64,000 nt of DNA from Torpedo marmorata (taxonomy: Eukaryota): the NCBI GenBank assembly GCA_977017645.1, contig OZ360219.1:111476001-111540000 (forward strand). Direction: 5' to 3'. The notes under the pieces are model-generated. The model was given only the letters and a program-made list of their open reading frames with translations, did no database searches and was not told the DNA's origin. Numbering within the stretch: position 1 is the stretch's first letter; every line of letters begins with the position of its first letter. Shown piece by piece: positions 1 to 64,000 of the stretch. The translations under genes were made by a program, and so were the position numbers.

Positions 1-757
1 TCTCCTATATTATTTAGTTCTATTCTAATCCAAGCAGAAGACTTACCGAAATCAAACATTTCATTAACAAATTTTAATTGAGCTGCTTTATAATAATTTT
101 GAAAATTAGGAAGTTGTAAACCACCCATTTCATAATTCCAAGTTAACTTCTCCATACCTACTCTAGCCAACTTTCCTTTCCACAAAAACTTCCTAATAAT
201 TAAATTTAAATCCTTAAAGAATTTCGAAGGGATTTCGTAAGGAATTGATTGAAAAAGATATTGAATTCTTGGAAAGACATTCATTTTAATACAGTTTACC
301 CTTCCTATTAAAGTTATAGGTAAATCCTTCCAACTTTCTAAATCTTTTTTAATTTTCATAAATAATGGTAAATAATTTAATTTATATAAATTAGCTAATT
401 TTGTATCAGTCTTTATTCCCAAATATTTAATTCCTTCCTTTGACCATTTAAATTGTGTAATTTCTTTACATTTACTGTAATCCCCTTGTGTCAATGCCAT
501 AATTTCACTTTTATCAGAATTAATCTTATAACCAGATATTTCCCCATATTCTTTCAATAAAACATTCAATTATATTAAAGAAGTAATAGGTTTTGTCATA
601 TAAATCAATACATCATCTGCAAATAAACTAATTTTGTGCTCTTCTCTTCCAACTTTAATACCTACAATCTTAGTATCTTGTCTAATTAATTCTGCTAAAT
701 GTTCTATTGCTAAAATAAACAATGCAGGTGATAAAGGTCATCCTTGTCTAGTTGACG
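1..757 (-). mobile_element. L1/Tx1-clade LINE ORF2 reverse transcriptase fragment, decayed
   Basis: Minus strand reads STRQG*PLSPALFILAIEHLAELIR...KISLFADDVLIYM, i.e. RQGCPLSP with the Cys codon turned to stop, plus the FADD motif. Runs off the window start. Confidence 0.85.
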
Positions 758-919
758 TAGTCAAAGAAAATTTTGAAGAAATTTGTTACTGTTACTAATT
801 AAGGTAAGTTTGAAGAGGCATCGTTCAGAGCTTGTGGTCCGATATTGGTTCGAAAAGCTGTCCTTTCTTTCATACGCAAATATAATTAAAACGCAACACC
901 TCCGTTTCATTTGTACAGG

Positions 920-1434
920 TCCGGTGTGCGTGTGCGGTAGGCCGAGGGGACAGGGGAGGGTTCGGAGTCGGGACACGGGCGTCGGGAGCGCCTGTGTAGG
1001 CCAATGGGAGGGTTCGGAATCAGGCGTCGGGAGCTCCGGTGACTGGAGCTCCCGATGCCGACTCCGAACACTCCCCTCGGCCTACCTGAACACTATGGGG
1101 CGCAATTTGCAAATCAATTCAGTTTTAAAATAAAACAAACATTTTACTTACAGCTCTCACCTCTTGGGCTCTCCCTCTCCAACTTACTGTTCGAACATCG
1201 AATTCTTTTCACGCATGCACGGCACAAGATCCTCGCCAGCTAATAGCCCAATCAGCAGGGAGCACACACAAGGAGACGGCAGGGCAGATCAGTGGCGCCT
1301 GTTTTGAACTGTGAGACCAAAGCATCTGCTGCAGATGCCGTGGTCTCACAGTTCAAAAACAGGTGCTACTTTTGAACAAATGTGCTCAGGGGTACCTGTC
1401 GCTCCCCCTGCACCCCCCCCTAACTATGCCACTG
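920..1434. mobile_element. CpG-rich, hairpin-containing non-autonomous DNA transposon-like fragment
   Basis: Two internal inverted repeats (996-1085, 1295-1366). The right end cccccccctaactatgccactg resembles a Harbinger-type MITE terminus; the left TIR was not found. Confidence 0.4.
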
Positions 1435-1704
1435 TGTATATCATAACATGACCACTCTGCCCTTAAAACCCCACTTAATGGGCTCGATACGTACTTTCAA
1501 GGGAACTACTCACAAAGTATTGGAACACTCCCAAAGGAAATGTAATGTCCTGACATCATAGCTGAAAGCTTGTTTGACCGAAAAAGTAACTGATCAAACT
1601 GATTGAGTAGTTTGATTTTACGCAATATTTTCCATTTTGTTTTATTAATCGCTCCCCTCTCACACTGAGAACATTACAAGCTGCCTCTTGTGAAATGTGC
1701 AAGG

Positions 1705-1706
<2 letters not shown>

Positions 1707-1747
<41 letters not shown>

Positions 1748-2780
1748 ATTCACACACACACAATTCACACACACACACAATTCTCTCACACACACACACA
1801 ATTCACACACACACACAATTCACACGCACACAATTCACACGCACACAATTCACACACACACACAATTCACACAAATCACACACATAAACACAATTCACAC
1901 TCACACACACAATTCATACACACAATTCATACACACAATTCACACACACAATTCACACACACAATTCACACACAATTCACACACACAATTCACACACACA
2001 CACAATTCACACACACGCACACAATTCACACACACACACAATTCACACGCACACACAATTCACACACACACAATTCACACACACACAATTCACACACACA
2101 CCATTCACACACACACACACCATTCACACACACACACACCATTCACACACACACACACCATTCACACACACACAATTCACACACACACACACAATTCACA
2201 CACACACACAATTCACACACACAAACACCACACACACAATTCACACACACACAATTCACACAAATCACACACATAAACACAATTCACACTCACACACACA
2301 ATTCACACACACAATTCACACACACAATTCACACACACAATTCACACACACACACAATTCACACACACGCACACAATTCACACACACACAATTCACACAC
2401 ACAAATTCACACACACACAATTCACACACACACAATTCACACACACACACACAATTCACACACACAAACACCACACACACAATTCACACACACACAATTC
2501 ACACACACACAATTCACACACACAAACACCACACACACAATTCACACACACACAATTCACACACACACAATTCACACACACACAATTCACACACACACAA
2601 TTCACACACACACAATTCACACACACACTTCATACAATTCACACACACACACTTCATGCACACACACACTTCACACACACACACTTCACACACACACATA
2701 CAATTCACACACACACACAAACACAGTCAGACAAAGACTCACACATACACACAGTCAAAAATTCATACACACACACAAAC
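1707..2780. repeat. (CT)n followed by compound (CAATT(CA)n) micro/minisatellite
   Basis: Directly visible. Explains the His/Thr-rich ORFs at 1690-2859. Confidence 0.95.
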
Positions 2781-2933
2781 ACATTTTCTCACATGCACAT
2801 ACAGCAATGTACACAGATACTCATACATTTATGTTTATGGCTTCACTGTAGTGGCATGAACTACAATACATATATATAGAGGCACAAGAGCCTGCAAATG
2901 CTGGAATTTAGTACAAGAAGAAAATAAGGTGAC

Positions 2934-5357
2934 ATCGGGGGCTGTAGTCTGGTTGGTGGGAACTGTAGTCCAGTTGGTGGGGACCGTAGTCCGGTTGTTG
3001 GGAACTGTAGTCTGGTTTGTGGGGGCTGTAGTCCGGTTGGTTGGAAATGTAATCCGGTTGGTGGGGACTATAGACTGGTTGGTGGGGACTGTATTCCAGT
3101 TGGTGGGGACTGTAGACCGGTTGGTGGGGACTGTATTCCGGTTGGTGGGGACTGTAGACCGGTTGGTGGGGATGGTAGACCTGATGGTGGGGACCGTAGA
3201 CCGGTTGGTGGGAACTGTAGTCTAGTTTGTGGGGACTGTTGTCCGGTTGTTGGGAGTTGTAGTCTTATCGTTGGGGGCTGTAGTCCGGTTGGTTGGAAAT
3301 GTAATCCGGTTGGTGGGGACTGTAGTCCTATTGTTGGGAACTGTAGACTGGTTAGTGGGGACTGTAGACCGGTTGGTGGGGAATGTAGACCGGTTAGTGG
3401 GGACCGTAGACCGGTTGGTGGGGACCGTAGACCGGTTGGTGGGGACCGTAGACCGGTTGGTTGGGACCGTAGACCGGTTGGTGGGGACCGTAGACCGGTT
3501 GGTGGGGACCGTAGACCGGTTGGTGGGGACTGTATTCCGGTTGGTGGGGACTGTAGACCAGTTGGTGGGGACTGTATTCCGGTTGGTGGGGACCGTAGAC
3601 CGGTTGGTGGGGACCGTATTCCGGTTGGTGGGGACCGTAGACCGGTTGGTGGGGACCGTAGACCGGTTGGTGGGGACCGTAGACCGGTTGGTGGGGACTG
3701 TATTCCGATTAGTGGGGACTGTAGACCGGTTGGTGGGGACTGTAGACCGGTTGGTGGGGACCGTAGACCAGTTGGTGGGGACTGTATTCCGATTAGTGGG
3801 GACTGTAGACCGGTTGGTGGGGACCGTAGACCGGTTGGTGGGGACCGTAGACCGGTTGGTGGGGACTGTATTCCGATTAGTGGGGACTGTAGACCGGTTG
3901 GTGGGGACCGTAGACCGGTTGGTGGGGACTGTATTCCGATTAGTGGGGACTGTAGACCGGTTGGTGGGGACCGTAGACCGGTTGGTGGGGACTGTATTCC
4001 GATTAGTGGGGACTGTAGACCGGTTGGTTGGGACCGTAGACTGGTTGGTGGGGACCGTAGACCGGTTGGTGGGGACCGTAGACCGGTTGGTGGGGACTGT
4101 ATTCTGGTTGGTGGGGACTGTATTCCGGTTGGTGGGGACTGTATTCCGGTTGGTGGGGACTGTAGACCGGTTGGTGGGGACCATAGACCGGTTGGTGGGG
4201 ACCGTAGACCGGTTGTTGGTGACTGTATTCCGGTTGGTGGGGACTGTAGACTGGTTGGTGGGGACTGTAGACCGGTTGGTGGTGACTGTATCTGGTTGGT
4301 GGGGACCGTAGACCATTTGGTGGTGACTGTAGACTGGTTGGTGGGGACTGTAGACTGGTTGGTGGGGTCGGTAGACCGGTTGGTGGGGTCAGTATTCCAG
4401 TTGGTGGGGACAGTATTCCAGTTGGTGGGGACTGTATTCCGGTTGGTGGGGACCGTAGACCAATTGGTGGGGGCTATATTCCAGTAGGTGGGGTCTGTAT
4501 TCCAGTTGGTGGGAACTGTAGTCCAGTTGTTGGGGACTGTATTCCAGTTGATGGGGACTGTATTCCAGTTGGTGGGGCAGTAGTCCGGTTGTTGGGGACC
4601 GTAGACCTGTTGGTGGGGACTGTAGTCCGGTTGGTGGGGACTGTAGTCCGGTTGCTGGGGACTGTAGACCGGTTGCTGGGGACTGTATTCCAGTTGGTGG
4701 GGACTGTATTCCGGTTGGTGGGGACTGTATTCCGGTTGGTGGGGACCGTAGACCTGTTGGTGGGGACTGTAGTCCGGTTGGTGGGGACTGTATTCCGGTT
4801 GGTGGGGACTGTAGTCCGGTTGGTGGGGACTGTAGTCCGGTTGGTGGGGACTGTAGTCCGTTTGGTGGGGACTGTAGACTGGTTGGTGGGGACTGTAGTC
4901 CGGTTGGTGGGGACTGTAGACTGGTTGGTGCGGACTGTAGACCGGTTGGTGGGACCGTATTCCGGTTGGTGGGGACCGTAGACCGGTTGGTGGGACCGTA
5001 TTCTGGTTGGTGGGGACCGTAGACCGGTTGGTGGGACCGTATTCTGGTTGGTGGGGACTGTATTCTGGTTGGTGGGGACCGTAGACCGGTTGGTGGGGAC
5101 CGTAGACCGGTTGGTGGGGACCGTAGACCGGTTGGTGGGGACTGTATTCCGGTTGGTGGGGACTGTATTCCGGTAGGTGGGGACTGTATTCCGGTAGGTG
5201 GGGACGGTAGACCGATTGGTGGGGACCGTAGACCGGTTGGTGGGGACCGTAGACCGGTTGGTGGGGACCGTAGACCGGTTGGTGGGGACTGTATTCCGGT
5301 TGGTGGGGACTATATTCCGTTTGGTGGGGACTGTAGACCGGTTGGTGGGGACTGTAC
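2934..5357. repeat. 21-bp G-rich minisatellite, roughly 115 units
   Basis: Consensus GTAGACCGGTTGGTGGGGAC(C/T) with GTATTC and GTAGTC variants. The unit is a multiple of 3, giving spurious 7-aa-repeat ORFs on both strands. Confidence 0.97.
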
Positions 5358-7095
5358 ATGTGCACCCACACACACACACACACACATACATCCTTTCCCC
5401 ACATTAGGTCCATCTTTATATTCCCGATCCCTGCCTCTCCTGCTCCTTCTTAAATTCTCTCTACACAGGCATTAAAGCCTCCTTGACAATTCAAAGTCAG
5501 TTTTATCACATGGTATAAGTTAGGAATTCTTAGAAAAATGTGGAGAGACAAAATAGAATATTTGAAAGTAAAGCTACAACCTGCGTGTTACCCCACAGTA
5601 AATGTGTTTGTATTAGACTGGTACCAGACCAGATTATCTTCCACAGGATAAGGAACACCATAATTATTCAGCCCAATTTGAATTGAATTGAATTGTTTAT
5701 TGTTATGTGTACTGAGATACAGTGAATAACTTTTTTTTCAGGCAAGTCAACACATACTCATGTACGCATAAGTAATTTTAACCCAGTGAGATATTTAAAG
5801 TATGTAATAAGTCTGAAAAATAATGGAATTTTGAAACTTAAATTTGAATTGTTCATTAATTTTTCATCCCCAGTAAGTGAATTGTATATTGCTCAACAGC
5901 AGTACGCTTTCATGGCTGTTATAATCATTTGGAATAAAATCAGATACAGATGTACTGTTTGGCTTAAAGTTCAGTTGAAACAATATTCACAGGCACTTCT
6001 ATCAATCAACATAAGTGTTCCCATGTTATAATTAATGTGTTGCACTGACACAGCATAGCAACTGGTCATAATAGCAGTAACAACAGTCATGTTTATATTG
6101 TGATTTTAGGTCCAAACAATTCCTCCCAACCTTGGTTTAAGTGAGCTGGTTGCTACTGGAGAGAGAACATTGGGGGTTTAAAAAGTCACACGCCTCCAAA
6201 CAAAATGTTTTAAAATGTTAAGTCAAACAGTTAACCAATATGGTGTAATTAATTGGGAACACCATATTGTAGATAAGAGTCTGAAAATATTTGGTCATAA
6301 TCTTCTCTGAAGGTCTGAAATTGAGTGAGGCTAGCAAGCCCACGATCGTTACTTTGAAGTAACAAATGAAAATGTTATGGTGTTATGACGGGAACTAAGA
6401 AATAGGACCACATTTCAGGACGTGATGTTAGGAGTTATATAGTACTGCCTTTGAACCTGCCCGCTACCTAAAACAGGAAGTTGAGATCCTGTCAGTGCAT
6501 TCAGAAGGGGAAATGACAAACGTTATAATGACGTTGGATCCCAATAAATATGCAAATTCATGGCCAAGAAATATTGTACTTGGACAATGGTTCATCCTGC
6601 ATCAGGACATGTTTCCAGATTCATTCAGCTGTCATCAGTTTTGGTATCAGAAGCAGTTTTGTTTCAAAGATTAAAAACACAGAAATTATCTCAATGAGTT
6701 CTGTGCATCCTAATAATATTCTTTTACCAAGGGGCATAGCAATAAATTGTGGGGCAGTAAGTGTAGATAGAGGAAAAGCCTCTTGGACAAATCCTGTTTT
6801 TCCTAAACATCGCACTTACAGAAAACAAACTGTGTTCACTGGTCCAGATTTCTTTTGGACTTGAGAGAAAAGTTTACATCATGTGAAACTTTACCTATTT
6901 AGACATCTTACTGATGGACAGACATTAAAGTTCCCCAATTACTTATATTCAATATTCCTGAATGTTTAAAATTTGTGATGACAGCTCACTGATGCTAAGC
7001 TTTCTTGCCCTCCAAGAGAATGGTCCAAGCTGGGTTGTTTTGACTTAACAGCTTGTGAGACCCTTCCAAACAAACATTAAGTAACAAATTGGCTG

Positions 7096-7623
7096 GAGAA
7101 AAGTTTTTAGATAAAGTATTAAAAATTACATTCCCAATGGACCCTATGATATTTTTGTTTGGAGATATTAAAAGAGTTAGTATTAAGATGAAATTAAATA
7201 TGTATCAAATAGAATTTTTGCGTATTGCTCTAGCTGTTTCTAAGAAATGCATTGCTATTACATGGAAGTCTGATGTAGATTTAGGGTTAGAAAGATGGCA
7301 TGCAGAACTTCGTTCATGTATACCACTTGAAAAAATTACTTATAATCTACGTAATAAATATCATTTCTTTTTGAAAATATGGAGCCCATACATGAAGGCT
7401 GTTGGTTTAAGGAGTTGAAGATCTCTGGACATCGGATCTGACTGGCGAACCTCCACAATAAAATTAGTTTATGGATGTGTTTTTTTAGATTGACACTCTC
7501 CTTATTCTATTTTTTTTTCTTTCTTTTTTATTTTTATCACAAGTATCACAAGTATTTTGATAATTTCATATTTTACTTTATGTATTTTGTGATTTAAAAT
7601 TTTAAATAAAATATTTTTTTAAA
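7096..7623 (+). mobile_element. 5'-truncated L1-clade LINE (ORF2 C-terminus + 3'UTR) with TSD
   Basis: ORF ...KKCIAITWKSD...W...PLEKITY...KIWSPY fits an L1 ORF2 C-terminus; AATAAA and A tail follow. aagtaacaaattggctg is duplicated at 7079-7095 and 7624-7640. Confidence 0.85.
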
Positions 7624-8207
7624 AAGTAACAAATTGGCTGTAAAGTTTGTGGTGACAGATAGAACTCAAACCACTGGTTTCTTGTGGCTATACATAATAG
7701 CTGGGGAATTATGAAATTGCCTTTCATTAACTTTACAAAGCATATTCCAAATTTTTTTTTGCCGAAAAAAATCTTAGGGCTGGAACTGCTGAATTATAGT
7801 GGAAATGTAAAGAAAACAGATCAGGCAATCTGCATTATACACCTTTCCTCAATTTGTCATTTATGTTCAATATATTTGTGAAGGGTTAGAACTTGATAAT
7901 TTCTGATAACATATGGAGTTCTAATTAGATTTGTGAACACCTAAGTGATAATGCTATTGTATTTCTGGTTATAAATTAACAAATGACTTGATGAAAACTA
8001 CCATTATCTTCAAAGGGGAGACAGTTAAACTGAAAGAGTAATAATTGTCCATTCAATACTGGTCGCCAAACAGCTTGATTTCACCAAGAAGTTCTCCTTG
8101 GTGCTGGTTTGTCTGTTAACGCGACGAGTTTTGTTGCTTTTAACCATGTGCGTGGTTCTACTGAATGCATTTGTTCTGTTTGTTTATGTCCCATTTCTAC
8201 CCTCCAG

Positions 8208-8275
8208 GTGCGATCGCGGATTCACTGGAGAAAGATGTGCAGAGACTGTACCCATGAGGGTCTTTATTCCTGAAC
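8208..8275 (+). CDS. NRG1: Neuregulin 1 EGF-like domain alpha exon (68 nt)
   Basis: Acceptor ccctccag|G, donor C|gtatgt. Encodes CDRGFTGERCAETVPMRVFIPE, resembling recalled mammalian CQPGFTGARCTENVPMKVQNQE. Confidence 0.9.
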
Positions 8276-9093
8276 GTATGTGAAGATATAATCACATCTG
8301 GGTTTTTATTCTCTCCCATACAGCTCAAAAAAATCCTTGGTGTTGTCAGTGATCTGAGAGAAAGATGTGTGATAAAACATAACATTTATAATTTGGACAA
8401 CTTCTGAAAATGTAACCAAGCACCGAGCAACTCTGTACTGTGTTAAAGTTTTTTTTTCCACTTTGGGGAACAGTGCAGTAGAAATTCACTTGCTTGGTAA
8501 TCCCGGGTTGAGTTTACAGCCATTGGTATCCTCTCACTTCTCTCCCACCATTGTTCAGGGTCCCAGCGTGATTTCAACCAATTCACAGACTTGTAGGGTT
8601 TCTTTTGTGATGAAATAAAATGTGTAGTACGGATCAGATACTCACAAAAGATCACTGTGAAAAATATGAAACCACAATTCTAAACCTGGGGATTATTTCT
8701 AAATTTGAAAATATATAGTTTCTAATGTGCAACTCCAACAAATGGAAGTGTAGATCAATTACAGAAAACTTCAGAACCCATTAAGATTTTTAAATGCTTA
8801 ATGCCCCATATTGTAAAACTAATCAGCCCTTTTGCTTAAATTTGATTTGATTTTGATATACATTTCCAGACAGATTTGAGATTTGGATTTTCATGGCTTG
8901 TAAATCCACCTGCGGAATGAAATAAATTTGTTTTGCTGCGTTGCAGCAAGAATTATTGAATTTGGAGAGAGTGATTCCAGGTCAGGCAATGACCACACCA
9001 AGGTGATGAAGCCTTGTGCTATCAATAGCTCTATCCTGACAGTTACTTATCTCTCTTTCCTCTCTTTCTCTCTCATTTTATTTGTCTTGTCAG

Positions 9094-9152
9094 GTGTCCA
9101 AATGAGTTTACTGGTGATCGCTGTCAAAACTACGTAATGGCCAGTTTCTACA
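9094..9152 (+). CDS. NRG1: Neuregulin 1 EGF-like domain beta exon (59 nt)
   Basis: Polypyrimidine tract + cag|G, donor A|gtacgt. Encodes CPNEFTGDRCQNYVMASFY, the NRG1-beta signature. Confidence 0.98.
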
Positions 9153-9178
9153 GTACGTCCACTTCTGTCTCTCCCTGA
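9153..9178 (+). CDS. NRG1: NRG1 beta3 read-through tail (secreted isoform end)
   Basis: Read-through of the beta donor gives STSTSVSP* (TGA 9176-9178); the mammalian beta3 tail also starts STST. Confidence 0.75.
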
Positions 9179-12100
9179 TTTGAAGCATGCTTAGTCACGC
9201 TGTTGGTTCCTGCTATTGATGTTGCTGCTAATGCTATCATTGTTGTTGTGTTACTGCTGCTGCTGCTGTTTCCCCTTAATCGCAATTTTCATTTCCGTTT
9301 GGATGGTGTCCCGTCCTCTGGAAGAGAAGGAAAAGATACAGACTGAAGGACAACAGTGCCATGGGACCAGGCGTACAAGTTAGAGCAAGTGGTTAGTGTA
9401 AGGTCAGTCAGCAGCTGCAGAGGTGGCAGGGAGAACTACAAGCAGCAAATCCAATGTTGGGGGGGGGGTGGGTGGGGGGGTTGGGGTGGAATCGTCCAAT
9501 GCAAGGTTCAGATGAGGAGTTCAAGGTGACGCGCTGAAATAAGCACAGAAAATTGTGGACTGATGTGACGAGAGGTTGTGCTGTCCTGTGAAAAGGACAA
9601 TAGATTCAGAGAGTTGATGAGGAGAAAGGAGACCATGTTTTGCCTCAAGCACTAAAGGTTGGTGACCATTCTCAGAGTCACCAACTGGATGAATGTGACA
9701 TGAGAGCGATAGCTGGTCATATTCAGTAAAAGGAGGAGCTGGCCCAAATGAGTTATATGCAAATATAAGAGAAAATTGTATGCAGCTCTTAGAAGATTTG
9801 AGAACACTCCTTATAATAAAGTTCTATTCTAGCAAGGAGCTCTTTGACCAAAATGATTTACTGTTTGCCTAATCACTCAAGTACAGTTTTAATGCTGTCA
9901 AAGGATGAGTGTTATTAAATTTCCCACATGTTTTAGTCCCATCTTGAGTTCCTTTCCATTCAATTCACCATTCCATATCATTGTCAAATGTTAAATTAAC
10001 CCTCGGAGTTCATCTGGTGAGAGTATATGTTCATCCCATCATCTGTGCTGAGTCCCTTGATCTCAGCCAGTACTTTTACACTTTTACGTTGTTTTCCACT
10101 TTTATGTTGTTTGTAGAAACATTTGGGTAGCCAGCACCTATCATCAGTATTCAGGAAGGCTTGTATCTGTATTGTCCTGGATCCACAATTGTCGTTTTGT
10201 CTTAACTATGTACTATCAAATCTGCCCAGGAAGGAGCAGCACAAATACTCTCCAAACAGAGGGAAAGATAGATAGGGAACCAATACGTACCTAGTACTGT
10301 AGTATAATGGGTGTCAAATGATACCATGACTGGCAATAGCTGTGATGTCTTTCACAGCTGCTATGCACACTATAATAATTTCACCATTTAATGAAGGACT
10401 GTAACTTGTATACTCATGGAACCATATCCAAAACAGGGCATGAAATCTTCATGAAAAAGGAGGTGGCAGATGATAGGGAAAACATCCAGGGAATGAATTA
10501 ATAACTGAGTTTTCTTTGTATCAGCCTAAATGATTAACCACTTTCCCTCAAACATTTAAAACTCCTTGTAAAATATCGTGGACACATGTTTGCGACTCCT
10601 TCATAAAGAACCCCTATTGACAGAGCACAGTTTTATATATTCTCATGATCTCTTATTTGAGGAAAAGGGAATGGTAAAGTGGTGAAGTGGGGAGAGGAGA
10701 CTGTCCTCAGGGGAGGATAGTATAAGGGGAGATTCAGTGTCTGCTGGTGAACCTGTACCAAAAAGCAAAGGACTCTAGCACTGACGATACACAGGGAATG
10801 TCAAACTACAGTAAAGGCACAGACAGAATTGTCTGCAAATACAATGGATATTAAATAGTGGTGGCATGATAAATGATGATGCCTTTCTCTGTACCATCAG
10901 AACAGCAGCTTAGCAAAGGATTTGTGACTCTCCATGAAACAAACACAATGTTAACCAATGGATGCATGAAAGACCATTTTCTGTGTCATTATAAATCACC
11001 TCGGGACCTCTAGTTTAGTGTTAGCTCAATCAATGAAAGCCAAACATGCATTCAAGAAAAAAAATATATAGTATATACCAAGCTGGAGAACTGCAGGGAT
11101 CAAAGAGAGGGATGATATATTAGTGACAGTGTGCTTTGTCACTATCACCTTCTGTACTAAAGGCTGGAATCCTACAGAGGCAAGTTACAATGAAGAAATA
11201 GGAAAACATTAGGAAGAGAAGGCAATGATGTAATCCTTTCAATTTATTGTTAGATAGGTGAATCATTGTGAGTGGAACAGACTCAAGTTAGAGGAAGAAT
11301 GTAACTTTAACATGGGAGGTGCTCAGAAATACCAAGGGAAAGGTTGACTCTTTGAAGTTGTTTGATAGTAAAGAAGTGTATGTCACCTATTCCATAAAAT
11401 GATGCACCATTCACAACATTGATATATGGTTAATTATTAGCTGTCACCATGAAATTACCATGAAATTCCCCATATTTCAATAGAAATTTGTTTACATCCC
11501 TTAGGCATGGAGTCTGATTGGCATGTGCTTTCAGGCTTATATCATATGCCAAATTCTTATTTAACTCAGGGAAACTGTGGATGCAAAATGAATGTTGCAT
11601 TTCCAATGATTTCCAGTTTCAAGTAGCAACAGGAAAAGAGAACCAGAACAAAAACAAATCATGAAAATGTCCAGCAGTGTAACCAAAGACCACAAATGAA
11701 TGCATATGGAATGAATCCATCACACCTTTTCCTTTGGGGATAGCCTCTATTAGTTTCCTGCCAGATGCTTTATTGGTTCAATCCATTGTATGATTGGAAT
11801 CCCCAATGTGTCCTCCATTTCAGTGCATAGAAAGCAGTCACAAAGCTACATGTCACTTACTTCTTTCTTCCCCTGGCAGAGGAAAGATGTTAGAAATCAA
11901 TAGCAATATACAAAGGCAATATAGCAGAAGAAAAATAGCATGTTATATGTGATCTCATGGAATCACAGAATAGTCATAGCTTAGAAGGAGGTAATTCAAC
12001 CCTTCATGTCTGTGCCAGCTCTTTAGTTCCACCCATGGCCGCTTACCTGTGGCTTTGCAAACTTTTTCTTGACATATATTTATCCAATTCCCTCTCGAAG

Positions 12101-12589
12101 ACTACATTGGAACCTCCCTTCATCATATCTACAGATTCAAACCAAACACTGCATTTTAAAAAGAAGAGCTTCCTCATGTCACTCTTAATTCTCTTACCCT
12201 TTATACCTATGATCTTAGTAGAAGTTTCCTAAAGTACAAAAGTTTTCAAGTTTGGAATGACACAACTGATGTGACAGGAAGTAAGAAGCCATCACAAGGA
12301 AGGGCATTAAAAGCTATGGAAAGTGGTCTAATCCTGGGGAGAACTGTGTGAGAAATGGGGGCATTTTCACCGCAGCACATGTTACTTGACTGGTTATGCA
12401 GGCTCATGATAGTATGTTTGGTGTTATTTTCTCTTCTGATTTTTTAATGAATTTAAGAGAAATGAGAAACAAAGGGTGAAAAAACCTCAGCAGAAGGTGT
12501 AGAGAATGTGCAAGTTTCTGCTGCAACCTGGCATTAAACCAGCACCCAGATGTTATGAAAGGAAGCTGGATTAAAAATAGGAATAGTTC

Positions 12590-12780
12590 AGGAACTGAAA
12601 TTTGGAATTGGTGGGTTATCTTTTCAGGAAAAGTTGGACAAGCAAGGCTTTTGTCTGCTGGAGTTTACCAGAGGGAGGGGTGACTTCACGAAAACCTATA
12701 AGATCCTGAGGAGCCTTGACAGGGTGGATGGGAGAGGATTTCTCTTGTGGAGAAATCTCAATGTTGAGATACATTACTGT
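12590..12780 (+). mobile_element. Decayed CR1-like LINE 3' fragment
   Basis: Degenerate match to the intact CR1 at 37980-38140 (LEFTRGRGDF.KTYKILRSLDRVDG). Confidence 0.55.
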
Positions 12781-13859
12781 TTCTCTGGGTGGGCCAGGCA
12801 TTAATTTGTTGATGAACATTCTGTGATAGGGACACTATTTTGCAATATCTTCATGAACCTGTTGCCATCTGACCCACTTCTCTAAAAGTGCAATCCTTGC
12901 TTCTGAAATCCCCTTATTACAATGCATCAATCCTGTAAAAAAATATCCTCAACACTTTCATGTTAAAACGGCTACTCTCTTAGATCATAAAATCCCACCC
13001 TTTTTAGAACTACAAATCGCACACTTTTACACCACAAAATCATTGTACTCCATCAATTTCCTTCTAACGATTTTCACTCCTGGCAAAATATAATTTTCCT
13101 ATTTAATTCTGACATTCGCTACTATCTCAGTGCATCTAATCCTATTCTCCTGCTCTCTCCCCATACCTTTTGATTTTCCATCCCTCCAATTCTACTTTCC
13201 TGCAAACAATCGTATGAAAAAGGAGCAGGAATAGACGCTTGAGCCTTCAATAAAGATCATGGCTGTCGTGATTGTAAGGTGCACTGCATTCCATTTGAAA
13301 CAACCTTTCACCCCATGCTTATCGAGAATCCACACACCATCTGTCTTAAGCAATGTTTAAAGACTCCGTAGTTTCATGGTCACCATTGATGAGGCTTGAT
13401 TTTTTTTAAATTTTAGATTTATTCAATTAAATGTCTCGGTTGCTGAGTTGGGATTTGAATTCATGTTTCCAGATCATTAGTCAAGGCCTCTGGGTTATTT
13501 ATGCAGCCATGTAACCATTACACTAGCACAACACTTCTAGATAGTAAAAACATGTGGTTCTTTCAAGGAGATGAAATCTATTGGCCTTAGTAGTGTGACT
13601 CAGACCTACAGCTATTTCATTGACTGTTCTGTGAAATAGTCTATCAGTCTGTTCAATTCAAGAGCAATTTGGGCTAAGCTTTAATTGCTGGCCTTATCCT
13701 GATATCAGCATTCTGAAATTGAAACAAAAAGTCATGAATTCATTGGATGAGGAACAACACAAACATATTCCTCCTGTACAGCTTTAAACTTTACAGCATG
13801 AACATTGATTTTTTTACATTTAGTAAACTCCCACCTCTATCAGATTAAACTATTTCCAC

Positions 13860-14130
13860 CCACTCCTGTTCTTACTTTTCTCTCTAACTCCACCCCCTCA
13901 TCTTCGCAATGGTTTCTCCCTCCATCATCTCCACCATCTGTCCAGTACCCTTTCATCTCTTGGCCCCTCACTAGCTTCTTTCCCCCTTCATATACGAATA
14001 TCACCATTTTTTAACTTTAGTCTCGCTAAAGGGTCCTACTGGAAATATTGACTGACCATTTCTACCCATGGATGATGCGTGACCCTTTGAGTTTGTTCAG
14101 TTTGCTCAAGATTCCAGTATCTGCAGTTTA
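13860..14130 (+). mobile_element. Penelope-type retroelement terminal fragment, decayed
   Basis: Pyrimidine-rich stretch, then aaagggtcc...gaaatattgac...gatg...caagattccagtatctgcag; same family as 44686-44910 and 52550-52850. Confidence 0.5.
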
Positions 14131-16389
14131 TGTGTGTCTCTGTGTGAGTTGGCAGCTTGATAAAAAAGGATCACCTATATCCTGTTTCTGAAGAAAAAAA
14201 CTACAGAAAGAAGCCAAAAGATTTATAACAATTTAGCAGTTGGGGCAATCGTATGGAGGAACTTAGGAATCCAAACATCAAAAAGACCTGCCAATCTAGT
14301 CTCAGAAATTTCTTAATGGAGACTTTTGACTGATTATTGAATAATGGCACTCAATATACATGCACCATTCAATGCAAAACCAGTTACACCCAGGGCTCCC
14401 AATGGAGCCTTTTTGGAATAATAGACACAGATCTATAGCACTGTTCTAACAGTAGCAGACTTGGCAGCTTAATCAAGAACTGGGAAATATAAGTAAGACA
14501 GGAGAATAGGCACTGGTTTGACAGTTTAAAGAAAAGCAGGCTGCCTTATGGCATAATTTATTGCAATGATATTTTATTGTTTAGATTAGCAGAATGGACA
14601 GATTGTGAAGCAATGGACAGAGCATCCCTTATCAGGACTTGTAAATGGCTCCCACTGATTCAGACTGATGGTTCCTTGTCTGATTTGAGCAAGCCACCTT
14701 GGATTGAAGAAGAACGTCATTGATTTAAAGTGATTTCTTTGCCAATAGCTGTCTAAAATTCCGTTGAATCATTTATACACCTAATGCACAGGCCATTTTG
14801 AACAATAGACTCAACTTGGCCCCAAGGAAGGAGAGGGATAGCAAAGAAAAGCTTGCACGGGGAGAATGCCTGTGGGATGGTCCTCACTGTGCAAATGTGA
14901 CAAGAGTACAGAGAGCTGTAGTGGATGATGTGAAGGAGCAAAGGGAGCAATAAGGAGCCAAATGGAAAGCAATAGAAGCATTAGGAGTGGGAGTAGATAG
15001 AATAACAAAGAGGGGAAGAGAGTGAGAGAATGTGAAGGAACAAAATATGGGGATAAAGAGGAATAGAGAAATAATTTTTTAAAAAGCAAAATACAGCTAT
15101 CTAATCAGGATATGAAGTGAGTTCACTCTGATGAATTCACCACAGATGTAATATTCCAAAATGTAATCCTACTTAGAAGAACATATGCCGCCTTCCTCAT
15201 GAGATTAATTTGTGAAGCTCAGCCCAGTCTTTTGCCAGTAACATTCCCAACAGCCCATTATATTTAAGGTTCTCTACTAACTCATCAATTTTCGGCTGCA
15301 TCAGACATATAAAAGTGATTGGCTGTTAAGAACATATTGCCATGTATTTTGTTGGTTTATATTTTGGAGTCTAAGGAGACAACCACAAAAAATAAAGGTA
15401 TTTTTAAATTGTTGGTCTCTGAGATTAAGGCCAAATCAGTCCATAAAAGTGAAACTACATTAGTGTTTAACAATGAGGCCTTTAATTATTTTCTCTAGCC
15501 TGTGAGTTGCAAAAGATCCCATTTATTGTTGGTTTGTTCATGGGATGTGGGCTGGAATTTATTGCCCATTTCTCATTGTCCTGCAGAGGTGAATGCAAGC
15601 TCCCTCCTCAAACCACCCTCAGTCCTTGCAAAGATGGAGCCCCAACTTTGTTAGGTCCAGATTCCCAGCATTAAAAATGCAAAATGAGGTTCATTGACCA
15701 TCACGTAGAGCAGACTGACCGGTATCTGAATAATGCCTGAGGAAGCATTAAAGAATGCTGATAGTGCCATGGAGGAAACAACAGCTCAGACATGTCGCCT
15801 TCTGATAGCACGCTACTGCAGCTCCAATCTTCCTGTAGAGCACATGAACAAAATGCTGTTTGCTCTGACATAACCTAAGGCAATATCCATTCCATGGAGT
15901 GCCCAAAGAATGTGTTATTATAAAAAGCAAAGGGAAGAGGATATGATAACAAGTCCACTAGTATCAGGCAAACATTTCTGATAATTCCTAAATTGCACAT
16001 TCCAGAGCTTCAATCCTGTATTTATTTATTTTTCCAAACAAATCTTTTTTAACAGATAAAGTTTTGGTCCATTTGTTTTTGATGAACATTTACGGGAATT
16101 CATTCAGACCTATAGATGACGATCAAAAGCAGTTTCCTTTTTCGATAACATGCAAGAGTTTTAATCAGCACTTCATTCCTTAAATGCATCCTGATCCTGG
16201 ATAGCTACTGTAGTAAAAGTCTTGGATCTGTAACAAGTTATTGGTAGTTTAATGCAAATAGAAATTCTGATGTTCACGCAAACATTAGAAACTGATGCCA
16301 ATCTGTCAGAATGTTATCATACCCTCCTACCTGTGGAGGCACCTCCACCAATGGGAGTATATCAATACATGATCCAAAAATTGCTAAAA

Positions 16390-16580
16390 ATCTAAAATGC
16401 AAACAGAAAAAAGTGGAATTGCTCAGTGAGTCAGGTAACATCAGTAGGGACAGAAAGAGAGTTAATGTTTCAGGTCAGTAATCTATTGAAAGACTTGGAA
16501 ATGTTAACAACCTGAAAGTTTATCACTGTTTCTATCTCCACAACTGCCACCTGACCTGCTTACTATTTCCTGCATTGTAT
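16390..16580. mobile_element. Fold-back element made of two inverted Penelope-type termini
   Basis: Left arm gctcagtgagtcagg...cagaaagagagttaatgtttcagg is roughly complementary to right arm cctgaaagtt...ctgtttctatctcc...cctgacctgc. Confidence 0.5.
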
Positions 16581-16917
16581 ATCATGATGATGTAAAACGT
16601 TTAGATGGCCATTTCCCATTATATGTGTGGATGTAGAAATTTTCAATGGCAAAATGAAAATGAGGACAGAATTATGTAGTGACCCTTGCAATTATTGCCC
16701 CTACACTCAGGTGCCTTTCATCTGTAGGATCTTCATGGTTAAGACTTCTTGTGCAGAATGTCAAATAGACTAAATTTCAATAAAGTATACCCCCTTGCCC
16801 CAGTACCATTCACACATTCAGATGATTCTTAACATCAATGATGATTGCAATGTAAGCCTTAACACATAAAAATGTTATTCATATGCATTTTTCAAACAGC
16901 TGAAGAGCATGGACATT

Positions 16918-17026
16918 AGCGCTAATGGAGACTCTTTGCTTGCCTTTATGGCAGGCAAAAGTTGAAGTAGATCGTGAATATTACATTTTTGTATTATTAC
17001 ATGACAATAAAAGGAACCTTGAAATC
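16918..17026 (+). mobile_element. 3' end of the non-autonomous retroposon family (see 47895-48654)
   Basis: ttgcttgcctttatggcaggcaaaagttg...atgacaataaaaggaaccttgaa is the reverse complement of the tails at 27517, 31021 and 47895. Confidence 0.6.
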
Positions 17027-18593
17027 TGATGAACTGAATACCTCCAGACAATGGAAAATAAGAAACAGAATTCTCCATGCCATTTGCTCAATTCTGCAAA
17101 TGTTCTGCACCCTGTGCCATGCTCAGGATTACTCTGCTGGCCAAACTAATGTTTGAAACACAGAATTAAATACTTGTTTGTCTTTAACGTTTAAGGAAAA
17201 TTGAACCCAAATTTTATTGCTTTCGAGCACTGGTCATCATTACTCCCATGTGGTGTTCCTCCTTCACTTAGAAAGCCAATTTCTCACAGTTTATAGTGTT
17301 GAAAATGTTTTAAGTGGTAGTCTGACAATAACCAGACAGCATTAATAGCTATAGTCAGATCTTTAATGCAACTGTCTGTATCCTTTAAGTTAGTTGAATG
17401 ATGGAGCTTGGTGGGGTGCAGTGGGAGGTTGAGATGCCTGTGGGATTATGATGCATGTTGAATCTGTAACTTCTTGTTTTGTGAGCATGCATCTTTACTA
17501 TTGTGGTTCTCGTTCTAATGTTTGTAAAATGACTATATGTTTTCTTTGTTTTCTCTCTTAATGATTGCAGTTCCACCTATTAGTACAAGTGTAAATCAGC
17601 AATATGATTGTAACAGTCTGCACACTTGAGCATGTCTGCTGTGTTAGCTCTTGCTTTGTTTCCCTCTTCCAATACAACTAATGTTTGTTATTAGCAGTGC
17701 TCACACAAGACTGTGTACAACTTCCCACTGAGGGAAGAAGTTAAACCAGCAGATTTATCCCTTAAATCAGAAATAAGATGAATATTTCAAATTCACCATT
17801 TTACTTATGAAATTGTGTCAGTGTATTATTTGCTTTCAAAGGAAATTAATTTGAAATTTGCAAAATTTAAAATTAAAATAATACCTGTACTTACGCAATG
17901 CCACATCTGCCAAGATATTTAGCTTAAGCAGACACTCTGAAATTAAAGATTGCCTTGACTTCCTGAAGACAAATTCCATCTTTTCAACTAGGACAGCAGG
18001 CTCCCTTTGATTTCAAAGCAACATCTTCTGATGTGCCTCCTGGGGAGAAATAACTTGCTGGGCCTGATTTTATTTACCTGATCTTAACTCTCATTCATTT
18101 AAAATTTCCCTGTATTGAGAACTCGGGCATAAATTGGGCTGGTAAATTGTGTTGTCAACTTCATTTGAATCACCAAAGGCAATATCTTACCTAAAAAAGT
18201 CCAACATGTCTCTTAAATAAAAGATTTAATTTCCATCTGAACATCCCAGTGGATGTTCTTGCAGTGTTACCCAGATGGTTTTGTGTATTTTTTCCTTCCA
18301 ATGATTGAATTATTTTCCGCATTTTCAAACCTCCATTTTGTATCCCAACTATTTTATAGATGTGTTACTCATTGTTGAGAAAAGTATGCACTTTGCAAAA
18401 CACTAAAGCAGCTTATGTGAGCACTGTTTCCTCTGGAATGTGGCCTCTCATCATTGTCTCTAGTGTGCAAAACACTGGCTAATCATGTTACTTGTGTGAT
18501 TTTTTTCCCCCAGTATGTTGAACTGCTCTTCTCTGACACTTTTTCTCCCTTGTTTTTTTTCCTTTCCTTTTTGTCAACTTTCTGCATTGGCAG

Positions 18594-18617
18594 AACATCT
18601 TGGAATTGAATTTATGG
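18594..18617 (+). CDS. NRG1: NRG1 linker-1 microexon (24 nt)
   Basis: Long U/C tract, ggcag|AACATCTTGGAATTGAATTTATGG|gtatgg. Splicing beta-linker-TM gives KHLGIEFMEAEELY. Confidence 0.97.
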
Positions 18618-20729
18618 GTATGGACAAATCATTCCTTTTAATCTGCAGAATAGAACCTGACACCTATTTCCTTCCTCTGATTCCTATCTCAGTTTTTCTT
18701 CCCAAACCCAACTCCTATACCTTGCTCCTGTTGCTTTTGGAAGGGATGATCCACTCATAACAGCCACTCTGCCATGCTCTCTACCTTTTGTGATTGGGAA
18801 CAAAGAAACAGACCATGTGTCTCATCCAAGCTGCAGCTAGAGAAGTTGATGTGTAGTTAGCAGTAAGCCATCTCTAGGCTGCTCCACCAATCACACAACT
18901 CCATTACTCCATTTGGATTTGAATTTGTTTTCAATCATACAGTATTTAGTGTCATGACCCTTTTTCTTTTTTTGAAGTGATTCGAAGTAAATCACTGCAT
19001 AATAACTTAAATAAAAACGGCTGTCACTAAAATAAGTGCATATGATTCCTAGCATTATAGAGCAGGACAAATATGTTTGATCACCGAGTTCAAGTCCAAT
19101 TTGCAAATCTAATCTAAAGAAGGATTGAATGTAAAAGAATAAACAGTGCAGGTATTAAAGGAAAATTTCTTCCCTTAATAAGCCACAGCAAAATCCTTTC
19201 AGAGTCCATAAAATAGTTTTACCATTTACTTGTCATTTCTCAAACATCACAGAGCATGGAATAAACTACCGTGGTGTCTAAAATGGTGATTCAAAGTCAT
19301 TTGAAGATTAATAATATAACCAAAATATAAAACTCAGCAGCCCTCAAGCATCCTATCACAGTTTCACAATACCAGTTCTCAAAGGTGTCAAACTAAGCAT
19401 CCAGACCTGCTTAATATAAATCTGATTTTCAAATCTCCTTTTCCTACTTTTGATGAAAACTTCCGATATCTTGTAAATTCTTTGCAGTTTAGCTGGTATT
19501 TCTAAATTCTTGGAGAACAATGAATAAACAAGCTAAAAGCCTCCAGGTCGAAGGATGGAACTTGTGACCTGACAGTTTGAGTAGAATGTTCCAACAGTAA
19601 TGTAAATAAAAATTGTCTCCATTTATAGGGGGTGACAATTTTTTTTGCCAAAAGTCAATATTTGTGGCTGAAGGCTGTGAAAATCCAGAACTATCTTTAT
19701 TCTTGAGACATGGGGTTATGTGTTCGACTATCTGTCCATGATTGGCCAAATAACTGCTGCTCTGGAGAATACAAAGGGTCTCTCTCCTCCCCAGTCCACT
19801 TCCCTTGTTTAATTTAACTATAGTTTAAAACATTTATTGCCTGCTCAAGCTAATGGCCACTTATTTGGGCCAATTTAAACTACTTTTAAAAGTAAAACCA
19901 TCCAGCAATTAAACATTGTTCTTACATTGATCACTGTATGAATCCAGTTCTTACAGTCTTGTGAATTTATTACCCTAATCAGGACTATGGCGAGCCTCTT
20001 TTTTATAGTGGCAATCTTCCCCTGGATTCCTATTTGACTGTCAGGAGTGGAACATTGTGTTCCCAGCTGGGGTGGCCTTGAACATCAGTGGTTAATTAGA
20101 GTAGATGTAAAAGACAAGGCCATCAACACATATCCTTCAAACAATTTCCAAACATTTGCAGCACAGGCCATGGAGAAATAACGAAGAAATGATAGCGACT
20201 ATTTCCTCTTATGTGTGGAATTCCTCAGGTTCCAGTACGTTCGAGAAAGTGTCTTTTAACCAAAGATATTTTAAACACAAAATTGAATAACGGCAGGTTG
20301 CCAGAATTAAATCAGTTCTCTACCCACAGGTTCCTTCGTTGCTGGGGCACATGGGAATTTGGGCTGAGATTGTTGGGTTCATGGCAAATTTGCCTGTAAG
20401 CAACAGAGTTTGAAAGGAAGTTTTCACTCAAAGACTTATGGAACCTGTGTAGAAATTTGAATTGCTTCTAACTTGGGAAGGAGTTATGAGAAATGAGGTT
20501 AGTGAAATAATAAAAATAAATAACACAATTAAGGAGCTCTGAGGAAAATGCAGAGCCACTTAAAATAGCACTTAGTAAATATTCCAATCAGGCCATGTGC
20601 ACTCATGGAAAAATCCACCACATTCATTCTAAGCCAATCTCTTATTAACCACAACCAGCCCTGAATCTGGATGCTAGGAAAGGAAGCAGATAAATAAATA
20701 GTTAAAGCAAAATGAGCTCTAATCCATAG

Positions 20730-21100
20730 AAACATGGGAATAGGAGTGGGCTACTTAGCCCATAAGCTTTACATCATTAAATATTAGGCTGCTGAGTCCT
20801 CATTGCATCTACCTGTTGTTTCCCTAAATCCTCGAAAACATTTAGTAATTAATCTTAAATTAAATTTAAAAATAATAATTGACCCAGTATTTTTGCCATT
20901 TTCAGAAAAAAGTTACAAATTTTATCATTCTATGTGCGTAGAGGTGTTTGCAATTTATTCCTACTCTAATTTTTAGATCATAACCCTTTTCCATATCTAT
21001 TCTCTTAGTTCTTCCTTGTAACACTCAACACCATCAAATCACCCCTTAACCTTTGATCATCCAATGAATACCACTCTAGTTTGTGTAATAGTTTATAACC
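20730..21100 (-). mobile_element. Old CR1-like LINE 3' fragment
   Basis: catagaaacatgggaataggagtgggc tail plus degenerate aaatcaccccttaacctt, the reverse complement of the CR1 RLRGD segment. Confidence 0.45.
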
Positions 21101-22094
21101 TATGCTCAGAAATCATGAGAAAGCAAAAATCATTCTGGTAAATTTATGCTGCATCCAATTGAATTCAAATGTAATCATTCTCATTTTTATCTTTGTTCTA
21201 TTGTTTATCATTTCAAAAGTACCCAAGTAAGTCGTGATTAATTTTTGTGCTGGTTCAGTCAGTCGGTGCTTATGTTGTGTGGGACCACCCCTTCGCACTT
21301 TGCTTCAATCACTTTCTCTCCCAGGTATTTCAATTTTATTTTCCTATATCAGGCATGCTATTGCCAAGCCAACAGTTGACTTTCTAACCTGAAACTACTG
21401 CTTATAAATTAAAATCTCTACATTTCTGCAATCCTTTCTATTTCTCATTTTTTTTAAACATTGCTCGCTGCTTTGGCGAGTCTAGGTTTCCTAAATTATT
21501 CCAGTTGAATTGATGTTTGGTCTTGTATGGACTTGGTGTTGATCCATCTGTTGTGATTGTCCCATGTTGTTATTGTAAATAGCAGGATGGCTATTGGCCA
21601 GCTAGACAGGAAAGAGGCACAAAGCATGTTTAATAATGTAAGCATTGTCACAGCCAGCTGTTGAGATAATATTTTCCTTTGTATTCCTAAAAATCAGGCA
21701 GTCTGAAGTTTTTGCACCGTACTTGAACTCTCTAATTTTTTCTGCATACTTACGTTGATGATTGTTTAATGATCCACAGTCCTGTATCAAATAGTTTACA
21801 CATTTCTTTATTGCAGTAACCCTCAAATTATATAACTCTTGTCTGAAACAAATAATAAATACAGAATATATATGTCTAATTCCAGAACTTAATGTTATAA
21901 AACCAGGGAATTAAATGGTTACTTCATTGCAAAGGCCACACCTGCCTTGGTTAAAAACCCGAACCATGTGCTAATAGAGGTTAATTTATATCCCATTAAG
22001 TCTGATCCTTGATTGATGCTTTTGATTTGATTAGACCCGTATTCTTATTCCTCACAGCTTGCTATGGTTATCTTGCATATATGTTAAAAGAGAG

Positions 22095-22530
22095 AAAATA
22101 GGAGCAGGAATAGGCCATTCAGCCCTATGCTGCTCTGCCATTCAATACAATCATGGCCAATGATCTCCCAAGACTACATTCCCACACTCTTCCCCACAAG
22201 TCTCAATCCATTTTGCGTTTAAAAATGTGCCTATTTCCTTCTTAATATATTCAGTGTGCTGGCATCCATGGCCTTCTATCGTTGACCATTCCAGAGGCAC
22301 GCCGTCCTCTGAATGAAGATATTTCTTCTAATTTTCATCCTAAATTTCTTGCTCTGTGACTCCTGCTTCTAGACCCTCCAGATTGACAAAACATCCTCCC
22401 TGCATCCTGTCTCTCTATCCCTATCAGAAATTTGTAAATTTTAATTAGATCTCCTCTAAATTTTCTAAACTCCCGTGAACTTAAATCTAATGTTCAGCAA
22501 TCCTGCCTTCCCAAGAAAAAGTCAGGTGCA
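22095..22530 (-). mobile_element. Old CR1-like LINE 3' fragment
   Basis: ataggagcaggaataggccattcagccc tail; ccattccagag...ctctgaatgaaga and agatctcctcta match the reverse complement of the CR1 C-terminus. Confidence 0.55.
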
Positions 22531-23708
22531 AGACAAACTTCAGATTTTAGTACTGATTTTCTAGAATGGTTCATTTTTGTAAAATAAAAACTTTGTAATA
22601 CAAACTTTTATTTTAAACTTACTGATGAACATATCCCTAGTTAAGCTGGCCTCTGTTCTGAAATTTACCTTGGAGGTGCTTTACTCAATGATGTTTCTTT
22701 GCCAGTGATATAAACCCAGGGTAGATGTTGGGTTGCATGTAAAGGCAGTCCAGTCAATAAGGTTCAAAATGATTAACAGCTTTCCTCTTGCCTGATCCAG
22801 GGCTTCAAGAATGATGCAATGTATTTGGCAGCGGCAACTTGTCAGCCGGAAGGGCCTGTTACCGTGCTCTATCTCTAAAATTAAAAAAATAAAATTTAAA
22901 ATGAAATTAAAAATGCTTAAAATTGGAGCAAATGGATCTTTTCAAGCATTTATGTATTTCTTAGTGCAGAGTCTAATGAATCGGCAACAAGTAACTCTGA
23001 TATGTAACTATACTGCAAGAAACATCAATGAATAAGAACCCAATAACATTTTAACTCTAGTGTTATGTAACATTGAAGGCATTTTTTTATACAAATGTAC
23101 TGCAAGAGTTTGAAAAGGTGATCTCTGGCTTATATAATGCTTTTAGTTTTCTTTTAAGCTTATGCTTAAGTAGAAGAGTTGAATCAATTGAAAAGGGGAG
23201 CTGCAGCTTAATTGGACAAACAATGCATATTTACTGTAAAAAATGTATGGAGAGAAGTTTATGATCAAGAATATTGTTATATATTTACAAGTACATAGAT
23301 GTGCTAATTTTTAAAGAATGAATAGATTTCAAAATAAAATGGGTGTCAACAGTTGCATTAACATTTCCTTTTGGCCACTGATGGATACAGTCATCTATGC
23401 AGATACCACAGCTATAATTTACAATAAAAATCGTGAAGTACAGCACCCTGTCAGTTCTATTCTTCTACTTTGGCACAGCATAGACCCTAAGAAACATAAA
23501 AGCATAGCATAAGCTGGGAATTACCTTTTACCAAAAAAAATGCATTGCGGCGAGTTTCCATTTTGTGCATTGAACTGCAAGTGGGGAATGGAAACCAGAC
23601 AAGCAATTTCTTCCCATCAATAGAGTGAAATTATTGCATTTTTATAACATTGCGAGCCAAATGACAAGCCTCAGACTGTGACCTGCTGCCTTCTGTTTCT
23701 CTCTTCAG

Positions 23709-23811
23709 AGGCTGAGGAGCTGTACCAGAAGCGCGTTCTGACGATTACAGGCATCTGCATTGCCGTCCTGGTGGTTGGCATCATGTGTGTAGTGGCGTAC
23801 TGCAAAACAAA
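23709..23811 (+). CDS. NRG1: NRG1 transmembrane exon (103 nt)
   Basis: ctcttcag|AG...AA|gtaatc. Encodes AEELYQKRVLTITGICIAVLVVGIMCVVAYCKT(K). Confidence 0.98.
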
Positions 23812-25754
23812 GTAATCCAGAGCTTCATTCTCTAAGATAAAGCCTGATTAACTTAAATTTGTCTCTTCTCTTATTTCCATTGCCTAGGCAAATTTCCTTT
23901 GTGTTTGAAAATCAGCTTTCTTTAAAAAATCATCCTTTCCACAAAACAATATTTGAGAAAAGTAAAGCAGTTTAGAGACATCTTATGCTGCAATAGGATT
24001 ATTTTGCCTCCAGTTGGGTGGGCACTCAACAGGAAAGAAATTTCCTTTTGATCACCAGTGTTAAGCATGGACCATTATTTCAACAGTATCCTTGACTTCA
24101 CTTTAGATTCTGTCAACGAGTGGACCCAAATGTCAGGAGTTGTATAGCATACTGCATCAACTCAGCATATGTCTAAAACTGTGAACATGAGGCAAAAGTC
24201 AGCCCCTTCTTGATTTTTTAAAAACAGCAGAAAAACTATGGTTCGATAACCTAAGTTGAGGAGGCAAACTCTTCTAAAAGTGGCATTGGCAGAAGTCTGG
24301 GAGTTGGGATCTGTTCAATGCATCTGGCTGTCCTCACCCAATACAGCCCTCAATCCCTAACAAGTGTTTGGTAGGGTTAATGGGAATACAATTTAGCATT
24401 GGCATGGTCTCAAGATGGGATCAGCCATCTGCTGAAATCCATTCAAATAAAGTCAGACAGGTTTAATAAGGTTTAGTTTTTGCCAACTTGTCCATTCAGC
24501 ACCACGACCCAGAATAATTTAACCTGCAGTTTGTCATTCAGAATAAGAAGAATACCTATATTTTGTGATGTGTATAATGAATTACAACTCATTCCTAAAC
24601 TTACTGTCAGTTCTTACTAGTAACCTTCCAGCTAGTGAGTTCTTGATCTCAGCTAGATAATCTTGGAGTAGAGACCCTGCAGCATCTTGGAGAAGAGGAA
24701 TGAAGGTTAGAAGACACTCTAATCTCCATCTTACCAGAGTTCAACAGGACATTGCCTACCCAGTTTCTCAGCTGTATCTTGTGTGTGGCCAGTGACTAAA
24801 GGGGGGGGGAGAATAAACCCGAATTCTTTCCGCCCAAAACAAAACAAGACCAATTTTCAACTTTTATATTTTCTGCCAACAGTTCTACATTATGTGGAAT
24901 GGTCAAGAATTAAATTCAAAGTGCAATATCTTTTTTGGCATAAAGGTTTTTACCAATTGGATAATCTGCACATGGGGCAGGTTAGTGTGCTGGTGGGGGA
25001 TCCAAATCTAGAGAACATAAAGATATGATCCCAGTCATTCTTCCCTGGTCAGTAGCATTGAACCTGTGTAGCTGCTGACATGTTGCTTCCTGTCCCCAGA
25101 ATTCAGTTCTATTGACTTTATTGAGACAGAGAGTATATAGGACTACAAATCAGAAACATGTTTCTAATGAAAGGTAATGTCCCAAGGGGAATTCAGGAGA
25201 AACTCCTACATCCACACAGTAGATAGAATGTGGAATTCACTACCCAGTGGAGAAGCTGAGGTAAATAGTGTTGATATAATTAACTCATATACAAAGAAAG
25301 AGGAAGAACTAATATAAAATCTGCATCACAAATCCTGGTGCAGATCATTTGGGTATAAAGTCCTATCTCTGCATTGTAAATTGTATGTATTTCTGCTTAC
25401 TTCCACATGCAATATTTGGCTTGAAGTTGCTTTTGAACCTTTCATTTACAAATGTATTACACAACCTGTCCTATGCAAACGCAACACATTTTCAGTCAGT
25501 ACAACCTTTCATTCAGTAAGTTCTTCTCTGTATTTATTTTTAGTAACATTTGGTTTGGACAGGATGCAGAGGAAGGATTAAATAAGACGAATATATGTGA
25601 AAGGTTGGCCGTTCAGGTTGAATGCTACACTGGTGCTGAAGGAAAGGGGTGCTGAAAATTCATCCCTGGGATTTTACTATTCTAACGTAAAGGAAGTGTC
25701 CAAAATTATGTTTATTTTTTGTCCTGATTGCATTGCTTCTGCTGCCTTTTACAG

Positions 25755-25881
25755 AAAACAGAGAAAAAAGTTACATGATCGGCTGAGGCAGAGTCTCCAC
25801 TCTGAGCGAAACAACATGGTAAACCTTGTAAATGGACCCCACCACACAAATCCACCAAATGAAAACGTTCAGTTGGCAAAT
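25755..25881 (+). CDS. NRG1: NRG1 cytoplasmic exon 1 (127 nt)
   Basis: tttacag|A...AAT|gtaagt. Encodes KQRKKLHDRLRQSLHSERNNMVNLVNGPHHTNPPNENVQLAN, in phase with the TM exon. Confidence 0.97.
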
Positions 25882-26706
25882 GTAAGTTCACTTGGCATCA
25901 ATATCCATCAAAAGCAGAAATACATTGTGCGCCATGTATGTGAATTACAACATAGTTTTTTGAGCATTCAGATGGTGTCACTGATCTTTGATTCTGTGTG
26001 TAACAGATACACCTCAGATATAAGTGATTCTGTAATCGATCAGCCACATACTACTGTAATGTCAAACAGATTTCAAGACATAGGCAATGTCCAGCAACTA
26101 CATTCAATGAAAGTAAAAAGCTTTGATTTTAAATAAATAAAATGCTTTAACTTCTCTCGCTTATACATTCTGGAGTATGATACCAAACAGAGTGAACGGC
26201 AGGCTTTGAGTGCATTCAACCCTTCGGGTGGGTTGAAGCTCTTCAGGGACCTGTGTACAAATCTACGATCAGTGCCATCAGTACAATAAATACAGGGCAT
26301 CAGTGCCACAAGTCGTCACACTGCAGGTTAATCACTTGTGCTGTCCACAACTTTATAGGATTGTCCCAGGTTTTGTGGATGCAACATAGCATTACCACAT
26401 CATGTAACTGCAAGTATGATATAATAAAAAAGATTAATGGTGGGATGTCAGTGGATGTAGTATAAAATGAACAATATCTTACACTATTGTCATATACCAT
26501 CTGGAGTTAACAGTTTTTTTACTTGTGGACATACATTATTGCAGTAACAGGATTCTGCCATTGTGTCAGTATAATTGATGCTGAGCAACATAAGGAAGTT
26601 AGTCATTAATTGGCCACTGTATATTGCCCCTAGTGGCAGAATCTGGGACAGGATGATGATAAAGTGTGGAGAATAAAAAACAGGGTTGATGTAGGTTAGT
26701 GTAAAT

Positions 26707-27081
26707 CAGTGGTTTTCAAACTGCCCCCCTAAACTCACATTCCACCTTAAGTATTCCCTATGCCATAACTGCTCTGTGATTAGTAAGGGATTGCTTAAGG
26801 TGGTTTGTGAGTGGGAAGGGAAAGTTGAGAACCACTGCTCTAGACCCAATTGTTACTGAAATATTTTGCTTGACAAAAATTGTCATTGGCCCATTTCCTA
26901 TGGAGTTATGAAACCGTGCACATAACAAGTCAATTAGGTACGATTAAAACAGTGGTATTCAAACTTTTTCTTTCCACTCACATACTACCTTAAGCAATCC
27001 CTTACTAATCACAGAGCACTTATGGCATAGGGATTGCTTAAGGTGGAATGTGAGTTTAGGGGGGCAGTTTGAAAACCACTG
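26707..27081. mobile_element. hAT-superfamily MITE with ~130-bp inverted arms
   Basis: TIR cagtggttttcaaactgccccc / gggggcagtttgaaaaccactg; 8-bp TSD gtgtaaat / gcgtaaat (7 of 8 match). Inserted into a CR1 tail remnant. Confidence 0.9.
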
Positions 27082-27516
27082 GCGTAAATGGACAATTGAT
27101 ATTGGTGAGGAATCGATGGGCCAAAAGGCCTGTTTCCTTGTGTATCTCGCTGACATGATATCATGTCAAGTGACCAAGGTTTTAACAAACCTTGGAAGAG
27201 GAAAGTGAAGTAGAGAGGCATACAGGTTTAAGAAGGGGAATGCAGAGTTTAGAGCCTTTGTGGATCATTGAAAATCAAGGATGTCCTAGAGGGGTCAGAA
27301 TTATCCAAAACCTGGAGAATGGAGAGCCAGATAAGGTGAAGGAAGTAGTTCCACTTACAGCATCTAAGAAGCATCTGGAAGTATTTGGATGCCCTCTGCA
27401 CACTCTTGAATCCTGGTTCCGTGACCTAGTTCCCTTGCCAGAACGTGAATCGCCAAGGTATATCAGTCAATGAAGCACTGCTCAAAAATGGGCATAGTAT
27501 AGGAAGGTAATTGGGT

Positions 27517-28140
27517 TCAAATTCCTTTTATTGTCACATAATAATACATAAAAATGTAATATACATTATATACCTCAACTTTTGTCTTCCACAAGGCAAA
27601 CAAAGAGTTGCCATGAACATTGCCCGGCACCCCTAACAGTAAGAGAAAGAGAAGCGAGAGAGTCCCTTCAGAGTCAATGAGTGTACATGGATTCGCCACC
27701 AGCATCCCACAGCCTCTGCAGCCGCACAGATTCCTGTTTAATCCACTGGCAACCTGAGCTCCAGGTCCAAACGTGATATGATCAGGAAGCCTTCAGCTCC
27801 CGAGGTCCTTCAGGAGCCCTTCTTGCCCTCAGCACCCTCTCGAATCCTGGTTCCGCGACCTAGTTCCCTTGCCAGCTTCTGGCAGCCCCAAGTCCGTGTG
27901 GGTCCTTCGATTTCGTCCACAGCAGCACGCAGTTTGTGTGAGTCCTTTGACCGCAAATCACTGCAGCCCGCAGCCTGTGTGAGTCCTTTGACAGCAAGTC
28001 GCCAACAGTCCTCAGTCTATGGAGGTCCTTCAGCCGCCGAGCCCCTCGCTGGTCCACTGCCCTGGTCACCTTCCCTGTAGGGTAGTGTCCCATGCTTCTC
28101 CTTCCCAATGGAGGGTGTTCTGCGCCTGTCTGCTGCTCAC
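27517..28140 (-). mobile_element. Non-autonomous retroposon copy, 5'-truncated
   Basis: Colinear similarity with 47905-48420 (gagagtcccttcagag, gcagccgcacaga, gatcaggaag, caccttccctgtaggg). Confidence 0.75.
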
Positions 28141-28416
28141 ATCGATATGTTGTGAAAAAGGGCCTGCTTCTGTGCTATACGGCTCCAGGACTTGAGGAAC
28201 TTTGGATCTGGTAGATCTGGAGCAGAGGGAGCAAGGCCTCAGGGAGCTGCTGTGACAGGAGAGCGAGCAGGCACGAGAAGTGCAGCCGACAGCCGGCCTC
28301 GCTGACTCAGTGAATGGGTGAGTAAGAGTGCTCAGCGCTCCCAGTTCTGCTCAGCTTGACCCAGCGGCTCAGTGGGGAGATGAGCCATGTGGAGCTGACC
28401 TGCTCCCACCCAGCAG

Positions 28417-28869
28417 AAGATGTCTGCAGCCCCGCAGCATCTGGACAACCCATTCCCATCCATCCTGCCAGATTCCTAAATACTCGCTCCCGTTTACAGA
28501 GTGTCTAAGATGTCTGCAGCCCCGCAGCATCTGGACAACCCATTCCCATCCATCCTGCCAGATTCCTAAACACTCGCTCCCGTTTACAGAGTGTCTAAGA
28601 TGTCTGCAGTCCCGCAGCATCTGGACAACCCATTCCCATCCATCCTGCCAGATTCCTAAATACTCGCTCCCGTTTACAGAGTGTCTAAGATGTCTGCAGC
28701 CCCGCAGCATCTGGACAACCCATTCCCATCCATCCTGCCAGATTCCTAAATACTCGCTCCCGTTTACAGAGTGTCTAAGATGTCTGCAGCCCCGCAGCAT
28801 TTGGACAACCCATTCCCATCCATCCTGCCAGATTCCTAAATACTCGCTCCCGTTTACAGAGTGTCTAAG
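28417..28869. repeat. 90-bp tandem repeat, 5 near-identical copies
   Basis: Units start at 28417, 28507, 28597, 28687 and 28777; only three single-base variants seen. Confidence 0.97.
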
Positions 28870-29209
28870 TTTATTGGAGAAATTCAGCAAGTCACGCAAG
28901 AGATCATAGGTTGATACGGGTGGGAGGGCAGAAGAAAAAAGACCTGTGAAGTGATAGGGCGAGGGGAATAGCTCTCTGAATGGATAGGAAAGGGGGTGGA
29001 GAGCTGGAGGAAAAGAGATAGAGGGATGGGGAAGAGAGGGAGACTTAAGGGTGTCCTAACAGAAACCAGAGAAGTTTACAGATTTTCTTGTTTAACTAGT
29101 GTCCATAAGTTTGGTGCCTGTAAACCAGCCAGAACCTGTCGTTTTCTGGTATTTAACAATGTTAATGGCATGGCATTAGTTTGTCAAAAGATCTAATGTG
29201 GAATTCATT

Positions 29210-29921
29210 TCAGATTTCAGATTTATTGTCAGAGTACATACATAACATCACATACAATCCTGAGATTCTTTTTCTTGCGGGCGAGGCAGAATTACCACTT
29301 ATTGGCAGTGCAAAAAAAAATGGAATCAATGTACACATGTAAACAAATAAACAAATAAAGAAATGTAAACAAACTGACTGCAATACAGAGAGAGAGAGAG
29401 ATCAATAAACTGCAAAAGTAAGAGTCCTTAAATGAGTCCCTGATAGAGTTTGTTGTTGAGGAGTCTGATGGTGGAGGGGTAGCACCTGTTCCTGAACCTG
29501 GTGGTGCAAATCTTGTGGCACCTATACCTCTTTCCTGATGGTAGCAGTGAGAACAGAGGGTGCGCTGGGTGGTGTGGATCCTTGATGATTGCTGCTGCTC
29601 TTCAACGGCAGCGTTCCCTGTAGATGTTCTCGATTGTGGGGTGGGTTTTACCCATAATGTCCTGGGCTGTGTCCACTGCCTTTTGCAGGGCTTTACACTC
29701 AGGGGTATTGGTGTCCCCATACCAAACCGTGATGCAGCCAGTCAGCACACTTTCCACCACACATCTGTAGAAATTTGCCAGGGTTTCTGGTGTCATACCA
29801 AACCTCCACAAACTCATGAGGAAATAGAGGCACTGACGTACTTTCTTCATGATGCCATTAGTGTGGGTCCAGGAAAGATCATCCGAGATAGTGACTCTCA
29901 AGAACTTAAATTTGCTCACTC
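29210..29921 (-). mobile_element. Rex1/Babar-type LINE 3' part
   Basis: KFKFLRVTISDDLSW...FGMTPETLANFYRCVVESVLTGCITVWYG; 3' tail gacaataaa(tctgaaa)n. Confidence 0.85.
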
Positions 29922-30344
29922 TCCAGGCACCCTCTCTAATGGCAGTGCATTTGCTTTGGTAAGTAGAGATTAGTCTGTTAGGAGGTGCAATCTATGATAA
30001 AGGGTAGTGTCATTATCAATCGATACACGATGTAATTAGCAGCACTGAGATACCTTCATTGGATACCCTGGTAAAATAACAGTAAAGCACTGATTTTGTT
30101 TTGATGGAGTTTTTATTTCTGAAGACAATTCAGGGGCATGTTTGATGTGCTCACCGGTAAAGTGACTAAGGTTGCAGTGAAAAAGGAAACATACTTGGGT
30201 AACCTTTACAGATTGTCTATGGCTTGTATAATTGTCAGCCAAGTTGTAGGATCAGACCTCTCAGTCTCTCAGCCTTTCCATTCTTTGGAGGACATGATGT
30301 CATTTCTTTTCATTCAAACTTGATTTAAAGATCTTTAAAGAGTC

Positions 30345-30690
30345 ATAGAGTCTACAGTACTTAAACAGATGCTTCAACCCACCGAGTCTGCTCTTACCAT
30401 GTACCATCTCTTACTCTAATCCCACATTCACCCCATCTTTTATTTTCCCTGCATTCTAATCAGCTCAACCCCCCACCCCCACCCCCCAAATATGACCTAC
30501 ACACCATTGGTTCACTAACCAACCAATCCTCAGGCCCTTGGGACATGGGAGGAAAGTGGAGCACCCAGAGGAAACCTACACAGTAACAGGTAGAACATGC
30601 AAATTCTACAGACATGGTGCTGGAGATCAGAAATGAGGCCAGATTTCTGGAACTGGGAGGTAACCACTCTGCTGGTGAAGTCACTCTGCC
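30345..30690 (-). mobile_element. tRNA-derived SINE, old copy
   Basis: gggaggaaagtggagcacccagaggaaacc...caaattctacagac, a degenerate version of 55782-56027. Confidence 0.65.
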
Positions 30691-31020
30691 ATTAATAATA
30701 GAAAACTTTAATTGATATGGTACTATTACTAACCTTTAGCAATTGCTGTGATGTAAAATATAGTAACTAAATGAACAAGCAGAAATCTATCTGTACTGAC
30801 TTATATACTTTGCCATACCCTATTGTATTCAAACATCTAGACAAGATGTGATTATACCGTGCACAATCAATGCCATTTTATTACCTTAGAATAAAAACGA
30901 GGAGTGGTCGATTTCTGGAGCACACCAGCACTTGCCAAAACCTGACTTCCAAATGACTTCAACTTACCTACGTTCAGCCAGTGAAGTGAGAGCCCTCAGT
31001 GATAGAAGTATATCTACCAA

Positions 31021-31308
31021 ATTCAAGATTCCTTTATTGTCATGTAATGGTACAGAATATGTAATATTATACGAAATTTCCTTCTGCCTGCCATAAGGCA
31101 AACAAAGTGTTGCAATTAGTGTCAACCGGTGCCACTTACAATAAGAACAAAAGAAAAGCAAAAGAGAATCCTTTCAGAGTCATTGAGTGTCTGTGGATTC
31201 GCCTCCAGTGCTCCCGCAGCCTCTGCAGCCGCACAGACGCCTATTCGATTCATCGGCAACCCGAACCCCTGATCCAAACCTCCAGCATGATCAGGAAGCC
31301 TTCAGCAT
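31021..31308 (-). mobile_element. Non-autonomous retroposon copy, 5'-truncated
   Basis: Same tail (attcctttattgtcatg) and body as 27517 and 47895. Confidence 0.7.
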
Positions 31309-31396
31309 AGTGGGTCATGGGCTAACATGGAGCCTGAGAAAGTTTCCATTCCCCTTCTTCATTAACATAATCGTGTACAGCTGTTTCTCTGTTCAG

Positions 31397-31418
31397 AGGC
31401 TGAGGAGCTGAACTGCAA
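31397..31418 (+). other. Candidate 22-nt pseudo/microexon copied from the NRG1 TM exon
   Basis: 31381-31410 matches 23693-23722 at 29 of 30 nt, then AACTGCAA|gtgagt. Usage is unknown. Confidence 0.4.
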
Positions 31419-32970
31419 GTGAGTCTCCAAAGAGAAGCAATATCTTAAACCTTTTCTGATCCAGCATCCCTCATCAGAATCAGAGCCCCATGATACAGGC
31501 CAGGTCCCGGTATAAAATGGATGATATAATGCCATATGTTCTCATGGATTCCAATGTGGTTCTAATTGCTCCAATGGGTATGAAGTTGGTGTACAGCAAT
31601 GCGTAATGTGAGCCAATATTCGAGCAGGGATTTCTGCACGAATTGGCCAGAAAAGTTGACAGTAGTGGTAATGATATCATAGCCAACATTCATTAATGAT
31701 AGAATTACAAAAGTTTTTGCCCAAAGGGGAGGCCATTTAACTCATGCTGTCCAGTCTACCTGAAACTAATCCCTCTTTATAGTGCTTGTTCTGTTGGCTT
31801 TATTGTATCAAGTGTTTATCCAAGTAATTCTTAAATGTGATAAAGGTTTCTACAATTACCAGTCTTTAAAACAATGACTTCCAGACCATCACCATTCCTT
31901 GGCTGAAGAAAATATTGCCTTAACCTTCCTCTAATCCTTTGTACAAAACCGTATCACCAAGATATTGAATGATTTGCTCAGACATATAGGTCCTTCCTAG
32001 TCCAGGATCGCACAATTTGATTAAAGCGCCTCTCAGCCTCCTTGTTGGAACCCTCTTCTAGCCAGCCTTTCATCAAAAATAATCCTTTCCATCCTTGGTA
32101 GATTTCCTCTGAACCCTCTCTCATACTCTCCAATCCTTCCTGTTGTGCAACCAGAGCTGTAGGCTGCTGAAATGCATTCCAAATGGTTCATTGGACGCAA
32201 ATTGCTTGATTCATGATGATAAATTCAGGATCCATGACATTGCCAAATGCATCTCAGGATGTTACTCAGCATGAAAAAAAGCACTTTTGCTTTATATTAT
32301 TTTGTAACATTACTGGAGGTTGGCAAATTGACACTGACAGTCAGATCTGCTTTACATTCGAACTGTCTTCAAAGAGATTTGCAATTAGTAATTCTGATAT
32401 TTATTGAACAGCTGCCAGGTGTTTTAAGAAGGAAAACCTCTATATGATGTGATTGTTGGGGAGGGGGGTGGCAAATTTAACACCTGCATTATGACACCCA
32501 AGTTATAAGTGAAACTAGTATCTAACTAATTTCTGTTTGGTACACAATAATACTCACAGTATATCTGAGACACAATATAATGAGGCACTTTATACTGAGA
32601 TTGCATTGTATTTCAAGTTGTAGCTTCTATGTGTTTGGTTTTCTTTTATACCTGGAACATTTCAATACCCAATGCACACGAAAGGTTAATCAGCTCACCA
32701 AGATCCTGAGTGCATCATGATAAAGAAGGGGAGAATTTTGTAAAATGAACACAAGCTCTAAATTTGACTCCTGTCAGTGAACTGTTGATGGGACTCTGTA
32801 TTGTTACCATTTCAATCAAGTATAGTGATCAGGAAGAGGGAGGGGGTAGATCTTGGATAATTTCCAGGGTGGTCAATAAGTGTGGCCTGTGGGGAGAGTG
32901 GACATTAGGATGGGCATCTTGTTATGATCCTGAGCATCCAGTGTTCTAAACTTGTGCTCTCTATTTACAG

Positions 32971-33101
32971 CAATATATTTTGAAAAACCCTGGATCTACT
33001 GAGCACGTCATTGAGCGGGAAACGGAGACCTCATTCTCAACAAGTCACTACACATCGACAGCCCATCACTCTGCTACGGTCACTCATACTCCCAGTCACA
33101 G
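32971..33101 (+). CDS. NRG1: NRG1 cytoplasmic exon 2 (131 nt)
   Basis: tttacag|CAA...AG|gtaaaa. Encodes QYILKNPGSTEHVIERETETSFSTSHYTSTAHHSATVTHTPSH(S). Confidence 0.97.
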
Positions 33102-33569
33102 GTAAAAAACTTGGATTAAACAGTGTCCTTAAATCTATCAGCAAGGAACCACATGACGTTCAAAGGGAACACAAAATGAATTGGATAGGGCACTGAAAAT
33201 CCTCATCGATCCCCTGTTGATAACACTTGGGAGTCAATGCACTTGGCCAGCATTCCAAATCCTCAAGAAAATGCAGGCATGAAAACTTCAAAGTTTAGAA
33301 GATCCACCAACCACCCCTTCACTTCTCTCCCAACCTTAATGCCAAAATCCTCTTTTCAGGGGAAAGTGGAAACAAGGCCGTCCAGCTGTATGAACACAAG
33401 GCTGGTACCTGATACACAGAATACAGGTCCCATCCTGCCAATAGTATGGTTCTTGTTCGATTTCCAGAGAGCAGTAAAGTTTGTAAAATTCACACAAAAC
33501 CTGGTTAGAGAACTCAGTATTTTAAACAGATGCCCAGCGTGTAAAAGATAATTCATAACTGTGATAACA

Positions 33570-34455
33570 GTAGCAGCGAGAGCTTTGAAATATCAGGAAA
33601 GAATGAACAGATTGAGGGACCTTAGTTTAAAAGAAAAGGAATTGGTGAACTAATGTCTGTTTTTAAAATTATCAATTGATTTGAATAGTTAGTAAGAGAT
33701 CAAAACCAGAGGTTAAAAATGAATAATTGCCATGAAAAAAATCAATAGAGAATTCAGGAGAAATGTCTTTATTGCTGGATAATGGTGAGTCTATGGAATC
33801 TGATACTAGTTAGATTAGCTGAAGCAAATACCATGGATCTATTTTTAAGGGAAACTTGTTTTCTGGTAAGGAAGAAAAGGATAGAACATCAAATCCAAAT
33901 CGTGCAGATGCTAGTGTTCTGAAATAAAAATCAAAGATCCTGGAAATGCTCAGCAGTATCCAAGATGAGAGTTTAAGATTGATAACCTATTAACTGGGAC
34001 TGGTAGGCTTGAATTATAACCAGAGGCTGGATAGGCTAGGACTTTTGACCCTCGTGTATAGGAGGCTAAGGAGGAACCTTATAAAGGTTTATAAAATCAT
34101 GAGGGGCATAGATAAGGTAAATTTCATGGCCTTTTTCCCAGGATAGTGGAATCTAAAACTGGAAAGCATAGATATAAGGTGAGAGGGGATCACAGAGAGG
34201 GGGTGGGTGTATGGAACGGGCTCCCGAGGCATAATTGTAATTTTCAAAAGACATTCAGATGGGTATATGGATTGGAAAGGTTCAGAAGGGCTGAATGCAG
34301 GCAAATGGGACTAGCTTAGAAGATGGACAAGTTGGACCAAAAGACCTGTTTCTTGCTGTGGAACTCTATGACCTTCTGAGTAAGGCCACTGAGCTGAAAC
34401 ATTAACTCTGCTTCTCTCCCTAGAGTATTTCCAGCAGTTTCCATTTTTATTCAAG
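33570..34455 (+). mobile_element. Cluster of decayed CR1 3' fragments and a split fold-back Penelope-type element
   Basis: CR1 C-terminal similarity at 33570-33890 and 34005-34372; fold-back arms near 33905-33990 and 34375-34455. Confidence 0.55.
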
Positions 34456-34621
34456 AATTGAAGTATATGCTGATATGATTAAGGTACCATAGAGAGGGTG
34501 AAAGTTAGGGTACAAACTAACAAACTTCAACATCTGGGCTGAACAAATAATTTCTCTGCTTTAATTCTATCATTCTGTGTAATGCCTACAAGAACAGAAT
34601 TGAAATTCCAAGGTCAAAGTA

Positions 34622-35613
34622 CCGTATTTGACGGCATATAAGACCCCCCTTTTTTTCCAACTAAAAACCACCCTGGGTCTTATACGCAAAGGTGACATTT
34701 TGGTGCCGCCATTTTTGGGCACTGAGTGGAGTCCAGGAAGCGGGCCCGCAGCTTCGCGGACCACCTTCCCTTGGGTGGCCCGTGCTTTCCAGAGTCGCCG
34801 CCGCTGCCACTCACTTCCCCCGGTAAGAAGGCTCGCTCTCTCCCTCCTTCCCGCCCGTTCTCTCCCTCCCGTTTGCTCTCCCCGCCCACTCGCTCACTCT
34901 CGCCCGCTTTCTCTCCGCCCGTTCGCTCTCCCCGCCCGCCCGATCTCTCCCCGCCCTAACCCGCTCACTCGCTCGCTCTCCCCACCCGCCCGCTCGCCCT
35001 CGCCCGCTCGCCGGCTCGCTCTCCCCGCCCGCCCGCTCGCTCTCTCGCCATCGCTCGCTCGTTCGCTCTCACCAATAATACTTTGAGGGGAGCACTGGGC
35101 CTCGATGATCAGGCTTTGTTTGACGAGCACGGACCCTCAAGCAAATTGAATGAGGCGCGGGGGCGGGTGGCAGTGAGCGAGCGGACTGTCAAGCTCAGCT
35201 CAATAGGCCACTCGCTCACTGTCACCCGCCCCCACGCCTCAGTCAATCTGTTCGGGGGGCTGTGCACATCGAACAAAGGCTCAGCGTGGAGCCTGATCAC
35301 CGAGGCCCAGCGCTCCCCTCAAAGTAAAGCAAGCGATCGATTGTCTGTTCCCCACGACGGTGGGCCTGGGCCCTGCCCGTTGTCCTGGCTTCTCTCCCTC
35401 CCACCCTCGTGCGCTCGCAGGTCTCGGCACACCTGTCAATCAATTAGCGTTTGGACGGTGGGGGGGAAGCAGCTTGAGCCTCGGCGTGCGACGGGCAGGA
35501 GGACGTGTTGCTGCTGTGAAGGTAAATACACTAAAAAACATTTCCTGAAATCTCACGCTAAAAATGGGGGGGGGTCCTATATGCCAGTGGGTCCTATATG
35601 CCGTCAAATACGG
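34622..35613. mobile_element. Tc1/mariner-superfamily (Tc2/pogo-like) non-autonomous element
   Basis: TIR ccgtatttgacggcatata(a/g)gaccc at both ends; TA TSD (34620-34621, 35614-35615). GC/CpG-rich interior with no transposase. Confidence 0.9.
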
Positions 35614-35703
35614 TAATTAAATCTCGAAAGGGAGTTACAATGAAGTGAATTAAACAAGAAAAGGGCTCAGGTTCGAAATGTTGGTTACCTTTTACTTCCT
35701 ATG

Positions 35704-36437
35704 AATCATAATCAGAATTTATTGTCATGAACAAGTCACGAAATTTGTTGTTTTGTGGCAGCATCACAGTGCAAATATTCATATAAACCACCTTACAACA
35801 ATAAATAAAAATAGTGCATGAAAAGTCAAATTGAGACAGTGTCTTTGGTTCGTTGATCATTCAGGAATCTGATGGCAGCGGGGAAGAATCTCATCTTTAG
35901 GTTCCTGTACTTTTTTCCCGATGGTAGCAGAGTGAAGAGGGTGGTGGGAGTCCTTGAGGATAGAGGCTGCTTTCTTAAGACACCGCCTTTTGTAGATGTT
36001 CTTGATGGAGTGAAGTCTGGTGCCCGTGATGTTGCAGGCCGAGTTAACAACGCTCTGGAGTTTTTTCTTGTCCTGAGCGTTGCCACCTCCATACTAGACA
36101 GTGATGGAACCAGCCACAATGCTCTCCACAGTACACTTGTAGAAGTTTTCGAGAGTCTTCGGTGACATACCGAATCTCCTCAAACACCTCACAAAGTATA
36201 GCCGCTGGCGAGCCTTCTTCGTGATTGCATCAACATAGAGGCAACAGGACAGATCTTCAGAGATTTTGACACCCAGGAATTTGAAGTTCTTGACCCTCTC
36301 CACTACTGAACCCTCGATGAGGACCGGATCGTGTTTTCCTGACTTCTTCCTGAAGTCCACAATCATCTCCTTGGTTTTGCTAATGTTGAGCGCAAGGTTA
36401 TTGGCATGACACCACTCAACGAGCTGATCTATCTCCC
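35704..36437 (-). mobile_element. Rex1/Babar-type LINE 3' part nested in a Penelope-type short element
   Basis: MIVDFRKK...VERVKNFKFLGVKISEDLS...KKARQRLYFVRCLRRFGMS. The host element 35649-36486 is flanked by ttacaatgaagtga repeats. Confidence 0.85.
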
Positions 36438-37189
36438 TCCTATGGGTGGTGCATGACCTGCTGAGTTTCTACAGCATGATTGTGTATTACAATGAAGTGA
36501 TCTTTTATTATATCGGGTGCTGATTACATGTTAAAACAAGTGATTACTCATGCTGCATCTCATTTCTTTCAGTTTTAGAAGATGTGGGCAAAAGTTGACC
36601 CCTTTTTCTCTCCCCTTCCCATCAACTTTTAAATGGAACCTCAAATCCAAATTGCTTTAACATTACCAGATGTGAACATTGGGCAGGAGTCAATAGTTTC
36701 CTCCAATTTCATTACCATTTTTATAGCAGATGTGTCAACAGTGTTTCCACATGTATCCCTTCCGAAGATGGAAGTATGCATCAGCACTCTCAGATCGGGT
36801 CAAAGTGTGTCCTTGGCCATTTCAGACAATAAGCCATAACAATGCTCCCCAGCCACCACCAACAATAAATCCTGACCTGTCAGGCTGAATTATTTATCAC
36901 TGGGACACTGAAGTTTGTAACTGTAGAGCAAACAAACTGCCTGCAACCAGAGATCAATCATAAGATATAATCATAGTATTTCTGGGATGGATTGGGATGC
37001 GAGGATGGGCAAGAGGAGGAGAGTCTGGAGGATTTAATCTCAAACTATTGAAATAATTTCAGACTTAGATGAGCAGAAATCTGTTTACACTCCCATTCAT
37101 CCAGTGCCAGTGCTGACCCGATGTTGTTGGTTATGGCCCTGTCAATGACTTGCCTGCTTCTATCTCAGACATCGTGAATTTTAGTCCAT

Positions 37190-37338
37190 ACCCTCAGACA
37201 TAAGCACAAAAATGTGGCAGTTCAGGAAGAATGCACTTCCGTCAGAGGTTCCATCGTTTAGATCAGTTGTTGAACCACAAACTCTGCTCTCTGGTGGCCA
37301 TTAAAAAAAATTGAATGGCACTACTTGAAGAAAAGCAG
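37190..37338 (+). mobile_element. Deu-domain SINE remnant (AmnSINE1/SacSINE1-like) interrupted by CR1
   Basis: gcacttccgtcagaggttccatcgtttagatcagttgttgaacc...ggtggcc...atggcactacttgaagaaaagcag resembles the recalled Deu core consensus. Confidence 0.5.
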
Positions 37339-38426
37339 AGGTTGGATAGGAGATGCCAGAGAGTAGTGGTGGAAAATTGTTTGTCAAATTGGAGGCCAGT
37401 GACTAGTGGAGTGCCTCAGGGATCGGTACTGGGTCCATTGTTGTTTGTCATATATATTAATGATCTAGATGATAGGGTGGTAAATTGGATTAGTAAGTAT
37501 GCAGATGATACGAAGATTGGTGGTGTTGTGGACAGTGAAGAAGGATATCAAAGCTTGCAGGGGGATATTGGACAGTTAGAAGAGTGGGCGGAAACATGGC
37601 AGATGGAATTTAATACTGATAAATGTGAGGTGCTACATTTTGGTAGGATTAATCAGCAAAGGTCATACATGTTAAATGGAAGACAATTGAGAAGTGCAGT
37701 AGAACAGAGGGATTTAGGAATTCTAGTACATAATTCCCTGAAAGTTGAGTCACACGTAGATAGGGTGGTGAAGAAGGCATTTGGTATGTTGGCCTTCATA
37801 AATCAGAGTATTGAATATAGGAGTTGGGATGTCATGTTGAAGTTGTATAAGGCATTGGTGAGGCCAAATTTGGAATATTGTGCACAGTTTTGGTCGCCAA
37901 ATTACAGGAAGGATATAAACAGAATAGAGAGAGTGCAGAGGAGATTTACAAGAATGTTGCCTGGGTTTCTGGGTTTGAGTTATAGGGAAAGGTTGAACAG
38001 GCTGGGACTTTATTCCCTGGAGCGTAGAAGGTTGAGGGGTGATTTGATAGAGGTATTTAAAATTATGAAAGGGAAAGATAGAGTCAATGTGGACAGGCTT
38101 TTTCCATTGAGAGAGGGGAAGATTCAAACAAGAGGGCATGGATTGAGATTGAAGGGGGAAAAGTTTAGAGGAAACATGAGGGGGAATTTCTTCACTCAGA
38201 GGGTGGTAGGAGGGTGGAACGAGCTTCCGGCCGAAGTGATAGATGCAGGTTCAATTTTAATGTTTAAGGAAAAGATGGATAGGTATATGGACGAGAGAGG
38301 TGTGGAGGGTTATGGGCCGGGTGCGGGTCAGTGGGACTAGGTGGGAGAATGTGTTCGGCATGGACTAGAAGGGCCGAACTGGCCTGTTTCTGTGCTGTAA
38401 ATGTTATATGGTTATATGGTTATATT
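37339..38426 (+). mobile_element. Young 5'-truncated CR1-clade LINE (RT C-terminal half + 3'UTR)
   Basis: Uninterrupted ORF with VTSGVPQGSVLGP, YADD, RPNLEY and WN.LP motifs; (gttatatg)n octamer tail. Confidence 0.95.
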
Positions 38427-38869
38427 AGAACACGCCAACTGCTCATCACCACAGTGTTAGTCATGGGATCTCATTGCTTATGTTACAATGCTCACTATGT
38501 TTTGCCACTATAACCAGCCTATAACCAGCGGGATTAGTACACGATGTACTAACATAATGTTTGGTACAACATAAATCCAGGTTTTTCAATAACTTTCCAT
38601 TTTTTAGCACTGATTATGATCATCTTAATTTGAGGGGGTGGCAACATGACAGAACTTCCTGTCTTCCCACTTCCTGTAAGAAATAATGACCTCCTGATCT
38701 CCCTTGATATTTTGAAAAAAGAAAGTGAGTGTGGGCAATTATTTCTGAAAATCCAAGCCATTTCAAATTTCTTGCTTGGCTGGAAGTTGCCGATGCTCTT
38801 GCTCCGTGAACTTTGCAAAGGTATACAGGGTGAGAGATTTGAAGTTGTTTCTCTTTGTGTTTCTGGCAG

Positions 38870-39073
38870 TTGGAGTACAGGCCAGACAGAAAGTGTCATC
38901 TCGGACAGTCACTCGGTGCTTGTGATGTCATCGATAGACACCAGCAGGCAGACCAGCCCAGCCAATCACAGAGGTCGCCTCAATGGAGTGGCTGGTCGTC
39001 GGGAGATGTTTATCTGTGTGAGGAATTCGAGGGATACTCCGGACTCTCTCCGAGACTCACCGCACAGTGAAAG
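38870..39073 (+). CDS. NRG1: NRG1 cytoplasmic exon 3 (204 nt)
   Basis: ctggcag|T...AG|gtagac. Encodes WSTGQTESVISDSHSVLVMSS...RGRLNG...RDTPDSLRDSPHSE(R). Read-through meets TAG at 39075-39077 (c-type tail). Confidence 0.97.
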
Positions 39074-39739
39074 GTAGACTGAAAGCACAACTCTTTCTGC
39101 CAAGGGGAGTTCTGCTCATAACCATAGGGAGTGGGATGTGTGTCCAGCTCCAGGGATTAATGGATTGGCTCTGACCATAGAGCCCCGACTGAAGAGGTAG
39201 ATCTGACTGTTACTTTAGGGATGGAGCTCCAACTATAATCATGGTGACATGCACACTGTGACTGATCGGAACAGCTCAGCCCGTAACTGTAGGGATGGAC
39301 ACACCTCTGAGCGTAGGGATTAATGGAGTAGCTTCGAAAGGCAAGGGAGGGATGACTGTCAGGACAGTGTTGGTGAGTTTGAATGTAGCTGAGGGTGAGG
39401 GTGTGGGCCAGTTTGTAGAAATTGAGGAAGCGGCTCTGACAGTTGGGTCAGTCTGACTGTAATTGCAGAGTGAGGGCACAGAATAGACTGCACTGACTGA
39501 GGGAGCATCTCTGACTGTAGCATGTAGTCTGACTGTAACTGCAGGGGCAAGATGAGACTGCAGATGGAGGGTGATTGTCAGGGGAAATTTGAGTGTAATT
39601 AGCAGGACAGGCACACTACACTCCAGAGGGACAAAGAATTCAGCCGGTTGTAGGGTGAGGGTAAGAATCAGAGGGGTCTGTCAGTGATGACCCAGTGCTC
39701 TCTGCTCACCTTTTATTATTGCTGGTAATCGTGTTACAG

Positions 39740-40379
39740 GTTTGTCTCTGCCATGACCACTCCAGCCAGAATGTCGCCCGTGGATTTTCGAACCCCCATG
39801 TCTCAAAAGTCTCCCAGTTCTGAGATGTCTCCACAAGTCTCCAGCCTGACGATATCCATGCCCTCGGTACCCATCAGCCCTTCCATCGAGGAAGAGAGGC
39901 CCCTCCTTTTGGTGACACCGCCCCAGCAGCGGGACAAGAGGCAGGAAGCTTACAGGCAACACCGCAGTTCGGCTAGGGAGAGCGCCAGCGTCCCAGCCAG
40001 CCCGCAGAGGATGGTCGAGGATGACGAGTACGAGACCACACAAGAGTATGAGCTGGCGCTCGAGCACCCCAAGAAAGGGGCCAGCAGCAGCAGAGGGAAA
40101 AGAACAAAGCTTAATGGCCAAATATCACACAAAATGGAAAATGAGAGCAATCCAAGCTCAGACAGCAATAGCTCTGACAGCGAAACGGAAGATGAACGAA
40201 TAGGTGAAGAGACGCCATTTCTGACCATACAGAACCCCGTGGCAGTCAGTGGAGAATCAGCTCCTGCATACCGATTGGCTGAGAACAGGACTAACTCTAC
40301 CAATAGGTACTCAGCACAGGAAGAGTTGCAGGTCAGGCTGACCAATGTAATGGCTAATCAGGACCCAATTGCTGTCTAA
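39740..40379 (+). CDS. NRG1: NRG1 terminal exon, a-type cytoplasmic tail
   Basis: gttacag|G; FVSAMTTPARMSPVDF...EEERPLLLVTPP...EDDEYETTQEYE...ETEDERIGEETPFL...ANQDPIAV*. These are hallmark NRG1 a-tail motifs. Confidence 0.98.
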
Positions 40380-41392
40380 AACCACATCGATGCACCAGTA
40401 AAACTTTATTTTATATAATGAAGTACTCCGAATACTTTACTTTAAATTAAACATTTTATTTTATTTTAGCAGAAGAACCTTGCAGCTGGTAGAAAGTCTA
40501 CAAGTTTTTATAGATTAAAAAATATATATATGTAAAAAAAGTTAGCATTCACAATACTAATGTGCCATATGTAGCGTTTTTACAGTATTTCAACACAGAA
40601 AGATATCAATGGTGCCTTTATGTTACTTTCTGCTGAGAACAATTAGTGCATCAGTTTCAAGCCTTTGATAAGATGAGGGATTTCCTTCAGAATGTCCAAT
40701 GTATTCTTTCTGGGTGATAGAACTTAGAGTTTCTGTGGCATTCAGACTGGGATATAACAAGTTGTTTGTCAGCCACAGCAAAAGGGGAATAAAACTAAAA
40801 CAAACACACACACACACACACACACACAGGGGGCGGGGGGAGTGAAGGAGATGTCTGACTCTTGAGTTTTGAACTGTATGTTGCAGCTGTCATTTCTGAT
40901 GGGACCTAACAGATTATAAAATGAAACAAACTTTCATGTTAAGAGAAACCTGAACTAGAGACTTAAAGTTAGAATCTTTGTGCACTCCCACTGGGGATAC
41001 ATCTCATGAGGAAATCTGTCACAAGCAACAAACCACACTTCACATCCAGCTGTCTTTGAAGGTAAACCGATGTAAAGATTTNNNNNNNNNNNNNNNNNNN
41101 NNNNNNNNNNNNNNNNNNNNNNNNNNNNNNNNNNNNNNNNNNNNNNNNNNNNNNNNNNNNNNNNNNNNNNNNNNNNNNNNNNNNNNNNNNNNNNNNNNNN
41201 NNNNNNNNNNNNNNNNNNNNNNNNNNNNNNNNNNNNNNNNNNNNNNNNNNNNNNNNNNNNNNNNNNNNNNNNNNNNNNNNNNNNNNNNNNNNNNNNNNNN
41301 NNNNNNNNNNNNNNNNNNNNNNNNNNNNNNNNNNNNNNNNNNNNNNNNNNNNNNNNNNNNNNNNNNNNNNNNNNNNNNAAAGCTGAGGGGGT

Positions 41393-41431
<39 letters not shown>

Positions 41432-44200
41432 AAGGATAGTTAGGTTATTCACAGTGAGATCACATTAGTTCCATGAAGCTGCTTGTTTTGACTGAGCACA
41501 GCCAGTGTACTTGGCATTTTTGCTGGGTCCACTCAGTATTCTTCAAAGCAGATTTTTTGAGAAACCAACACAGTATTTCCCCTTTTTAACCAGACATCAG
41601 TACAGCTCGTAGCTGAATCTGTCTGCTTCACTCAGAGGAGTTTGGGGTGAACTTTGAGCAGCACGTTTAGTGGAGTTGCTGTTGAAATGGCAAAGAAAGA
41701 TTGGAAGTGAGTCACTCAGAATGAATAGTGTCTTCCATTGCACCATTTGCTAATCAGAGGACCAAGGATTCTGGCTGATGGCTTGTGTTCTGAAGTATAC
41801 TGGGACCCTTCAGTCGTTCCTCCCTTTAGGATTCAGTAATGGTACCTGATAATTTAGAACTGTATATTATACATTCTTCTTCTCATCATCTTAGTGCCAT
41901 CAGCTGTAACAAAAACAGATCACTGTGTCAGAGTGTTTATCTCCCATGAACTGACACTGTGGCAGTGTTAATACTTTATCGGAACACCAATTGGAGGAGC
42001 AGATGGTTACACATAGAAGTTCAAAATACCAAACATTGAACCTGGATCTAGCAAAAGGATAAAGTTTCTGATATCTTCCTGTGTTTGTGAAACAGACGCA
42101 TTTAAAACCTCTTTCAAATAAACTTTTTTTTCTGTTTAATTGTGTACTTCATTATCACTCCGGTCAATGTAGCTGCAACAGTTTCAGTTCCTTCTTTGCA
42201 ATAAAGAAAGCCAGATGCCTCCTGAATTCGCAATTCATCACTTTCTGATATTTAAGACTTTACTAGTTCAACTGTTTAAACTCCAAGGAAACGCCAGAAG
42301 GGTATTGTGCTGTCAAACTAGTTCTTTGAACGTACTGAAGATCTGAATGATTTAAAATTGCAATAGAATGTTTATAATCAGCACAGGTTCATTCTGTCAT
42401 TACAACAGAGATATGCTAGAAATGTCAAGTGTGTCATCTACTTGTCAACCTCCTGTTTTCATTACCTTGATTGTTGCGTGTTTTTACATCACTGAGTGCA
42501 TGTTAATTATACAGAAGCAGGGTTATGTGATGGTGACCCACTCGTGACTCAAATGGCATGTCTGTGGCTTTGTAATGAAAAAAGAGAGCAATGTTTGACA
42601 GCTATTCCAAGCATCTGGCTCAACTGGACATTTTTCACATTCCTTATCACAGATTCAAATGAAATTAAATGTATCTGAGGTGATACACATTTTGAAACTT
42701 GCAAAGATGAAATATTTGGTTCATTTTCCCACGTGCAGAAGACTAGGAGCTTCCTGACTTATAATGCAAGAAGGGAGAGGGGTCAGAAATCAATTTAAGT
42801 GGCTTAGCTTTAGACATTTAATTCAAACCAGATAAAATCAGCTGCTCACCAATTGATAGAAAGCACATCAGCTTCTCCATTCTATAACAAATAACCCCCT
42901 TCAAAGAAAAGTCGTTTAATTTTGTTTATCACCAAATCAATCCTTCACCTTGGTTAAAAGGAACTTTACAACCACTACCTGAGATCTATTGCAAGCAGTC
43001 ATCTCCAGTGGGTTACACAAAATGAAAACAGCAGGGGTACGTACATTCAACCACTGGTTTTCCCCTTTTGGTTGGACTTGGATAAGCTCTGCTGTGAAAT
43101 TAAATGGGAGTTTTGTTGAGGTGCTCCAAATCAAATGTTACTGCGACTTTCAATTTGCAAAAATTGAAGTACTACTGAGATATAATTGATCATAATAAGT
43201 GTTAACTCTCATGGCATACAATGCGCATGCTATACATTTTAATCTGCCAGGTGCACACGCATGTGATTTTATAATTATCCTATCTAAATTTGCATGAGAT
43301 ATAAACAATGTCCAGAAATCAGCCTTTGGTCAAATCAAATACTGCTTACACCTTTTGATTGCACCCCTACAGTTTTCAACAGCATTCAGACAGTTTTTCA
43401 TATCTCACTGAATACATTATACACATTATCTGCTGTCATTATTTAGAGACACACACTTACTGCACAGTTGTATGTTCAGATCAGACACTGGCAAATGCAA
43501 AATTGATGATGCAGTGCCCAGATTGCTTTAAGCAGGTAGCATTTAAAGACAGTTTTTGAACATGTCACAGACAAAAGGCTTCTTTGCAAAAATCACCAAC
43601 CTGACCAGAACCAAGATTAGAGAGAAAAAAATAAAAGCTGGGGTGGGAGAGAGATGAAGACAATTAAAAGTGGATGTAGATCAAAATGAAAGGAACATGT
43701 TCTGAACCTTGATGGTGTTGTAGTATTATTGACTGGCAGTTTCCATAAGATTGGGTTTCAGAAGGTAAGCCCACAACAGTTTTAAGTTCCATGAGTAAGA
43801 TAAGACTTTGTATTCAGTCCAGAGGATGTTTGATGTCTGCTGTTCGTATTTCATGGCACTCCCCTATTTTTATTTTGATGGCTTTATTTTTGTATGTATG
43901 CAGGGGAGAGAGAGTTAAGACTATGAATGGAACCAAAGCATTTCCTTTGGTAGTGGAAGTCTTTATTTTTCCTGTACCTGTTATTAATAATGAGTATTCC
44001 TGTGAAAGCTCTCCAATGTCGCTTTGTGAATATCGTGGCAATAGATTTATTATTTATATCACAACTTTCTGGCATTCGGTGAATTTTGTTTATTTTTTTT
44101 ATAAAATAACTTCTGAAAAATATATGTTCAATGTTTCATATTTTTTCTGATTTTTTTTGTTTTTATAAAAAAAATTAAAACATATAAATAGATAATTTAT
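40380..44200 (+). promoter_or_regulatory. NRG1: Probable NRG1 3'UTR (proximal block plus long extension)
   Basis: AU-rich proximal block with ATTAAA at 40446-40451. No recognisable TE until ~44680. U-rich distal block with ATTAAA near 44174. The distal end is inferred. Confidence 0.55.
41082..41378. other. Assembly gap (297 N)
   Basis: Run of n next to a (GT)n tract. Confidence 1.
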
Positions 44201-44685
44201 TGTGAAGTATAAAGGCTATCTATATCTTTCTTGTGAAGAAAATATAATCCGCATCTAATTGTTAGATGCTGCAAATCTAGTATATGCAAATTGCAAAACA
44301 TCTCGATGCATTTTCATTTTTGATTTCAATGTGGCTTTCTAAAGAAACATCCTGCAAGTTTTACTTCACTACAGCTGAATGCTGCATTTGCAATTGGTGG
44401 TACAGGAGTGGGAATGTAGTTCAAATATTCCATATGGCTTTCATTTGTGAAATTACATTTTTTAAGAAAAACATTAAACCATTTCATATTAGACATAGGC
44501 ATGTTGTGTTTCTTTATCCGACTCAATTTCCTCTTGACCTTTGTTCCTCTCCTGATATTCAAACCTGCCGAAATTGTTGATTTCACCATCTTGAAATCTT
44601 AATTGGCAAGGCTCAATACCAGGACAAAAAGACATGAGAAAGACCAGTCTTTTAACATTAAATGAAAATCAAAAGAGCCACAGAG

Positions 44686-44910
44686 GCTGTAAATCTAAAA
44701 TAAATACACAAAATGATGGAAATGCTCAACAGGTCAAGCAGCATCTTTGGAAAGAAAGTCAGTTAATTTCATTTTCACGTCCATTTCTTTCTTCTCTTTC
44801 CCTTCTAGCCTTCAGTTCTGATGAAAACTCCTCGGCCTGAAACGTTGACTGCTTCTCTCTCCACAGATGCTCTCCAACATGCAGGGTGTTTGCAGCATTT
44901 TCTGTTTTTA
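44686..44910. mobile_element. Fold-back Penelope-type element with hammerhead-like core
   Basis: Inverted arms; CTGATGA (44818-44824) ... GAAACGTT (44839-44846). Confidence 0.6.
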
Positions 44911-46138
44911 ATTGTCAATAGCCCTTCAAGCCTCTCTGCCATCTGCAAGACCATGGCCGACCTCGGTCACTATCCACTTTCCTGACCTAAATCCACAGCC
45001 CCTGACTCTGGCTCTCAACCTTGGCTCTTCAGGGTTTTGAATGCCAAATATTCACAACCCTGTGAGTTAAAAAAAAAAGCTCTCCGAATCTCAGTTCTAA
45101 ATAGCTGACCTTTTACCATAGAAATCTACAGCATAGTTCAGGCTCTTCGGACTGTCCACGGTTCTAGATTTTACAACCTTATAGCATCTAAAAGTGAAAA
45201 AAAACGACATACACTGGAAATGAGAAATAAGTAATCAGAAAGTCGTTTCACCTGTGGAGGAACAAGGTTAATATTTCAGATTGACAACATTTCCTCATTC
45301 TAAGATGTTAATTCCTTTTCTCTCTATGGATGCTGCCTGACCTGAAAAGAAAAACTTTGATGAAAAGCTAATCCCTGTCCATGCAGGCCAAAGTGGTCCT
45401 GAGAAAGAATTAGAAAATCCTCCATAAAGGTTTGTTCTAATTAGAAATGAAATAATTCCATCCAATCCAGTTCATTTGCATGAGGAAGATAGTTTCAGTT
45501 CCTGGTGAAAGAGAAGGAGATTGCAAGGCATAGCGTCAAACCTTCCAATCTTGTACCTCCCTGTGGATAACACAATGCACAAATGAGTGTTATATTTAAA
45601 GAGCAAGAGAGGATCCTTAAATCATTCAGTAGTATCTGAGCAAAAAAGGCTAATTTGCAAACCTGGGAGAAGTGAGGATTAATCCTGCTCAGTGAAGAGA
45701 ATACCAAAATTCTTTGATCCCCATATTAATTGATCAATGGGACGATGGAGGTGAAATTGATTCCAGGCAACAGCAAATAATGGCCAAATGCAAATCCACC
45801 ACCTGTTTCCACAACTTTTCCAATGTTCTTTTCCACAGAGGAAAAGACTCGTATGGTTGTAAAACACAAGATTAAATGTCTACTATAGTCTAGCAATGAC
45901 AGTACCCCTTGTGTGTTACAAATGGCTTTAGTTTATAATCTTTTGCTGGCAGTCATGCAAACAATCATCATATAAAATTATCGAGCAGCATTAAATATAG
46001 CATGGTGCTTCATGGAAGTGTTACAAAACTAAATTTCACACCCAGCTATGTGAGGAATTTTTAAAATGGATTACAATAAAGGTAGATTTTACAGATTTTC
46101 TTCAAGGGGTTAGGAGAGGTAGAGAAGCAGAAAGGTTC

Positions 46139-46455
46139 AGGGCAGCACAATAATGCATCAAGTTGACCTGCTGCCTCACAGCTCCAGAGATTTGAGTTTG
46201 ATACTGACAGGTTTAGATTTCACCCCCTTGACTGCCTGGGCTTCCGACTGCATTGCAAAGCCATGTTTGTTGGTAGGTTACCTAGCTACGGTCTATTGTC
46301 CTTGGTGTAGGTAGGTGGTAGAAGAATCGGGATGGAATTGATGTGATATGAAAGACAATAGCTTGTGGGGAAACAAGTGGGGGAATGTGACTGATATGAA
46401 TGCTCTCAGAGCAGGCACCGAGTTAATGGGTGAATGGCCTCCTTTGTTGTAGAAA
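46139..46455 (+). mobile_element. tRNA-derived SINE, old copy
   Basis: gggcagcac...gctgcctcacagctccagagatttgagtttgatactgac head with degenerate A/B boxes; CR1-like tail. Confidence 0.55.
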
Positions 46456-46597
46456 TATTGAAGGAATTGCAGAGCTTTGAACCATAGTTGCTATGAGTTG
46501 CCAATGATAGAGTAACTAGATCTAGGGCTATTCAAGAGCCTAGAATTGGAGGAGTGGAATTACCTTGGAGGGTTTTAATTTTAATTTTTTAAATTTA

Positions 46598-46834
46598 ATT
46601 TAGAAATACAGCATGGTAACAGGCCCTTCTGGCCCACGAGCCCCTGCCACACAAATATACCATGTGACCAATTTACTTACAAAACCGTGCATCTTTGCAA
46701 TGTAGGAAGAAACCGGAGCACCTGGCGGAAATCCATGCGATCACAAGGAGAACGGTCAAACTCTTTGCAGACAGCGGCGGATTTTAATCTTGGTCACTGG
46801 CACTATAATAATGTTGCGCTAACCATGCCGTCCC
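46598..46834 (-). mobile_element. tRNA-derived SINE
   Basis: Homologous to 55782-56027 (acagcatggtaacaggccc...aaaccggagc...gcgctaacc). Confidence 0.8.
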
Positions 46835-47439
46835 CTGAATAGTAGAGTGGGAGAAGACTCAGGGAGGGAGGAGTGAGGACAGTGAGACTTTTGAAAGCAA
46901 GGATGGGGGCATTGTCAATATAGGTTGAAGGCACAGCAGTGTGGGTAAACAGGGTTTGGTACAATTTTAGTATTAGTGGAGCAAAGTTTCAGATGGCCTC
47001 AGGTTTTGTGGGAATAAAATGAGGGGGACCAGCCAGGAACATTAAGTGTGCAAAGAGGTTCATGAGGGTTTTCAGCAGCAAATGAAACAGGGCAAATCAA
47101 GGGACTGTTACTGTGGGAATGGGCTGTATTAAGGTGGAATAAGTGTGTTGATGGAACCCATTTCAAGTATAACACCATAGTTGCAAACAGTCTGATTCCA
47201 ATTCAGATAGTTGCCAGGGAGAGAATGGATCGGTAGCTGTTGACTGAGTTTTTAGATAAGGGGGACCAAAGAGAATGGTTTGATCTTAATGTTTAGTTGG
47301 TGTGAATTTCTGCTAATGCAGTACAGACGTGAGACTTCTGGTTCATCAGTAGTCTGTCACAAGGTCAAGAGAAGTAGTTGACAGGTGAGCAGAGAAATCA
47401 GCACACATTTTTTGCTGGCATTGGCAAGAAGTATGATAT

Positions 47440-48770
47440 GATGTGATATGATCCGAGAGTTTATTGTCATATACGGAAGTATAATGTACAGATGCACTGA
47501 AATTCTTACTTGCTACAGCCACACAAGTACATAAGGTACACAAACAACAATATATAATTAAATTACCATAAGGTGACCTGAGACAGAGAAGGAGATAATA
47601 AATATAAAAGGATGAATAAATAAGTATTCACAATTGCATTTAGTGCAAGAAAAAGTATTGTTTCAATAGTGCAGAAATATATTTTGGTGGTCCTGGAGTA
47701 GTTTATAGTTACAGTAGTTTGGAGAGGTCCAAGAGCCTGATAGCTATTCAAAATAAACTGTTCTTGAACCTAGAGGTGCTGGACTTTAGGCTTCTGGATG
47801 TTCTGCTTGAAAATATCAGCAAGAAGAGAGGATGACCAGGGTGATGGGGTTGCTTTATGACATTTGTGCCTTTTTGAGGCAGCGCCTCACATAGGTTCCT
47901 TTATCAAGGTTCCTTTATTGTCACGTAATAATTCAGAAAAGTGTAATATACATGATATACTTCAAACAAAGAGTCACCATGAGCATTGCCCGGTGCCACT
48001 AACAATAAGGGAAAGAAAATCAAAAGAGAGTCCCTTCAGAGGCACTGAGTGTCCGTGGATTTGCCTCCAGCGCTCCTGCAGCCGCACAGACTTCAAACCA
48101 TTGGCAACCGAGCTCCAGATCCAAACTCTGATACGATCAGGAAGTCTTCAGCACTTAAGAGCCCTTCTTGCCCTCAGCATCCTCTCGAATCCACTTCTGA
48201 TACCTGGTTCCCACGAGCTAGTCTCCAGCAGACTGCAGCCCATTTAGGTCCATCAACCGCAAGTCGCCAAAAACCCACAGCCTGTGTGGGTCCTTCAACT
48301 GCTGAGCCCCTCACTGGTCTGCCGCCAAGTTCACCTTCCCTGTAGGGCTGTGTACCATGCTTCTCCTTCTCAATGGGGGATGTTTTCCCCGTATCTGGTG
48401 CCCTGTGCCTGTCCACTGCTCCCCAGCACAGGTGCTGCCATCTTGGACACAGACCTCCATGGTTGCAGCATTTAAAATTAAAACACCATCGGCTCCTCCA
48501 ACAGACCGTTTAAAGTCTGTACGGAGCCGCCAGAATCAGGACCGGGCAGTAAGACCCTGTGGAGCAGTGCTGTGTCTCCGCTCCCCGCTCTCGCGGGCCC
48601 ACACCAGCAATAGCACTGCCGTAATAGCAGCTCCGTCAGTGCCACCATTTTTTTCATAGATATGGATGGCTTCAAAGGATGGGAGGTTGGTACTTGCGAT
48701 GGACTTGGCTAGGTTTGCCACTTTCTGCAGCCTTCAGTGTTCCTGGGCACTTGTGTTTCCAAACCATGTA
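47440..48770 (-). mobile_element. Decayed Rex/L2-type LINE 3' part split by a 760-bp insertion
   Basis: Tail gacaataaa with (atcac)n repeats; ctgttcttgaacctagaggtgc...gatggggttgctttatga matches other Rex copies; resumes after 48659. Confidence 0.65.
47895..48654 (-). mobile_element. Apparently full-length non-coding retroposon
   Basis: 5-bp TSD catag (47890-47894, 48655-48659). Minus strand starts aaaatggtggc and ends gacaataaaggaaccttg. Confidence 0.7.
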
Positions 48771-50412
48771 CTGGAGAAAAAGGAGGAGCCAGAGCCGACT
48801 GTTTTGGCACAGGTTGAGATAAGGGACCCCCTGGCCCAGGCTGAGAGGTAAAATCGGAACCAGATTTATTGCAGACATTGGATAATGATGCAGATTTAGG
48901 ACACTCAAAGCCTTTGGACAAGAAGGGGAGTTTGAGAAAGGGCTCATTGAGTTGAAGGATGATTTTTATTGAGGAGTTTCATGATGCTGATAGATTTCAA
49001 GATATGTAGGGCTGTATCTGAGGAATGAATAGTAACAGTATTAGCTATCATTTGGTTAGGTAGATAAAAGATTGATTATGCAGTTTAGTAGGAAGTTGGT
49101 GACGGGGACAGAAGAGGGTATTCGGGAACACAAGGACTGACTCAGAGAGGGCATGATGGAAGATAGGAGCAGAAGATAAGAGCATTCAAAGCTCGTGTGG
49201 AGTGGAGAGAGGAAGAGTCAAAAATGTGGTCTTGCCCACAAGACATGCAGTAAGTTAGTGTAAATAATATTCTGCCAGCACAAAACTACCAAATTATATA
49301 GGTTTACTTCAGCTTGAACTGGGCCTCTTTTTTTGGCTGTGAATTTATGCCTGATACAAACTGTACTGAGACCAACCAAATGTTTTCCTTAGCAAGCTAA
49401 AGTCAACATGCGTCTGATCCAGGATGTGAGAGCATTTCCCAATCCATTCTGCAGGAGTCTTACTGTACCGAGGATGCTAGTTAACAAATTCCTATTTAAT
49501 TCCTCTGACTTTTTTTTTAACAGGAGGAAAAATGTCACCTTTACACACTCAGAATTGTAGAATCATGCTGATTTACAGCACAGTAAAGGCCATTCAGATC
49601 ATTGATATATTTATAGGTAAAGTTCTGCGCATTGGAACAAGAACCAACGAAGCATATACAAAACAAATAAAAAGTTGCCAAAGAGAAGGAAAATTCTTAT
49701 CCAGTTGGTAGTCAACATGAAATCACTGTCATCAAAGCTAATTAAATATTGTTAAACCTTACCTTGATTGGTGGCAGAGCTACACTCATCTTACTTCCAA
49801 AGGCAATCCTAAGAATTAGGCAAAGGAAAGTTGGCTCCTTTAATTCCAAGGGATGACCTCAATCAGTATCTTAAAGAAACACATGCAACAGCTTCCAGAT
49901 AAACTCACGGTACCTGGAGGTAGGTCCATGGATGACCATTGATCACACATTATTTCAAAATGTATTTCTTTCCAATGACACAGCTAGATTGCTGGCTAAA
50001 CCAGCATGTAAAATCCGCCCCTACTCTCAGTGGCTTGCTCGACCATTCCAAAAGGCCCACGAAGAGCCAACCACATTAGTGGGTCTCGGGTGAACTAGAC
50101 AGCTTCTTATGACATCCTAGTGGACATGGTCATGATAAATTATACAAACTTTCCAATTCCACATAAACTTCGAAAGCTTATGTGAAAATTCTTTTGAATG
50201 CTTTCGAGAAGATAAACACTTCTAACAGTACACTCAGAAACAAAAGCATCGGTCAAAGCCAGGCAATACAGGCACACTTCTTCTGGGCTCAAACATTTTT
50301 GTTAACATAAACTGGCATCAATTGTTTAATTAGTATTCTGTGCTGATGATTCTAATTGATTAGTTTTATGTGGGTAGTCACCAGAAAATTAACTGGGCCA
50401 ACCATGTAAATA

Positions 50413-50616
50413 CAGTAAAATCCCCATTATCCGGATTCAAGCAACCGTCAAAAAAAATTGCGGAAAATAAATTGGTAAAAATTACAAAAGTTTAAAATTG
50501 GCGACCCCTAGTGGTCAGTTCGCCAATCACGCAGCACACAATCTCAAGCAACCGGAAAATTCACTTATCCCGCATCTACCAATCATCATAGGTGCCAGAT
50601 ACCAAGGGTTTTACTG
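50413..50616. mobile_element. Tigger/pogo-like MITE
   Basis: ta|cagtaaaatcccc ... gggttttactg|ca; internal caagcaaccg repeats. Confidence 0.75.
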
Positions 50617-50619
50617 CAC

Positions 50620-51800
50620 CATGGCTACAAGAGCCAAGCACAGGCTGGGTATCCAGTGGCAAGTTGCTCACCTCCATCCAAACCAAAGCCTTTCTGGCAG
50701 TGCACAGGTCAGAGGAGTATGATGGAATATTTTCTCCTTGCCTGGAAGAGTGCAGCTGCAACCATACTCAAGCAGCTCAAACCCATTCAAGACAAAGCAG
50801 CCCACTCAATTGGCATCCCTTCAACCACCCTAAACCCTCATTCCATCCACCACCAGCATACAGTGGCTGCAGAGTGTAAAATCCACAAAATGGAGATTAT
50901 TCTGACAGCACCTCCAAATCTGTAACCTCTTCCACAAAGAAGGAAAACAGATTCATGGGAACAGCACACATCATCCTGTTTGGGAAATATGTTGCTAGTC
51001 CTTCATTCTTGCTGGATCTAAATCCTGCAACTCTCTTGCCAGCCACCTTGTTGGAGAACCTTCACCAGAAGAGCTGCGGCAGTTGAAAGAAGCGTAGTGG
51101 TAGGTGCCTGGTATACGCTGCCAGGGTAACGGTGGAAACAAATAAGACATAAAACATGGGAATAGTACAGCACAGGAACAGGCCCTTCGACCCACATATC
51201 TGCCCCAAACATAATGCCCAAGTGAAACGAAAACTCTGCTGCTTGCATGTGATCCATATCCTGCATATACACGTATCTATCCAGAATCCTCTTAAACCTA
51301 CTAACATATCTGCTTCCACCACTACTCCTGGCAGTTCGTTCCAGCATCTACCACTCTTAATGTAAAAAATTTGCCCCACACATCTCCTGTAAACTTGCCC
51401 CCTCCCCACCTTAAGCATATGCAATCTGATATGTGACAAGGTCATCCAACGTTTCCTTATACTCATACCCTCTAATCCAGGTAACATCCTAGTAAATCTC
51501 TTCTTTACGCTTTCAAGAGGCTCCATATCCTTCCGGTAATGCGGTGATCAGTACGTTTAAGATGCTTTTAGATAGACACGTGAATATGGAGGAAACCAAG
51601 GAATATGGATCATGTGTAGGCCGAAGAGATTTTGTTTAATTTAGCAAAGTGTTCACTGCAGACATTGTGGGCCTGTCCTATGCTGTAGTGTTCTATGCTC
51701 TATACACTCACCAAGGGAATGAGGTATGGACAAGTGCTGACTTTGCTTACCAACACCTTCTCAAGGGCAATTAGTGATGGACAATAAATGTTGGCCTTAC
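50620..51800. mobile_element. Nested decayed LINE 3' fragments (CR1-group, both orientations)
   Basis: 51150-51555 minus reads LESVKKRFTRMLPGLEGMS...WNELP; 51555-51705 is a plus-strand CR1 tail; the host fragment reads RSMMEY...QLKPIQDKAAHSIG. Confidence 0.6.
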
Positions 51801-51924
51801 TAATGACAGTCAGATCTCAAAAACTATCAAAGGTAAAAAATTATGTACAAATGTATTTATAAAGTCCCACCACCTTCTATAGAGCATATGCCATGTCTTT
51901 GAGAGGGCTGGCCAATTGGAAATA

Positions 51925-52332
51925 CAGGTTGTACCTCTCTTATCCGGCGCTCTGTTGTCCGGCAACTCCCATGGTCCGGCACGTTTGAATCTGCCGCCGT
52001 TAGTACAAACTCCTTACAGACAGCGCAGGACTCGAACCCCGGTCCTGATCGCTGGCAATGTAAAGGTTGAATCTGCTGCCGTTAGTACAAACTCCTTACA
52101 GACAGCGTGGGACTCGAACCCCGGACCCGATCGCTGGCGCTGTAAAGGCGTTGCGCTAACCACTACGCTAACCGTGCCGCCCTACAGTATTATTTCCTAT
52201 TTTAAGCTTTGTTCTACCTTGATATGTTTACATAGAGGGTTCCCTTAGGGGTCAATTTCTGTTTTCTGGCATTTTCTGTGGTCCAGCAATGGCCAGGTCC
52301 AAACGTCGCTGGATTAAAAGAGGTACAACCTG
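51925..52332. mobile_element. Tigger-like MITE containing a minus-strand tRNA SINE head with an internal tandem duplication
   Basis: TIR caggttgtacctct / agaggtacaacctg with TA TSD. SINE segment ~51984-52182 with an ~83-bp unit present twice. Confidence 0.85.
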
Positions 52333-52549
52333 TACTCCTCAGCTCTTTCCACATGGTCCGGTAAATCCTTCCATTTCAGGTATGTCCCAAATTCACTTAA
52401 AAGTTACCACTGATCATTCTTTCACCACCAACTTAGGCATCTATTCCAGATCATGACAACTCACTTTGTGATATAATTTCTCTTCAACTTCCTCTTTAGT
52501 CCCTGTGCAAGTTATCTGAAACCCTCTGGCCTCTGCTGTGAAGACTTAT

Positions 52550-52850
52550 CTTGAAGAAGGGCTCAGGCCTGAAACGTTGGTTATATATCTTTACCTTCTG
52601 TGGATCCTGTGAGACCAGCTGAGTTTCTCCAGCAATTTAAATCACGAAAATCTGTCGACACCGTGGTTGAAGTAAAAACACAAAATGCTGGAGAAACTCA
52701 GCAGGTCAAACAGTGTCTTTTATGTAGCAAAGGTAGAAATACATAACCGATGTTTCGGGCTTGAGCCCTTCATCAAAGTATGAGAAAATGCCGGCAGGCG
52801 TCCGAACAAAAAAAAAGGCTCTCCAGCAATTTTGTGTTTTTATTTTGAAA
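52550..52850. mobile_element. Penelope-type terminus (+) with an inverted younger copy (52639-52819) inserted
   Basis: 13-bp duplication tctccagcaattt (52626-52638, 52820-52832); both copies carry TGAnGA-A-GGGC-loop-GCCY-GAAAC. Confidence 0.75.
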
Positions 52851-53964
52851 ATAATCATAATTAATTTTTTATTTGTTATTTTTAATCTATAGATCAATTA
52901 CTTTTATAACATTATTTTTCTTTGCGCAACTTCCCTCTCAGTATTAGTGAGTCATCTAATTTCATTTTGATTGCTTCCCATTTGATATTTTATTCTGTGC
53001 TTTAAGCCACAATATAGTTAATTTTTGGTGTCACATTTTGTTGGCTTTTTGATGGGCTTGTGAGAAGAAGAACGATACTGATTGCAGACCCTTTGTTCGA
53101 AACATAAAGAACCATAAAAGACAACAACAACAATTGTCAGAGACTTCAGAGGAGGCCAAGAGTAAATTGGAGTAGGTTTTTCATAGGAAATCATTATCCA
53201 GACTCACCACCCTTCTTCTTCCACAGTGATCATCGGCATTCGGTCAGGCAGCTTGAAGTGAGTTTGCCGTATTTAGTGGGGAAGGGTGAGACCCTACCTT
53301 CAAGGAGTATGGCTCCAATCATCAGCGATCATTGTTTGCCTTCTGACCTTCATATAAAGACTGGTCTTTGACTCCTTAGTTTGAACTCATTTGACACTGG
53401 TTCATGGTTAATGATTAATGGGAGCCGGCCATTTTTAGGGAAGTTTTGTTAAGACACCAATTTATCACTAATGCGTTTAAATGGGTTCTGATAGATGTGG
53501 TCTAATGAGGCAGGGAAATGGGAATTTCTAATTCCATGAGAACTTAATGGACAACAGCCAGAATACAATTTTCTTTCAGCCAGTTTCTAATAGAAAGGCT
53601 GGATGAAAGGCCATGACAGTGTTGATAGAGGGAGAGGCCAATGGTTAGATCAGGGTGGAGAGGTTTGGGAACACCCTGCCTGTTTTCAAAAGGCTAAAGA
53701 AGAAAGCACATGAAGTAAAGGCTTCTGCCATTTGAGATTCAGTTTGGGAAAGCCTGGAACACTCAGTGAGGAAAGTTTCAGCTTCAGTACACACAGAGAA
53801 AGTTAGCAAAAGGAGAACAATAATGATACTTAGTAAAGTCAGGGCTGTCTCAAAGGGAGTAACCATTCATTGTAAAAATTACACATTTAATAGCTTAATA
53901 AAATGGAAGAGAATCAAAAGTAAGTCAACAGTTAAACATGTGGTAGAACAGCAACCAATTGAAC

Positions 53965-54290
53965 TAGTATCCAGAAATCTTAACTATTGATCTTCAGACA
54001 GGTGTTTGAACCCCACAATGGCAGTTGAAGAAGTAATTAAATATATCAAGAATAAAATGCTTGTAACAGTATTGTGATAATGAAACTCCTGCATTGTCAT
54101 GGGAAAAAAAACATTTTGTTCACTAATGTCATACAGGGAAGGAAATCTGTTGTCCTTGACAATTTAGCCTGCAGGCCCACCTATGTGGTTGACACTTAAC
54201 TGTCTCTTCAGTTCAATTAAGATGTCCAGTAAACACCGGTCTTGCCAGCAATGTGCACAGCATGAGAGCAAATAAATTTAAAATGTGGTT
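53965..54290 (+). mobile_element. Old SINE-like repeat
   Basis: gtttgaaccccacaatggcag B-box-like head; ttcactaatgtc...agggaaggaaatctg body. A related piece lies at 13560-13730. Confidence 0.45.
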
Positions 54291-55177
54291 GATTAGTTGT
54301 AATTTATTAAGAAGAATGATTACTCAATTTCACCCCAATGCATTTGGGCTTTGTCAACGACATTTTCAGAAGGACAAAGTCTTCGTTTACACCCCATCGA
54401 CTTTCATATATGACCTTACCTCATGCTATGTATGAACAATCCTGAGTCAGCTACACACCTAATCCAATACAACAGAAGCAGCAAAAAGATCTATCCAGAT
54501 CAGCCTCCAGTTTGCGTGTTTCAACCTTTAACAAATGAAAATTTCCAGTGTAATGATGCAAAGGTTGAACTTCACATTCACCTACAATTTCAGTTAATGA
54601 GCTGCACTAATATAGTACAGTTACCTTTCTAAGTAATCTAAGCTTCCACCACTGATGTAGAAGTTTATATCACACTTTAATTATTCTGAGGAATTTGAGA
54701 TTGTAACCTTAATATTGCCTTTTTGAATGTGTTTAACTGTGTTCCTAATCAAATACTCTTTAATTTTCCAATTCCATACTCCTTGAGGGCAGTGGTTTTC
54801 ACTGTGGGATTTGCAACACTTGGGTGGGTTGCAGGATGTTTAATAAAGAAGCGTCACCAAAACAGATTAGGCGAGGGTTATCAGTGTGGGGCCACAAAGA
54901 GTGTAGATAGTAGGGAAAGTATCTGGGGAGCTCGTGGGGAACACTGGAAAGAGGAGGTCCAGGATGTTAGAAGGAATGTGGGTTTGAAGATTGGATGTCT
55001 TGCCTTTACTCTGGTTACTCTGAATCTGCCCAGCAGTGAAATATACATGAAATATCATTTACTTCTGACTCTGCCTTTTGGGTTTCATTAAAGTGGTTTG
55101 ATTGCACCTACAATAATTAGTTTTGGTGTTTGCATTCCTGAGGTTGCATGGTGAACTATTTGGTTTTAATTTAATTT

Positions 55178-55393
55178 AATTTAGAGATACAGCATGGTAA
55201 CATGCCCTTCTGGCCCAGGAGCCCACGCTGCCCAAATACACCCGTGTGACCAATTAACCTACTAACCCCGTACGTTTTTGGAGAGTGGGAGGAAACCGGA
55301 GCACACACAGACACACACAGACAGCGGCAGATTCGAACTCAGGTTGCTGGCGCTGTAATAGCGTTGGGGTAATCTCTATGCTAACTGTGTCAC
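55178..55393 (-). mobile_element. tRNA-derived SINE with (tttaa)n tail
   Basis: Homologous to 46598 and 55782; B-box gttcgaatc on the minus strand. Confidence 0.8.
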
Positions 55394-55529
55394 CAGTGGT
55401 TTAAGTGGATCACCTGAAAAAAAAGTTTGAAAACTGCTGCCTCAGTGGATTATGTCTCTGACACATCCTCTCTCTTCAAATTCTGAAATTTTCCTCGGCC
55501 AATTAAATGACTCAACCTGTATCGGTCAT

Positions 55530-56278
55530 TGAATGGGACAGAAGAAGCTTTTAATTGCAAACCAAAGAAGCATTATCAGTATGGCATATTCACCAGCGAA
55601 GCTGGACACCTTGGAAAGATTACTGTCTAAAATCACTTTGGATGAGAGGTGACTTAATATAAGTATACAGTATATGATTATGAGGGGCATAGATAGGGTG
55701 CATTGCCAGCACCTTTTTCCTGGGGTAACAATAGCAAATACCAGAGAACATCTGTTTACAGCGAGTGGAGGAAATTTTTTTTTTAGACATACAGCATGGT
55801 AACAGGCCATTTCGGCCCACGAGTCCGTGCCACCCAATTTACACCCAATTAACCTACATCCCCTGTACGTTTTGAACGGTGGGAGGAAACCGGAGCCCCC
55901 AGGGAAAACCCACGCAGACACGGAGAGAACGTACAAACTCCTTACAGACAGCGCAGGATTTGGACCCTGGTCCCGATCGCTGGCACTGGAAAGGCGTTGA
56001 GCTAACCGCTACGCCAACCGTGCCACCCAAATTTAGAGGAGATGTCAGAGGTATGTTTTTACACAGAGAGTAGTGGGTGCATGGAATGTGCTGCCAGCAA
56101 TGGTGGTGGAGGCAGGTAGAATAGGATCTTTTAAGAGAATATTAGATAGGTACACGGAACTGAGAAAAATGGAGGGTTATGCAGCAGGGAAATTCTAGGC
56201 TAGATCTAGAGTAGGTTATTAGGTCGGCACAACACTTTGGGCTGAAAGCCCTGTACTGTGCTGTAGATTTCTATGTTC
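55530..56278 (+). mobile_element. CR1 3' fragment with a young SINE inserted at 55782-56027 (minus strand)
   Basis: CR1: atgagaggtgacttaat...tttagaggagatgtcagagg...tggaatgtgctgcc. The SINE is flanked by aaattt repeats. Confidence 0.8.
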
Positions 56279-56424
56279 ATCAACAGGAAGGATGGAGGGG
56301 AGTCCCAACAGTGAACAATAATCCTGACAAGCCTGTGAAAATGGAGATTTTCCCAATTTTAATGTCAGGGCCACTCCTGATAGGACTCTACAGACACCCA
56401 CGGACTAAATGGAATGTATACTCA

Positions 56425-56826
56425 AAGTTCAAAGTTGAGATTTATTGTCAGAGTACATACATGACATCATATACAACCCTGAGATTCTTTTACCTGCGGG
56501 CCAGGCAGAATTTCTATTTATCGGCAAAAAAAAACTGTACTCAAGAAAAGATATGTATACAAAAAGAGAAAAGTAAACAAAGAAAGAAGCACAAACAAAC
56601 TGTGCAATGCAGAAAATAAATATTAAATACTAAATAACGTGCAAAGTAAGAGTCCTTAAATGAGTCTCTGATTGAGTTTGTTGTTTAGGAGTCTGATGGT
56701 GGAGAGGTAGCAACTGTTCCTGAATCTGGTGGTACAAGTCTTGTGGCACCTCTACCTCTTTCCTGATGGCAGTAGCGAGAACAGAGTGTGTGCTGGGTGG
56801 TGTGGATCCTTGATGATGGCTGCTCA
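56425..56826 (-). mobile_element. Rex1/Babar-type LINE 3' end
   Basis: Closely similar to 29215-29597 (atttattgtcagagtacatac...ggtgtggatccttgatga). Confidence 0.85.
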
Positions 56827-58180
56827 ATTCTTGGAAGTATATGGTAGGGGGCTTTGTGGAGGAGATGGGGGTTCCAGCTAGATCAGTGGGCATGAATAGA
56901 GGTGCTCAAAGCACTTCAAGTGATTTCTAATCTACCATGCCTCAAACTGCTGGACCATTAATTACATCAAGCACCATTAAACCAGACACTATTTGGCAGA
57001 TAATTCTGTGCCATTATTTATACCCCCAGTTTCTGCTAAAACAACTTGAAAAGAATCCTAAAGCAAATCAATTGGTGATTAAAAGAAATAGCATGAAATT
57101 GACTGCATCCAATTAATTTGGTGTAAATCACAGTGATGCCAGTGTGTGAGCATGCAGCAAAGATTTCATCTTCGGTTTTTAAGACGACAAGTTATTGACT
57201 ACCGGTACCTATTTTATTTGTAAGTCATTAATATATCATGGTCCTATTTCTTGCAGTCAGTGATGTACAAGTGGCGCTCACTCTTCATTATGAGGGCCAA
57301 TTAGGGTAATTAAGAGTCCAATATCTCACAGGGCCTTTCAGAGGAACAGAAAAGGCAACAGTTACACCTCTTTGGCCGTTTCTAAAGAATCCTTATGGAG
57401 GCATTCTAAATATAGACTAGAAGGCAGAGGTTAGATTATTCATTTATTGGGGGTTAATCCACTTAAAGCCAAACACAGAGGGAATGAACAATTAAGAAGG
57501 ATAAAAGAAAAGTTAAAAGTCAATCAATTTATTTTGGATAGATGGAGCATTAATAAAATTTGAAATCCTAGATTGTGGAAGTTGACTTTCACTTTCAAGG
57601 TAGTTATTTATTGGTAAACAAGACATATCCATTACACTTAGGTTGACAAACACTGTCTCTTTATAACGTGTTAACATGGAATGTAAATTCCACATGTCAT
57701 ATGTTTGAATGTTGAGTGCCTGACCAGTGTATTGAAGCTTGTGGAGGGCTACAGTATATTGTAAATACTGTGAATATTTATTATTTACTTTCTTTTCTCT
57801 TCCTTTTTATTTATTATATTTTTTTCTCTTGTTCTATCTTATACATGGTGTGTTTTAAGTAACTTGGAAGTTGAATCAAGTAAGACTCACATTGCATCTG
57901 TACATTATACTAATGTGTTTGACAATCAACTCTCATTGACTCAGATTGACAGCTCCCTGATTGCCACTTCAATTGAAAGATCAAATTTGCAGGAAGCTGC
58001 TGGTTGATTCACATCTTATCCATGGCAAGTTAAAACTGCTGAATCAAATCTAATTCTTTCATCTAAACAAAATGATTTTTAAGTTTAAATTTCATCAACA
58101 ACACCAAAATATTTTGTCACAGATCTAACATTGCAAAATGACCCTTGGTACTCCAAAGAGAAATTTAATTTTGACACTTA

Positions 58181-58412
58181 AAGGTAAAGGTTCCATTATT
58201 GTCACGTAATACTACATTTAGAATGAAACATATATGAAATTCTTTAATTTCTGTCTACCGTATGGGAGACAGAGGGTCGCTATTTTGTCCAGCACCCCTC
58301 AGAGAAACCTACAGCACCTGGTCTTCCTTGGCGGTCTCCCCTCCAAATACTGACCAGTTCTGTGCCTGCTTAGCTTCTGAGATCAGACAATCCCAGTCGT
58401 ATTCAGGCTATT
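58181..58412 (-). mobile_element. 5S rRNA-derived SINE (SINE3-type)
   Basis: The reverse complement of 58305-58410 (cctgaa...gtctgatctcagaagctaagcagg...gggagaccgcc...ggtgctgtagg) follows vertebrate 5S rRNA, then ends in a LINE-type tail gtgacaataatggaacc. Confidence 0.85.
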
Positions 58413-58664
58413 GGTGCTGTTTTTAAGGCCTTTATTAGGGCATATGACCTGGATCTCCATCAAAGGTGTATGTTTTTAGGATCATTTTAAGGAAAAGAGC
58501 GTTGGAGAGTTTTGGCCTTCCTGAGAGTGAACCCGAGGAAATGACTGGCCCAGTAGAGACACTTGATGTGTCCTGTGACCCTGCGCCGATCACAAGGTGA
58601 GAGTAGTCAATAGGGATCTTCAACTTTTCCCCTGCTGCAGCTTCTTGAGGTTAGTTCTAAAGAA

Positions 58665-59750
58665 AACACAGTAACGGCCCTAAATGACTCCCACGAAGTG
58701 GTTCTAACAGCCACCATCATGAAGTGCTTTGAGAGAGTCATCATATCTCATATTAATTTCAGCCTCTCAGACAGCCTTGACCCACTTGAATTTGTCTTCT
58801 GTCATAACAGACCTTGGCCTCAGTAACCCTGACAACTGGTTGCACAACTTCCTGTCCTGCTGACCACAATCAGTAAGGATCGGTAATAGCACCTCCTCCA
58901 TGATCATCCTTAAGACCAGTGGCCCAAAGGATGCATATTCAGCACTCTACTATACTCCCTGTGTGCCCATGACTGTGCTCCAACTCCATCTGTAAATCTA
59001 CATTTGATACCACCGTCGTAAGCCAGATCTTAAATGACGACGAGTCGGAGTACAGAAGGGAGATAGAGGTACTGGTGGCTTGGTGCAGGGTAACAACCTC
59101 TCCCTCAGTGTCAGCTAGATTAAGGATCTGGTCATAGACTTCAAGAAGAGGGGTGGAGCTCAGTCCCCAGTCTGCATCAACGGCGCTGAGGTACAGATGG
59201 TAGGCAGCTTTAAATTCCTCAGGAGTAAACATCTCAAATGAAGTGTCTTGGTCCAACCATGTCAATGTGACGGCCAAGAAAGTGCAACAGTGCTTAACCT
59301 TCTGAGAAGCCTGAAGAAATTCAGCATGTCACCAGAAACTCTCAACAACTTCTACAGGTGCACCATTGAAAGTCTCCTATCAGGGTGCATCACTGTGTGG
59401 TATGGGAACTGCTCCACCCAAAACCACAAGAAACTCGTGTGAGCACAACTCAAACCATTACACAAACCCCCCCTCCCCTCCATCAGCTCCATCTATACTT
59501 CCCTCGGAAAAGCAGCCAACATACGAAAAAACACATCCCACCTCGGCCATCTCTCTCTTCACCCCCTCCTGTCGGGAAGAAGTGCCATGAGTGTGAGATC
59601 ACGCACCACCAGATTCAAGATTCAAGGATAGTTCTTTCCCACTGTTATGATCTCCTGATGATTTTTCTCTGCTCTAACTGATCTCCCTCTGTAGCTCTGC
59701 ACTCTGTAATGTGTTTTAACTACCGTACTATGTGTGGGTTGACTAGCTAG
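58665..59750 (+). mobile_element. Decayed Rex1/Babar-type LINE RT region with internal deletions
   Basis: LND...VLTATIMKCFER; LVIDFKK; FKFLRSKHL; LNNFYRCTIESLLSGCITVWYG. Confidence 0.8.
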
Positions 59751-59758
59751 ACTTCTTG

Positions 59759-60630
59759 TGTTACAAATTCAAACCAGCAACGACAGAAGACACAATGCAA
59801 AAGGGGTAAAATTGAAATTTATATTTATTAAAGACAATTAAACATATGATTTCACAACAATTAACCCCACTATAAACGTCTATAAACACTATTCTTATCT
59901 AAAGAGTGTGTGTGTGTGCGTAAAGCCCAGACCATTACAGTCTGTGCCCAACCCTCATGTAAAAATGGAAACCTTCCCCAAAACCCCCAGGTCAGTCATA
60001 AAAATAAGTCAGTCCCAAAAAAATACTGTCCACAAAAATTCACTCTCAATGTCCAGGGTCCAAATTCAGCTCTGTGTGCTTGGACGAAGGACTTCTTAAT
60101 GAACGTTAGAGAGAGAGACAATAACTGTTTAAGCTTACAAATGCTTGGCCTGCTTTTCTTCTCTGATGACTTTCCCTTTTGGTAGATTCACGAGGATTGC
60201 GACTCCAAATCAGTATACCACTGATTGAGGCGTGTACTTGGATCTCACAGTCGGTCTCGCTGATCTCACGCCTGTTCTCCACGAAAGTTGATTTAAATCA
60301 GGATTTTGCTGATACAGGAGGCTATGTGCTATTCTCCCAGCATTTTCCCCTGGGATGTACAAGCCTGGATTTTGCTGTGTTCTCCAGCCTTTGCAACTCC
60401 AAACAACCATTGAATCTGAATACTTTTTGCAGAGGTTTGCACCTGCTTTTGCAAAAGTGCAACAAAGTATCTTTTCCACAGCCTGTCTCTCCCTGGTCTC
60501 TCTCTCTCTGGGTACACCAAGTCCTGAGCAAGTTAACTCTTTCAGTACTTGGTCCCAGTGTATACTCCAAAAGACTTCATCCTTCCTGCTGACCGTCCGC
60601 AGTCCAAATGGTCAGTCATGGTCCATAATA
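59759..60630 (-). repeat. 3' LTR of the Gypsy element
   Basis: On the minus strand it ends ...tgtaaca at 59759 and starts tattat (decayed TG) after the polypurine tract gggtgggagg (60631-60640); AATAAA at 59824-59829. The 5' LTR is outside the window. Confidence 0.65.
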
Positions 60631-60745
60631 CCTCCCACCCACAAAGAAAATTTTGGTCTGCAAGAACAAAATTTTGGAAATTGAGGTGTTACAATATAAA
60701 CAAAACCCACAATGTTCATCCACAAACACAAAATATGAACTATTT

Positions 60746-61436
60746 TCAGTTATAAAGTTTAGCATCAAGAAAGACAATCACATTATCTTTCCCTTTTATA
60801 TGTTTTATTATCAAATCATATTGTTGCAAAATTAGACTCCAATTCAACAACCGTCGATTCTTATTTTTCATTTTACAAAGAAAAACTAATGGATTATGGT
60901 CAGTATACACTATGAGTGGTTTTTGAGCTGTACAGATATAAACATCAAAGTGTTGTAGAGCCAACACAAGAGCTAACAACTATTTTCCTATGGTTGAATA
61001 ATTCCTTTGATGATCATTGAGCTTCTTCGAGAAGTTGGATACTGGATGGTCAATGTCCTCTTTGTTCTGCCTCTGTAACAGCACCACACCCACAGCTTCT
61101 TCGCTGGCATCCACGGCTAAAGAAAATGGCTTTTCTAAATCAGGTGACTTAAGCACAGGTTGGTGGCATAACATGGCTTTCAATTTGACAAATGCTTCCT
61201 GACAACCTGTCGACCATACAAATTTTTCTCCCTTTCGAAGCAAATTTGTGAGAGGGAGCGCAAGATCTGTAAAGTTTTTACAGAACTTGCGGTAGTAGCC
61301 AATCTTTCCCAAGAACCTCCTCAGAGTTTTCTTACCAGTTGGAACAGGGAACTCGGAAATAGTCACAACCTTTACCTCTACTGGCACCAACTACCCCTGT
61401 CCTACTACATAACCCAGAGAATTAACAGTCCCATGA
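60746..61436 (-). pseudogene. Gypsy pol RT C-terminus/connection and RNase H, disrupted
   Basis: LRRFLGKIGYYRKFCKNF...LAVDAS...VGVVLLQ...SKKLN..QRNYS...VYTDHNPL...HIKGKDN, with a stop and a frameshift. Confidence 0.9.
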
Positions 61437-61631
61437 CCCTCTCTGAAACTGGCTTTATCTGTCTCCTCCTTACCCCGATCAATAACCAGCACCTCTGGTA
61501 AATGTTCAGTCTCTTTGTGCGACACCCGTTCAAAATATGGCTTAATCATATTCACATGACAGACCTGTGTGTCTCATCTGCAATTAGGTGTTTCTATGAC
61601 ATAGTTGACATCATTAATTTTTGACTTAACT

Positions 61632-62570
61632 CTATAGGGTCCTGAAAATATAGCCATGAGGATTTGAATGAATGGGAAACAGAACTAATACGTTCTCACC
61701 AGGTTTCAAAGTTCTCATCTTAGCCTTTCGATCATACCAAACCTTCATTCTCTGTTGAGTGGCCTTTAAATTCTCCTTTGCCATCTCACAAGCCCAATGC
61801 AACCGATCCTTAAATTTGGAAACATAATCTAACAGATTTAAATGCACATCACTATTACTCCACTGTTCTTTTAATAATCTTAAAGGACCTCTCACCTCAT
61901 GTCCGAATACTAACTCAAATGGACTAAAACCAAGTGATTCTTGGACAGACTCCCTCGCTGAAAATAACAACAAATGAACCCCCTCATCCCAATCCTTTTC
62001 CTTCTCACAACAATAGGTTCTAATCATGTTTTTCAAAGTCGAATGGAACCTCTCCAAGGCCCCTTGACTTTCTGGATGGTACGCAGAGGATACAATCTGT
62101 TTAACTCCCAGTCTATCAACCACTTGTTGGAAAATGCCTGACATGAAATTACTGCCCTGATCTGATTGAATTTCCCTTGGCAAACCTACCAAGGTGAAAA
62201 ACTTTAACATAGCCTTTACAATTGCTTTTGCTTTAATATTTCTCAGAGGAATGGCCTCTGGAAATCTGGTGGCTGCGCACATAATTGTTAACAAATACTC
62301 ATTCCCCACTTTGGTTTTGGGCAATGGGCCAACACAGTCCACAATCACTCTCGGGAAAGGCTCACTGAAAGCAGGGATAGGTTGCAAGGGTGCCACCGGG
62401 GGACCCTTATTAGGTTTACCCACCATCTGACAAGTGTGACAGGCCCGGCGAAAGCTTACAACCTCCCTTCTCAAACTGGGTCAATAAAATTGTTTCATTA
62501 TCTTCAGTATAGTTTTCTTCACCCCAAGGTGACCACCTAAGGGTGTGCTATGAGCCAAAGTTATTATTTC
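61632..62570 (-). pseudogene. Gypsy integrase (zinc-binding + DDE core), upstream of RT
   Basis: LAHSTPLGGHLG, CHTC, VIVDCVGPLP, IQSDQGSNF, YHPESQGALERFH. Confidence 0.92.
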
Positions 62571-62645
62571 ATCCCTATATACTTTAGGGATCACTACCTG
62601 CTGCACTACTGCCCATTCTTCACTGGCAAGAACATCACATGGTCT

Positions 62646-63425
62646 TCACTTTCTCATCAACCCCCCATCTTTTTCACAATAACCCACTGGCACCTTCTTA
62701 TTCTCCTCTTCAGAGAGAACCTTATCCCTCACCCCAGCAAGATCAGGATCGTCCTTTTGCCTTGCTATTAGCTCCTGTTGGGATAGTGACAAATCTGTGC
62801 CTTTAGGTGTCTTATTAGTGGATGGATGTAACACAGGAGATTGCTCAACCTTTTCCAGGTGTCTTTGATTATCACTGACGTTTTCTTTCACCAATTTATT
62901 TTCCACTGCCTTCTTTACAGTAGCATTTCTCTTAGACATGGCCCTGGTTATGGCACATGCTGGATAAATATCAGAGTCCTTCTCTGACTTATCAATGACT
63001 GGCTTAGTGGTCATTAGCACTGCAGGAACTACTTTACCCTCAGACAAGTCATTGCCTAGCAACAGTGAGACTCCTACTGGCAACTCTGATCTCACTCCTA
63101 TTATAACAGCTCCTTCCACCAAGGCTGAGTCCAACACTATTTTGTGCAAAGGAATGGACTCAACCTCACCCCCAATTCCTTTAATCAAATTCATTTCACC
63201 GGTGTCAGTACCTTCACAAAATTCCAAGACACGATCTAACACAAGTGACTGAGCAGCTCCAGTATCTCGCAAGATTTTCACTGGAACTTGCTTTGCTCCT
63301 GCCTTAACTGAAACAAAACCATCAGTCACAAAAGGTATAAATACATCCCTAACTTTGTCTGTAAATTTGTCTCCTTCCTGGGTGTTATGCCTCTTCTCAC
63401 TGAATACAAGCATTAGGTGTTGCAT
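62646..63425 (-). pseudogene. Gypsy aspartic protease region
   Basis: ILRDTGAAQSLV catalytic motif and LLLGNDL. Confidence 0.85.
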
Positions 63426-64000
63426 CCTTTTCTCGCTTCTTTTTCAACACTGGACAGCTTGCTTGCATATGACCAGCCTTCCTACAGTAGTGGCAAATGG
63501 GACCCGAAGGGTTTTCCCTTTTCCACTTCCCTTCTTCTCTTTCCTTAACAACACTTCCAAATTTACTTTCCACTTCCTTGGGATTATCCACAGTGACCTT
63601 TTGGAAAATTCTGCCTGACGTCCACTTAGGCTTGTGGGTTAAAGCATATTCATCTGCTAACTTCGCTGAATTTTGCCAAGTTTTCACCTCCTTTTCATCT
63701 AAGTATGCCTTAATATCCTCAGGAACACACCTTTTTATCTCCTCAATTATTATCAATTCTCTCAATTGATTGTAATCATTGTTTACCGCCTTAGATGTGC
63801 ACCACCGGTCAAAACACACAACCTTTTCATAGGCAAACTCTGTGTAAGATTGGGTTGCTGATCTTTTAAAATTTCTAAACTTCTGTCTATAAGCCTCTGG
63901 AACTAACTCATAAGCCTGGAGTATAGCCTTCTTCACCATTTCATAATCAGCAGCTTGCTCCGTGGTAAGAGTACAATAAGCTTGCTGAGCTTTTCCTTTA
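63397..64000 (-). pseudogene. Gypsy gag: SCAN-like capsid C-terminal domain and CCHC zinc knuckle
   Basis: PEAYRQKFR...FDRW...LRELIIIEE...AKLADEY; CHYCRKAGHMQASC. Continues beyond the window. Confidence 0.88.

Follow-up and report, generated by a model that had tools for sequence, protein, structure and literature searches.

The closest described relatives of the sequence patch reported here are insertions whose bases were copied from other DNA of the same genome. In the "complex" class of MMB-TI events a short insert combines pieces of several templates, up to five in the published cases, in mixed orientation and with the template left intact, and such multi-template insertions occur as human germline variants; the templates in that study were sought within about 100 bp (PMC8421209). 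Local insertions made by SD-MMEJ, or polymerase theta, are described as the outcome of repeated annealing and short synthesis in which hairpin-forming sequence is involved, from templates no more than about 30 bp from the break (PMC5728401). LINE elements may carry extra nucleotides at their 5' junctions, as do about half of the zebrafish ZfL2-2 inserts reported, many of these bases being copied from the flanks (PMC4245944). Class 2 templated sequence insertion polymorphisms, as presented in PMC5110952, consist of one fragment from a distant locus, leave the donor intact and come without poly(A) or target-site duplication; the same source knows RNA-derived patches at breaks. Finally, human NRG1 is reported to possess a poison exon in its class VII transcripts, which is 111 nt long, lies upstream of the EGF exons and is found in long reads (PMC11360300).

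The patch is located in a 64,000-nt stretch of the forward strand of the electric ray Torpedo marmorata (assembly GCA_977017645.1, contig OZ360219.1, positions 111,476,001 to 111,540,000; hereafter the window), which comprises the 3' half of NRG1, a gene with a role in synapse and myelin development. Pfam places the last exon in its Neuregulin family (E 3e-64); this exon shares 97% identity with the protein of Narcine bancroftii and 90-92% with those of stingray, devil ray and sawfish. The exons from beta on, when joined in silico, give an open frame that runs to the normal stop. The following exons bear on the analysis.

8208-8275, mapped exon: NRG1 alpha exon
9094-9152, mapped exon: NRG1 beta exon
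18594-18617, mapped exon: NRG1 linker-1 exon
23709-23811, plus strand: NRG1 transmembrane (TM) exon, intact and 103 nt long, serving as template for the 30-mer described below
25755-25881, plus strand: NRG1 cytoplasmic exon of 127 nt, next upstream of the patch-bearing intron
32971-33101, plus strand: NRG1 131-nt exon, downstream neighbour of the patch-bearing intron
38870-39073, plus strand: NRG1 204-nt exon
39740-40379, mapped exon: NRG1 last exon

Several other features were seen along the way. One frame at 13445-13465 resembles the linker-1 peptide, lacks flanking splice sites and is probably a chance likeness. Within NRG1 introns, a 30-nt inverted repeat (34617-34646 and 35589-35618, 28 of 30 identical) encloses about 1 kb of GC-rich sequence and resembles the termini of a non-autonomous DNA transposon, and a 341-aa open frame at 37315-38340 on the strand of the gene contains a reverse-transcriptase domain (Pfam RVT_1, E 7.5e-14). 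Several minus-strand frames at 60980-63443 resemble what we take to be pieces of an LTR-retrotransposon pol gene. Tandem arrays are present at 2937-5356 (115 copies of a 21-nt unit) and at 28417-28869 (five copies of a 90-nt unit at 98%).

The patch itself lies in the NRG1 intron between 25881 and 32971, about 7.7 kb downstream of the TM exon. Its parts, and the template from which two of them come, are as follows.

31331-31457, no strand assigned: mosaic insertion of about 130 bases with approximate limits, made of short pieces from the TM-exon region (7-mer cover)
31342-31354, minus strand: inverted exact copy (13 of 13) of intron 23583-23595, the 3' arm of the hairpin listed last, outside the would-be exon
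31375-31382, minus strand: inverted exact copy (8 of 8) of TM-exon bases 23718-23725; at that length alone chance is possible
31381-31410, plus strand: direct copy (29 of 30) of 23693-23722, which comprises 16 intron nt with the acceptor of the TM exon and the first 14 nt of that exon
31397-31418, plus strand: exon-like 22-nt unit (pseudo-exon candidate, in silico) between AG and GTGAGT
31409-31421, plus strand: direct exact copy (13 of 13) of intron 23571-23583, providing the last bases of the 22-nt unit as well as the donor's GTG
31431-31446, plus strand: probable further piece like intron 23597-23612, near the diagonal of the preceding 13-mer; weaker (13 of 16) and possibly due to chance
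23554-23595, plus strand: template with a predicted hairpin, 11-bp stem (23554-23564 with 23585-23595), -19 kcal/mol

The original prediction had described 31381-31424 as a copy of the TM exon which has lost the membrane helix but kept both splice sites. The acceptor copy is real: 31381-31410 and 23693-23722 are identical at 29 of 30 positions, far beyond chance, and in a blastn self-search of the whole window the match extends to 31 of 33 (E 1e-6). When the same stretch (-16 to +14) of the other seven NRG1 acceptors was compared with the window, the best match had at least 9 mismatches in 30, as against a single one for the TM acceptor. The splice sites of the 22-nt unit are likewise where they had been placed, with the acceptor AG at 31395-31396 and, after 31418, a donor in which CAA is followed by GTGAGT, and the unit does share its phases with the 103-nt TM exon, the two being equal in length modulo 3. 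The internal deletion, by contrast, did not hold up. It had been read from the motif ACTGCAA near the end of the TM exon (23799-23805), which matches over 7 nt only, the next bases being different, whereas an exact 13-nt match in the intron covers the same bases together with the GT. This second occurrence had been noticed as a 12-mer at 23572-23583; the repeat is indeed there, its length however was understated, as it is a 13-mer spanning 23571-23583. Because the 3' part of the unit thus comes from the intron, as does the GTG of its donor, which is not that of the TM exon itself, and because inverted pieces of the same neighbourhood flank it, an origin by internal deletion is unsupported. Homology to the TM exon is not colinear from acceptor to donor but ends after 14-17 exon nt, and the copy does not sit between the same exons as its parent, from which it is separated by the 127-nt exon.

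How far the patch extends was measured by a 7-mer cover test in which the 30-mer was hidden and the 104 bases flanking it were compared with the template region 23343-24042. The template covers 90 of these 104 bases, compared with control means of about 49-50, a value reached by none of 1348 other queries, none of 72 other templates and one of 2000 dinucleotide shuffles. A 13-mer from within 250 nt of the template is present in each of the two 50-nt stretches that adjoin the 30-mer, an arrangement found neither in any of 1204 control template windows nor in any of 2914 random query pairs; each of these 13-mers occurs just twice in the window. With the 30-mer and both 13-mers hidden, 64 of 78 bases are still covered at 7 nt (equalled by 6 of 1382 controls); at 8 nt, with the long pieces hidden, the excess is not significant (170 of 1382 controls equal it), and a summed-score version of the statistic is tied by one of 109 controls. 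The best template for the mosaic is 23500-23899, ranking first among 558 candidate windows. Judged by these comparisons of sequence, three long pieces (30, 13 and 13 nt) are certain and further short pieces, individually unassignable, are likely; there may be four main pieces and about seven more at 7 nt, in both orientations.

Both 13-mers derive from the predicted hairpin, which precedes the TM exon by 115-155 nt and has a z-score of -2.06 (10 of 200 shuffles fold as well). The patch alone folds poorly (z +1.68). The inverted 8-mer, which is the source of an extra AG at 31379-31380, overlaps the 30-mer by 2 nt, and the direct 13-mer does so too; the overlaps at these two joints are short enough to arise by chance. 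The templates are intact, the TM exon and its intron being whole, so that the pieces were copied rather than moved. Two other regions were considered as sources. The reverse complement of 27224-27242 has two overlapping stretches in common with the patch, one of 13 nt at 31347-31359 and one of 10 nt at 31443-31452, on either side of it; it gives no extended alignment and may be a second template or chance, about one stray 13-mer being the expectation for 64 kb. Three 10-mers at 26406-26481 were rejected as a template for want of a coherent alignment. A search of 31000-31600 against Rfam returned no matches, and a search of 23400-23950 a single sub-threshold one (E 0.82), nothing above chance.

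On the features examined the patch fits a complex templated insertion of the MMB-TI type. It contains at least two pieces from templates of the same genome, in either orientation, with the template left intact, and thus resembles the class described in PMC8421209 in being a short germline insert of mixed orientation. It differs from the events presented there in that its templates are 7.7 kb away, it may hold more pieces and the overlaps at its joints are only 2 nt. With SD-MMEJ as outlined in PMC5728401 it shares the signs of repeated annealing and short synthesis and the hairpin-forming sequence, but the distance of 7.7 kb far exceeds the limit of about 30 bp given in that source. It is like the class 2 insertions of PMC5110952 in having an intact donor and neither poly(A) nor target-site duplication, and unlike them in that it strings together very short stretches of one and the same gene instead of consisting of one fragment of a distant locus.

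It is probable, if well short of certain, that the mosaic at 31331-31457 results from template-switching repair and that the 22-nt unit is an accidental by-product, spliced rarely or never. This is what the original prediction offered as a fallback, a neutral templated insertion, and it is the reading that the sequence supports. A break or stalled fork near 31330 would have left a 3' end that annealed over a short run of bases close to the TM exon, perhaps at a site opened at the hairpin 23554-23595. The end would then have copied 7-30 nt, been released and annealed anew on either strand for several rounds, until it was rejoined near 31457 with loss of the remaining repeat copy that adjoins the patch. 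One piece would have brought the acceptor and the next the GTG, and the bases that follow would have completed the donor. Any rare inclusion of the unit after exon 25755-25881 would introduce an early stop and lead to removal of the transcript by nonsense-mediated decay. The inverted 13-mer, which lies outside the would-be exon, is as well conserved relative to the template as the unit is, and the high identity is therefore not special to the splice signals. The distance of the template speaks against a repair scar, as 7.7 kb is far beyond the 30-100 nt that are usual for local templated insertions.

But could the same functionless mosaic have been made in another way? The main rival as to origin starts from the repeat next to the patch.

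31022-31307, presumably minus strand: interspersed repeat copy, cut at 31307 where the sister copies (from 27516 and from 47904) continue (alignment)

The copy is 71-74% identical to its sisters at 27516 and 47904. Its left end bears what we take to be a retroelement-like tail, from which the strand is presumed and the class is putative; Pfam, searched with a single forward-strand frame from this copy and another from one sister, and Rfam gave no matches. As the rival account has it, the patch would consist of extra bases added at the truncated 5' joint when the retroelement inserted, copied from nearby DNA or from NRG1 pre-mRNA. We regard this as possible but doubtful. The patch begins just beyond the cut end of the repeat, after 24-35 unexplained nt, and the situation resembles the LINE 5' junctions of PMC4245944 in that templated bases lie near a cut repeat end in a fish genome, with the ZfL2-2 inserts showing how common such bases can be; the RNA-derived patches of PMC5110952 would provide a precedent for copying from a transcript. 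Moreover, the main pieces run inverted, inverted, direct, direct, an order that could reflect copying of one sense strand from both ends, although 5 of 16 random orders would fit this equally well, and the 7-mer pieces alternate in orientation. The patch further departs from the LINE junctions described in that it is longer, its template is 7.7 kb off and the repeat is of putative class, its identity as a LINE being no more than putative. A target-site duplication around the repeat and the patch, as would accompany an element with its extra bases, was sought and not found; 19 of 110 controls equalled the best score.

The relative ages also count against an origin at the time of repeat insertion. 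In 248 ungapped columns the repeat copy has 41 private changes, its sisters 23 and 14, whereas the main pieces of the patch differ from their templates at one of about 60 bases. So few differences have a probability of 3e-4 at a divergence of 16.5% and of 0.014 at 10%, figures that are biased because the pieces were found by their exactness and because subfamily differences inflate the 41. Taken with this bias, the comparison suggests that the repeat copy predates the patch, which is another respect in which the patch is unlike the LINE junction bases of PMC4245944.

A separate question is whether the 22-nt unit, whatever its origin, is used as an exon. Between exons 25755-25881 and 32971-33101 it could act as a regulated poison exon and reduce NRG1 by way of nonsense-mediated decay, a role which we consider improbable. 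The three frame outcomes that had been claimed for the unit all came out in silico as stated. Placed after exon 25881 it brings a stop that precedes the last junction by 342 or 211 nt, in either case by more than 55 nt, the larger figure being that for the neighbouring exons just named; spliced from linker-1 to the unit and on to exon 32971 the frame stops at once, 322 nt before the last junction; and linker-1 followed by the unit, the 204-nt exon and the last exon stays open to the normal stop. The donor is strong: scored as a count of consensus matches rather than with a trained model, it has 8 of 11 plus a wobble, compared with 5-8 for the seven real donors scored, and motifs predict two branch points, at -36 and -32. 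Of 138 other places with an acceptor-like site, only 2 have a GTRAGT 15-50 nt further on, and 15 have one at 15-250 nt; the spacing of acceptor and donor and the matching phase of the unit are a post hoc coincidence, but a real one. The parallel with the human class VII exon is that the unit, too, would add an early stop to NRG1 mRNA. That exon, at 111 nt and upstream of the EGF exons (PMC11360300), is however not its counterpart, the candidate unit being 22 nt long, downstream of the TM exon and known from DNA alone.

The acceptor side points the other way. The AG-free zone in front of the unit measures 14 nt, compared with 23-78 nt at eight real acceptors, and it is this short because the inverted exon piece brought the AG at 31379-31380. 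In human genes AGs are depleted in the zone that begins beyond 6 nt past the branch point and ends more than 5 nt short of the acceptor, and new AGs there silence or shift acceptors (PMC9284458); the extra AG falls in this zone. In addition, the sole mismatch between the copied and the real TM acceptor puts a purine into the pyrimidine tract. The unit is very short for an exon.

Exons of 22 nt usually require special enhancers. Poison exons are by definition conserved, as PMC8819188 has it, while the patch looks young. The peptide of the unit is present in none of 313 neuregulin proteins (193 full-length and cluster-member sequences and 120 short ones), and an insertion at its exon joint in none of the 184 that were measurable among the 193, a check which is blind to transcripts targeted for decay and probably includes no isoform of this species. 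From the sequence, then, the unit probably has no function. A recursive-splicing site at its acceptor was rejected because the two bases after the acceptor are AG and not GT. Use of the extra AG at 31379-31380 would define a 38-nt unit (31381-31418) behind a poor pyrimidine tract; in silico this keeps the frame to the normal stop when placed between 25755-25881 and 38870-39073, and gives an early stop before exon 32971.

An effect of the patch without splicing is less probable still. It might serve as a decoy exon, with its strong donor binding U1, or the inverted 13-mer might pair with an arm of the hairpin that precedes the TM exon, 31342-31354 being fully complementary to 23583-23595. Such a duplex of 13 bp over 7.7 kb would have to compete with the local 11-bp stem, its target is at least 115 nt from the TM acceptor, and neither region has an Rfam match above chance. 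Just as slight is the chance that the patch is an artefact of assembly or library. It is known from one assembly alone and the window does contain one gap (41082-41378); a mosaic of many pieces from two strands, with substitutions relative to its template, would nonetheless be an unusual consensus error, and the flanks of the patch continue into normal intron on both sides. A word search of sequencing runs with 31300-33200 listed ten runs from four studies, one of which contains over half of the words and may be the source sample while nine contain small shares; no RNA run was among those listed, and the listing weighs neither for nor against the patch.

The least likely proposal of all, that the unit is a TM-exon duplicate which lost its helix by internal deletion and now yields soluble or TM-less NRG1, has in its favour the fitting phases, the frame left open by way of the 204-nt exon and the presence of ACTGCAA in the TM exon, and has against it the better intron match at its 3' part, the absence of the peptide from the 313 proteins, the stop that the soluble form would meet 322 nt before the last junction, the two or three constant exons that would have to be skipped for the soluble and TM-less forms because the unit lies downstream of the 127-nt exon, and the TM-less form that the gene can already produce by the usual read-through after the beta exon. 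As background, TM-less NRG1 is represented by the linker-3 forms (PMC11360300), and the main zebrafish isoforms described in PMC5112773 are TM-bearing only. A predicted NRG1 isoform of the shark Heterodontus francisci, X4, joins the common EGF exon straight to a cytoplasmic exon of the 127-nt type; the alpha/beta, linker and TM exons are skipped, which gives a TM-less form with tail by plain skipping.

If read as a repair scar, the patch offers a neat germline case of a templated insertion in many pieces, copied from 7.7 kb away, and is an event of a known kind. A literature search, in which few subscription papers were covered, turned up none on this element or on the birth of an exon from such a mosaic. 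We think it unlikely that the repair patchwork built a complete splice unit in one step which now serves electric rays as a poison or membrane-less exon of NRG1. Were the 22-nt unit spliced, however, break repair would here have built a working exon from scratch, at a time that could be dated across the rays, and this would be a case of exon birth by template switching in which no transposon supplied the splice sites.
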